Assembly: GCA_965213625.1 (NCBI GenBank)
Contig: CBDBZU010000004.1
Coordinates: 1,984,001 to 2,048,000, forward strand
From: a bacterium
Lineage (GTDB): Bacteria > UBA8248
Length of the DNA: 64,000 bases
Reading direction: 5' to 3'
The notes beneath the pieces are model-generated. The model searched no databases, was not told the DNA's origin, and worked only from the letters and a program-made list of their open reading frames with translations. Below, piece by piece: positions 1 to 64,000 of the stretch. The position numbers were made by a program, and so were the translations under genes. Each line of letters starts with the position of its first letter. The first letter of the stretch is position 1.

Positions 1-330
1 GCGCGCTTCGCCCGTGCGTGTGCGGCGCTGGATGCGAAGCTGGCCGGCGTCGATGCGGTGGACGCCAACCGCGCGCTTCTCGAAATGAGCCACGCGGTCA
101 ATCCCGTGCTCTACACCATGGCGGGGCCGTTCGACCACGATCCGGCGAGCGGCGCGTTCCGGATGCCCGGCCTGCAGTGCGTGAGTCATTACGCAGAACG
201 AGGTGCGCAGAGCGATGCGGGGCGCGTCATCTACACGCGGGTCCTGCGCGAGAAAAACCGGGTCGTCGCAGGCCTGGATGCCGCCAGCGCCATCGCGGAG
301 GGGTGTAGACCGGCGCAACGGGGTTGTTGA
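1..330 (+). CDS. C-terminal part of a probable M28-family peptidase (5'-truncated by the window)
   Basis: Frame 1 is open from base 1 to TGA at 328-330. ANRALLEMSHAVNPVLYTMAGPFDHDPA resembles C-terminal tails I recall from PA-domain M28 peptidases. Confidence 0.5.
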   Translation, partial: ARFARACAALDAKLAGVDAVDANRALLEMSHAVNPVLYTMAGPFDHDPASGAFRMPGLQCVSHYAERGAQSDAGRVIYTRVLREKNRVVAGLDAASAIAEGCRPAQRGC

Positions 331-365
331 AAAAGTTCTCGAAGCGGTGGTGGTGCGAAGGTATT

Positions 366-442
366 GTAGGGACAGGCCTCCGTGCCTGTCCTGACGAAGG
401 AGAACCACGGAGGCCTCGGACAGGCACGGAGGCCTGTCCCTA
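366..442. repeat. GTAG-type REP doublet (REPIN-like)
   Basis: GTAGGGACAGGCCTCCGTGCCTGTCC (366-391); bases 367-391 have a perfect 25-bp inverted copy at 418-442. Lies between convergent genes. Confidence 0.85.
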
Positions 443-473
443 TGGTTCCCCTCTTCGGTCGGGTATGACCCCC

Positions 474-1403
474 CTACCGCACCGTGAGGATAATCTTCCC
501 GCGCACGTGGCCGGCCTTGCTGATCTCCTGTGCCGCCGCGGCGTCTGCCAGCGGCATCTCCTTTATAGAAGGAGGACGCACCGCGCCCGATGCTGCGAGT
601 TCGACGATTCTCCCCAGATGCGCGCGGTCCCTTCGCACGTTCGGGCGGATGACGCGCACGTCCTCTCTCGGCGGCGTGAACCCGGGCGGCCCCGCCGCGA
701 TGTGCGCGAGCCGTCCGCCCGGCTTGAGGACGGCGAAGCTGCGCGCGTGCACCTCGCCGCCGATGGTGTCGAACACCACGTCACACGGCGGCGCGGCCTC
801 GGTGAAATCCTCTTGCCTGTAGTCGATGGCGTGGTGCGCGCCCAGCTCCTTCACGTATTCGTGGTTTGCCGCGCTCGCCGTCGTGTAAACGGTCGCGTCG
901 ATGTGTCTCGCGTATTGCACCGCGAATCCGCCCACGCCGCCTGCGCCCGCGTGGATCAGGATGGTCTCGCCGGCTCGCAGCTTCGCCTCATCCTCCAGGG
1001 CTCTTAAGGTCGTGAGGCCCGTCATGGCGAGCGCCGAGGCTTCAGCGTGCGAGAGGAAGTCCGGCTTCGGGGCCGCGAGCGCTGCGGGTATGGCGATTGC
1101 CTCCGCGTAGCCGCCCTCGCAGCCTTGCTCGTTGACCGCGAACACGGGGTCGCCGGGCCGGAAATCGGTTACGCCTGCTCCCGTCTCGCGGACGACGCCC
1201 GAGAAATCCCGTCCCAGGATGTGCGGGAACCGCGCCTTCACGTCCCCTTTTCGCAGTCCCTCGCGCACCTTCCAGTCCGCGGGGTTCAGGCTCACCGCGT
1301 GGATATCGACAACGATTTCCCCCGGCGCAGCCTTTGGATCGCGGGTATCCGCGTATTCGAGCACTTCCGGGCCACCATAGCCGCGCATCAGTATGGCTTT
1401 CAC
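474..1403 (-). CDS. NADP-dependent oxidoreductase, MDR/quinone oxidoreductase family
   Basis: SLNPADWK, GRDFSGVV, IHAGAGGVG and GHVRGKIIL motifs. Likely GTG start at 1403 after AGGAG. Confidence 0.9.
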   Translation of the reverse strand: MKAILMRGYGGPEVLEYADTRDPKAAPGEIVVDIHAVSLNPADWKVREGLRKGDVKARFPHILGRDFSGVVRETGAGVTDFRPGDPVFAVNEQGCEGGYAEAIAIPAALAAPKPDFLSHAEASALAMTGLTTLRALEDEAKLRAGETILIHAGAGGVGGFAVQYARHIDATVYTTASAANHEYVKELGAHHAIDYRQEDFTEAAPPCDVVFDTIGGEVHARSFAVLKPGGRLAHIAAGPPGFTPPREDVRVIRPNVRRDRAHLGRIVELAASGAVRPPSIKEMPLADAAAAQEISKAGHVRGKIILTVR

Positions 1404-1438
1404 CGCGTTCTCCTGCCTTTCTGTAGTGATGTTTCCGC

Positions 1439-2014
1439 TCACACGAGGTCTTCAAACGGCCCCGGGTCCGCCTCCAGCCCGAGGTAGTTCGTCCGTATGT
1501 GGTTCCACAGGGCGAGCTTTCCCCAGTCGGCGGTTTCGAGGACGCGGTAGTGCGCGTCGAAAAACGGATTGGGGAGATAGAAGGTCACCATCTGCTCGTC
1601 GCGCCCGTTCAGCAGCGCCAGCGAATAGCTCACCGGCGCATGGCCCGCGACGGGGGGATTCTGATAAATCCGCAGGAGCATCGCTCGCGCGCACCTGCGC
1701 CACTGCGCCAGCTCGGGCGGGCAAGGGTGCTGCGCGTCGCCCAGGTGTTCACCGATGCACAGGTGAAAGTGCCAGTCGCCGAGGTCGACGGTCAGGTAGC
1801 CGTCGAGATAACTGATCCGGCGGGGCGGGGATTTCACCCGGCACTCGAACACGGCTCCCTGGATGCAGGGCCCGAAGGAGAGCGACTCGTAATGGTTTTC
1901 GAACAGGTCGCGCATCAGGGCTTCGAGAAACTCACGCTCCGGGTGGAATTCCCAGACGCACTGCCGACTGCCGTCGGCACCGATTTCCTGTCGATGCAGA
2001 ACATCCACTTTCAT
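1439..2014 (-). CDS. Uncharacterised protein, probable HutX/ChuX/HemS-like fold
   Basis: Motif order GAVFE..GYLTV..HFHL..C.RAMLLR..YSLALLNGRDEQMVTFYL parallels HutX/ChuX (IFE..GYFNL..GHI..C..IAL..ASILFFN..G..MLKIFL). Co-directional with the btu-like operon. Confidence 0.55.
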   Translation of the reverse strand: MKVDVLHRQEIGADGSRQCVWEFHPEREFLEALMRDLFENHYESLSFGPCIQGAVFECRVKSPPRRISYLDGYLTVDLGDWHFHLCIGEHLGDAQHPCPPELAQWRRCARAMLLRIYQNPPVAGHAPVSYSLALLNGRDEQMVTFYLPNPFFDAHYRVLETADWGKLALWNHIRTNYLGLEADPGPFEDLV

Positions 2015-2072
2015 GCCGCTACCCCGTTTATGAATCACGCCGCCCGCCTTGGAGGAACCCGAGCCATTTGGT

Positions 2073-2501
2073 TCAGGGCGAATCGGTCGTATGCAGCAGA
2101 GTATAGCGTATAGTCAGCACGAGTGTCTTACCGAGATGGGGCAGGGGCGCCGCTTTTTGCACCGCCTCCAGTGAGGCGTTATCCAGAAGGGCATTGCCCG
2201 ACGTCTTCTTGATTCTCAATCCCTCGAGCCGCCCGTCCGGCAGGACGCGAAAGCTTACGGTGGCAGCACCCTCGGCACCCGAATCGCGCGCCACTCCCGG
2301 GTAGTGCTGGTGGCGCCTGATGCGGTCGAGTATGGCCTGAAGGCGCGCGTCCGCATCCATCCGCACGCGGCGTTTCCGGAAAGTGAAAGAGGGCGTCTCG
2401 GACGGCGCGGTAACGGACGTCTTTATCTCCTGCGCGAGAAGCGGCGCAGGCGTAGAGAGAATGAAGAGCGCGAGCGCGATGCGGGCGATGGCTGTTCTCA
2501 T
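2073..2501 (-). CDS. Short TonB C-terminal domain protein
   Basis: YPGVARDSGAEGAATVSFRV..DG..IKKTSGNALLDNASLEAVQKAAPLP matches TonB_C; hydrophobic N-terminus. Confidence 0.85.
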   Translation of the reverse strand: MRTAIARIALALFILSTPAPLLAQEIKTSVTAPSETPSFTFRKRRVRMDADARLQAILDRIRRHQHYPGVARDSGAEGAATVSFRVLPDGRLEGLRIKKTSGNALLDNASLEAVQKAAPLPHLGKTLVLTIRYTLLHTTDSP

Positions 2502-3283
2502 TCGTTCTCCTCCGGCGCGCGCATGATGAAATACCGCTCATCATCGCCGCCTATCGTATGAATCTCGGCATTCACCTGAAACGCCTTTTCGATGAGTCCG
2601 GGCGTCAGGACGCCGCTTGCGTCTCCCTGGGCCAGTATTTCTCCCTCATACAGCAGGATCAGATGGTCGCAATAGTGGTGCGCGAGGTTGAGATCATGCG
2701 CGGAGACGACCACGGTCCGGCCCTCTGAAGCCTGCGCCCGCAGGATCGCCAGGATGTCGAGGCAGTGTCTGACGTCCAGGTTCGCAACAGGCTCATCGAG
2801 CAGCAGGACGGGCGTTTGCGCGGCGAGGGTTCGCGCTATCAGCACGCGCTGCAGTTCCCCGCCCGAGAGTTCGTTGATCGCGCGGTCCGCGAGGCCGGCG
2901 GCGTCCACGTCGCGAAGCGCAGTGGTTACCGCCGCGCGGTCCGCCCCGGTCTCGGGCGCGAGTCTGCCCTGGTGGGGGTATCTCCCCATCATCACCGTCT
3001 CATCCACCCGGAAGGGGAACGCCGGCTCCTGTTTCTGGGCGAGATAGCCGACGCGGCGGGCGGTTTCTTTCCGCTCGAACGAATCGATGGGTTCGCCGTC
3101 CAGCGAAATGCGCCCGCTCTTGATGGGCACGAGACCCGCGAGCGCCCGCAGGAGCGTCGTCTTGCCCGCTCCGTTCGGGCCGATGACGCCCGTGAGCGCG
3201 CCCGGCTGAAAGGAAGCCGACACGCCCTTGAGGGCGTCCCGCTCGCCGAGTTCGACGTTTGCGTTCTCCGCTTTTAGCAGCAT
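2498..3283 (-). CDS. Cobalamin/heme-type ABC transporter ATP-binding protein (BtuD/HmuV-like)
   Basis: Walker A GPNGAGKT, LSGGELQR, LLLDEP, HDLNLA. ATG at 3283 overlaps the permease stop; the ORF track over-extends the start. Confidence 0.92.
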   Translation of the reverse strand: MLLKAENANVELGERDALKGVSASFQPGALTGVIGPNGAGKTTLLRALAGLVPIKSGRISLDGEPIDSFERKETARRVGYLAQKQEPAFPFRVDETVMMGRYPHQGRLAPETGADRAAVTTALRDVDAAGLADRAINELSGGELQRVLIARTLAAQTPVLLLDEPVANLDVRHCLDILAILRAQASEGRTVVVSAHDLNLAHHYCDHLILLYEGEILAQGDASGVLTPGLIEKAFQVNAEIHTIGGDDERYFIMRAPEENE

Positions 3284-4317
3284 CAGAAGGTCTCCGCGCG
3301 CGCGCGATTCTTGACGATGAGATACAGGAAAAACGGCCCGCCGATGCTCGCGGACAGTATTCCCAGGCGTATCTCGCCGGCGGGGGAGAGCGTTCGCGCG
3401 AGCAAATCCATCCCCATCACGAAGACGGCGCCCGCCATCATGCTCAAGGGCAGCAGCCTGCGGTGGTCCGGCCCGGTCAGCATCCGCACGATGTGGGGGA
3501 CGAGCAGGCCCACGAAGCCGATAACGCCCGATACGGCGACAGACGCTCCCGCCGCCGCCGCGGCGATGACGAGAATCCACGCCTTCGTCCGCGCCGTGTT
3601 CACGCCGAGCGCCATGGCGGATTCCTCCCCGGACATCATGAGGTTCAGTTCGCGCCCGAAAAAGGCGGCGGCTATACCTGAGGCGGCGAAGAAGGGCGCG
3701 ATGAGGATCACGTGCTCCCAGGTGCGGTTCGTGAGGCTCCCCATGAGCCAGAAGAGAATCTGGCGCGCGATCTCGAAATCGCTCACGCTATAGCTGAGCA
3801 CGAGCGTCGTCATAGCGCCCGCAATGGAGTTCATCGCCATGCCGCAGAGGATGAGCGCGCCCAGCGGCGTGTGTCCCTTGTGCGACGCCACGAGTGAGAC
3901 GAGCAGCACCGTCAGCAGCGCGCCGGCGAACGCGAATGCGGGAACGGCCCAGATCGAGGCGGCCCCTAATCCTAAGGCGATGGCGCTCGTCGCGCCCAGC
4001 GCGCCCCCCGTGCTGACCCCGACGACGACGGGGCTCGCCATCGGGTTCCTGAACAGGCCCTGGAGCATCACGCCCGAGAGTGCGAGCGAGGCGCCGACGA
4101 AAGCGCCCGTGAGCGTGCGGGGAAGCCGGATGTGCCAGACGATGGCGCGCTCATGCTGAGAGACGCCCATCCCCTCGGTAGAGATGAGGCCCAGTTCGCT
4201 CATAATGACCTTGAGAATTTTCCCGGAATCGACCTCCGCCACGCCCAGGCGGACGCTGAGTGCGGCGAGGAGCAGGGCGGCGGCGAAAAGCCCCGCCGTG
4301 AGGGCGTATTTCCTCAC
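3283..4317 (-). CDS. FecCD/BtuC-family ABC permease
   Basis: IRLPR, QGLFRNPMASP, GEESAMALGV and GVIGFVGLLVPH motifs; multiple TM segments. Confidence 0.93.
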   Translation of the reverse strand: MRKYALTAGLFAAALLLAALSVRLGVAEVDSGKILKVIMSELGLISTEGMGVSQHERAIVWHIRLPRTLTGAFVGASLALSGVMLQGLFRNPMASPVVVGVSTGGALGATSAIALGLGAASIWAVPAFAFAGALLTVLLVSLVASHKGHTPLGALILCGMAMNSIAGAMTTLVLSYSVSDFEIARQILFWLMGSLTNRTWEHVILIAPFFAASGIAAAFFGRELNLMMSGEESAMALGVNTARTKAWILVIAAAAAGASVAVSGVIGFVGLLVPHIVRMLTGPDHRRLLPLSMMAGAVFVMGMDLLARTLSPAGEIRLGILSASIGGPFFLYLIVKNRARAETF

Positions 4318-5174
4318 CGGTAGAGCCCTCGCACCAGATCATCGAGTCCATCGACGATGAATTGGGATACGCTCGAAAAACGCGGGTAGGGGATCTCTAA
4401 AATCTTCTTGGTCCGCAGGGGGGCGTAGACCCCGTTCGCGCGGATGACGTCCTTCATGCTCGCGCCCGATTCTGGGTGCATTCCCACCATGATGACGTCG
4501 GGGTTCCAGGCGATGATCCGCTCCGCCGACACCCTCTGTGCGCCCCGAATTCCCTTTTCAGCGGCCACGTTCTCCCCGCCCGCGAGGCGGATGAGCGCAT
4601 CGTGCGAGGTGCCTCCGCCCGTCACCCAGCCGCCCCGCACCAGCGTGAGAATACGCGGAGGCTTGGCGGTTTTCGGGATGCGCGCGCGTATGGCGCGGAT
4701 TCTCTCTCTCGCGTCTTCGATGAGTTGCTGCGCCTTGTCTTCTTCCCCGATCAGGCGGCCCATCTGCTCGATGCTCGTGAAAACGTCCGCAACGCCGCTG
4801 AAGGCGGAGAATTTGGAGACGGGGACTTTGGCGGCGCGCAGGTGGTTCAGGAACGCGGCGCTCGAATAGGAAGCCACGAACACCATGTCCGGCCTTAAGC
4901 TGATGATGCGCTCGGGCGTGCTGTCGATGAGCGGGATGCCCCGCGCTTGCACGGCGACGTTGGAATAGCCCGGATGTCCGGCCAGCTTGTGCAGGCCGAC
5001 GATTCTTTCCCTTGGCGCGAGTGCGAGGAGCATCTCCGCGGTGGCGAGCGTCATGGCGATCAGGCGCTCGGGCTTCCTGGCGGCGCGGGCGGGTGCGGGC
5101 CCCTCCGGAACCGGGGAGACCGCAGCCCATAATAGAGCCGCCGCCAGGAAGCAGGTTTTGAGCCTTCCGCGCAT
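4314..5174 (-). CDS. Periplasmic binding protein, BtuF/helical-backbone family
   Basis: Signal peptide; ERIISLRPDMV and ERIIAWNPDVI motifs; operon context. Confidence 0.88.
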   Translation of the reverse strand: MRGRLKTCFLAAALLWAAVSPVPEGPAPARAARKPERLIAMTLATAEMLLALAPRERIVGLHKLAGHPGYSNVAVQARGIPLIDSTPERIISLRPDMVFVASYSSAAFLNHLRAAKVPVSKFSAFSGVADVFTSIEQMGRLIGEEDKAQQLIEDARERIRAIRARIPKTAKPPRILTLVRGGWVTGGGTSHDALIRLAGGENVAAEKGIRGAQRVSAERIIAWNPDVIMVGMHPESGASMKDVIRANGVYAPLRTKKILEIPYPRFSSVSQFIVDGLDDLVRGLYR

Positions 5175-5216
5175 CGTGTGTCCTTAACGCAAGCCCCTAC
5201 GCTGCGAGGGGTCTCG

Positions 5217-7268
5217 CTAGAAGATAGCCCTTACGCCCGCGAACCACTGGATGCCGGGCGCGCTGAAGCCGTATATGGCGTCGTATTCCTCATCGAGCGC
5301 GTTGTTCACCTTGAGCTCAACCGCGAGTTCCTGAAACGCCGATTTCCTCGTCTTGTCGAATATCGAAATACGGCCCTTTACGACGTCCAGGGAGAACGCC
5401 AGGTCCACCCGCGTGAAGCCTGTGTTCACCACCCTCGGGTAGGGCCAGGGCTGAGAGTCGTCGATGTCCCACCTGTCGCTCACCGTATTCACCCGCAGAC
5501 TCGCCCGCAGGCGATCCGGGTGGTAGCTGATCGAAGCGCTCCACCACCAGTCCGGGCGCCTTAAGAGTTCTTCTCCCTCCACATAGTTCGGCGCGCCGAG
5601 TCCTTCGGTTTCGAGCGCGACCGTATCCATGGTGTTGAAGCTCGCGTGGGCTGTGAAATCGTGGAAATCAAGCAGCGAGAAGGTGAGTTCCGCGCCCTTG
5701 ACCCGCGCCTTCTGGATGTTCTCGTAGTTCGTGCCGTTCTCGAATGGTGAGAACGAATAGGCGATCAGGTCGTCGATCTCGTTGACGTAATAGGTGGCGC
5801 TGAACTTGAGCTTTTTTCCGGCGAAAAACTGATCGAAGCCCGCCTCCCAGCTGTGTTGCCTTTCGCTCTTCAGGTTCGGGTTGCCGGGACCGTAAACGTC
5901 GAGCAGCTCGGCGAAGGAGGGCCGCTTGATTCCCTCGCCCACGGCGCCTCGAATCCGCGCGCCAGTTCCGGGGATTTTATAGGAAGCGGAGAACTTGCCG
6001 GTCGTCTCGTCCTCTCCGACGTCGAAATCATCGGTCCGCACCCCGCCCGCGAGGGTGAGGCCTCCTAGTAACTGGAACTGTTGCTGCGCGTAAAAAGAAG
6101 TCGCACGCCTGTCGCTGTCGTACTTGTTTTCGCCGGAGCCGAAGTCGTTCTCATAGGCGCTCTCGATCGAGATGTCCTCCGTCTCCCATTCGACGCCGAG
6201 CGTGGAGATGGAGCGGCGAAGCGCGCTCAAGCCCAGTTGCTTCCCTGAGAACCTCACGTTGATCTGGTTGTCGAAATGGAGCCTCGTCCCGCTCGTATCC
6301 GTTTTGTCGGAGCCGGGGTTGATCGCGTCCGGCTTGTTCTCGAATAGCGTGTCGCGTAGGTACAAGGAGACGCGCGGGACGTATTCGAGCCACGCGAAGG
6401 GTTTGAGATGCGCGCGCGCGCCGATGAGTTGTTCGGTGTTACGCCCGTATTTGTTGGGTTCGGTGTGGCCTGCATGGTCCGGCCCGGGTATATCGTAGCG
6501 GTTCTGGTTGGCGTGGTAGAGAAAGCGTACCTTCGAGTTGTCTGAGAAGAAATGATCCAGCGCCACCGTCCCCACGGTACGTTGATAGCCGTCGTTCGGC
6601 AGATGCCCCTCCGTATCGAGACGGCTCAGGCTGGCGGCGTATCCGCTCTTGGCCGTTCCACCCTTGAACTTGAACGCCTCCTCGAACGTCTCGTGGCTGC
6701 CGCCCCTGGCGCGCACGGTGAAGATGGGTGTTTCACCCGGTTTGCCGACCTCGGGCAGAAAGTTCATGACACCGGACGCCGCGTCCGATCCGTATAGCGG
6801 GCTTTGCGGACCCTTGAGAATTTCGGCTGCGCCTACCCATTCCGGTGATAAGTGCCCGAAGTCATACGCGCTCCCGTCCGGGAAGGTGAGCTTGAAGCCG
6901 TCGATCATCACGCTGGTGAAGTTGCTCTCGCTCCCCCTCAGGAAAAGGCTCGCCTGCCCGCCCCTGCCACTCGTCTGCGGGAGGATGACGCCCGCCCCCT
7001 CGCTCAGGAAAACGAGCGCGTCGCCGGGCAGAAGGCTCTCGATCCGCTCCGGGCCGAACACTTCCACAGAATCGGCCACGTCGCTCAGACGCTCCGGCGT
7101 TCGTGTGGCCGTAACGGTGATGGGGTCGAGGTAGAGTTCCTCCTCGGCGCTTTGCGCGTGGACAAGCCCCGCCCCGCCCAACAGGATGAGTGCGGCGAGC
7201 CACGCAGCGAACAGGCCCCCTTTGAAGCGGATGGATGATCGGGTGGGTTTTCCTGAAATGCCTTGCAT
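5217..7268 (-). CDS. btuB: TonB-dependent receptor, probable corrinoid transporter (BtuB-like)
   Basis: TonB box DPITVTATR, plug motifs LRGSESNFT and EILKGPQSPLYGSDA, GNPNLKSE, terminal Phe. Lies downstream of cobalamin riboswitches. ATG at 7268 follows AAGGAGG. Confidence 0.85.
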   Translation of the reverse strand: MQGISGKPTRSSIRFKGGLFAAWLAALILLGGAGLVHAQSAEEELYLDPITVTATRTPERLSDVADSVEVFGPERIESLLPGDALVFLSEGAGVILPQTSGRGGQASLFLRGSESNFTSVMIDGFKLTFPDGSAYDFGHLSPEWVGAAEILKGPQSPLYGSDAASGVMNFLPEVGKPGETPIFTVRARGGSHETFEEAFKFKGGTAKSGYAASLSRLDTEGHLPNDGYQRTVGTVALDHFFSDNSKVRFLYHANQNRYDIPGPDHAGHTEPNKYGRNTEQLIGARAHLKPFAWLEYVPRVSLYLRDTLFENKPDAINPGSDKTDTSGTRLHFDNQINVRFSGKQLGLSALRRSISTLGVEWETEDISIESAYENDFGSGENKYDSDRRATSFYAQQQFQLLGGLTLAGGVRTDDFDVGEDETTGKFSASYKIPGTGARIRGAVGEGIKRPSFAELLDVYGPGNPNLKSERQHSWEAGFDQFFAGKKLKFSATYYVNEIDDLIAYSFSPFENGTNYENIQKARVKGAELTFSLLDFHDFTAHASFNTMDTVALETEGLGAPNYVEGEELLRRPDWWWSASISYHPDRLRASLRVNTVSDRWDIDDSQPWPYPRVVNTGFTRVDLAFSLDVVKGRISIFDKTRKSAFQELAVELKVNNALDEEYDAIYGFSAPGIQWFAGVRAIF

Positions 7269-7333
7269 GATTTGACGCCTCCTTGAGCGGCCCAAGCGCT
7301 CGAAACGGACCCCTCGTGGGGTCGCAGGGAGAT

Positions 7334-7477
7334 GCCGGCAGGCCGGTCTTCTGGCTCGCGCCGATGGCCGCCTTTCATTCCTTCCCGGGAAAATCCCAGT
7401 GGTTGCATGAAAGGCGCGTCGCTCACAGCTGCTGGGCAGCTCCGGTCTTACACCGGATTCCCGAACACCTGACGGCA
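7334..7477 (-). ncRNA. Cobalamin riboswitch (proximal)
   Basis: Minus strand reads AGGT..GGGAATCCGGTG.AA.ACCGG..CTG.CC.GCA.CTGTGA..CCACTGGG..CCCGGGAAGG..GAGCCAGAAGACCGGCC (B12 box). P1 pairing GCCGTCAGG/CCTGCCGGC. Confidence 0.9.
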
Positions 7478-7509
7478 GTTTCAGCGGCGGTTTGCTCCGC
7501 CGCTCCTAT

Positions 7510-7725
7510 GGCTGTTGAAAAAGCCTTTGGCAAGGGAGGAACCCCCCAACCCCCCTTGTCAGGGGGGCTTTTTTTCTTGCCCCCCTTGCCGGAAGGCATC
7601 GCTTTTTACCCCCCTGCCAAGGGAGGCTTTTTTTCTTACCCCCCTGCCAAGGGGGGTAGGGGGGGTTGTTTTTCCAGTTGCGAGGGGCGTCCCCTCTACC
7701 CCCAAAAAAGGGGACTTTTCAACAC
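7510..7725. mobile_element. MITE-like palindromic repeat element
   Basis: Terminal inverted TGTTGAAAA (7513-7521) and TTTTCAACA (7716-7724) enclose about four CCCCC(T)TG.CA(A)GGGGGG-type hairpin units separated by T-runs. Confidence 0.6.
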
Positions 7726-7863
7726 AATCCCCGCTTATGGCGAAACTTTATCGCTGCGCGTGCGCAATGCCCGCGTGTGCGATGATTCTCTCGTCTTGGG
7801 GTGTGATGATGCGCAAGATACCACCCACCTCCTGCTCCGCGAGGACGTGACGGGTCATAAGGT

Positions 7864-8027
7864 TGCCGCGGGTCGGTCTCCTGGCTCCCGGATCTCCCTA
7901 CTCACGGCCCCTTCCCGGCGGCATCCGCCAGTGGTTTCGGCCGCTTTCGTCCCCGGTCACAGTGGCGGGTCCGCGCCGGATTCTCACCGGCTTCCCGGGC
8001 TTTCACTCAGAAAGCCCACCTGCGACA
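7864..8027 (-). ncRNA. Cobalamin riboswitch (distal)
   Basis: Minus strand reads AGGTG..GGGAAGCCGGTGAGAATCCGGCGCGGACCCGCCACTGTGA..CCACTGG..CCGGGAAGG..GAGCCAGGAGACCGACC, a canonical AdoCbl riboswitch. Confidence 0.93.
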
Positions 8028-8085
8028 GGTCGGAAAAACGATGCTGCTCGAACAATCAGCGTGCTACATACGAATCGGGGCGGTA

Positions 8086-8589
8086 TTACACCGCCTCGTA
8101 CTTGTCGCGCGTGATGGTGTCCAGATCGATGCCTTCGATGCGCACGAGGCGCGTCTCTCCCTCGCGCTTGGGCGAGTGGAATTCGCCTACGTCGTAGGCC
8201 TTGGACAAGCCCGGCGTGAGGTCGTAGCTGCGCACGGCGCGCACCTTGCCCGGCGCTGCGCCGTTGGGCCGTTCGACGAGATCATAGTCCGTCATCGTGG
8301 TGGTGCCCACCGCCTGGCCGTAGATGGCCCACGACTGGCCGTGGTCGTGCGGGGAGCTTCCGGTCACGCCCTTGTGTACATGTGCGAAGATGCAAAAGCC
8401 GAGCTCGGGGTCCTTGTAAAGGATCTTGCGGGGGGAGTCGTTGTCCGGCCCCAGGTGTTCCTGCACGAACTCCTCTTGCACCAGGACTTTCTCCAGGGCG
8501 TCGCTCACCTTCTGGAGGCCCGCCTTGCTCGAATCGGCTTTCAGGATGTCGTGACATTCGGCTGCGAATTTATCGAGGATTTCACCCAT
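8086..8589 (-). CDS. Cupin / cysteine dioxygenase-like protein
   Basis: PHDHGQSWAIYGQ and distal FHS metal-binding motif; GGAG RBS. Confidence 0.75.
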   Translation of the reverse strand: MGEILDKFAAECHDILKADSSKAGLQKVSDALEKVLVQEEFVQEHLGPDNDSPRKILYKDPELGFCIFAHVHKGVTGSSPHDHGQSWAIYGQAVGTTTMTDYDLVERPNGAAPGKVRAVRSYDLTPGLSKAYDVGEFHSPKREGETRLVRIEGIDLDTITRDKYEAV

Positions 8590-8758
8590 TGTTCGCTCTC
8601 CTTGTTTTTGAGAGGTTGATTTTCACTCATTCTAACGGCAGCCCGCGTATTTTGTAAAACGATTGAGAGGAGAGCGTGTTTTTCCCGGTTTCGGTGTATG
8701 ATTCTCGGATACTTCATTTGATGCGCATGCACGGCGAACTCCCATAAGGGGGCTTTAG

Positions 8759-9535
8759 ATGGATACGTCGAAGCAGCGAAACATCGAGACTTTCACGCGG
8801 ATGGCCGAGACCTACGGCGGTTATTACAGCGACGCGGAACAGGCGCGCTTGGGCGCGATGGCCGAGCGGGTCGGCTTTGGCGCAGGGAGCCTGCTCGTCG
8901 ATTTTGGGATGGGCACGGGTACATCCGCGCGGCCTTTTCTGGTGGCGGGCGGGAACGTCGTGGGGCTGGATCTCACTCCCGCGATGGCCAAAAGCGGGCG
9001 CGAGCGCCTGCGCGAATGGGGGCTCGAGGCGAACGCCCGCTACGTCATGGCGAACGCTCACGACGCTCCTCTGGCGACAGAAACCGCCGATGCCGCCATC
9101 TGCCGCCACACGTTTCATCATCTGGATAATCCCAAAAAAGTTTTTGGGGAGATGGCGCGCGCGGTTCGCCCGGGCGGCCATGTCTTCTTGATCGACTTTC
9201 ACTATCCCGACGAGGAAGAAGAGCGCGAGAAGATAGAAGAACTCGACCGGGTGCGCGAGCCGACCATCACGCGGCATCTGTCCGGAAAAGAGATGGAAGA
9301 TCTTTTTCGGGAAGAAGGAATCCGGATCGAGGAGACCGTCGTCGACAGGACCGACACACTCTTCGATGAGTGGATGGACATCGCCAAGACCTCGCCCGAG
9401 GTGTTCCCGAAGCTGAGAGCCGCCTTCGAGGCCCTGCGCGATCAGGGCGGAAGCTGGTATGAGGAAAAAGGCGAGGGCGCGGAATTTTCCGTCATCAGAA
9501 AACGCTTGACCATCCTGGGCCAAAAACCGGCCTGA
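8759..9535 (+). CDS. Class I SAM-dependent methyltransferase
   Basis: VDFGMGTG motif I variant, GLDLTPAM, TFHH, RAVRPGG. Confidence 0.88.
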   Translation: MDTSKQRNIETFTRMAETYGGYYSDAEQARLGAMAERVGFGAGSLLVDFGMGTGTSARPFLVAGGNVVGLDLTPAMAKSGRERLREWGLEANARYVMANAHDAPLATETADAAICRHTFHHLDNPKKVFGEMARAVRPGGHVFLIDFHYPDEEEEREKIEELDRVREPTITRHLSGKEMEDLFREEGIRIEETVVDRTDTLFDEWMDIAKTSPEVFPKLRAAFEALRDQGGSWYEEKGEGAEFSVIRKRLTILGQKPA

Positions 9536-9762
9536 GTTTCCCTCACAGCTCCTGCGGCGGCGCGCCGCCATAACCTCGCATTGTGTGGCCCGCCCTATTC
9601 TCTTAACCTTGAGGAGCCCTCCACATTCCCCCTCACCTAGTTGCTTTCCCCTTCACCCTGAGTTTCTGCGAAGCAGCGTATCGAAGGTCAAACGCGATTG
9701 ATAAGGGGTTGTTGTGCAACCCTCGGAAACGATTTTGGATTGTGCGCAAGCTTTTGAAGTTC

Positions 9763-9924
9763 ACTCCCCCCTTGAGGGGGAGTCGAAGAGCTGAGGGCGT
9801 AAGCCCGAAAGCGATTCGGTGGGGGGTATAATTCGGAATGGCAATAAAACGTATTTTACTCCCCACCGGTACGGTTTCGGGGAAAAACCCCCTTACCTCA
9901 CCGACTCCCCCTCAAGGGGGGAGT
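9763..9924. repeat. Perfect 23-bp inverted repeat pair
   Basis: ACTCCCCCCTTGAGGGGGAGTCG (9763-9785) and its exact reverse complement (9902-9924), in an intergenic region between convergent genes. Confidence 0.85.
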
Positions 9925-10103
9925 AGTTATCTTCTCTCTCGTCGATTGGCAAAGTTGTTCAAGGGCAATGCACGCAGCCGCGCCGGTGAGCTGAATTTCG
10001 AGAGAGAAAAATTTTTCAACAACACCTCCCCGATTGGGTTCGTGCCCTCGATACAGCGTGCAAGTGCGCCTACTCGGGATGAGGGGGTTGTTAGTTGTTC
10101 TCC

Positions 10104-11798
10104 TCAAAGCTCCTGGGGCGGCGCGCCGCCCAGAGGGGTGGGCTTCACGACCGCGTCGATGAGGTAGGGTTTATCGCCCCGTGCGGCTTCTGCAAGGCAC
10201 GCTTCCAACTCATCCGGCGCATGGACGCGCGCCGCCTCCACGCCCATCGATTCCGCCAGCTTGATGAAGTCGAGGTCCGGTTCCGTCAGGTCCATGCCGA
10301 CGAAGCGGTGAAACTCCTTCGCCTTGCCGTCCAGGGCCAGCACGCGCCCTTTCAGGATGTGGTAGGCACCGTTGTTGGCAATGAGGAAAACGACGCCCAC
10401 ATTGTATTTCGCCGCCGTCCAGAGCGTCTGGTTCGAGTACATGGCCGAGCCGTCTCCCGAGAGGCAGATGACGGGGCGGTCCGGCGTCGCTATTTTCGCG
10501 CCCAGCGCCATGGGCAGGCCGTTCCCGATGCCCCCTCCTTTTCTCCCGAAAATCTGGGACGCATTGCGCCCCACCGCGCGCCGAAATCCGGGGCCTGCGG
10601 AGGTAAGCGCCTCATCCACCCACACGGCGCCATCGGGCGCGCCCGCGCCGAGCGCCCGGTGAAAGACAGGAAGCGGCATGCCTTCCGAATAATCGCTTTG
10701 CTCTGCCGGAGGCGATGCGGCCTCGCGCGCACTCTGGTTCTCTTTCGCAATCCGCTCCCCGCGCGCTTTCGCTCGTGCGGCCTCATCCGCCGTCTGCGCT
10801 TTCGCCACGGTTTCCGTCAGGACGGGGAGGGTGGTTTTCGGGTCCCCGTAGAGTGAAGCGTCCAAACCGAAGTTCTTGCCCATCTCCCATGCGTTCAGGT
10901 CCAGGTGCACGACCCGGCAGCTTTCGGGCAGTGGACGCACGTCGGCTGGGTATGAGAACAGGAACACTTCCGTACCGACGAGGAACACCAGGTCGTATTC
11001 CGCGAGGCGCTCCCTCAAGGGTCTTGCGAGGATGGGGAGTTTGCCCGAGTAGAGCGGGTGCGCGAAGGGATAAGAGATCATGTTGGCGAAATTCTCTTCA
11101 TACGCCTTGGCGCCGATTTGCTCGGCGAAGCGCGCCGCCTCCTCCAGCGCGCTCGATTTTGCGACGCCCGCGCCTGCGACGACGCAGGGCCGCTCGGCTT
11201 TCGCTATGAGCGCGGCCGCCGCCTCGATGGACTCGGCCGATGCGGCGAAACGCGTGTGGATACGCGTGGGCTTTTCCTGCAAGTCCGAGGCTGCGGCCAA
11301 CATGACGTCTCCGGGTAGAGAGAGGAACACGGGCCCCGTCGGCGGCGTGAGAGATACCTTGACGGCGCGGCGCACGGCCTGCTCCAGGTCTTCAACGCGG
11401 CGCACCTCGTAGGACCACTTCACGAGGGGCTCGGCCATGCGCGCGAGGTCGTCGTAGAGGATGATTTCCTGAAAGTGTCCGCTCTGGGGCTGGTTCCCGG
11501 CGGTGACGAGCATGGGCGCGCCCGAGCGTTTCGCGTTGTAGAGAAGCCCCATCGCGTTGCCGAGGCCGGGCGCCACGTGGAGGTTCACCGCGGCGGGCCT
11601 TCCGGTGCTCAGGCCGTATCCCTCGGCTGCGGAGATGGCCACGCCCTCGTGCAGCGTAAGGATGAACTTGAGCCGCTCTTCGTTCACCAGCGCGTCCATC
11701 AGGGGAAGCTCCGTCGTGCCCGGATTTCCGAACAGGTGCGTCACTCCCTCGTCGAGCAGGGTTTCGAGCAGCAAGCCTGCGCCGTTTACGTTTCTCAT
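10104..11798 (-). CDS. Thiamine pyrophosphate-dependent enzyme, benzoylformate decarboxylase-like
   Basis: FGNPGTTELP, NLHVAPGLGNAMG, and ThDP motif GDGSAMY..NN. Confidence 0.88.
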   Translation of the reverse strand: MRNVNGAGLLLETLLDEGVTHLFGNPGTTELPLMDALVNEERLKFILTLHEGVAISAAEGYGLSTGRPAAVNLHVAPGLGNAMGLLYNAKRSGAPMLVTAGNQPQSGHFQEIILYDDLARMAEPLVKWSYEVRRVEDLEQAVRRAVKVSLTPPTGPVFLSLPGDVMLAAASDLQEKPTRIHTRFAASAESIEAAAALIAKAERPCVVAGAGVAKSSALEEAARFAEQIGAKAYEENFANMISYPFAHPLYSGKLPILARPLRERLAEYDLVFLVGTEVFLFSYPADVRPLPESCRVVHLDLNAWEMGKNFGLDASLYGDPKTTLPVLTETVAKAQTADEAARAKARGERIAKENQSAREAASPPAEQSDYSEGMPLPVFHRALGAGAPDGAVWVDEALTSAGPGFRRAVGRNASQIFGRKGGGIGNGLPMALGAKIATPDRPVICLSGDGSAMYSNQTLWTAAKYNVGVVFLIANNGAYHILKGRVLALDGKAKEFHRFVGMDLTEPDLDFIKLAESMGVEAARVHAPDELEACLAEAARGDKPYLIDAVVKPTPLGGAPPQEL

Positions 11799-11835
11799 CT
11801 ATCTGGCCTCTGGGTATTGGTGGATACGATATGGA

Positions 11836-12603
11836 TTAGTGGAAATAATTGCCGCCGTTCACGAGAAGGGTCTGGCCCGTGACGAAGGCGTTTCGGATCA
11901 TCATCATGACGGCGTCGACCGTCTCCTCCACCGTCCCGAAGCGCTCCATCGGCGTGTTCGGCGTGGAGGTGCGCAGGTCCTGCGTCGTCATGTCGGTGTC
12001 GATGAGGGCGGGCGCCACGCTGTTCACCGTGACGCCTTCTTTCACCAGGGCCGCGGCATATCCGTGGGTGAGTCCGTGCATGCCCGCCTTGGACGCCGCG
12101 TAGTGCGGGCCGACGCGCCCGCCCGTGAAGGCGGCGTTCGATGAGACGTTGACGATCCTGCCCCACCGCGCCTCCCGCATGTCGGGCAATACGGCCTGCG
12201 TGAGCAGGAACGCGGATTTGAGATTCACGCTGAGCGTGGCGTCCCAATCGGCTTCGGTGAGTTCGTCAAATGGTTTCATGATGGCGATACCTGCGTTGTT
12301 CACGAGAATCGAGACGGGGCCGAAGCGCTCCCTCGTCTCATCCACGAGGCGGCGCACATCGCCGGCGACCGATACGTCCGCCTGGATGACGAAGGCCTCC
12401 CCGCCCGCCTTTTCTATCTCGCGGCGGGTCTCCTCCGCCTCGTCCGCGCGCTCGCGGTAGTTCACCGCTACGCGGCAGCCTGCACTCCCCAGCGCGAGCG
12501 CGCATCCGCGCCCGATGCCCCGGCTCGCGCCGGTGACGATGCAGGTTTTCCCCTTAATACTTTCTGGCGACAACGCCGCGCCTCCCGGGAGTGTGAAAGG
12601 CAT
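11836..12603 (-). CDS. SDR family oxidoreductase (FabG-like)
   Basis: TGASRGIG, NNAG, YAASK. Confidence 0.92.
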   Translation of the reverse strand: MPFTLPGGAALSPESIKGKTCIVTGASRGIGRGCALALGSAGCRVAVNYRERADEAEETRREIEKAGGEAFVIQADVSVAGDVRRLVDETRERFGPVSILVNNAGIAIMKPFDELTEADWDATLSVNLKSAFLLTQAVLPDMREARWGRIVNVSSNAAFTGGRVGPHYAASKAGMHGLTHGYAAALVKEGVTVNSVAPALIDTDMTTQDLRTSTPNTPMERFGTVEETVDAVMMMIRNAFVTGQTLLVNGGNYFH

Positions 12604-12685
12604 ATCCTAATCCATCCGCCGCGAGTTGGGCAGTCATGATGAGGGAATTTTATCGTTTGGGGATCGCGGTGGTATATTGCCCGGC

Positions 12686-13702
12686 ATGAGTGGAGAAAAC
12701 ATTCGCGCAGCTTGTGTCGGGCTGGGCCGATGGGCCGGCGTGCTGGCGGAGGGAGTCCGGAAAACGCCGGGGCTCGAGATCACCGCATGCCATACGAGAT
12801 CGGGCGAGCGCAAAGAAGCGTTCGCGCAGAATTTCGGATGCAAGCCTTATCCGGATTATGGGGCCATTCTCGAAGACCCGCAGGTCGACGCCGTCATCCT
12901 CACCACTCCCCACAGCGCGCATAAAGAGCAGGTCTGCTCGGCGGCCCGGTCCGGGAAGCATGTGTTCGTCGAAAAGCCGATCGCCGTCACTCTCAAAGAC
13001 GCCCGCGCCTGCGTGGAAGCGTGTGAGCGAGCGGGCGTCATCTTGATGGTAGGGCATTGCTGGCGCTGGGTGGCCTCTGTCCAGAAGGCGAAAGCGCTAC
13101 TCGATGCGGGCGCGCTCGGGGAGGTGACGCAGGCGGCGGGGCATTTCGGCAACCCGCGCGCGCAGAATTTCGGCAGGGAAATCTGGCGAGACGATCCCGC
13201 AGAATCGCCTCTCGGGCCGTTCACGGGGCCGGGTTTTCATCTTCTCGACATCCTGAAGTACCTTCTGGGTCCCGTCGGAGAAGCCTTTGCCATGCTGGAG
13301 CGGAAGATGTCTGCGGGACGAATTCCCGATACCGCCTCGGGCGCGCTCAGATTTGTCTCAGGCGTGACCGCCCTGGTGAGTTCGAGCTTCGTGACGCAGC
13401 GCCGCTACCAGCTTTCCCTGTTTGGAACCGAGGCGAATCTCTACGTGAACGCAGACCCGGGGGGCGGAACGCTCGCCGCGCCCGACCTCGTCATCCACAG
13501 GCAGGGTGGGGGGGCGCCCGAGGTCGTCGCGGTCGAGAAAACCGACATGATCGCCCGCCACATGTCTTCTTTCGCGGAGAGCATACGCGGCGATACGCAC
13601 CCTTTCACCGACGGGCGCGAAGGAGCCGCCCTGGTCGCGCTGCTCTCGGCCATGCTCGACTCATCGAAGTCAGGTGGATGGGCGCGCGTGGAATCACCCT
13701 GA
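12686..13702 (+). CDS. Gfo/Idh/MocA family oxidoreductase
   Basis: VGLGRW, AARSGKHVFVEKPIA, HLLD. ATG at 12686. Confidence 0.9.
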   Translation: MSGENIRAACVGLGRWAGVLAEGVRKTPGLEITACHTRSGERKEAFAQNFGCKPYPDYGAILEDPQVDAVILTTPHSAHKEQVCSAARSGKHVFVEKPIAVTLKDARACVEACERAGVILMVGHCWRWVASVQKAKALLDAGALGEVTQAAGHFGNPRAQNFGREIWRDDPAESPLGPFTGPGFHLLDILKYLLGPVGEAFAMLERKMSAGRIPDTASGALRFVSGVTALVSSSFVTQRRYQLSLFGTEANLYVNADPGGGTLAAPDLVIHRQGGGAPEVVAVEKTDMIARHMSSFAESIRGDTHPFTDGREGAALVALLSAMLDSSKSGGWARVESP

Positions 13703-13749
13703 AATGGTCGACCGAGAATAATTCGCCTCATCTGCAGGAACCTGAAAAT

Positions 13750-14634
13750 TCACTTGCCCCATACGACGGCCCATGCGCCCAGGACCGAGCAGGCCCCGCC
13801 GATGATGACCTGCGCGCTCACGCGCTCTTGTTTCCTGAAGAACAGCCACGAGAAGAGGATAACGATCAAAATCGAGAGCCGGTTGATGGGAACCACCTGG
13901 ATGACCTCGCCGTCCTTGATCGCCCACCAGAAGAAGAACGCGGCCAGAAAATTGCACGCAGCGCCCAGCGCCGTGATGAGGAGCGAATATCGCGTGAAGG
14001 GGCTGCTCTTCATTTGGATCGTCGGGAAGAAAAAGGCGCTGGCGAGCAGGAGCGTGAGCGTCGTCATGTTCGAGACGCCCATTCCCAGCGTGACCGATGG
14101 GATGTGGACGAAGCCGTATTTGCGCACGATGTGGGAGATGCTCGCAAAGGCCGCTCCCGCCACCGGTATGAGGTAGTAGGTGAGGGGAACCCGTCTCTGG
14201 GTGGCTTTCTTGTCGTATAAGAGCAGCACGCCGCCCGCCATGATGCCCAGCGTCCCCATCGTTACCATAGGGGTGAGTGTCTCGCCCAAAAGAATGACTG
14301 CGAGGCCCGAGGACCAGATGAGGCCCGTTTGCGTCAGGATGGGCGTGCGGGCCAAACCTATCAGCTTGATGGAAATCATCCCCATGTAGCGACCGCCCAG
14401 TCCGCCGACGGTCCCCACGAGGACGAACCACAGGACCCCGTAGAGCGGCCAGTGGTCGAGTCCCTCGCCCATCGCGTAGAGGCCGAGCGCGAAGATGGTG
14501 GTGATGATCGTCGCGATCACCGTCGTCACGAGCGGGCTCAGGCTCATGAGCGCGCCCCGGTAGAGCGTCCTGGCGACGGAGATGAAAAACGCCGAGAGAA
14601 GCGCCATCACGTTGGGATGAAAGGATTCGAGCAA
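13750..14634 (-). CDS. DMT/EamA family transporter
   Basis: About 10 hydrophobic segments in two repeats; LAVILLGE and FFRKQERV motifs. Confidence 0.85.
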   Translation of the reverse strand: MLESFHPNVMALLSAFFISVARTLYRGALMSLSPLVTTVIATIITTIFALGLYAMGEGLDHWPLYGVLWFVLVGTVGGLGGRYMGMISIKLIGLARTPILTQTGLIWSSGLAVILLGETLTPMVTMGTLGIMAGGVLLLYDKKATQRRVPLTYYLIPVAGAAFASISHIVRKYGFVHIPSVTLGMGVSNMTTLTLLLASAFFFPTIQMKSSPFTRYSLLITALGAACNFLAAFFFWWAIKDGEVIQVVPINRLSILIVILFSWLFFRKQERVSAQVIIGGACSVLGAWAVVWGK

Positions 14635-14756
14635 GTGGAAAACTCAAGATGTAAGAGAAAACGCCATTATCCACCGGTGGAGGGAGCAGGGCAAGGCGGG
14701 TCAACCTCGCCTGAGGAAGAAGAGGGTGCCCGACGGATGAGAGGAATGTTCCGCCC

Positions 14757-14780
14757 GTAGGGACAGGTCGTGACCTGTCC
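14757..14780. repeat. GTAG-type REP
   Basis: GTAGGGACAGGTCGTGACCTGTCC, same stem as the REP at 366. Confidence 0.75.
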
Positions 14781-14785
14781 GGCTA

Positions 14786-15508
14786 CTACAAAGTGTGTTG
14801 CGCGGAAGAGGCTATCGCTGCACCGTTCGTTGCCTGATTATGGCCGTTCGCAGGAGCGCGCATCATCCGCTTGAGTGTCAAGACGGCACTCTCGGGGCTG
14901 CTGAGCACACTCGCATCCACGCGGCGGGATACCGCATCCAGCGCCCGCGCCATGGAGAACTGGGCGAGGAGGACGACATCGGCGTGGGCCGCGTTTGCGG
15001 CAGCTTCCGCGATGAGCGCGTCGTGTGTTTGCGGATCGCCCGCCTGAAGCGCGTCTGAGGCGTCTGCGACGTAAGACGCCTCGATTTTAAGCGCAATCTT
15101 TTTTTGCGCCGCCAGGGCTTCCAACTCTTTTCGTATCGATGGGCCAGAGGGCCTGAATGTGGAAAGCACGTGGATGCGCGTCCCGAGCCGGAGCGCTTCT
15201 TCGAGCATCGCCTGGTTCGGCTTGAATACGGGTATCGGGAGCCTCGACTGGACGGCCTCTATCGCCGGGCCGAAGGCCGAGCATGAGTAGAGGATCGCCT
15301 CTGCGCCCCCCCGGTGCGCGAACTCGGCAAGACTGTCCACGCGCCCGAATAGCGCAGGCGTGAGGTGGCCGACCGCTTCCAGGTCGCGCGAGAGGGATTC
15401 GTCGATGAGCTGTACGACCTCGGCTTCGGGCCAATGGCTTTCGAACGCGGCTTCGATGGGCGATACCGCGACGCGGATCGCATGAATGACGCCGATGCGG
15501 GCGGACAT
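14786..15508 (-). CDS. Asp/Glu/hydantoin racemase superfamily protein
   Basis: YSCSAFG, VLLAQFSMA and LSSPESAV motifs. Confidence 0.8.
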   Translation of the reverse strand: MSARIGVIHAIRVAVSPIEAAFESHWPEAEVVQLIDESLSRDLEAVGHLTPALFGRVDSLAEFAHRGGAEAILYSCSAFGPAIEAVQSRLPIPVFKPNQAMLEEALRLGTRIHVLSTFRPSGPSIRKELEALAAQKKIALKIEASYVADASDALQAGDPQTHDALIAEAAANAAHADVVLLAQFSMARALDAVSRRVDASVLSSPESAVLTLKRMMRAPANGHNQATNGAAIASSAQHTL

Positions 15509-15623
15509 GGTTCCGAATAAATCCTTTCCAAAACAAAGAAGTATAAAAACGAACGCGGAATTTTAGGCGAAAACGCGGATTTTTGGCAAGGGTGGGGGCG
15601 GGCATCCACACATGAGGATGAAC

Positions 15624-17024
15624 CTATGAATTTGAATGATTCTGGAAGCGGAAGGTCTCTTCGGTTTGCTGGCGCGTGAGCTGCAAGGACACAAATGCTG
15701 TGCGATGAGGAACAAAAAACTTGTCGATGTCCTCGTGCCGGATGCGAATGCCTCCGATGTCTTCATCGGCGAGGGTCTTGAAGCCGACCGGTGTTCGCTC
15801 GCTGATCTCGGGGTAGGCGGTGACGCTTACACTCAAGAACTCACCGACCTTGTCGACGATGTCGCGCAGCCGCGTACAGTCGACGTATACGCTTCGATAG
15901 GACGCGTCGTCGGAGTATTTGTGGATTCCTTGTATGGCCGATGTATGGAATGTTTCAGCGACGATTTCCTTATCGTCATCTTTTTCATAGAACTCGAGAA
16001 GATAATCATCGATCCCGACTCCGTATTGGTCCTCAACATGAAAGACGGTGTTTTGAAAGCCGTGTTTCTTGCTGTTACTCGTTACGGTCTTGGGCAACAG
16101 CGCATCGTTGCGTATTGCCAGTGAATCGCGCCACGCGCCGAACTCATCGTCTTCGATAGTCAACGCTTTAACGATATCTGCAAACAAACCGCCGTCGCGC
16201 TTGGCTCTCTCGACCTGTCGCAGGGAACTGGAACTGCGGTGGAACAGCTTGATCGAGCTATGATCATGGCCGTCCATCACGCCGAACGCCGTTGTTCCCG
16301 AAGAAGCTTCCATATCGTAGGTTACGTCGTGCCCGGCTTCGTCTGGATTTGTTGGAAATACCGCCTTGATTCGCACGCAGTTCATGTTGGCTGTGGAGGT
16401 GCGTACCGTACCGTCCGAGCCGACTTCGTTAGCGATGACGCGGATTCCTCGATAACCGAAGTTGCCGACCAGCACCGTGCACAGCACGTTGCCGGGCTGA
16501 TACATCTCGCCGCCGCGACCGAAGCGGTCGCGGTCGGCCAGTCGCCAGGTGTATGGACTCGCGAGCTCTAGACCCTTGAGAATTTGGGTCCCGGTCTCGA
16601 AAGGTTCGCCCGCGGGTTGTTTTGTGATGAAGCCTTTCCAGACGCGACCGAGAAACGATCGTCCCTTGTGGGCAAGCGGCGAGCCGAAATTCGCCGGGGC
16701 GAGCATGAGCAGATGCTTGATGGGGGCACGTCCGGGCGTGTAGTTGCGCTGAAGCCAGTCGCGAATCACCAGAGCGCCGGTGCTGTGCACGATGGCGTCT
16801 ACGCTGCCTTTTTTCTTCGGCAGGTCGTGTCTCTCCCAGGCTGTCTGCATCGCCGTCACGACATCGTCGAATCGAACTTCATCTTCCATGCTGATGTAGT
16901 CGGCCAGCGAGATAATCGTGACGTTTTGTCCTTGCAGCTTCTTTTGCAGAAGTCTTGCGAGTGGCTCGAAGCTCTCAGATGTATCGTTCCAACCGTGCAG
17001 GATGACAATCTGGCGTTCAGGCAT
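15624..17024 (-). CDS. Alpha/beta hydrolase (esterase/lipase-like)
   Basis: ILHGW oxyanion motif, VHSTGA nucleophile elbow, LAPANFGS, SDGTV, DHS. ATG at 17024 after GGAGG. Confidence 0.8.
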   Translation of the reverse strand: MPERQIVILHGWNDTSESFEPLARLLQKKLQGQNVTIISLADYISMEDEVRFDDVVTAMQTAWERHDLPKKKGSVDAIVHSTGALVIRDWLQRNYTPGRAPIKHLLMLAPANFGSPLAHKGRSFLGRVWKGFITKQPAGEPFETGTQILKGLELASPYTWRLADRDRFGRGGEMYQPGNVLCTVLVGNFGYRGIRVIANEVGSDGTVRTSTANMNCVRIKAVFPTNPDEAGHDVTYDMEASSGTTAFGVMDGHDHSSIKLFHRSSSSLRQVERAKRDGGLFADIVKALTIEDDEFGAWRDSLAIRNDALLPKTVTSNSKKHGFQNTVFHVEDQYGVGIDDYLLEFYEKDDDKEIVAETFHTSAIQGIHKYSDDASYRSVYVDCTRLRDIVDKVGEFLSVSVTAYPEISERTPVGFKTLADEDIGGIRIRHEDIDKFFVPHRTAFVSLQLTRQQTEETFRFQNHSNS

Positions 17025-17316
17025 TGAGTCCTCCGATGTGGCATCTCTGAATTGCCCAAGTGGAATGTATCCAATGAAGAAAAATGTCCGATTAATACGA
17101 CACAAATCCTTCCGGTGCCGGGCAGGAATTCGATTACGGCCGACAGACGGTAAAACCGTGATGAAGTGGTTGTTTCCAGCCGATCATGCACTTGAAATTT
17201 CTCAAGAATGTCATATAATGTCAACGACATTATAATAATGTTGCAGAAATTCCAGTTTTACGCACGCGCGACTGCTCGGCCCTGATGAAACGCGCTCCAA
17301 GGGAGGACCCCCGGGT

Positions 17317-17822
17317 ATGCGTAATCGATTCTTAAAAAACATTCGAACGGTGCAGTTCGTGATGTGCGCAACTGCACTCTTCATTTCGATAGGCATCTTG
17401 TTCGGTAGCGCTTCTATTCCCCGCACCCAGTCGGCGGAAGCACCTAAAAAGTCTAAGTCCGGCATGATCGTGCTGGAAAGAAATGTGAAATCCCTGATGA
17501 GAATAAGAAGCAATGGGAAGAGCCTGAAGAGTGGGCTTGGGGAGAATGATGAGAAGGACGAAGTGCGGATTTCATCAGTTGCTGGCGGGTAAAGAAACTC
17601 AATCCAGGAGCGCGTTACAAATGACCAGATTATGAGTATTGGAAGGAGAACTCGAAAACATCGACTCCTAAAAACTGTGTGACCAAGTTGGAAGCCTATA
17701 TGGTGAGTAGATGTAAGGCCTGGACTCTCCAGCACCAGAAAACAACCGCCCATATAAGGTTAGGTGGGTTTTATGCATTACGTCTAGGCAGGATGTCACA
17801 TTTGGAATTCTCACTAACATAG
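17317..17822 (+). pseudogene. Degraded gene: signal-peptide ORF plus a frameshifted, stop-riddled continuation
   Basis: The signal-peptide ORF 17317-17592 overlaps another frame reading KKCEIP..QWEEPEEWAWGE**EGRSADF..KKLNP..*..YW, with TGA at 17547, 17550 and further on. Confidence 0.45.
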
Positions 17823-17834
17823 GAGGTAGTTGAA

Positions 17835-18410
17835 ATGAGCGATATTGACTCCACCCCTAGAAATCCGAATGCATCGGCGCATGATCACCCAAAAGTAAAG
17901 TTTCTGAACACTCGTGAAGTTATCTTGTTGGGTGCAATAGGTGGAATTATTACAAATCTAATCGCGCACCCTGGTATTGTTGTTCTAGAATTATCAGAAC
18001 TAAGTTTTACAGACCTATTTGATTTCGTGGGCAGTGCAATAATAGGTGCGTTCCTTGGAGGAATATGGGCTTTTGTCAATATGCCCGAGTATGATCGTAA
18101 GCGTGCTTTACAATTCGGGATGATTGCCCCTGCAGTTTTTGTATCTTTTACATTTGGAAAAGAAAGCATAAAAGAGCAACAGATAAATTCGAAGGAAGAG
18201 AAACCAACTAAACAGACCCAAAAGGAGGATGAGAAAAAGAAACCAACTAAACTGATTCAGAAGGAGGATACGGGAAGCCGTTTCACAATCTTTGAGAACG
18301 CTTACGCTGCAACTCAGCCGTTTTTGCAAGAAGATTTGCACGCCATTATTGAGATAGCATCTAAAAAGAAGAAGAGAAAAAGACCTTGGTGGATAAGGAT
18401 TTTTCGTTAA
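17835..18410 (+). CDS. Hypothetical membrane protein (about 3 TM), AT-rich
   Basis: AGGAGG RBS; hydrophobic helices with GAFLGG and RALQFGMIAPA; charged linker and basic C-terminus. Confidence 0.7.
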   Translation: MSDIDSTPRNPNASAHDHPKVKFLNTREVILLGAIGGIITNLIAHPGIVVLELSELSFTDLFDFVGSAIIGAFLGGIWAFVNMPEYDRKRALQFGMIAPAVFVSFTFGKESIKEQQINSKEEKPTKQTQKEDEKKKPTKLIQKEDTGSRFTIFENAYAATQPFLQEDLHAIIEIASKKKKRKRPWWIRIFR

Positions 18411-18575
18411 GAAGTCTAAATCGGATGCAGACGCCTCGGATGTGCAGTCAGGATATTTTCACAAATTTTCTACGAAGCAAGGCAGGCTCGCTGCTTATCA
18501 TTTAATGAAATCATAGCTTCTGCCTGAGGTCATCGTCATTCTGGTGTGATTTTCGACCTGAGAGCAACGGCGTAT

Positions 18576-18603
18576 GTAGGGGCAGACCTGTGTCCGCCCC
18601 TAC
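18576..18603. repeat. GTAG-type REP / collapsed REP doublet
   Basis: GTAGGGGCAGACCTGTGTCCGCCCCTAC is an imperfect palindrome bounded by GTAG...CTAC, between convergent genes. Confidence 0.75.
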
Positions 18604-18657
18604 AAGAGCGTTCTTCCATTACGAACACCTCGCGGTTTCCTCCTCGGAAAAGGCCGC

Positions 18658-20433
18658 TTACTTCTCAGGCACCACGGGCAGCATGATGTAGGACGCGTGC
18701 TCGGGCCCGCAGTGGAGCGTCACGTTCTTCCCGAAAATCTCCTCGGGCCTGTCCACCGGGTCGTCGTGCAAAAACGGCCCGCAGCCGCGGAACACGTTCT
18801 TCATGTTCGAGAGCTTGTGCGTGGTGACGCAGCTGTATTCGTAGTCCTTGCCGCGCACGCTCAAGGCCAGCCGGTAGCCGGGGGGCACCACTATGCAGGT
18901 GGGCCAGACCTCGATGTCGAGCTCGTATATCTCGCCGGGGTTCAGGTATTGCTTCTCGTCATGCGCCTGGTATGGCTTCCACTCCGTAGATAGCTCGGGC
19001 ACGAGCTTTCGGTGTGAAGCCCTCAGCCAGCCCTGTGCGATGGGCGTGTTCGGATCGAGCGTGCCCTGGAAGGTAATCTCCTTCATGTCGGGCGTGAACA
19101 GGCGGAGCACTAGGAACAAGTCCGCATCCTGGGTTTCGGATGAGACGAAGAGTTTCGAAGCAATGGGGCCGGTTATCTCCGTCTCCTCATCGAATGGCGG
19201 CAGCATGAACGTCACGCCGTCGCTCATTCCTCCGTAGGTGATGGTCTGCTCGGTGTCGAGCGGCGCGGAACCCAGGTTCATGTGGGCCGGGTCCAGATAA
19301 AACTTCGTCCACTGCGTCCGCGCGAGGGGCCATTCGTTCTCGCCGCGCTCGACGAATTTCTCGCCCACGTGCCGCACCTTGAGCATGACGGGCGGCTTCT
19401 CCATCCAGCCGGTGTTCTCGCCCTTCAGGTAATGGCCGAAGAACTGCTTCTGGAGCTTCTCCCCGTAGGGCGTGTAGAACTCCGTCCAGTGCTCGAAGCC
19501 GTGGACTTCCAACCATTTCTCCGTTGAGGCCGCCCGCATGAAGCCCTCGTAATTCCCCCTCGGGTGCAAGCCCTGCCCGCCCCAGCTCGCCGCCGAGATG
19601 AAAGGCGTCTTTATCTTGTCCCAGTGGGCTGAGCGATCCTGATACCACTCGCCGTCCAGCGGACGCTCGAGAATGTCGCCCCCGTAGTCCGAGCGGTTTT
19701 TCGCCATCTCCTCCTCGCTCAGGGTCTCGGGTCCGCAGGCCAGACCGCCGTGGACGCGGCTTTTGGGGCCGTTCTCCCCCAGGCCGTACTGTACGCTTTT
19801 GACCTGCATGTCGTACCAGTTGGCCAGGAACGTCGTGAGAATGCCGCCCTGGTGGCTCATGTCGCGGTAGAAATCGGCCGCGCCCTCCCAGACGCACATG
19901 GCTTCCAGGTACTTGGGCTGCAGGCCCGCTACGTGCCACTGGTTGATGGCGTAATACGAGATACCCGTGAGGCCCACCTTGCCGTTGCACCAGGGCTGTT
20001 CACCCGCCCATTCGATGCAGATGGCGAAATCCTTGGTCTCGCGCGGGGAGAAGTGGTCGATGTAGCCCGGCGAGCGGCCGGCGCCGCGTGAATCCACGCG
20101 CACGCAGATGTAGCCGTCGGGCACCCATTTCTCCGGGTCCACGACTTCCCAGCTCTGGTGGATGTTCGAGGAATCCGCGATAGCGTCGGGATGCGCGGTG
20201 GCGAAAAGCTCCCACGCCGTCTCGTAGCCGTCCTGCCATGCCAGGTCTTTCGCATAGGGGCCGTAGCTCAAGATGACCGGGTATTCGCCGTCGTCATCGG
20301 GCCGGTAGACGTTCGCCCGCAGCACGAGGCCGTCTTCCATCCGGATGGGAACGTCCCATTCAATCAGAAAGCCGTGCATTTGTTCGGTTCGGTATTGAGG
20401 GTCCGTACTCAGGTCTATATCGCTCATGGTCAC
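18658..20433 (-). CDS. CocE/NonD family hydrolase (copy 2)
   Basis: RVDSRGAGRSPG, nucleophile GISYYA, C-terminal PepX_C-like GWLRASHR. Confidence 0.92.
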   Translation of the reverse strand: MTMSDIDLSTDPQYRTEQMHGFLIEWDVPIRMEDGLVLRANVYRPDDDGEYPVILSYGPYAKDLAWQDGYETAWELFATAHPDAIADSSNIHQSWEVVDPEKWVPDGYICVRVDSRGAGRSPGYIDHFSPRETKDFAICIEWAGEQPWCNGKVGLTGISYYAINQWHVAGLQPKYLEAMCVWEGAADFYRDMSHQGGILTTFLANWYDMQVKSVQYGLGENGPKSRVHGGLACGPETLSEEEMAKNRSDYGGDILERPLDGEWYQDRSAHWDKIKTPFISAASWGGQGLHPRGNYEGFMRAASTEKWLEVHGFEHWTEFYTPYGEKLQKQFFGHYLKGENTGWMEKPPVMLKVRHVGEKFVERGENEWPLARTQWTKFYLDPAHMNLGSAPLDTEQTITYGGMSDGVTFMLPPFDEETEITGPIASKLFVSSETQDADLFLVLRLFTPDMKEITFQGTLDPNTPIAQGWLRASHRKLVPELSTEWKPYQAHDEKQYLNPGEIYELDIEVWPTCIVVPPGYRLALSVRGKDYEYSCVTTHKLSNMKNVFRGCGPFLHDDPVDRPEEIFGKNVTLHCGPEHASYIMLPVVPEK

Positions 20434-20467
20434 CTCATCTCGTCAGGGGGAAGTTTCATCTTCCGCT

Positions 20468-22219
20468 CTATTTCTCGGGGATCACAGGCAGCATCACGTA
20501 GGCCTCATGCTCACCGCCGCAGTGGAGCGTCACGTTTTTGCCGAACACGTCGGGTGGCCTGTCCTTGGGGTCGTTGTGAATGAAGCATCCGCAGCCGGTG
20601 AACTCGTTTTTCATGTTGGAGAGTCCGCCGCCCGATCCGCCGGGGTACACATAATCCTTGCCGCGCACCGTGAATGCGACCCGGTAGCCCTCGGGAATCA
20701 CGATGCAGGTCGGCCACACCTCGATGTCGAGTTCATAGACCTCGCCAGGTGTTAAGGGCTGTTCCTCATCGTGGGTGTGGTAGGGCCTGTAGGGCAGGGT
20801 TTTCTCGGGATCCAGTTTTCTGTGCGATGCCCGGAGCCAGCCCTGCGCAATGGGCGTGTGCGGGTCGAGCGCGCCCTGGAAGACGACTTCTTCCACGTCC
20901 GGCGTGAACACGCGCACGACCAGGAACATATCCGCATCCTTCGTCTCGGATGAGACGAAAAGCTTGGCCGCGATGGGGCCGGTGACTTCCGTTTCTTCCG
21001 ATATGGGCGGCGTGATGAAGGTGACGCCCTCGCTGAAGCCCGCATAGGTGGTGGTCGCCGCTTCGGTTACGGGAGCGTCTTCGAGCGAATGCGTTTTCGC
21101 GTTCAGGTAGTATTTTGTCCACTGCGTGCGCGCCAGCGGCCATTCGCTCTCGTGCCGCTCGACGAAGCGCTCGCCGGGGTGTCTCACCTGGAGCAGCACG
21201 CGTGGCTGATCCGGCCAGCCGGTGTCTTCGCCTTTCAGGTAATGGCCGAAGAATTTCTTCTGCATGTTGACGCCATAGTCGGTGTAAAACTCCGTCCAGT
21301 GCTCGATGCCGTGGACTTCGAGCCATTTTTCCTCACACCCGGTTTCGAGATAGCCCTCGAAGTTCCCGCGCGGGTGCAGCCCCTGTCCGCCCCAGTTGGC
21401 CGAAGATAGGAGCGGGACCTGGATTTTGCTGAAATCGGGCATACGCGACTGCCAGTATTCGTCGGTGTCGAGCTTGTGGGAAAAGCAATCCTCGCCGAAA
21501 TCGTTGCGGTTCGCACCGAGTTCCTCCTCGGTGAGGGTGATGGGGCCGGAGACCCAGTCGCCCGTGAAGCGGCTCTTGAAGCCGCGCTCGCCGAGGCCAT
21601 GCTGGACGGTGTAGACCTGCATCTCGGACCAGTTGCGCGCAAAACCGTTGCAGAAGATGCCGCCGTGGTGGGCCATTTCCCGGTAATAATCGGCGGCTCC
21701 CTCCCAGACGCACATTGCGCTCAGATGCGGAGGTTGGAGCGAGCCCACCTGCCACTGGTTCATGCCGTAATACGAGATGCCGTTCAGACCTATCTTGCCC
21801 GTGCTCCAGGGTTGGACCGCCGCCCATTCGATGCACTCGTACAAATCCTGCGCCTCGCGCGCCGACCAGATGTCAATAACGCCCGGCGAACGGCCGGCGC
21901 CGCGCGAATCCACGCGAATGCAGATGTAGCCGTCGGGCACCCATTTTTCGGGGTCCACGACTTCCCAGTTCTGGTACTTGTTGGTGGAGCCTGCGGGCAC
22001 GTCGGGATGTTGCTCGACCATGCGCGTCCAGCAGGTCTCATACAAGTCCTCGAAGTGTAGATACTTTCCATACGGGCCGTACGTCAGGATGACGGGGTAT
22101 TTCCCATCGTCCTGCGGGCGGTAGACGTCGCACCGCAAAACGACGCCGTCTTCCATGGGGATCGGCGCATCCCAGTCGATGCGCATCCCGTCTCTGTCTT
22201 CGGTTTTGTAATCGTTCAT
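20468..22219 (-). CDS. CocE/NonD family hydrolase (copy 1)
   Basis: Same motifs (GISYYG); collinear paralogue of 18658..20433. Confidence 0.92.
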   Translation of the reverse strand: MNDYKTEDRDGMRIDWDAPIPMEDGVVLRCDVYRPQDDGKYPVILTYGPYGKYLHFEDLYETCWTRMVEQHPDVPAGSTNKYQNWEVVDPEKWVPDGYICIRVDSRGAGRSPGVIDIWSAREAQDLYECIEWAAVQPWSTGKIGLNGISYYGMNQWQVGSLQPPHLSAMCVWEGAADYYREMAHHGGIFCNGFARNWSEMQVYTVQHGLGERGFKSRFTGDWVSGPITLTEEELGANRNDFGEDCFSHKLDTDEYWQSRMPDFSKIQVPLLSSANWGGQGLHPRGNFEGYLETGCEEKWLEVHGIEHWTEFYTDYGVNMQKKFFGHYLKGEDTGWPDQPRVLLQVRHPGERFVERHESEWPLARTQWTKYYLNAKTHSLEDAPVTEAATTTYAGFSEGVTFITPPISEETEVTGPIAAKLFVSSETKDADMFLVVRVFTPDVEEVVFQGALDPHTPIAQGWLRASHRKLDPEKTLPYRPYHTHDEEQPLTPGEVYELDIEVWPTCIVIPEGYRVAFTVRGKDYVYPGGSGGGLSNMKNEFTGCGCFIHNDPKDRPPDVFGKNVTLHCGGEHEAYVMLPVIPEK

Positions 22220-22434
22220 TCAGTCTTTCTCCTCAGCTCATCGAAGATGTTTAAGTGCAGGTAGTTCGTACGGCTACCCTGAAAATTTTAATTGTCGTAT
22301 CGGTGAACGCGGCGATTATAGCCGCCTTGCGCTACGTGATCCAGATAGGGGGGTGGTTTTCTCGAGGATCGATGGCCTCTTCGTGCGCGCCATATTACCG
22401 GGTCGTCATGCGGCAGCACCATCTCCCAGTTCCG

Positions 22435-23751
22435 TCATCCGGTGAAGTGCTCCATCGCGGCGAATCCGATACCCATCAGCGCTGCAACGCCCAGGGTTTT
22501 CATGAGAGACTGGTGCCGCCACAGGAGCATTATCGCGCTCACGCCGCCGATGAGAAGAACCCGCCAGTCCAGGGAGTGCCATACCGGCGTCAGGAGTTTC
22601 ACCGGGCCGATTTGCACAGACGGCAGTTCAGTGAACAGGACGTGCAGACTGAACCAGATGGAGAGGTTGAGAATAACGCCCACCACCGCCGCCGTAATCG
22701 CCTCCAGGGCGCCCTTCAGCCGCGGCTGGGCTGTGAGCTGCTCGATATAGGGCGCACCGGCGAATATCCACAGGAAACAGGGCGCAAACGTGACCCAGAG
22801 CGTGACCAGCGCGCCGGCGATCCCCATGCTCACCCCGCCCGCACGGTATCCTGCGACATAGCCGACGAACTCCGTGACCAGGATGAGCGGCCCCGGGGTG
22901 GTTTCCGCTAGTCCCAGGCCATCCAGCATTTCGCCTGCGCTCAACCAGCCTTTATGGGTCACCACGTCCTGCGCCAGGTAGGCGAGCACCGCGTAGGCTC
23001 CGCCGAACGTGACTACCGCGAGGCGGGAGAAGAAATTGGCTATTTGCACCAGGACCTCGTAGCCGCCCACAAGCGCCAGCAGCAGCACCGGCGTCCACCA
23101 GACGATTATCCACAAGGCAACCGTCCTCACCGTGCCGGTCACCGACCAGCCATCCCGCTCGATCTCTCGGGTGTCCTGTCCGCCCAGGAGGAAAAATCCG
23201 GCCAGGGCGGATATCAGGATTAGAATAGGGAACGGGACCGACAGAAAGAAAATGGCCACGAAGGCCAGTCCGGCGATAGTCCAGTGCACGGCTGAATGCA
23301 GCGCTCTTTTCGCCACCCTCAGCAAAGCTTCCATCACGATGATCAGGACCGCGCCCTTGATCCCCAGAAACAGCGCGGCCATTACCGGCAGGTGGCCGAC
23401 GGCCATGTACAACATCGCCAGTCCGAGCACCACCAGAGCGCCTGGAACCACGAACAAGAGGCCCGCCAGCAGCCCGCCGGGCACACCGCGAAGTTGCCAC
23501 CCCGCGTAGGTGGCGAGTTGCATGGCTTCGGGGCCGGGCAGCAGCATGCAGAAGCTGAGCGCGCCCAGGAACCTTTCCTCATCGAGCAACTCTTCCTCTT
23601 CGACCAGGATTCGGTGCATGACCGCTATCTGCGCCGCCGGTCCGCCGAATGACAGGATCCCGATGCGCCAGAAAACGGCGAGCATCCGTCGCCAGGTGAA
23701 GTCTGATTCCAGGTGTGCGTCACTGCCGGCGGAGTCTTCGGCGCCCATCAT
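22435..23751 (-). CDS. chrA: Chromate efflux transporter (long-chain CHR)
   Basis: SFGGPAAQIAVMH, LLPGPEA, TFGGAYAVL and ETTPGPLI duplicated CHR motifs. Confidence 0.92.
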   Translation of the reverse strand: MMGAEDSAGSDAHLESDFTWRRMLAVFWRIGILSFGGPAAQIAVMHRILVEEEELLDEERFLGALSFCMLLPGPEAMQLATYAGWQLRGVPGGLLAGLLFVVPGALVVLGLAMLYMAVGHLPVMAALFLGIKGAVLIIVMEALLRVAKRALHSAVHWTIAGLAFVAIFFLSVPFPILILISALAGFFLLGGQDTREIERDGWSVTGTVRTVALWIIVWWTPVLLLALVGGYEVLVQIANFFSRLAVVTFGGAYAVLAYLAQDVVTHKGWLSAGEMLDGLGLAETTPGPLILVTEFVGYVAGYRAGGVSMGIAGALVTLWVTFAPCFLWIFAGAPYIEQLTAQPRLKGALEAITAAVVGVILNLSIWFSLHVLFTELPSVQIGPVKLLTPVWHSLDWRVLLIGGVSAIMLLWRHQSLMKTLGVAALMGIGFAAMEHFTG

Positions 23752-23823
23752 TGTTCTCCCACATCAGACGGAATTAACACCGCAATGATGGTGTTCGTTT
23801 ATATCCGAGAAGAAAAACGCCGC

Positions 23824-24855
23824 TCAATCCGTTCGGTAGGCTTGCGTGATGGCCTGGCTCGAAGTGTTCCAGCCCGGTATGACGAGGCAGGACGGGCCGG
23901 GGATGCCGCCTGCGACGATCAGGAGGATGTCTTCTGGTTCGTGCACCATGGGGACGGGAGAATCATCGTCGTCGTGGTCCACCCAGTCCGGCCAGCGCGA
24001 GAGCTCGGCCCCCCGGTAGCGCCCGCCTTTTTTGAGGACGCCCACGGGCATTCTCGCCCGCTCGCAGAGTTCTCCTTTCACGTCCTCGCGGTTAAGACCA
24101 CCTCTCGCGAGGATGTCGGCATGATCGGGCGCGACCACGATCACCCAGTTCGTCTGTGTGTAGGCCGTCGTGGCGCCCATCGCGCACATGGTGTTCGAGA
24201 GCGTGGTGAGGACGCCTTCGGGCTTTGCGCTCACGTCGTCCATCGCCATGCGAGGCGCCTCGGCGTTGCAGACGGTGAGGACGTCGGCATCCGCCCCGAA
24301 GCCGAAATCGCCCGGCATCGGCTCCCAGGGGCTTTGTTCCTCGTTCTCGCGGACGCAGTAGGTGAACTTGGATGGGCTGCCGAAGGTGCTCATGTCAGAG
24401 ACGCCCGGTATGCCGCCGCCCAGGTTCATCAAGATGAGCCTTATCGCGCGGCCGATGGTGGCGTTCGCCCGGAAGCCGGGGCCGAAGCATCCAGACCCCC
24501 CGTGGACGCCGATCTCCTTTGCATAGGGGCCGTTCAGTATCAACAAGGGTCCACCGGTGAACATGGTGGCCTGAATGCCCACGAGGTTGAAGCGCTCGAT
24601 CAACATCGCCTCGACCGCCCCCAGTACAACGGGCAGGTATTCAGGTCTGCAGCCCGCCATCAAGGCGTGCAAAGCGACGCTCTCCACCGTCGCCGCATTC
24701 AGCGAGGGCGGAACGTCTCCTAAAACTTCGCCTGCGTCTCTGCTCGTGCCGGCCAGCATCCAGGCGAGACGCTCGGGCGTGGGCGTCACCACGGGCAGCC
24801 CGTCCGACCAGGGCATCTCTAAGAAATACTCAAAGGGGTCTTGCGTCTCGTTCAT
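23824..24855 (-). CDS. Conserved hypothetical protein (family often linked to UGSC/thioredoxin-like proteins)
   Basis: WSDGLPVVTPTPER, ALMAGCRPEYLPVV, RANATIGRA and ENEEQSPWEP are motifs of an uncharacterised family I recognise from memory. Confidence 0.65.
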   Translation of the reverse strand: MNETQDPFEYFLEMPWSDGLPVVTPTPERLAWMLAGTSRDAGEVLGDVPPSLNAATVESVALHALMAGCRPEYLPVVLGAVEAMLIERFNLVGIQATMFTGGPLLILNGPYAKEIGVHGGSGCFGPGFRANATIGRAIRLILMNLGGGIPGVSDMSTFGSPSKFTYCVRENEEQSPWEPMPGDFGFGADADVLTVCNAEAPRMAMDDVSAKPEGVLTTLSNTMCAMGATTAYTQTNWVIVVAPDHADILARGGLNREDVKGELCERARMPVGVLKKGGRYRGAELSRWPDWVDHDDDDSPVPMVHEPEDILLIVAGGIPGPSCLVIPGWNTSSQAITQAYRTD

Positions 24856-24864
24856 CGTGTGTCC

Positions 24865-25758
24865 TTACAGGGTGAGATTGTAGAACTTTCTCGCATTCTC
24901 GAACGATACCTTGCGGATCGCCTCCTCCGATAACCCTGCGTTTCGCATGGCGCGCAGCGTCTTGGGAACCGAGAGGATGTCGATGGGCCGGTAGCCCAGA
25001 TGGTCGGAATTGATCATGATCCGGTCCGGCCCGAACCTCTCCACCCACTCGATGACCTGGGCGGGATGTAGGGGCCTGAGCGCGCTGCCGATGCTGATGG
25101 CGCACATGGCGCGCGTGTGCTCGTGGATGTGTTCGACCGTAGTGGCGTCGGTGTGATCGACGGCCACTTTGGCTTCATCGAAGCCGGTCTTCCGGATGAT
25201 TTCCAGGTCTTTTTGCATGTAGTGGAGCCGGATCTGCTCGGGCGGCACGTCCGCCTGCACGGCGACTTTTCCGAGGAAATCCTTGCTCTTTTTGGGTGTC
25301 GGCGTATGGAGGATAATGGGTTTATTGTACTTTTTCGCCATATCCGCCTGCGCTTCGAGACACGCGGCCTGTTCTTCCATCGGCCAGGTGAGGGAGAAAT
25401 ACTGCGTGGGGTCGAGGCCGATCTCACCCAGGGCTACGACGTTTTCGTCTTCAAGAAAACCGGGCATCTTCTCGAGCAGTTTTTCCCAGTCGGTCACCCG
25501 CGTCATCGAGCTGATGCCGACCGCGCAGCTGATTTGGATGAAGTGCTGCGCCTCGAGGGCCCGGACCATCTCGAGGGGGCCTTCCCAGAAGCGCATAATG
25601 TCGTCATAACCGGGCGCTTCGTCCCACACCTCGCGGTAGAGGTGGGGGTTGCCGCAGGAGAGCACCGCCGCACGCATGCCCGTCGTGCCGAGCAGTTCCC
25701 ACTCGTCCCAGTTCAGGGCGTGCATGTGGTTGTGGCTGTCGATGTATTCGCCGAACAC
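24865..25758 (-). CDS. TatD-related metal-dependent hydrolase (COG1099/EboB-like)
   Basis: DSHNH, ALGEIGLD, ILHTP, VDH and INSD metal ligands. Confidence 0.82.
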   Translation of the reverse strand: MFGEYIDSHNHMHALNWDEWELLGTTGMRAAVLSCGNPHLYREVWDEAPGYDDIMRFWEGPLEMVRALEAQHFIQISCAVGISSMTRVTDWEKLLEKMPGFLEDENVVALGEIGLDPTQYFSLTWPMEEQAACLEAQADMAKKYNKPIILHTPTPKKSKDFLGKVAVQADVPPEQIRLHYMQKDLEIIRKTGFDEAKVAVDHTDATTVEHIHEHTRAMCAISIGSALRPLHPAQVIEWVERFGPDRIMINSDHLGYRPIDILSVPKTLRAMRNAGLSEEAIRKVSFENARKFYNLTL

Positions 25759-25913
25759 CGGAACCTCTCCGCTAAGTTTCGCGCTTTGAGGCTCAACCTA
25801 TCCGCATGGCCCCCGGCGGTCAAGGGGGAATTGTCCATCGGGCGGAATGTAGGAGAAGACTTTGCTCGCTCCAGCGGTCGGCTCGCCTATGCGCGGGAAG
25901 CCGACTTGCGTGC

Positions 25914-26498
25914 CTACTCGAAGTGGCCGTTTGTATGCGCGAGATTCGCTTCCAGCTCTTCGATGCGCCTGTTCTTCTCGTCCAGCGCTTTCTTGTACCG
26001 GTTGACAGCCAGTTTCGATCGCTTCAGTTCGCCACGCAGGTTTTTCTCACTGGATTCGAGTTCGTTCACCCGCGCCCGGAGTTGCTCGAATTCCTCGCGA
26101 GTGGGAACTTTCGGCTTCTTGAGTGGAGTGGGAGCCTTCTTGATGCACGTTTTTTCTTTCTCCGGGGATTGGAAGTCTGTGAATCTCAGTACGGATGAAA
26201 CGGCAGCAAGCGCCTGGGTCATCGTGGGAAAATTGAGTACGCGCGACAGTTCAACGCCTGCTAGGGCCATGCACCGGCTCGCCCTCGTGTAGCTGATTCC
26301 GACGCTTTGGAGCCAGTCCATCCATTGTCCGTGCGCTTGTTTCTTTCTCACTTCCAGTAGTGCACGTCCACACCTCCAGGCGGCTTCGATCGTTGATTTG
26401 TACGACGCCTGGAATTTCCGATCCCAGAAGATCGCTTTTCCCTCCGGCGTCCGGGCGGCGGCAGTCCCGTTCGATTCGACAAGCTCGGCATTCTTCAT
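25914..26498 (-). CDS. Phage/MGE-like protein with DUF3102-like domain and C-terminal coiled coil
   Basis: AWRCGRALLEVRKKQAHGQWMDWL..ISYTRASRCMALA pattern. ATG at 26498 follows GAGGAGG; lies next to the tRNA 3' end. Confidence 0.65.
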   Translation of the reverse strand: MKNAELVESNGTAAARTPEGKAIFWDRKFQASYKSTIEAAWRCGRALLEVRKKQAHGQWMDWLQSVGISYTRASRCMALAGVELSRVLNFPTMTQALAAVSSVLRFTDFQSPEKEKTCIKKAPTPLKKPKVPTREEFEQLRARVNELESSEKNLRGELKRSKLAVNRYKKALDEKNRRIEELEANLAHTNGHFE

Positions 26499-26739
26499 TT
26501 TCATTCCTCCTCGAACAAAACCGACCCCGTATTTTAGCACCGCCGCCCGCTCAAGCCAAAAAAAATCGTTCGGGGAAAAGATGCCGGTTTGGTGGTTTTC
26601 TGCATCGGCGAACTGCATCTGTCGAAAAGGGAGAAGGAAGGAAATCCTCAATGCGATAGGGCTTGCAATATGCAGTCTAACCTATTGAATAAATTGATTA
26701 TAACTGTATTGAGGAGTGGCGAGAGGGAATAATAAACAT

Positions 26740-26815
26740 TGGTGCGCGTGGCAGGAGTCGAACCTGCGACTTCCTGCTCCGGAGGCAGGCGCTCTATCCT
26801 CTGAGCTACACGCGC
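26740..26815 (-). tRNA. tRNA-Arg (CCG)
   Basis: GCGCGTG acceptor stem, D arm TAGCTCAG..GATAGAGC, anticodon arm CCTGC-CTCCGGA-GCAGG, GGTTCGACTCC, encoded CCA; 76 nt. Confidence 0.96.
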
Positions 26816-26845
26816 ATATTCATCAACCGCTTTTGAGCCTAACCC

Positions 26846-27085
26846 CTATAGCATGGAGTGCGTGCCGTCGCACATGGGCGCGTTGCCCGTCTGCTTGCAT
26901 CCGCAAAAGGCGCAAGGTTTTCCCGCCTGTACGTCGAGGACGATGGGGCGGAACTCCGATCCCTTGTGCGAGCCGTCGCAGAAAGGCTGCGATTTACTCA
27001 GGCCGCAGGCGCACCAGGCGACTTTCTCGTCCTTTTCCGGTTTGTAGATATAGGGTGCTTTCTGGGCCACATGAGGGTCGGCCAT
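26846..27085 (-). CDS. CDGSH iron-sulfur domain protein (two CDGSH motifs, MiNT/CISD3-like)
   Basis: WCACGLSKSQPFCDGSH and FCGCKQTGNAPMCDGTH. ATG at 27085 follows AAGGAG. Confidence 0.93.
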   Translation of the reverse strand: MADPHVAQKAPYIYKPEKDEKVAWCACGLSKSQPFCDGSHKGSEFRPIVLDVQAGKPCAFCGCKQTGNAPMCDGTHSML

Positions 27086-27221
27086 CAGTACAGTCTCCTT
27101 TGTCTTGACGCTGTAGGCGATATGAATCAGGTTCGCTATTCTAGTCCGAATCACCGCCCTTGAAAAGAACCGCCCAGTTAGGAGGGCGAAACGCCCCGCT
27201 TGCAAGCGAAAAGGAATCCAG

Positions 27222-27860
27222 TTGCCCGCATCCACGCCCGCGCGTCTTCTTCGCATACTAGAGCAGACCTACCCCGACGCGCGCTGCGCGCTTCATTACC
27301 GAAACCCGCTCGAACTGCTGGTGGCGACGATGCTCTCCGCCCAGTGCACGGATGAGCGGGTGAACATGGTGACCCCCGCCCTTTTCGCCCGCTATCCCGA
27401 CGCCGCCTCGTATGCGGAGGCCGCGCCCGCTGAACTCGAGGAGTTGATTCACTCCTGCGGATTCTACCGCCAGAAGGCGAAGTCCATCCGTGCGTGCTGC
27501 CGCCGCCTCGTGAATGAATATGGCGGCGAGGTGCCGGACGATATGGAAGATCTGGTGACCCTGCCCGGCGTGGGGCGCAAGACGGCCAACGTCGTCTTGA
27601 ACGAGGCATACGGTGAGCCCGCAATCGCGGTGGATACGCACGTTCTGCGCACCGGGAACCGGCTGGGCTGGATATCAACGCGCGACCCGGTGAAGGCCGA
27701 ATTTCAGCTATTGGACGCCGTGCCGAAAAAATGGTGGGGCCGCGTCACGCTTCTCCTGATTCATCACGGAAGAAATTGCTGCTCGGCGAGAAAGCCGCTT
27801 TGCACGGATTGTCCGATCCTGAAAAGCTGTCCACATGGACAGGAGGTGGTTTCCTCCTGA
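27222..27860 (+). CDS. nth: Endonuclease III
   Basis: LSAQCTDERVN, LPGVGRKTANVV, AVDTHV, C-X6-C-X2-C-X5-C Fe-S motif. Confidence 0.96.
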   Translation: MPASTPARLLRILEQTYPDARCALHYRNPLELLVATMLSAQCTDERVNMVTPALFARYPDAASYAEAAPAELEELIHSCGFYRQKAKSIRACCRRLVNEYGGEVPDDMEDLVTLPGVGRKTANVVLNEAYGEPAIAVDTHVLRTGNRLGWISTRDPVKAEFQLLDAVPKKWWGRVTLLLIHHGRNCCSARKPLCTDCPILKSCPHGQEVVSS

Positions 27861-27971
27861 AAATTTTCGGGGATTTCCGCGTTCGACTGGACAATTCAAT
27901 TTCTCTGTTCTTATAATCGGGCATCTGATGATTCGTCCCGAGAAGTCGAACTTGTAACCCGGAGGTTATCC

Positions 27972-28970
27972 ATGGCCACTGGCGCAGCCGTCGGCACCGA
28001 CACAATCCTGGAACTGAGAGACCTGCACACCTACTTCCATACCCCCGAGGGCACGGTGCGCGCCGTGGACGGCGTGAGCTACAGCCTGAAAGCAGGCGAG
28101 ACGCTCGGCGTAGTGGGCGAGTCGGGGTGCGGCAAGACGGTGACGGCGCTTTCGGTGCTTCGCCTCATCCCCGAGCCGCCGGGCGAGATATTCGGCGACG
28201 GCATCTTCTTCGAGGGCCGCGACCTGACGAAACTCGATACGAAGGAGTTGCGCGAGATAAGGGGCAACCACATCTCGATGATTTTCCAGGAACCGATGAC
28301 GAGTTTGAACCCCGTGTTCACCGTCGGTTTCCAGATTGCGGAAGCCGTCATGCTCCACCAGGGCATGACGAAAAAAGACGCGATGGACAAGGCCGCCGAG
28401 ATGCTCGACCTGGTCGGAATCCCCCTGCCGCGCCAACGCGTGCGGGAATACCCACACCAGCTCTCAGGCGGCATGCGGCAGCGCGCGATGATCGCCATGG
28501 CGCTCTCGTGCAACCCGAAAATCCTCCTGGCCGATGAGCCGACCACGGCGCTCGACGTGACCATCCAGGCGCAGATACTCGACCTCATGGTCAAGCTGCA
28601 GGAAGAGCTCGGCACGGCGGTCATCCTCATCACGCACGACTTGGGCCTCGTGGCCGAGACGTGCAAGCGCGTCGTCGTCATGTATGCCGGCAAGGTGGTC
28701 GAGGAGGCGCCGACGGAAGAGATTTTCGGCAACCCGCTTCACCCCTATACCCGGGGGTTGCTCAACTCGATACCGAAGATCAACACCACGAAGCCGGGCG
28801 AGAAGATTCGTCTGGAGGAGATCAAGGGCATCGTGCCCAGTCTGAACCGCCTGCCGACGGGCTGCAGCTTCAACCCGAGGTGCCCGGAAGTGAAGGCGAT
28901 GTGCCTGGAGCACGAACCCGAACTCAAAGAGGTTTCCCCCGGACACTTCGTCCGCTGCCTCCTGTATTAG
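27972..28970 (+). CDS. Oligopeptide/dipeptide ABC transporter ATP-binding protein (OppD/DppD-like)
   Basis: [35 protein letters not shown] and a C-terminal Cys cluster. Confidence 0.93.
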
Positions 28971-29203
28971 AGCCGGATTTCCCGCCACTAGGCCGCCCGG
29001 AATCATTTTGTCTCCTCCTCTTGGAGAAAATGTGGATTTTGGGATATAGTCGCCTTTCTGTGGACGTAAGCGTTCGCACCGATTGACCTGAAATTAAATC
29101 CGCACATGCGTGGCCTGCGGCGAGAAATCCGACCGGTGGACCCGACTTCGGGTCCGCTTCTCGAGGCCGTAGCCACTGCAAAGGCAGGAAAGGAAACGCA
29201 TAT

Positions 29204-30349
29204 ATGTCGCCGATTCGCATCGCCATCGCCGGCGTGGGGAACTGCGCAAGTTCCCTGCTCCAGGGCATCGAGTATTACCGCCACCATCCCGAAGAGGAAT
29301 TGGGTCTCATGCACCGGGACCTGGGCGGCTACGAGCCGGAGGACATCGAGGTCGTGGCGGCTTTCGACATCGACGTCCGTAAGGTGGGGCAGCCGCTTCA
29401 TGTAGCGGCCTTCGCCAAGCCCAACTGCACGAAAACCATCTGGGAGAACCTGCCCGACTATGGCGTGAACGTGCGGATGGGGCCCATCCTGGACGGTGTG
29501 GCGTCACACATGGCGGAATACGCATCCGATCGCTCTTTTCTGCCCGCTGAGGCCGAACCCTGCGACGTGGCCGCGGAGCTTCGCGAGAGCGGGGCGGAAA
29601 TTTTATTGAACTTCATGCCGGTGGGTTCGGAGCAGGCGGCGCGCCATTACGCGGAAGCGGCGCTCGCGGCGGGCGTTTCCTTCATCAACTGCATGCCGGT
29701 CTTCATCGTCTCGGACCCAGAATGGGCGGGCCGCTTCACCGATGCGGGCATACCCGTGGTGGGAGACGACGTGAAGGCCCAGCTCGGCGCCACAATACTC
29801 CACCGCACGCTCGCCAGGCTTTGCGCGGACAGGGGCGTGAAGCTCAAGCGCACCTATCAGTTGAACACGGGCGGCAACACTGATTTTCTGAACATGCTGG
29901 AGCGCTCACGCCTGAAATCCAAGAAAATCTCGAAGACAGACGCCGTTCAGAGCCAGCTTCCCGAACCTCTCGATTCGGACGACATCCACATCGGGCCGTC
30001 TGACTACGTGCCATGGCAGGACGACAACAAGATATGCTTCCTGAGAATCGAGGCGGAAGGCTTCGGCGGCGTGCCGCTCGAAATCGAGGCGCGCCTCTCG
30101 GTTGAGGATTCCCCCAACTCAGGCGGCGTCGTCATCGACGCGATTCGCCTGGCGCGCATCGCGCGTGACAGGGGCGAGGCGGGGCCGCTCTACCCGGTGA
30201 GCGCTTACCTGATGAAACATCCCCCGGTTCAGGTGCCCGATTCCGTCTCGCATCAGATGATCGACGAGTTCATCGCGGGCGACCTTCGCGCAAGCGACCA
30301 GGTCGAGTTCAACGGCAACGGACTGCCTGCGCGCTACGACCACAAATAA
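29204..30349 (+). CDS. ino1: myo-inositol-1-phosphate synthase
   Basis: AGVGNCASSL, GDDVKAQLGAT, QLNTGGNTDFLNM, EDSPNSGG. Confidence 0.94.
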   Translation: MSPIRIAIAGVGNCASSLLQGIEYYRHHPEEELGLMHRDLGGYEPEDIEVVAAFDIDVRKVGQPLHVAAFAKPNCTKTIWENLPDYGVNVRMGPILDGVASHMAEYASDRSFLPAEAEPCDVAAELRESGAEILLNFMPVGSEQAARHYAEAALAAGVSFINCMPVFIVSDPEWAGRFTDAGIPVVGDDVKAQLGATILHRTLARLCADRGVKLKRTYQLNTGGNTDFLNMLERSRLKSKKISKTDAVQSQLPEPLDSDDIHIGPSDYVPWQDDNKICFLRIEAEGFGGVPLEIEARLSVEDSPNSGGVVIDAIRLARIARDRGEAGPLYPVSAYLMKHPPVQVPDSVSHQMIDEFIAGDLRASDQVEFNGNGLPARYDHK

Positions 30350-30370
30350 CGACTACGCTTCGGAACATGT

Positions 30371-30405
30371 AACCCCCGGGTTTGACGCCCGGGGGTTTTT
30401 GTTTT
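30371..30405 (+). terminator. Intrinsic terminator after ino1
   Basis: AACCCCCGGG-TTTGACG-CCCGGGGGTT hairpin followed by a T-run. Confidence 0.85.
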
Positions 30406-30426
30406 GCTCGGAAGGGGGAGGGCGCT

Positions 30427-30837
30427 TCAACCGCCGCCGTAGGTCTCTCCCGCGCGTTCTGAAAGCTCTATCCGCACGTCCTCGGGTCCCCGGATGTAGG
30501 CCGTCGTTCTCCCGCCCATGCCCGAGGGCGAGGGGTCACGGATGAAGTCCGCGCCCGCTTCTTTCATCTGCGCAGCGAGGCTGTGAATGTCGTCCACGGC
30601 GAAGGAGAAATGGTCGAGCCCCATCACGGCGTCTTGGTGGTTCTCCCCGATGCTCTCGCCCGGCCGCACGCCTCTCAGGAAAAGCCTGCCCTCGCCGACA
30701 CGGATGACGGCGTTGGGCGCGCCATGAAAGTTTTCTTCCTGGTAGATGACCTCGCCACCGAATATTTTTTCGAAAAAGGCGACCATCGCCTCCAAATCTT
30801 TGCAGATGATGTGCACATGATCGAACGATAAGTCCAT
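30427..30837 (-). CDS. VOC (glyoxalase) family protein
   Basis: FDHVHI, LDHFSFAVDD, YIRGPEDVRIEL. Confidence 0.9.
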   Translation of the reverse strand: MDLSFDHVHIICKDLEAMVAFFEKIFGGEVIYQEENFHGAPNAVIRVGEGRLFLRGVRPGESIGENHQDAVMGLDHFSFAVDDIHSLAAQMKEAGADFIRDPSPSGMGGRTTAYIRGPEDVRIELSERAGETYGGG

Positions 30838-30971
30838 GGACGACTCCTTTATATGACGGTTGGAACCCCTCGTTTTGATGAGGGCTAATGTCGCCCGTTC
30901 GGGGGCGTGTGGTCAATCGCTCCCATCGTGTAGAATGGCGAATCTCGAAAGAAGCGTAGGAGGGTATCCGA

Positions 30972-31865
30972 ATGGAGAAAATTCCCAGAAGCTGGAAGAC
31001 GGGGCTTCAGCGGATGGCCCCGGGTGTTTACGCCTACATTCAGGCGGGTGGGCTGAACGTCTCGAACGCGGGGCTCATCGTAGGGGATAGTGAGGCCTTG
31101 GTCATCGATTCTCTGTATGTACGGCCCATGACGCAGGCGTTTCAGGAGGCTATCCGCAATGCGACCCGAAAGCCGGTGCGCAAGATCGTCTGCACCCACC
31201 ACCATGCGGATCACACCCTGGGGCTAACATGGTTTGATAAGGAGATACCCGTCATCGCGCATCGCTACATGCGCGAGCGGATGATCGAGACAGGGCTCGA
31301 CCTCGCGCACTACCGGGGCGTGAACCCCGAATACGCAGGCGAACTCAAAAGGCTGAAGCCACGCTTTCCCGACGTCACCTACGAGGGCGGCATGACGCTT
31401 CGCCTGGGCAAGCGCGTCTTGGAACTCCACCACCTGGGCCATGCGCATTCCAAAGGCGACACCATCGTCTATCTGCCCGAAGAACGCGTTCTCTTCACGG
31501 GCGATATCTGCTTTCATTATGTGACGCCCGCCACCTTCGACGCCCACATCGGCGGGTGGATACGGATAGCGGACAGGATTCTCAAAACCTTCCCCATCGA
31601 GAGGGTCGTACCGGGGCACGGGCCGCCAGGGGATAAGAGAGCGCTCGAGAAAACATTGGGCTACCTCCGGCTCGTACGCAGGGAGGCGAAAAAACGCTTC
31701 GAAAAAGGAATCCCCGCCAAACGCGCCGCGCGCGAGATTCCGCTGGGCAGGTATACGGAGTGGATGAAGCCCGACCGCGTGGAGCAGGCCGTGATGAAGC
31801 TCTACAACGAGTTTAAAGGCCGTGGCGAGCAGGGGATATCGCTCCACGACGCCCGGGGCGGGTGA
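30972..31865 (+). CDS. MBL-fold metallo-hydrolase (cyclase-like)
   Basis: THHHADH, AHSKGD, FTGD, VPGHG. Confidence 0.9.
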   Translation: MEKIPRSWKTGLQRMAPGVYAYIQAGGLNVSNAGLIVGDSEALVIDSLYVRPMTQAFQEAIRNATRKPVRKIVCTHHHADHTLGLTWFDKEIPVIAHRYMRERMIETGLDLAHYRGVNPEYAGELKRLKPRFPDVTYEGGMTLRLGKRVLELHHLGHAHSKGDTIVYLPEERVLFTGDICFHYVTPATFDAHIGGWIRIADRILKTFPIERVVPGHGPPGDKRALEKTLGYLRLVRREAKKRFEKGIPAKRAAREIPLGRYTEWMKPDRVEQAVMKLYNEFKGRGEQGISLHDARGG

Positions 31866-31875
31866 GGAGGACGCG

Positions 31876-32232
31876 ATGCCCGAGAACTACGATCAAAGGC
31901 GCAGCCGCTGCATGCTCGATCAGTCATCGAACACGCAAAACCCCGTCCATCTCATCCTGAGAAGTCCCTATGTGCTGATGACGGGATATGCGAAAGAACA
32001 CGATGACGTGCGCGCCCTGCTCGACGACTTTAATGCTCTGGCTGCGCAGGATGACTCTGCTCCCGATGCCCGCGAAGCCCTGGCGCAGCAGGCCGATGCG
32101 CTATCCTCCCGCTATGCCGCCGCGCACATGTCGGCCCTCGCCGAACACCTGGGCTTTCTCGCCGAATTCCTGCGGAGTTGCTACCCCATCCGGCCGGTTA
32201 TGGAAACGGCTAGGCTGGAAGAAATCTCATAA
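31876..32232 (+). CDS. Hypothetical helical protein
   Basis: GAGGAGG RBS before ATG at 31876, immediately after the MBL gene; followed by a terminator-like hairpin. Confidence 0.65.
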   Translation: MPENYDQRRSRCMLDQSSNTQNPVHLILRSPYVLMTGYAKEHDDVRALLDDFNALAAQDDSAPDAREALAQQADALSSRYAAAHMSALAEHLGFLAEFLRSCYPIRPVMETARLEEIS

Positions 32233-32265
32233 AAAACCCCCGGAGCATCACGCCCCGGGGGTTTC
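32231..32265. terminator. Probable (bidirectional) terminator
   Basis: AAAAAACCCCCGG...CCGGGGGTTT hairpin between convergent genes. Confidence 0.7.
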
Positions 32266-32322
32266 ATATGGCTCGGCTTTCGTTGTTTTCCTATTTCTGC
32301 TTGACGGCCTGTGTAGCTCCCA

Positions 32323-33522
32323 TCAGTGCCCGTTTGCGGCGGCGCCGGCGGGTGCTTCCGTGAGGCCGCAGAAGAACTCGTAGTCGATGAGCTCGGTGAT
32401 GGAGGGGCTGTCCCCGCACACCGGGCAGGCCGGGTCACGCCTGATCTTGAGCGTCCTGAATTGCGACTTGAGCGCGTCGTACATCAGCAGTTTGCCGATG
32501 AGCGGTTCGCCGAAGCCCACGATGAGCTTGGCCGTCTCCGTCGCCTGGATGGAGCCCATGGTGCCGCACAGCGCGCCAAGTACCCCTGCGTCCTGGCAGG
32601 AGGGCACCATGCCGGGAGGCGGCGGTTCGGGATAGAGGCAGCGGTAACAGGGGCCGCCCTCTCCGGGGTGGTAGACGGTGGCCTGGCCTTCGAACTTGAA
32701 GATGGAGGCGTCGACGATGGGTTTTCCGAGAAATACCGCCGCGTCGTTCACGAGGTAGCGCGTCGGGAAATTGTCCGCCCCGTTCACGATGACGTCGTAG
32801 TCTTTGAGGATGTCGAGCGCGTTGTCGCGGTTGATTCTTTCTTCGTGCGCGATGACGTTCACGTCCGGGTTCAGCGCGGTGAGGGTAGCCGTCGCGCTTT
32901 CGACTTTGGAGATTCCAACGCGGTCATTCGTGTGGACGATCTGGCGCTGCAGGTTGCTCATGTCCACGACGTCCAGGTCCACGATGCCGATGTTCCCCAC
33001 GCCCATGGCAGTCAGATAAAGCCCGGTGGGAGAACCCAGACCGCCCGCGCCGATCAGGACGACCTTGGCGTCCAGGAGTTTGGACTGGCCCTTTTCCCCG
33101 ATTTGGGAGAGCAGGAAGTGGCGGCTGTAGCGGTTTAACTGCTCTGCGCTCATCTGCTTGTCCACTTGCACGGGAAAGGCCAGGTCTTTCCACTTCCCGT
33201 AACCTCCCGCCATGGACTTCACGTTCTGATAGCCCATGGATTGCAGCACCTGGCCCGCGAGCAGCGAGCGTACGCCGCCCGCACAGTAGGCGACGATGGG
33301 CGTCGTCCTGTCGGGAACGACCTGTTCGATCTTGAGTTCCAGGAATCCGCGGCTCACGTGTTCGGCGCCCGGCAGGTACCCGCCCCGGAACTCGTCCGGT
33401 TCGCGCACGTCGATGAGCGCCAACTCGGCGCCCGAATCGATAGCGGATTTCACATCTTCCGCCGTGATCTCAGGAACATCGCCCCGCGCGGCCTCGAGCA
33501 GGTCTCGTCCTGTTTTTGACAT
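32323..33522 (-). CDS. moeB: Molybdopterin-synthase adenylyltransferase MoeB with N-terminal rhodanese domain
   Basis: Rhodanese IDVREPDE..YCAGGVRS; RYSRH, GAGGLGSP, SNLQRQ, CYRC..CPVC. Confidence 0.93.
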   Translation of the reverse strand: MSKTGRDLLEAARGDVPEITAEDVKSAIDSGAELALIDVREPDEFRGGYLPGAEHVSRGFLELKIEQVVPDRTTPIVAYCAGGVRSLLAGQVLQSMGYQNVKSMAGGYGKWKDLAFPVQVDKQMSAEQLNRYSRHFLLSQIGEKGQSKLLDAKVVLIGAGGLGSPTGLYLTAMGVGNIGIVDLDVVDMSNLQRQIVHTNDRVGISKVESATATLTALNPDVNVIAHEERINRDNALDILKDYDVIVNGADNFPTRYLVNDAAVFLGKPIVDASIFKFEGQATVYHPGEGGPCYRCLYPEPPPPGMVPSCQDAGVLGALCGTMGSIQATETAKLIVGFGEPLIGKLLMYDALKSQFRTLKIRRDPACPVCGDSPSITELIDYEFFCGLTEAPAGAAANGH

Positions 33523-33731
33523 TTATTGTTCTCCTTTGCTGCCAGCATTCGCTGAAAAGGGATATGGATTGGAAAATCGTATCGCGAAAGTTGTCGGAAT
33601 GGAAGAGCGGGCAACTCGCTTTCCATAATTCTTTCGAATACTAAACTAAATTACTCAAGAATTGCAAGCCCGCCTGTAAAACCATGGAACCGGGTCATCA
33701 TGCCGAATTATGGTCTTCGTCGCCATGTACG

Positions 33732-34613
33732 CTAGTCGCCCATCCCTGCGCCTTTTTCGAAAAATTCTAAAATGGCGTTCTGGTCCGCGTTCCCGTGGCC
33801 CAGGGCGGCCGCGCTCATATAGACCTGCCGCGCCATCGTCCCCAGCGGAATCGGCGTCCCGATGCCGTCGGCCATCGCCGCGATGATGCGCAAGTCCTTG
33901 AGCATCAGGTTTATCGTGAACGTGGGCGTGTAGTCTTTGGCGATCATGGGTGAGGCCTTGTACTCGATAATCTTCGGGATCACGCTCGCCTTCAGGAACT
34001 CGACCATCAGTTCCGGGTCCAGGCCCCCCTTCGTCCCCATGGTCAGCGCCTCGGCGATGGCGGAGATGTGGATCGCAAAGATGTGGTTCGTCACCAGCTT
34101 CATCTGGAGGCCCGCGCCGTTCGAGCCGAAGTAGTGGATCGAGGCGCTGAAGGCCTCCAAAACGTCGCGGTGGGCATTGAGTGAAGCCTCATCGCCCCCC
34201 ACCATGATGGCCAGGGTTCCCGCTTTTGCGTGAGGCACGCTGCCACTCACGGGGGTGTCCAGAAACTGCACGCCTCGGTTTTTCGCTTCCACCGCCAACT
34301 CCTGGCTGCCTTCGACCGTCAGTGTCGACAAATCGAAGCAGACCGCGCTTTCAGAGGCGGTTGTGAGCGCCCCGGTCTCGCCCAGATAGGCTTCTTTTGC
34401 GTGCTCGACCTCGGGCACTGAACTGCAGATGACCTCGGCGCCCGTAGCGGCTTCCGCAGCCGTCTCGAAGACATTCAAACCGGCCGAGGCCGCCCGCTCG
34501 CGCGCGGCGGGGACGGGGTCGAAGCCGCGTACCTCGAAGCCCGCCTTCACAAGATTCTCCGACATGCCGGAGCCCATGTTGCCTAGACCCAGGAAAGCAA
34601 CCACTTTCGCCAT
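33732..34613 (-). CDS. Beta-hydroxyacid dehydrogenase (3-hydroxyisobutyrate dehydrogenase family), paralogue C
   Basis: GLGNMG, DTPVSG, MKLVTN, KDL. Confidence 0.9.
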   Translation of the reverse strand: MAKVVAFLGLGNMGSGMSENLVKAGFEVRGFDPVPAARERAASAGLNVFETAAEAATGAEVICSSVPEVEHAKEAYLGETGALTTASESAVCFDLSTLTVEGSQELAVEAKNRGVQFLDTPVSGSVPHAKAGTLAIMVGGDEASLNAHRDVLEAFSASIHYFGSNGAGLQMKLVTNHIFAIHISAIAEALTMGTKGGLDPELMVEFLKASVIPKIIEYKASPMIAKDYTPTFTINLMLKDLRIIAAMADGIGTPIPLGTMARQVYMSAAALGHGNADQNAILEFFEKGAGMGD

Positions 34614-34755
34614 TTCTCATCACTCCTGAATTTATTACTGCATCACTCAATGCCCATCGAACGGATCGACGAACCTGATAAATCAAGGCCATACCCCTTG
34701 AGTCGGGCGAGGCGTCTCCCGGCGCGGAAGCATACTTCAGCTTGCCCCTATGAAA

Positions 34756-35661
34756 TTATTTTCTCTTTATCCTCATTCCTGCGGCGCTCAGGAAAGCCTC
34801 GAAAACCGCGTTGCCGTCCGCTTGTTCGAAGCCGCGCGCCACGGCGGATGTGTGAAGTTGCCGCGCGGCGACGCCAATGGGTACGGGAACGCCCAAATCG
34901 TTCGCCTCGTTGGTGCTGAGTCCCAAATCCTTGAAGCTGAGTCCCAAATTCCCGATTACGTTGGAATAATCACGAGCCGCCATCTCTCTTCCTTTGAAAT
35001 GCATCATGTTCGGAATCGCGCTTCCTTGTATGAATTTCATCATCTTGCGGGCCGGAATTCCGGCCTTCACCCCGAACGCAAGGCCCTCGGCCATGCCGGC
35101 GTGCTGGATGAAGATGATGTGGTTCGACACCAGCTTCATGAGCAGGCCGTTTCCCGATTTTCCCATGTAGGTGACGGATTTACTGAAAGCGTCGAGCACG
35201 TCACGGTGTTCCTTGAGGGAGGACTCGTCTCCACCCACGATGGCGGAGATTTGCTTTTGCTCCAAGTGCGGAACGCTTCCGAGCACGGGAGAATCCAGAA
35301 AGGCAATTCCTTTCTTCTTGGCTTCTGCGGCGATCTCTTTCGCCAGGGCGACACTGCTTGTCGACAGCTCGAAACAGACCGCCCCGCGCCGAATGGTCTT
35401 GAGCACGCCGCCTTCGCCCAAGTAGACGTCTCTCACGATCTCGGTTTTTGGGAGCGAACTGCACACTACATCCACGCCCTTGACGGCTACTGCGACTGTT
35501 TTCGCGATTTTCGCGCCGTTCCTCTTTGCCGTCGCGACGGCTTTGGGAGCGGGGTCGTAACCGGTGACGTCGAAGCCGGCGTCAACCAGGTGTTTCGCCA
35601 TCAATCCACCCATGCGGCCCAGGCCCAGAAATGCGATTTTTTTCTTTGCCTCGTTCGCCAT
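34756..35661 (-). CDS. Beta-hydroxyacid dehydrogenase, paralogue B
   Basis: GLGRMG, DSPVLG, MKLVSN, KDL. Confidence 0.9.
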   Translation of the reverse strand: MANEAKKKIAFLGLGRMGGLMAKHLVDAGFDVTGYDPAPKAVATAKRNGAKIAKTVAVAVKGVDVVCSSLPKTEIVRDVYLGEGGVLKTIRRGAVCFELSTSSVALAKEIAAEAKKKGIAFLDSPVLGSVPHLEQKQISAIVGGDESSLKEHRDVLDAFSKSVTYMGKSGNGLLMKLVSNHIIFIQHAGMAEGLAFGVKAGIPARKMMKFIQGSAIPNMMHFKGREMAARDYSNVIGNLGLSFKDLGLSTNEANDLGVPVPIGVAARQLHTSAVARGFEQADGNAVFEAFLSAAGMRIKRK

Positions 35662-35790
35662 TTCTTCAGACTCCTGAAGTTTCTTGCGCTATCGTTCTAC
35701 GATAATGGTTGAGAACGTTGGGGCCTTCTCTCAAAAATCGAGTGAGGCGCCTCCCGGCGCAAGCGCCTACCTCCGCTTGCCCCTGTAAAA

Positions 35791-36696
35791 TTATTTTCTC
35801 TTCGGCTTCGTGCCCATGGCGTTCAGGAAAGACTCGAAGACTGCGTTGAAATCCGCATCTTCAAGTCCGAGCGCCATGGCGGAGGTGTATTGCTGGCGCG
35901 CGGCGGCGCCCAGGGGCACGGGGGCGCCCAGATCGTTCGCCTCGTTGATGCTGAGTCCCAGATCCTTGTAGCTTATCCCTAAGTTCGCGATGACGTCGGA
36001 ATAATCGCGCGCCGCCATCGTAGTGCCCTTGTAATGGATGAGGAGGGGAATCACGCTTCCCTGCAAAAATTTCATCATTTTGGGAGCCGTCAGGCCCGCT
36101 TTCATCCCGAACGCGAGACCCTCGGCCATACCGGAATGCTGGATGTTCAGAATGTGGTTCGTCACCAACTTCATGATCAGGCCGTTGCCTGATTTCCCCA
36201 TGTAGGTGACGGACTTGCTGAAGGCGTCGAGCACGTCGCGGTGTTCCTTGAGCGCGGCCTGGTCTCCGCCTACGATGGCGGATACCTCTTTACGCTCCAG
36301 GTGCGGAATACTGCCGCTGACGGGCGCGTCCAGAAAGGCGATTCCCTTTTTCTTGGCCGCTTCGGCAATTTCTTTCGCCAGAGTCACGCTGCTCGTCGAA
36401 AGCTCAAAGCAAACGGTGCCGCGCCGCGCCGTTTTGAGTACGCCCTTGGGGCCCAGATATACGTTTCTGACGACGGCGGGAGAGGGGAGCGAACTGCATA
36501 CCACATCTGCGCCCTTGACGGCCGCCGCCACGGTTCTGGCGGTTTTCGCGCCGTTTTTCTTCGCAGTAGCGACGGCATTTGGAGAGGGGTCGTAGCCCGT
36601 TACGGGAAAGCCGGCGTCAACCTGGTGTTTCGTCATCAATCCGCCCATGCGGCCTAGACCTAGAAATGCGATTTTTTTCGTTGCCTTGCGCGCCAT
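35791..36696 (-). CDS. Beta-hydroxyacid dehydrogenase, paralogue A
   Basis: GLGRMG, DAPVSG, MKLVTN, KDL. Confidence 0.9.
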   Translation of the reverse strand: MARKATKKIAFLGLGRMGGLMTKHQVDAGFPVTGYDPSPNAVATAKKNGAKTARTVAAAVKGADVVCSSLPSPAVVRNVYLGPKGVLKTARRGTVCFELSTSSVTLAKEIAEAAKKKGIAFLDAPVSGSIPHLERKEVSAIVGGDQAALKEHRDVLDAFSKSVTYMGKSGNGLIMKLVTNHILNIQHSGMAEGLAFGMKAGLTAPKMMKFLQGSVIPLLIHYKGTTMAARDYSDVIANLGISYKDLGLSINEANDLGAPVPLGAAARQQYTSAMALGLEDADFNAVFESFLNAMGTKPKRK

Positions 36697-36705
36697 TTCT
36701 CTCTC

Positions 36706-37584
36706 CTATCTATCAAGCCCGAGCAGTTTCAGGGGGTTTTCCACGAGTATTTTTTCGCGGATGTTTTCATCCGGTGCCCAGTCGAACAGTTGATCCAGCA
36801 AGTCGCCGTCGTTGGGCATCGGTATCTTGCAGACGGGATGCGGCCAGTCCGTGCCCCAGATCACGCGCTCGGGAGCTGTTTCGATGAGGGCGCTGGCGAC
36901 GGGGTCTACGTCCGAATAGGGCGTCTGCTTTAGGCCCGTGATTCGGTATGCGCCCGTGAGTTTCACCCACGTTCGGCCTTCTCTGAGCAAGTCCATGAAT
37001 TCCTGGAGAGGGGCTAGACCCTCGCCCGCCGGAACGTATCCCATGTGCCCGAAAACGCTGTGGACTGGCAGGGAGGAGAAGGTTTTTCTGAGTTCTGGGT
37101 ATTCATGCACGTGGATCAAAAACTCCATGTGCCAGCCCATGTCCTGGATGCGCTCGCCCATCGCCTGAACGTCTGCGAACGAATCGAAGGGGTTCCCGCC
37201 CTTGTCCGCCAGATTGATCCGCAAGCCGCGAACCCCGGCATCGTGAAGGCGCGCCAACTCCGCCTCGCTCACCTCCTTGTCTACGGAGGCCACGCCCATG
37301 AGCCGCCCGCCCGAGCGGGCCATCGCGTCGAGCATGGCGGTATTGTCGACACCGTAGACGCTCGGCTGGGTGAGAACGCCGCGCTCTACGCCGAGCGTAC
37401 GGTGGAGGGTTTCGTAGGCATCGAGCAGGGCGTCGGGAGGCGTGTAGCCCCTTTTGGGGGAATAAGTGTATTTGCTCTCGGGGCCGAAAATGTGCCCGTG
37501 TGTGTCCCAGGCGCCGGGGGGGAGCTTGAAGCGGGGTGCTCTGGGTTGGGGGTCCGGGGGCGGGCAGGGGAGCATATCGGGCAT
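36706..37584 (-). CDS. Amidohydrolase-family lactonase (LigI/sugar lactonase-like)
   Basis: DTHGHIFGP, QPSVYGVDN, GVRGLRIN, WVKLTG, WGTDWPHP. Confidence 0.88.
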   Translation of the reverse strand: MPDMLPCPPPDPQPRAPRFKLPPGAWDTHGHIFGPESKYTYSPKRGYTPPDALLDAYETLHRTLGVERGVLTQPSVYGVDNTAMLDAMARSGGRLMGVASVDKEVSEAELARLHDAGVRGLRINLADKGGNPFDSFADVQAMGERIQDMGWHMEFLIHVHEYPELRKTFSSLPVHSVFGHMGYVPAGEGLAPLQEFMDLLREGRTWVKLTGAYRITGLKQTPYSDVDPVASALIETAPERVIWGTDWPHPVCKIPMPNDGDLLDQLFDWAPDENIREKILVENPLKLLGLDR

Positions 37585-37599
37585 ACAATTTCCCTTTAG

Positions 37600-37899
37600 T
37601 TAGTGGAGGTCGCCCTCGCGGCCATAGAGCTTGTGGCGAGGTCGTCCCGCCAGAATCTCCGCCTTTCCCCAGTCCGTGACGGCGCGAAAGGCATCGCTCC
37701 TGATGAAAGCCATGAAGTCTTCCTGCGCCTCCCACTCAGAGAGGATGGTGTAGGAATTGGGATTTTTCACCTGCTGATACAAAAGGCTCTGCACGTGGCC
37801 GGCCTGGCCATCAAGGGCGCCTGCCACTGCCTCGAATTTTTCCTCGAATTCTTTTTCCTTGCCCGGCAGGACGTCGTAATACATGCCTACGGTGATCAT
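37600..37899 (-). CDS. ABM (antibiotic biosynthesis monooxygenase) domain protein
   Basis: Ferredoxin-like ABM pattern YDVLPGKEKEFE..ILSEW..F..F.RSDAF..RPRH. Confidence 0.85.
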   Translation of the reverse strand: MITVGMYYDVLPGKEKEFEEKFEAVAGALDGQAGHVQSLLYQQVKNPNSYTILSEWEAQEDFMAFIRSDAFRAVTDWGKAEILAGRPRHKLYGREGDLH

Positions 37900-37930
37900 G
37901 TTCCGCTCCTTGCGTGACGCTGGTGAGGCG

Positions 37931-38797
37931 TTAGAGGTATTCGCGCTCCCACGTCTGGATTTCCGAGATGCCCAGGGCGTCGTTATATTCCTGAAAAGTG
38001 GCCATCATCTCGCGCGCCGAGCGCGTGGAGCCTTCTTCCTTCAGGATGCGCAGCACGTCGTTCACCGCTTTCAAATACGTGCAGCGCACGATGCCCGGAT
38101 AGATGATGACGCCGAAGCCGAGTTCTCCGAGTTCATCCACGCTGAGCGCCGCCTCGCGCCTCGATTCATCCAGTGTGGTGACGTGGGGCGGGGGTACCTC
38201 GGCTCCGATTTTCCTGAGTTCCTCCTCGGTGCCTTCCACCTCGATGAATGTGAGATCGGCCCCCGCCTCTTTATAGGCGACGGCCCTGCGGATCGCTTCG
38301 TCGAGTCCGTGATCGGCGGCGGCGTCCGTGCGGGCGAGGATGAGGAAATTATCGCTTTCCCGTGCGTCGAGGGCCGCCTTGAGCTTACCGAGTTGTTCAT
38401 CCAGCGAAATGACGGGGACCGAGCCGGGCAGGAAGCCGCACCTTTTTGGGGTTATCTGATCCTCGATCTGGATGCAGGCGACGCCCGCCGATTCGAGTTC
38501 ACGGACGGTGCGAATCATGTTCACGGCATTTCCGTAGCCGGTGTCGGCATCCGCGATGAGGGGAATGGAAGTGGCTTGAACAATGTTCCTGCAGACATCG
38601 GCCACCTCGCGCAGCGTCATGAAGCCTACGTCGGGTTTGCCGAGGAGCGCCGCCGAGGCGCCGTTGCCCGTCAGGTAGTTCACCTCGAACCCCGACTGCT
38701 CCACCATGCGCGCGCTGAAAGCGTCTATGCAGGCGGGAGCGAGCACGGGTCGGTTCTCTTGCAGAAGCGCCCGAAGGCGCGCACCACGTTCGTTCAT
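37931..38797 (-). CDS. Isocitrate lyase/PEP mutase family enzyme (PrpB-like)
   Basis: DAFSAR, IADADTGYG, IEDQ..PKRCG, LARTDA. Confidence 0.9.
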   Translation of the reverse strand: MNERGARLRALLQENRPVLAPACIDAFSARMVEQSGFEVNYLTGNGASAALLGKPDVGFMTLREVADVCRNIVQATSIPLIADADTGYGNAVNMIRTVRELESAGVACIQIEDQITPKRCGFLPGSVPVISLDEQLGKLKAALDARESDNFLILARTDAAADHGLDEAIRRAVAYKEAGADLTFIEVEGTEEELRKIGAEVPPPHVTTLDESRREAALSVDELGELGFGVIIYPGIVRCTYLKAVNDVLRILKEEGSTRSAREMMATFQEYNDALGISEIQTWEREYL

Positions 38798-38937
38798 GGC
38801 GTTTCCCTCGAATAAGTGGAGAACAAGTTATTCGGAAGTTCTCCCACCACCGGCCACGTGTCAAGCGAGCCTTGTGTTCTGCGTGGCCCTGGAGTTAGAG
38901 TAATCTTGCCTCCACGAAAAAACAGGATCTACACTCC

Positions 38938-39711
38938 ATGCGGAAGAAACGCTCTTCTCGAGCCGAGTCCGAAGAGATGGCGGCCCTCGCCCGAGCCGTC
39001 GAACGTTCCCAGACCGAAGGTTGCGCAGGACTCCATCACCTGAGCACACCGCTGGGACGCGACAATTACCTTTGTAAAGCGGATATCGTGAAAAACTTGC
39101 AACCGAAAGGCGGCAGGTTGCTGGACTGGGGATGCGGTTATGGGCAGATGTCTTATCTCCTGAGAAACCGGGGTTTCGAAGTAGTTTCCTATACCATCGA
39201 GGCGGCAGAACCCTCTCCTTGGAATTCCTTTCTTCGCGAGCAGAATCTAGAAGTTGTTTACGGTGAAGCCCCCGTTCGGCTTCCTTTCGAGGATGAATCG
39301 TTCGATATCGTTTTGTCCTGCGGCGTACTGGAGCATGTAGAAGACGAGAGCGGCTCACTCACGGAAATACGGCGCATTTTGCGTCCTGAGGGGTTGTTCG
39401 TCGTGATGATGCTTCCTAACGAATGGAGCTATGCGGAGTTCATGGCGAGATACATTTTCAAGGCGAGCGATCACGACCGGCTCTATTCCATTAAAAAGAT
39501 GTGTTACATCCTTTCCCGGTTCGGGTTTCGGGCAATCAGGACATGGTATTCGAACATACTGCCAAAAAATTTCACCCCTTTGCCCGAAAAACTCAGACAA
39601 ACATTCGGAGCGCACCCGTATATATGGTTGGGTGTGGAGGCATGGCTGTCCAGGATTCCTCCCGTTTGCTGCTTCAGTGGGGTCGTTGAAGGCGCATTTG
39701 CGCGCCTGTAA
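38938..39711 (+). CDS. Class I SAM-dependent methyltransferase (glycan-cluster associated)
   Basis: LLDWGCGYG, LPFEDESFD, VLEHV, LRPEG. Confidence 0.88.
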   Translation: MRKKRSSRAESEEMAALARAVERSQTEGCAGLHHLSTPLGRDNYLCKADIVKNLQPKGGRLLDWGCGYGQMSYLLRNRGFEVVSYTIEAAEPSPWNSFLREQNLEVVYGEAPVRLPFEDESFDIVLSCGVLEHVEDESGSLTEIRRILRPEGLFVVMMLPNEWSYAEFMARYIFKASDHDRLYSIKKMCYILSRFGFRAIRTWYSNILPKNFTPLPEKLRQTFGAHPYIWLGVEAWLSRIPPVCCFSGVVEGAFARL

Positions 39712-39822
39712 CGGGCATAAGTAAAAAGGCGGATACGACCGGCGAGATGCTTGGTCATTCGAGTGAAGAAATCTTGAGCGCCTGAAAGATGACGAATGGG
39801 CTATGTATACGGGTAAGCCATC

Positions 39823-40938
39823 ATGCGCGTTTTAATCATTTCGCGCTTCTGCGCGTCGCCGATGTATCGCGCGAAGCTTGCTGCAATCGCACGTCGTCCC
39901 GGCCTGGAAATTTCTCTGCTCGCGCCTGCGGAGTGGAAAGATGGCGCGCGGACACTCATTTGCCGGGAGGGTGAGGAGAATGGCTACTGGATCTTCACCG
40001 GTCCCTTGATTTTGAATGGCAGGGTGGGCGGACACGTCTACCGTAGGGGACTCTGGAGGGCGCTCCGGGAAGCGCAGCCGGACATCGTCCATATGGAGGA
40101 GGAATCCTACAGCTTCGTCGCGGCGCAAGTGCTGCTTTATCTGTCTATGTTGAGGACGCGGCCGAAGCTCATGGTCAACAACTCGGAGAATTTCGATATT
40201 GCTCTCCCCTGGCGTTCCCGCAGAATTGAGAATACCGTTTTTCGTCGCGCGGATGCGCTGTTGGTCTTTGCCCGTACGGCCCGGGAGAGATTGTTGCGCC
40301 TCGGCGCGGTGCCGGAAAAAGTGCGAACGCTGCCCCAGTTCGGACTGGACCCCGAGCTTTTCCGACCTCCCGAGCCGGGTGAACGCGGCAATGTTTTTTG
40401 CGTCGGGTATGTTGGGAGACTGGTTCGCTCGAAAGGGGTGGACGTTCTCCTGAGAGCGCTCGCGGGTCTTTCTGGAGAGTGGAGAGCGCAGATCGTGGGG
40501 GATGGGCCCGAGCGTGAAACGCTTGAGTGGCTGGCGCGATCCCTCGGGATTTGGGAACGTGTGGGATTTGTTGGCTGGGTCGATCACTTCGGGGTGCCTG
40601 GATATTTGCGGCGGTGGCATGTGCTGGCGTTGCCGTCGAGAACAACCGCGCACTGGATGGAGCAGTTCGGCCGGGTGCTGATCGAGGCTATGGGTTGCGG
40701 CGTGGTTCCCGTGGGAGCGGCCACGGGCGAAATCCCGCACGTCATTGGTTCAGAGGGGTTCATATTTCCCGAAGACGATGTAGAGGCTCTTCAAAAAATT
40801 CTCCAGAAGTTGCAACACGAACCCCCCGAGCGTGAAAGGCTGGCGAAGGTGGGTCGCAATAGAGTGTTAGAAGAATTCACCTGGGATGTCCTGGCGGATG
40901 AAACACGTCGTCTCTATGGGGATATATTGAGTACTTAA
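39823..40938 (+). CDS. Glycosyltransferase family 4
   Basis: YVGRL..KG; EQFGRVLIEAM (E-X7-E). Confidence 0.92.
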   Translation: MRVLIISRFCASPMYRAKLAAIARRPGLEISLLAPAEWKDGARTLICREGEENGYWIFTGPLILNGRVGGHVYRRGLWRALREAQPDIVHMEEESYSFVAAQVLLYLSMLRTRPKLMVNNSENFDIALPWRSRRIENTVFRRADALLVFARTARERLLRLGAVPEKVRTLPQFGLDPELFRPPEPGERGNVFCVGYVGRLVRSKGVDVLLRALAGLSGEWRAQIVGDGPERETLEWLARSLGIWERVGFVGWVDHFGVPGYLRRWHVLALPSRTTAHWMEQFGRVLIEAMGCGVVPVGAATGEIPHVIGSEGFIFPEDDVEALQKILQKLQHEPPERERLAKVGRNRVLEEFTWDVLADETRRLYGDILST

Positions 40939-41075
40939 GCGTCAGGCGAATGGATGAGATGAGGTGGGTGGCGTTGTATATTTCTAGCGATCCGGTAGCG
41001 GAATTTCCGCCGAGAGGCGAAGCGCGCTATATTCTAATTTTCTGCGAGGCTGAAATTCTTTTTTGAGAATGCAAA

Positions 41076-42383
41076 ATGGATACGCCGGAAAACGTATCAA
41101 TGAGCGAATCGCCCCATGGAGCTGCGAGATTTTTCGATAAGGCTCGCTTGAGGGTTCCTCCTAAATCCGCCAAGCCATCGATGAGAGAGGTGCTCAGACC
41201 AGTACGGGGCCACAGGGTTTCCGTTTTTGAACGCAGCTATCACTATAAGAGATTTCCGGCGAGATGGGCGTTTCGCGTAGTTGACTTGTTGGGGGAGACC
41301 TTTTTTCGCAATACGAGGGAACGGCCTCCAGCGATTCGCCGCGTTCTTTTGATGCGCCCCGACCATATCGGCGACGTCGTCTGTACGCTGCCCGCAATCC
41401 GTGCGATTCGCGACTCTCTGCCGGATGCGCAAATTGACCTCCTTATTCGCTCATCTGCGCGCTCTTTATTCAGGGAGATGGACGAGGAACTGGACAGGGT
41501 GGATTTCCTCGTCTTCAATGCATCCTGGCGCGACAGGTCTAAGAGAAAGAAATTCGGCTTTCGCTCGATGCGCCGCCTGAGGCGGTTGCTCAGATTGAGA
41601 GCCGATGAAATCGATGGGCCATACGATCTGGCGGTGGATTTCGCGGGTGATTTTCAGTCGATCATTGCGGCCAGGCTCGCGGGCGTGCGCTATATGGTCG
41701 GGCGGGGCATCAGGGGATTCGGCTTCGGTCTGGACGCGGAGGTCGAGGAGTTCCCAAAACGCCACCAGGTAGAATTTAATTTAGACATGCTTGAATATGC
41801 AGGGCTGGGTCCGTTCGAGACGAAAAACCCTTCACTTACGCTATCTATAGAAGAACTGGAAGAAGGACGAGCGGGCATAGCCTCGTTGATGGAGGAGCAC
41901 TCGGGTTCTTTCATTGGGATTCACCCGGGAGCAGGAGGAGTAGAGAGAATCTGGAGCCCGAAACTATACGGAGAATTGATCAGCAGGGTCGTTTCCACGC
42001 TTCCCGCCCGGGTCTTGTTGCTGGGCGGGCCGGATGACCGGCCAATCGTCGATTCGATATTCAAATCTATGAAGGGAGTCCGCGTTCGGGGCACGATTGT
42101 GGACATGTGCGAGAAGGTTGAGCAACTCCGCTCGCTTATGGGGGTGATGAAGGCCTGCCGGTTGTTTATCGGCAACGATTCGGGCCCCACTCATATTGCC
42201 GCTGCGCTCGGCGTTCCCGTGATTTGCATTTTTCAGGGGCCGGCTGAGCCGAGCGTATGGGGGCCGCGCGGCCCGAATGTGGTGGTGTTGCGAAAAAGTC
42301 CCGCTTCCGTGGGCGATACTCACGAAGACAAAGAGAACCAAGAACTCGAGCGCGTCTATGAGGCGGTGAAGAGATGCGTATAG
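41076..42383 (+). CDS. Glycosyltransferase family 9 (heptosyltransferase-like)
   Basis: DHIGDVV, GIHPGAG, IGNDSGPTHIAAALG. Confidence 0.92.
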   Translation: MDTPENVSMSESPHGAARFFDKARLRVPPKSAKPSMREVLRPVRGHRVSVFERSYHYKRFPARWAFRVVDLLGETFFRNTRERPPAIRRVLLMRPDHIGDVVCTLPAIRAIRDSLPDAQIDLLIRSSARSLFREMDEELDRVDFLVFNASWRDRSKRKKFGFRSMRRLRRLLRLRADEIDGPYDLAVDFAGDFQSIIAARLAGVRYMVGRGIRGFGFGLDAEVEEFPKRHQVEFNLDMLEYAGLGPFETKNPSLTLSIEELEEGRAGIASLMEEHSGSFIGIHPGAGGVERIWSPKLYGELISRVVSTLPARVLLLGGPDDRPIVDSIFKSMKGVRVRGTIVDMCEKVEQLRSLMGVMKACRLFIGNDSGPTHIAAALGVPVICIFQGPAEPSVWGPRGPNVVVLRKSPASVGDTHEDKENQELERVYEAVKRCV

Positions 42384-43504
42384 GGATCGACGCCCGGATG
42401 ATCTCGATGGGCGGCATCGGCACTTATCTCAGAAGCTTGCTCGCCGGTCTGGACAGGCGCGACGACGATGAGGAATACGTCGTTTTCCTTCAGGAAAAGG
42501 ATATGGATTACTGTGCGGATCTGGGTAGTAATTTCAGGCGAGTGTTTTGCGCGGCTCCGCCGTATTCACTTGCTGAGCAGGTGAGGCTGCCTCGAATTCT
42601 GGGGCGTGAGCGGTTGGACCTGATACACCAACCACATTATTTCGCTCCTTTTTTCGGCAAGACACCCATGGTGACGACGATTCACGACATGATTCATCAG
42701 TTGTTTCCGGCGCTTTGCCCCTCGCCGCTTCATTGGCGCGTCTCCAAATGGATGATCGCAAGAACGGTGCGGCGGGCGCGCCTGATCATCGCCGTATCCG
42801 AACACACGAAAAGAGACATCATAGAGCACGTGGGCGTCGCGGAAGAAATGGTGCGTGTGACGTACAACGCTCTGCCACCTGGTTGGGAGGATGGGCGTGC
42901 TCCCATGCCCGAAGCCCTGGAAAGACTCGGCGATGCGCCTTATTTCCTGTATGTGGGAAACCACAAACGCCACAAGAACTTGCAACTGCTGCTCGATGCT
43001 TTTGCGGACCTGTTGAAGGAAGTAGATGGGATTCGCCTCGTCATGACAGGTGAGCGGAAGAGTCTCGAGAGTGTTTTGCGCTTTTTGAGACTCGGAGAGG
43101 AAGTCGTGTTTCTGGGGCAGATGCCCCAAGAGGCGTTACCGGGTCTCTATCGCTCTGCACTGGCGCTGGTGTTTCCCTCCCATTACGAGGGTTTTGGCTA
43201 TCCCCCTCTGGAGGCAATGACCTGCGGCGCGCCGCCGATCGTATCGGACGCGGCCTCTTTACCCGAAGTTGTCGGCGATGCAGGTCTGATCGTTCCGCGG
43301 GGGGATAAGGACGCCTTGCGAAACGCGATGCTGCGTGTCCTGAGGGAGCCGGGCCTGAGAGATACCCTCGCAGAAAAGTCGAAAGAGCGGGCGCGCTATT
43401 TTCAATGGGAAAAACTCGCCGCCGAAACACAGCGCGCCTATCGAGACGCCCTTTTGTGTTCATCCGGTAGCGTTCCCGCCTCGCCATCCGTAGCCAGGTC
43501 GTGA
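42374..43504 (+). CDS. Glycosyltransferase family 4 (mannosyltransferase-like)
   Basis: MRIGIDAR, TIHD, HKN, EGFGYPPLEAM. Confidence 0.92.
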   Translation: MRIGIDARMISMGGIGTYLRSLLAGLDRRDDDEEYVVFLQEKDMDYCADLGSNFRRVFCAAPPYSLAEQVRLPRILGRERLDLIHQPHYFAPFFGKTPMVTTIHDMIHQLFPALCPSPLHWRVSKWMIARTVRRARLIIAVSEHTKRDIIEHVGVAEEMVRVTYNALPPGWEDGRAPMPEALERLGDAPYFLYVGNHKRHKNLQLLLDAFADLLKEVDGIRLVMTGERKSLESVLRFLRLGEEVVFLGQMPQEALPGLYRSALALVFPSHYEGFGYPPLEAMTCGAPPIVSDAASLPEVVGDAGLIVPRGDKDALRNAMLRVLREPGLRDTLAEKSKERARYFQWEKLAAETQRAYRDALLCSSGSVPASPSVARS

Positions 43505-43520
43505 GAGTTCAGGGGCAGAA

Positions 43521-44729
43521 ATGCGAGTAGCAATCGTGCACGATTGGCTCACGGGCATGCGGGGCGGGGAAAAATGCCTCGAGGTATTTTGCGAGATATA
43601 CCCGGAGGCGGATATCTTTACGCTGTTTCACCAGCCGGGTTCGGTTTCTGATACCATCGAGCGTCACCGTATCCATACCAGCCCCTTGCAGCGGATTCCC
43701 GGCGCCAGGCGGCACTACCGCTATATGCTTCCACTCATGCCGACGGCCGTGCGGATGTTCTCCCTCGGTGAATACGATTTCATTCTGTCGAGTTCACATT
43801 GCGTCGCGAAAGGGGCAAAGGGTGGCCATAACACCTACCACCTCAGTTATTGTCATACACCGATGCGCTACGCTTGGAGCGGTTATGAGGCGTATTCCGC
43901 GCGCATGAATGGCGCAGCCAAGTGGTTTTTTCCTCGCCTCGTCGAATACCTGAGAAGATGGGACAACGAAGCCAACAGGGGAGTGCATGATTTTATCGCC
44001 AACAGCCATACGGTGGCGGAGCGTATCCGTCGCTATTACGGCAGACAGGCGGAAGTTCTCTACCCTCCTGTGGATACGGAGTTCTACCGAACCCGAAACG
44101 AGCGCGTTTCTGATTACTACCTCATGGTCACGGCGTTCGCACCTTATAAGCGCGTCGATGCGGCAGTCGAGGCTTTCGGGCGGCTTGGGCGTCCGCTCAA
44201 GGTGGTGGGAGAGGGACAGGACTTCGAGCGTGTCCGCGCGCTGGGAAAACCGAACGTGGAGTTCCTCGGTTGGCAGGATGATGAAACGATCCGGGAGCTT
44301 TACGCCGGATGCCGCGCCTTCATATTCCCGGGAGAAGAGGACTTCGGCATCACCCCGCTCGAGGCGCAGGCGTGTGGCCGCCCTGTTCTCGCATTGGGCT
44401 TGGGTGGCGCGCTGGAGACCGTCGTGGGCTTGAATGCGCAGGAATATGAAGCGCCGCAGGGCTTCATCCCTAGGTCCGTAGCGGAAGATAGTGAAGTGGA
44501 GCCCACTGGAATGTTTTTCTCCGGTTATGAGCCGAGAGATATCGAAGAAGCCGTCGTGGCGTTCGAAAAAATAGAAGACCAATTCTCGCCCAAGGCCTCT
44601 CGCAAACAAGCGGAGTGCTTCGCTCGCGAGAAATTCAAGAAAGCGGCAGCAGAGCGTTTCCGGTGGGGTTGGCTGAATCACCGCGAACGTCTGGAAAAAT
44701 TGGGTGAAACATACCGAGCAATAGAATAA
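43521..44729 (+). CDS. Glycosyltransferase family 4 (WbaZ-like)
   Basis: HDWLTGMRGGE, YCHTPMRYAW, EEDFGITPLEAQ. Confidence 0.92.
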   Translation: MRVAIVHDWLTGMRGGEKCLEVFCEIYPEADIFTLFHQPGSVSDTIERHRIHTSPLQRIPGARRHYRYMLPLMPTAVRMFSLGEYDFILSSSHCVAKGAKGGHNTYHLSYCHTPMRYAWSGYEAYSARMNGAAKWFFPRLVEYLRRWDNEANRGVHDFIANSHTVAERIRRYYGRQAEVLYPPVDTEFYRTRNERVSDYYLMVTAFAPYKRVDAAVEAFGRLGRPLKVVGEGQDFERVRALGKPNVEFLGWQDDETIRELYAGCRAFIFPGEEDFGITPLEAQACGRPVLALGLGGALETVVGLNAQEYEAPQGFIPRSVAEDSEVEPTGMFFSGYEPRDIEEAVVAFEKIEDQFSPKASRKQAECFAREKFKKAAAERFRWGWLNHRERLEKLGETYRAIE

Positions 44730-44805
44730 TACTGATAAGATAAGGTTGCTTGCCGGCGCCTTGCACGAGGAACTTCTGGCCGGACCCGACAAGGAATATC
44801 ATGTC

Positions 44806-46194
44806 GTGTTGCGCAGATACGGCCAATTGAACGCGCTTTTTCTGATTGCGGGCGATGTCATTGCGCTGATTTCGGCCTGGTTCATGGCGTATTGGCTGCG
44901 TTTCGTCGCGGAGATAGTTCCCGTTCCCTCCGGGTATCCCGATTTCAGTTTCTATCTCATCTCGCTTTTTGTGATACTGTCCACTTGGTTCATCTCTTCG
45001 AGCATAACGTGTTTGTACCATTACCGTGCTGGCCTCAATCGCACTCAGGAGGTCATTCGGCTCACGAGCACAATGGCCTGGACGGTTCTGTTGTTCGCCT
45101 TCTTCACGTTTTTCTACCGAAAACAAAGTTACAGCCGATTGTTGGTTGTTCTGTTCATGGTCTTTGGGCCTGTTTTTCTTTTTTCGGTCAGGCGCCTGGT
45201 CTGGTCCTTTATTCGACGCTTGAGGCGACGGGGTGTGGACATGCGACGCATCCTTATCGCGGGAACGACGCCAATTGCCCGGCGGGTCGCCGCTCATTTG
45301 GAGACATATCGATATCTTGGCTTTCAGGTCGTGGGACACCTCGGTGAGGGAGATGCCGGAGAAGATGTGCGAGTGATCGGGAAACTGGGGGAAGTACGTG
45401 AAGTTGTAGCGCGCGAGGGAGTCCATGAAGTCTATGTGGCGCTTCCTCTGAAGGCGCGCACCGCGCAGCAGGAATTGCTGAACGCCTTGGTAGACTCGAG
45501 CGTTGATGTCCGCCTGGTGCCCGATCTTGTCGAACACATGCGCCTGAACCCTGGGATTGAGGAACTCGACGGACTGCCGGTGGTCCTGTTGTCACAGACA
45601 CCTCTTTTTGGCTGGAATTGCTGGATGAAAGTATTGGTGGATTATTTGCTGGGAGCTTTGTCTTTGCTCGTTTTCAGTCCGTTAATCGTGCTCATCGCTC
45701 TCATCGTGAAGTGGACGAGCCGGGGTCCTATTCTGTATCGCCAGGAAAGAATGGGTCTGGACGGCGTGCGGTTTCACATGTACAAGTTTCGCTCCATGAG
45801 GATAGATGCGGCAGTGGAATCAGACGAGGTCTGGACGAGGGAAGGCGATGAGCGGCGTACCCGGCTCGGCGTTTTCCTCAGAAAGACGAGTCTTGATGAA
45901 TTGCCGCAGTTGTTCAATGTGTTGCGAGGTGAAATGAGCCTCGTGGGTCCGAGGCCCGAGCGTCCGGTTTTCGTGGAGAAATTCAGAGCCTCCGTTCCCG
46001 ATTACATGCTGCGACATAAAATGAAATCCGGGATGACGGGTTGGGCGCAGGTGAATGGATGGCGTGGAAATACGTCGATAGAAAAAAGGATCGAATTCGA
46101 TTTACACTATATCGAGAACTGGTCTTTGGGTCTTGATGTCAAGATTTTATGGCTCACCCTCTGGAAGGGGCTGATAAACAAAAATGCGTACTAG
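44806..46194 (+). CDS. wcaJ: Undecaprenyl-phosphate glucose phosphotransferase (WcaJ-like)
   Basis: N-terminal TMs, YKFRSM, SLDELPQLFNVL.GEMSLVGPRPER, GMTGWAQVNG. Confidence 0.9.
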   Translation: MLRRYGQLNALFLIAGDVIALISAWFMAYWLRFVAEIVPVPSGYPDFSFYLISLFVILSTWFISSSITCLYHYRAGLNRTQEVIRLTSTMAWTVLLFAFFTFFYRKQSYSRLLVVLFMVFGPVFLFSVRRLVWSFIRRLRRRGVDMRRILIAGTTPIARRVAAHLETYRYLGFQVVGHLGEGDAGEDVRVIGKLGEVREVVAREGVHEVYVALPLKARTAQQELLNALVDSSVDVRLVPDLVEHMRLNPGIEELDGLPVVLLSQTPLFGWNCWMKVLVDYLLGALSLLVFSPLIVLIALIVKWTSRGPILYRQERMGLDGVRFHMYKFRSMRIDAAVESDEVWTREGDERRTRLGVFLRKTSLDELPQLFNVLRGEMSLVGPRPERPVFVEKFRASVPDYMLRHKMKSGMTGWAQVNGWRGNTSIEKRIEFDLHYIENWSLGLDVKILWLTLWKGLINKNAY

Positions 46195-46215
46195 ACGGCA
46201 TTATGGGTGTATGGA

Positions 46216-48638
<2,423 letters not shown>

Positions 48639-48681
48639 CGCGTCCTTACGTGTCGTTCATGCGGCATGGGATCTGGAAAAG

Positions 48682-49521
48682 ATGAAAATGGTGGAAAAAA
48701 GAATAGTAAAAATTGGGGATGTGGCCTTTGGCGAGCCGGGAGCGATTTGCGTTATCGCAGGGCCATGTATGCTCGAAAGTGAGGAATTGGCCGAGAAATC
48801 CGCTCAAAAGATAAAAAAAGTGATAGAAAAATGCGGTATCGGCGGGGTGTTCAAGGCCTCGTATGACAAGGCGAATCGCAGTTCGGGGAAATCTCCGCGC
48901 GGTCCCGGATTAGATGAGGGTTTGAAGATACTCAAGATGGTAAGACGCGAGACCGGCCTTCCGGTGATGTCGGATGTTCATAGCCCCAAAGAAGCCGAAC
49001 GAGCGGCTCGGGTTCTGGACGCCGTTCAGATTCCCGCTTTCTTATGTCGCCAGACGGATCTCCTCCATGCCGCAGGAAGAACGGGTAAGCCCGTGAACGT
49101 CAAAAAAGGGCAGTTCATGGCGCCCGAGGATATGAAAAACGTCGTAGGGAAGCTTGAAGAAGCGGGTTGCCGGCAAATACTTCTTACTGAAAGAGGAACC
49201 AGTTTCGGCTACCACAATCTGGTATCCGATATGCGTTCGCTCGTGAAGATGCGTGAATCGGGATATCCCGTCGTTTTCGATGCGACGCACAGTGTTCAGT
49301 CGCCGGGCGGACTCGGGGAAAGTTCGGGAGGGGATAGGAGCATGGTTCCTCATCTCGCACGCGCCGCGGCGGGCGTCGGCGTCGATGCTTTTTTTATCGA
49401 ATGCCATCCTAGGCCGGATGAGGCATTGTCCGATGGCCCCAATATGATGGATATCGAAGAGCTGGATTCTCTTCTCGCCTCGTTGCAGGCGATAGATTCT
49501 GCGCGACTCGCCGCTCAATAA
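48682..49521 (+). CDS. kdsA: 3-deoxy-8-phosphooctulonate synthase
   Basis: IAGPC, KASYDKANRSS, PAFLCRQTDL, DATHSVQ. The ORF track over-extends the start. Confidence 0.96.
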   Translation: MKMVEKRIVKIGDVAFGEPGAICVIAGPCMLESEELAEKSAQKIKKVIEKCGIGGVFKASYDKANRSSGKSPRGPGLDEGLKILKMVRRETGLPVMSDVHSPKEAERAARVLDAVQIPAFLCRQTDLLHAAGRTGKPVNVKKGQFMAPEDMKNVVGKLEEAGCRQILLTERGTSFGYHNLVSDMRSLVKMRESGYPVVFDATHSVQSPGGLGESSGGDRSMVPHLARAAAGVGVDAFFIECHPRPDEALSDGPNMMDIEELDSLLASLQAIDSARLAAQ

Positions 49522-49716
49522 GATTCCATGAGTCAATTCTTCCTTACATCATTAGTTTCGCTCGTTTCCTGATCGCTCCTCTCATATCTTCCTACCGGCA
49601 GGCGCGGGAGTTGGCCTCAAAATATGAATTGGCGCAACTTTTCTACATTTTGGTATTATGTTGATAGGTATGGATTGATCGAGAACTTTTCGTTCACGCT
49701 TTCATGAGAAGAGTTT

Positions 49717-64000: not shown

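Follow-up and report, generated by a model that had tools for sequence, protein, structure and literature searches.

HutX of Vibrio cholerae (5exv) and ChuX of E. coli O157:H7 (2ovi, 6u9j), both belonging to PF06228, are small, single-domain cytoplasmic proteins encoded in metallo-tetrapyrrole uptake operons; they are regulated by iron or heme and have heme-degrading enzymes as partners. ChuX was reportedly described as a dimer by Suits et al. in 2009. HemS, PhuS and ChuS (2j0r, 4mf9, 4cdp) are two-domain heme chaperones and degraders. Cobalamin is escorted or processed and passed to client enzymes by human CblC/MMACHC and CblD/MMADHC and by bacterial BtuM, of which BtuM and CblD use thiolate-cobalt chemistry. 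HutX passes heme to HutZ and HutW (PMC12670364). In Anabaena sp. PCC 7120, an alr4027-btuB2-alr4030-btuFCD operon lies behind a cobalamin riboswitch; in experiments, cobalt starvation switched it on, cobalamin repressed it and it served the uptake of cyanocobalamin, and the accessible sections of the report leave alr4030 uncharacterised (PMC10878165).

In this study, a window of 64,000 nucleotides from a bacterium of the GTDB lineage UBA8248 was analyzed, in which a riboswitch-headed operon encodes a 191-aa protein of the family DUF7676. A literature search found no paper naming this family. Like HutX and ChuX, the protein is small, single-domain and cytoplasmic, and its gene lies in a metallo-tetrapyrrole uptake operon. 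In contrast to them, it is ~30 residues longer, is regulated by cobalamin riboswitches, has B12 genes as partners and carries an invariant H-x-H-x-C...H cluster. With CblC/MMACHC, CblD/MMADHC and BtuM it would share the proposed job, a likeness in function only and hypothetical for DUF7676; their folds are unrelated, and none of them was among its matches in Foldseek, VIA-align or the whole-PDB scan. Alphaproteobacterial and Nitrospira-type DUF7676 loci have the layout of the Anabaena operon, with riboswitch and receptor first, then a small gene of uncharacterised product and finally btuF, btuC and btuD, a likeness in gene order only (PMC10878165).

Operon anatomy and host genome

The first-pass annotation had read this locus as two riboswitches followed by a co-directional run of seven genes. 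All of these elements were found on the minus strand, with coordinates exact or within a few bases (Table 1).

Table 1. Coordinates of the operon features in the window, in order of transcription.
Feature	Position	Strand	Evidence
Distal cobalamin riboswitch aptamer, first of the tandem pair	7854..8038	-	RF00174, 115.1 bits, E 7.3e-29, model 1-189
Spacer between both riboswitches	7488..7853	-	Sequence reading
Proximal cobalamin riboswitch aptamer	7324..7487	-	RF00174, 89.4 bits, E 1.7e-21, model 1-189
TonB-dependent outer-membrane receptor, BtuB-like	5217..7295	-	Pfam Plug + TonB_dep_Rec_b-barrel
Periplasmic substrate-binding protein, BtuF-like class	4314..5174	-	Pfam Peripla_BP_2, E 5e-26
FecCD-family ABC permease, BtuC-like	3283..4317	-	Pfam FecCD, E 4e-90
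ABC transporter ATPase, BtuD-like	2498..3283	-	Pfam ABC_tran, E 8e-32
Short TonB C-terminal-domain protein, 142 aa	2073..2501	-	Pfam TonB_C, E 1.8e-13
DUF7676 protein, 191 aa	1439..2014	-	PF24724, 185.9 bits, cut-off 27
MDR-superfamily (quinone-oxidoreductase-like) NAD(P)H oxidoreductase	474..1403	-	Pfam ADH_N, ADH_zinc_N, ADH_zinc_N_2

Both riboswitches align to the full RF00174 model, whose gathering score is 31.5. The distal one is kept in close relatives, and the receptor gene follows directly downstream of the proximal one. The spacer, of variable length across relatives (~138-440 nt), holds four copies of a G/C-rich palindromic repeat of roughly 30 nt, with repeat families D1-D3 and inverted repeats I1-I5. 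A possible 27-codon ORF, preceded by a GGAGCAGGAGG motif, was also seen in the spacer.

The genes are closely packed, with 4-nt overlaps at the substrate-binding protein/permease and ATPase/TonB_C junctions, a 1-nt overlap between permease and ATPase, a 58-nt gap before the 191-aa ORF and, at the value read earlier, a 35-nt gap before the oxidoreductase. No terminator-like sites were seen on the minus strand in the intergenic regions from 7295 to 474. Btu-type models were the top NCBIfam matches of the receptor (TIGR01779 TonB-B12, 173 bits, equivalog cut-off 599.7), the permease (NF007081 BtuC, 279 bits, cut-off 461) and the ATPase (NF007082 corrinoid ABC transporter ATPase, 265.6 bits, cut-off 537), and the substrate-binding protein scored only 40.5 bits against the BtuF model NF002894, below its cut-off; none of the operon's transporter proteins reached a Btu equivalog cut-off. 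The oxidoreductase likewise stayed below the TIGR02824 cut-off (184 bits, cut-off 296.8). The TonB_C protein, which has a hydrophobic N-terminus, exceeded that of TIGR01352 (54.8 bits, cut-off 27.1), and its cluster was found in the window and in 17 of 17 close loci.

A genome-wide search found no cobalamin riboswitches besides the two that head this operon, and DUF7676 is present in the genome as a single copy. The 96.6% complete assembly contains a PduO-type adenosyltransferase, CobS and proteins with B12-binding domains, yet gave no match to CbiB or CbiC. Based on this gene content, the organism is probably reliant on import for its corrinoids.

Fold and conserved site of the DUF7676 protein

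No signal peptide was found in the 191-aa protein. The first-pass annotation had stated that its motif order tracks HutX/ChuX/HemS, which failed at the sequence level: DUF7676 was the sole Pfam match, without ChuX_HutX or HemS, sequence and profile searches of the PDB were empty, and hhalign against 18 ChuX_HutX domains gave a probability of 1.3%, i.e., no detectable sequence homology.

The fold proposed at the same time was upheld by structure comparison. In the AlphaFold2 model (pLDDT 92.3, pTM 0.88), the protein has the HutX/ChuX/HemS fold, and Foldseek ranks 1-26 were all HutX, ChuX, HemS, PhuS, ChuS or structural-genomics proteins with that fold. VIA-align superposed the model on ChuX 6u9j with Z 11.2 (133 residues, rmsd 3.0) and on HutX 5exv with Z 10.3, the range for the HutX/ChuX structures being Z 10.0-11.2 over 130-133 residues at rmsd 3.0-3.4; the first unrelated entry after the fold members reached only Z 4.0. 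An independent scan of 48,161 PDB representatives gave Z ≥ 5 only for 3na2, 5exv, 2ph0, 3fm2 and 4cdp, all five of this fold. A language-model search placed ChuX/HutX clusters, carrying PF22684 and PF06228, closest outside DUF7676, with a score of 0.89 that is below the tool's 0.9 line and serves as a lead only.

A shared fold is not enough to settle which ligand is bound. The structures 3na2 (Leptospirillum, PF22684 LFE_1968-like), 3fm2 (Ava_4353, Anabaena variabilis), 2hqv and 2ph0, whose functions are at most putative, match as well as HutX/ChuX do (Z 9.4-11.1) and were not recovered by the DUF7676 sequence and profile search. HemS, PhuS and ChuS align through their C-terminal domain (Z 6.6-6.8, ~127 residues), whereas DUF7676 is a single domain without heme context. 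Their heme-ligating His presumably sits just before the aligned region, and the matching N-terminal position of DUF7676 is not conserved in a 34-sequence alignment.

The same alignment separated the His/Cys motifs highlighted earlier. WHFHLCIGEH (residues 81-90) proved to be conserved, with H82, H84 and C86 invariant and H90 nearly so, whereas CPPE and RRC are present but their Cys residues are not conserved. The invariant polar residues are Q52, E57, D71, Y73, T75, H82, H84, C86, R106 and N136. According to the model, H82, H84 and C86 alternate along one beta-strand with H90 close by. Outside the window's clade, most members have a C-terminal His and end in His- or Cys-containing tails (HG, HP, HA, CG).

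Prediction of a homodimer scored 0.64, against 0.43 for the best of three controls; among proteins of solved structure, 20 of 30 that are pairs of one chain reached the mark, as did 1 of 23 that are single chains. The runs agreed on at least 92% of contacts, with a partner pLDDT of at least 86. The predicted interface coincides with the invariant residues, among them His82, His84 and Cys86, also holds His90, and gathers the invariant polar residues into one composite site. DUF7676 may form a homodimer, which would mimic the two-domain arrangement of HemS/PhuS/ChuS; the pass may also reflect likeness to ChuX-type dimers, because such dimers are solved.

Genomic context and fusion partners

Neighbourhoods were compared in 17 close loci and in 63 distant ones outside the window's clade, the latter all Rfam-scanned. 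In several phyla, homologues are strongly tied to B12 genes, to transporters of the btu type and to B12 riboswitches. Of the 63 distant loci, 23 from six labelled phyla have a cobalamin riboswitch upstream on the same strand, with record titles naming Pseudomonadota, Chloroflexota, Nitrospirota, Planctomycetota and Acidobacteriota. In three of them (L029, L030 and L035), DUF7676 is the first gene after the riboswitch. Within 6 kb, 32/63 carry Btu-type transporter genes in the same orientation, arranged in three or more gene orders, and CbiB, PduO-type adenosyltransferase or CbiZ clusters are neighbours in 10/63, CbiZ occurring in four operons labelled alphaproteobacterial or Acidobacteriota.

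Only 14 of the 28 distant loci whose flanks reach 5 kb or more in each direction showed any B12 feature, which leaves about half without a B12 context. An 11-row clade labelled Rokubacteria or Methylomirabilota, without a riboswitch, neighbours metallo-beta-lactamase, DUF2214, sugar/polyamine-type ABC transporter and amidase genes, and a proteobacterial group has mixed neighbours. In a tree with a midpoint root only, riboswitch-linked members occupy deep branches, and the two labelled non-B12 contexts form separate starred clades.

The MDR enzyme had been suggested as an associated reductant, for which the survey gave no conserved partnership. Besides the window, 6 of 17 close relatives (L001-L005, L012) carry its gene downstream of DUF7676 in the same orientation, and none of the 63 distant loci has it on the same strand within 6 kb. 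The oxidoreductase is probably outside the conserved system and simply adjacent.

DUF7676 is fused to the B12 enzyme QueG (TIGR00276 at 447 and 425 bits) in three 559-aa members, each on a separate contig, and to BluB (TIGR02476, 266 bits) in at least four members of 401-460 aa. BluB fusion or adjacency recurs in one lineage, with fused and split forms in a 398-member cluster. Further partners are an FhuF-like 2Fe-2S reductase and, in 7 of the 120 homologues listed, the nitrile-hydratase accessory domain NHase_beta_N. Every fused form retains H82, H84, C86, H90, R106, N136, E140 and Q141.

Candidate ligands and proposed role

The fold, the association with B12 riboswitches, btu genes and B12 genes, and the QueG and BluB fusions are best read together as marking a corrinoid chaperone or processing protein of the cytosol. 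From these data, it is rather likely that DUF7676 has a corrinoid as ligand or substrate in the first place; the chances are about even that it is a cytoplasmic corrinoid-handling protein, as a binding escort or for processing, and at best even that it is mainly a carrier rather than an enzyme.

There is an appreciable, though minor, chance that it is instead a corrinoid-processing enzyme with the His/His/Cys cluster as active site, either a functional counterpart of CblC/MMACHC that would decyanate, dealkylate or reduce the corrinoid and so remove or exchange its upper ligand, or a corrinoid counterpart of heme-degrading ChuS/HemS. Ten invariant polar residues in one composite site of the predicted dimer are unusually many for a carrier, the nitroreductase-fold BluB and the FhuF-like reductase are redox partners, and decyanation by BtuM rests on thiolate-cobalt ligation. 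The fold family also includes enzymes that degrade heme (ChuS, PhuS) alongside carriers such as HutX and ChuX (PMC12670364). However, a conserved cofactor-binding motif is lacking, as is a conserved reductant partner, with the neighbouring MDR reductase being specific to its clade, and B12 breakdown under a riboswitch turned on by B12 scarcity is physiologically implausible. Heme carriage, with the transporter as a heme importer, is hardly credible: FecCD-type transporters import heme too, and the receptor and the ATPase in the operon of this HutX/ChuX/HemS-fold protein both score against NCBIfam heme models, yet two strong cobalamin riboswitches head it, the same control recurs in 23 of 63 distant loci, B12 genes are what DUF7676 is found next to or fused with, and neither Pfam nor profile comparison links the protein to heme carriers.

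A small chance is left for H-x-H-x-C...H as a site for a free metal ion, either cobalt or else zinc, iron or nickel. DUF7676 would then work as a small metalloenzyme or a metallochaperone, linked to B12 operons through cobalt economy rather than corrinoid binding. The alternating strand residues with H90 near them, together with the C-terminal His and the His/Cys tails, resemble a metal-ion site. NHase_beta_N serves cobalt insertion in Co-type nitrile hydratases, and the robust clade fused to it keeps the cobalt-ion reading alive. In one Chloroflexaceae locus, the gene immediately upstream encodes a heavy-metal P-type ATPase, and the comparable Anabaena operon reacts to cobalt supply (PMC10878165). 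Against this, the window's genome has no evident cobalt use in corrin synthesis, as CbiC and CbiB are unmatched, the QueG and BluB fusions and the adenosyltransferase, CbiZ and CbiB neighbours point to an assembled corrinoid or its lower ligand instead of free cobalt, and the whole-PDB scan singled out heme-carrier-fold proteins only at Z ≥ 5. Another B12-related small molecule for cobamide assembly or remodelling, such as a lower ligand (5,6-dimethylbenzimidazole, alpha-ribazole) or flavin, has a slim chance; recurrent linkage to BluB, the DMB synthase, the remodelling enzyme CbiZ and the genome's CobS are in its favour, but the QueG fusion and adjacency to the importer in many phyla better match a complete corrinoid, and the cleft of solved relatives takes a tetrapyrrole.

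For the corrinoid-handling reading, we infer the following course. Low intracellular B12 would, through the tandem riboswitches, allow DUF7676 to be made together with the TonB-dependent, BtuBFCD-type corrinoid importer that they also control. The protein would assemble as a ChuX-like homodimer in which the concave beta-sheet faces of both copies present H82, H84 and C86 on one strand, with H90, R106, N136, E140 and Q141 completing a polar cluster closed by the partner's Q52-E57 loop. Incoming corrinoid would be taken up at the cytoplasmic side, its cobalt probably ligated by Cys or His, and might then be passed to adenosyltransferase, QueG-type enzymes, CbiZ/CbiB or CobS-type salvage. DUF7676 would be for corrinoid the counterpart of what HutX and ChuX are for heme, and is probably an undescribed intracellular B12-handling protein.

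Organization of the cobalamin riboswitch operon

Rfam, Pfam and NCBIfam searches confirmed the operon as described in the first-pass annotation, with the riboswitches and the gene run at the stated coordinates or within a few bases of them. Both aptamers scored above the RF00174 gathering threshold of 31.5 bits and are assigned, by covariance-model score, as full-length cobalamin riboswitches. Among the 150 of 315 first-look candidates scored in the genome, two cobalamin riboswitches were found, both in this operon. Three gene junctions overlapped by 1-4 nt and the final two gaps were 58 and 35 nt, and the promoter/terminator scan revealed no terminator-like site on the minus strand between operon genes. 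A weak promoter-like site (9-of-12) at 2129-2100 (-), ahead of the DUF7676 gene, was not relied on.

Features of the riboswitch-led import operon
Feature	Position	Strand	Assignment
Cobalamin riboswitch, distal	7854-8038	-	Rfam RF00174, 115.1 bits, E 7e-29, model 1-189
Cobalamin riboswitch, proximal	7324-7487	-	Rfam RF00174, 89.4 bits, E 2e-21, model 1-189
TonB-dependent receptor	5217-7295	-	Plug + barrel; top NCBIfam match TonB-B12
Binding protein	4314-5174	-	Pfam Peripla_BP_2
Permease	3283-4317	-	FecCD; top match BtuC
ABC ATPase	2498-3283	-	ABC_tran; top match "corrinoid ABC transporter ATPase"
142-aa TonB C-terminal-domain protein	2073-2501	-	TonB_C
191-aa ORF	1439-2014	-	DUF7676
MDR-type NAD(P)H oxidoreductase	474-1403	-	ADH_N, ADH_zinc_N

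At the Pfam level, the transporter proteins matched Plug + TonB_dep_Rec, Peripla_BP_2, FecCD and ABC_tran. None of the NCBIfam Btu equivalog cut-offs was reached (TonB-B12, 173 vs. 599.7; BtuF, 40.5 vs. 234; BtuC, 279 vs. 461; corrinoid ATPase, 265.6 vs. 537), and the label "Btu-like" is therefore based on the family level and the riboswitches. At this level, the operon encodes a Btu-like import system that would be under cobalamin-riboswitch control. The product of the last gene, with its ADH_N and ADH_zinc_N domains, is by sequence a member of the MDR/quinone-oxidoreductase superfamily; it obtained 184 bits against the PIG3-type TIGR02824 model (cut-off 296.8).

The tandem aptamer arrangement (7324-8038, minus strand) is kept in close relatives and was also observed in two Nitrospira-type loci (L069 and L080), with a spacer ranging from about 138 to 440 nt across loci. 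In the window, the region between the riboswitches contains four G/C-rich palindromic units of ~30 nt (7528-7667; on the plus strand, ACCCCCCT..GGGGGG and then a T-run). These have a REP-like look and score as plus-strand terminators, yet there is no gene ahead of them on that strand. Immediately following the distal riboswitch is a possible ORF of 27 codons (7753-7836, minus strand) with a GTG start behind GGAGCAGGAGG, which could be an element controlled by this riboswitch. A 167-aa ORF (8086-8589, minus strand) stops 48 nt ahead of the distal riboswitch and includes a His-rich stretch, HVHKG...SPHDHG. It had no Pfam or NCBIfam match, and it occupies the same position in 11 of 17 close loci besides the window.

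The host assembly is 96.6% complete with 5.2% contamination. It encodes a PduO-type adenosyltransferase and CobS. The B12-binding domain was matched five times, four times with a score over the cut-off and once within a frame of 1264 aa. CbiB and CbiC were not found in this 96.6% complete assembly; corrin ring synthesis is thus most likely absent, and the organism would rely on imported corrinoids.

Family assignment, predicted fold and conserved site

The 191-aa protein is, by profile match, a full-length member of the DUF7676 family (PF24724; 185.9 bits, cut-off 27, profile positions 7-166 of 166), and the whole-genome search found the domain in a single copy (185.7 bits). The protein has no N-terminal hydrophobic segment and is therefore read as cytoplasmic. 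DUF7676 is a compact and well-conserved family: in a 90%-clustered collection, 730 of 790 near-length candidates matched it at E <= 0.001, and 1.84 billion proteins yielded 422 representatives at 50% identity. Among species-representative genomes, at least 510 of at least 577 pattern matches encode a relative. The literature search found no paper using the name "DUF7676", and none joining a cobalamin riboswitch to HutX or describing a B12 protein of the ChuX fold; one hit mentioned ChuX/HutX in an unrelated context only (PMC3597751).

The AlphaFold2 model was generated from an alignment of 34 sequences and reached a pLDDT of 92.3 and a pTM of 0.88. Foldseek against the PDB returned HutX, ChuX, the related structural-genomics entries 3na2, 2hqv, 2ph0 and 3fm2, and PhuS, HemS and ChuS at ranks 1-26, each with a probability of 1.00 and TM values of 0.45-0.58. 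When these candidates were aligned with VIA-align, the best match was ChuX 6u9j (Z 11.2, 133 residues aligned, rmsd 3.0), followed by 2hqv (Z 11.1), 3na2 (Z 10.9), HutX 5exv (Z 10.3) and 3fm2 (Z 9.4); the C-terminal domains of PhuS, HemS and ChuS gave Z 6.6-6.8, and Z had dropped to 4.0 at the first entry of another fold. Scanning 48,161 PDB representatives independently of Foldseek returned five chains at Z >= 5, all with the ChuX/HutX/HemS fold. The protein-language-model search placed ChuX/HutX and LFE_1968-like clusters nearest outside the family at 0.89, which is a lead only, being under the 0.9 line. The predicted model of DUF7676 thus has the ChuX/HutX/HemS domain fold, and the likeness proposed in the first-pass annotation was borne out by Foldseek, VIA-align and the whole-PDB scan.

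The accompanying claim, that the order of motifs in the sequence tracks HutX/ChuX/HemS, found no support. At E <= 0.1, Pfam returned only DUF7676, with neither PF06228 (ChuX_HutX) nor PF05171 (HemS) among the matches. Searched against the PDB with phmmer, the protein had no match below E 0.1, nor did the profile of 34 sequences yield a meaningful one. When the 34-sequence alignment was compared by hhalign with 18 ChuX_HutX domains from alphaproteobacterial HemS-type genes, the probability was 1.3%.

In the 34-sequence alignment, H82, H84, C86, Q52, G53, E57, D71, Y73, T75, R106 and N136 were invariant, and H90, R110, R115, E140 and Q141 were conserved in at least 90% of members. The additional His and Cys residues initially pointed out thus hold for the WHFHLCIGEH motif (residues 81-90), but not for C96 and C107, which are not conserved. 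H82, H84 and C86 alternate on a single predicted beta-strand and would therefore face one side.

Prediction with two copies gave a score of 0.64, compared with 0.43 for the best of three controls; of 30 proteins solved as one-chain pairs, 20 reached the mark used, compared with 1 of the 23 whose structures are single chains. The runs agreed in at least 92% of contacts, with a partner pLDDT of at least 86. This supports self-binding of DUF7676 as a predicted ChuX-type homodimer. Solved structures of ChuX-type dimers exist, and the pass may reflect likeness to them. The predicted interface (residues 48-61, 73, 80-86, 90, 105-108, 134-143 and a few others) is essentially the invariant set, and loop 52-55 of one copy contacts H84, C86, R106 and N136 of its partner. 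If predicted correctly, the dimer would present two composite conserved polar sites on the concave faces of the sheets, and we infer, by analogy, that the tetrapyrrole of the solved relatives binds around this region. Most members outside the window's clade carry a C-terminal tail containing His or Cys (e.g., ...HG). The window's clade is without this tail and has an insertion, NPPVAGHAP (residues 118-126), that adds to the predicted interface.

Genomic contexts and domain fusions of DUF7676

Neighbourhoods were compared in the best 80 of at least 510 genomic loci. The 17 close loci (62-92% identity) come from records labelled, where a label is given, as Nitrospinota or Nitrospinaceae. A contiguous run of receptor, binding protein, permease, ATPase, TonB_C and DUF7676 genes was found in 12 of them; otherwise, the contig ends early in one locus, and DUF7676 lies 1-6 kb from the transporter in four. 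Both riboswitch copies were detected in L001-L005, L007-L011, L016 and L017 (Rfam on L001, L007, L010 and L011; blastn), and only the proximal copy in L014. Within the flanks of L006 (whose contig ends early), L012, L013 and L015, blastn found no riboswitch.

The MDR oxidoreductase directly follows DUF7676 only in the window, L001, L003, L004, L005 and L012, and lies ~2 kb away in L002. It is a clade-specific neighbour found in part of the close loci, and its suggested role as a dedicated reductant was rejected, as far as a conserved partner is concerned, on comparison of close and distant neighbourhoods.

The distant set comprised 63 loci with 44-56% identity, titled Pseudomonadota, Chloroflexota, Nitrospirota, Planctomycetota, Acidobacteriota, Methylomirabilota/Rokubacteria and others. 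Their ORFs were clustered, all 63 loci were scanned by Rfam, and cluster representatives were assigned by Pfam. Association of the homologues with corrinoid uptake held for part of this set. Among these loci, drawn from the best 80 of at least 510, a same-strand upstream cobalamin riboswitch was present in 23 of 63, and in 32 of 63 Btu-type transporter genes lay no more than 6 kb away in the same orientation, but of the 28 loci flanked on each side by 5 kb or more, only 14 showed any B12 feature (36 of all 63). A riboswitch was also present in 22 of the 32 transporter-bearing loci; in seven of the ten others, the upstream sequence was shorter than 5 kb. In L046, a cobalamin riboswitch lies just downstream of DUF7676, outside the 23. 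Since genomes carry few cobalamin riboswitches, 23 of 63 is far above chance proximity, which is an argument and not a computed statistic.

Several gene orders recurred. In Alphaproteobacteria, Nitrospira and a Pirellulales record, the riboswitch was followed by receptor, DUF7676, binding protein, permease and ATPase genes, in some cases with TonB and CbiZ. In Chloroflexota, the order was riboswitch, binding protein, a 129-aa protein, permease, ATPase and DUF7676. In L029, L030 and L035, DUF7676 came immediately after the riboswitch, ahead of any other gene. It adjoined CbiB and a PduO-type adenosyltransferase in Competibacteraceae-type loci, and was accompanied by a CbiZ gene in four distant loci. 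The 129-aa protein, which has no Pfam match, recurs in Chloroflexota-type B12-riboswitch operons (e.g., L045:834-1223; also L042, L044, L051, L054, L056, L067, L071 and L077), either between binding protein and permease or just ahead of DUF7676, and represents a second uncharacterised small operon component.

Other contexts showed no link to B12. In an 11-row clade, starred in the tree, a metallo-beta-lactamase-fold gene, DUF2214, an SBP_bac_1/BPD_transp ABC system and an amidase were found nearby, and Rfam detected no riboswitch. A proteobacterial group had unrelated neighbours, namely aminotransferase, glutamine synthetase and propionyl-CoA carboxylase genes. In a quick maximum-likelihood tree with a midpoint root only, riboswitch-linked rows fell on deep branches and in most major clades, while the 11-row clade and a clade of NHase fusions, both without B12 context, formed separate starred clades.

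Three further observations concern single groups of loci. L030 (3776-4264) and L035 (41-540) carry back-to-back cobalamin riboswitches on opposite strands that head divergent operons, with DUF7676 first in one of them. L018 is titled archaeal (Candidatus Nitrosocosmicus), and its DUF7676 gene and surroundings are near-identical to those of the Rokubacteria-titled L019 and L021, which suggests mis-binning. In the riboswitch-less proteobacterial locus L079 (3651-5639), the gene after DUF7676 encodes a propionyl-CoA carboxylase alpha subunit. The pathway of this enzyme feeds the B12-dependent methylmalonyl-CoA mutase; as a single case, the neighbour may be a coincidence.

A search for longer DUF7676 homologues yielded seven proteins. 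The fusions with QueG and BluB are convincing as genuine. The QueG fusion (P0121 and P0122) scored 447 and 425 bits against TIGR00276 (cut-off 200) and has three 559-aa members on separate contigs. The BluB fusion (P0125) scored 266 bits against TIGR02476 (cut-off 150). Its cluster holds four or more fused members (401-460 aa) alongside split forms that comprise either BluB or DUF7676 only, so the two genes are neighbours at the least and joined into one in some cases. Of these fusion partners, QueG requires cobalamin as an enzyme, and BluB synthesises the B12 lower ligand. The fusion to an FhuF-like 2Fe-2S reductase (P0124) is a weaker case, with one sequence and sub-threshold FhuF scores. 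P0123, P0126 (DUF2214) and P0127 (FecCD permease), each from a single contig with Arg-rich garbled linkers or tails, were not counted, as errors of gene calling in high-GC DNA may explain them. A further, robust group is formed by proteins with NHase_beta_N, a nitrile-hydratase accessory domain, which was present at the N-terminus of 7 of the 120 near-length homologues listed; in the one flanked contig, the neighbours were an FAD oxidase, a TPP enzyme and a dimethylformamidase-like gene. The H/H/C/H cluster was kept in all fused forms.

A candidate role in corrinoid handling

The best-supported reading is the prediction that DUF7676 handles corrinoids in the cytoplasm and is produced along with the importer under B12 scarcity. 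The first-pass idea of a corrinoid chaperone or processing enzyme survives as a prediction, backed by riboswitches across phyla, by the QueG and BluB fusions and by a conserved site at the predicted interface. We consider it fairly probable that the protein binds or acts on corrinoids. Structurally, this reading would mean that a heme-carrier fold, as modelled, now serves the other metallo-tetrapyrrole. HutX and ChuX carry heme in the cytoplasm and are encoded in heme-uptake operons, and HutX delivers heme to HutZ and HutW (PMC12670364). DUF7676 would have the predicted fold in common with them, and presumably the logic, but it differs in sequence family, regulation and partners. Instead of a setting of heme uptake or degradation genes, the Rfam and Pfam searches showed two cobalamin riboswitches at the head of the operon, and cobalamin riboswitches and B12 genes in distant loci. 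A heme carrier is very unlikely.

The main rival is a protein with a metal-ion site, for cobalt in particular. In favour of such a site are the H-x-H-x-C...H motif, the His tails at the C-terminus, the fusions with the NHase accessory domain and those loci that lack a B12 context; about half of the genomic contexts lack B12 features among the full-flank distant loci (within the best 80 of at least 510). In the window's host, which most likely relies on imported corrinoids, a chaperone inserting cobalt during B12 synthesis would have no evident purpose. Within the corrinoid reading, we lean towards a carrier, with HutX-like hand-over to adenosyltransferase, QueG and others, over a ligand-removing enzyme like CblC; the human CblC strips or exchanges the upper ligand of corrinoids. 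We regard as rather improbable the far-reaching version in which DUF7676 is the missing cytoplasmic B12 receiving and processing protein of many bacteria, in which a heme-carrier fold, rebuilt into a homodimeric cobalt-ligating His/His/Cys site, would strip or exchange the upper ligand of imported corrinoids and load clients such as QueG and adenosyltransferase, and would by like chemistry, in other clades, deliver cobalt to nitrile-hydratase-type enzymes.

To our knowledge, little has been established on how bacteria handle B12 after it leaves the inner-membrane importer and before it reaches the enzymes that depend on it. In eukaryotes, CblC and CblD serve as dedicated escorts, and we know of no B12 escort described for most bacteria. 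In Anabaena PCC 7120, cyanocobalamin is taken up through the products of the alr4027-btuB2-alr4030-btuFCD operon, which is under riboswitch control and includes the uncharacterised gene alr4030 (PMC10878165). In gene layout, this operon matches the alphaproteobacterial and Nitrospira-type DUF7676 loci. DUF7676 is a concrete candidate for a B12 escort, tied to B12 by regulation, neighbourhood and fusion in several phyla, and it is readily testable, being small and soluble, with a confident model and three or four obvious residues for mutation. If the reading is true, a heme-carrier fold would have been reused for the other great metallo-tetrapyrrole, and the annotation of B12 uptake operons would become sharper in groups of environmental importance, namely Nitrospinota/Nitrospirota nitrite oxidisers, Chloroflexota and Competibacteraceae.
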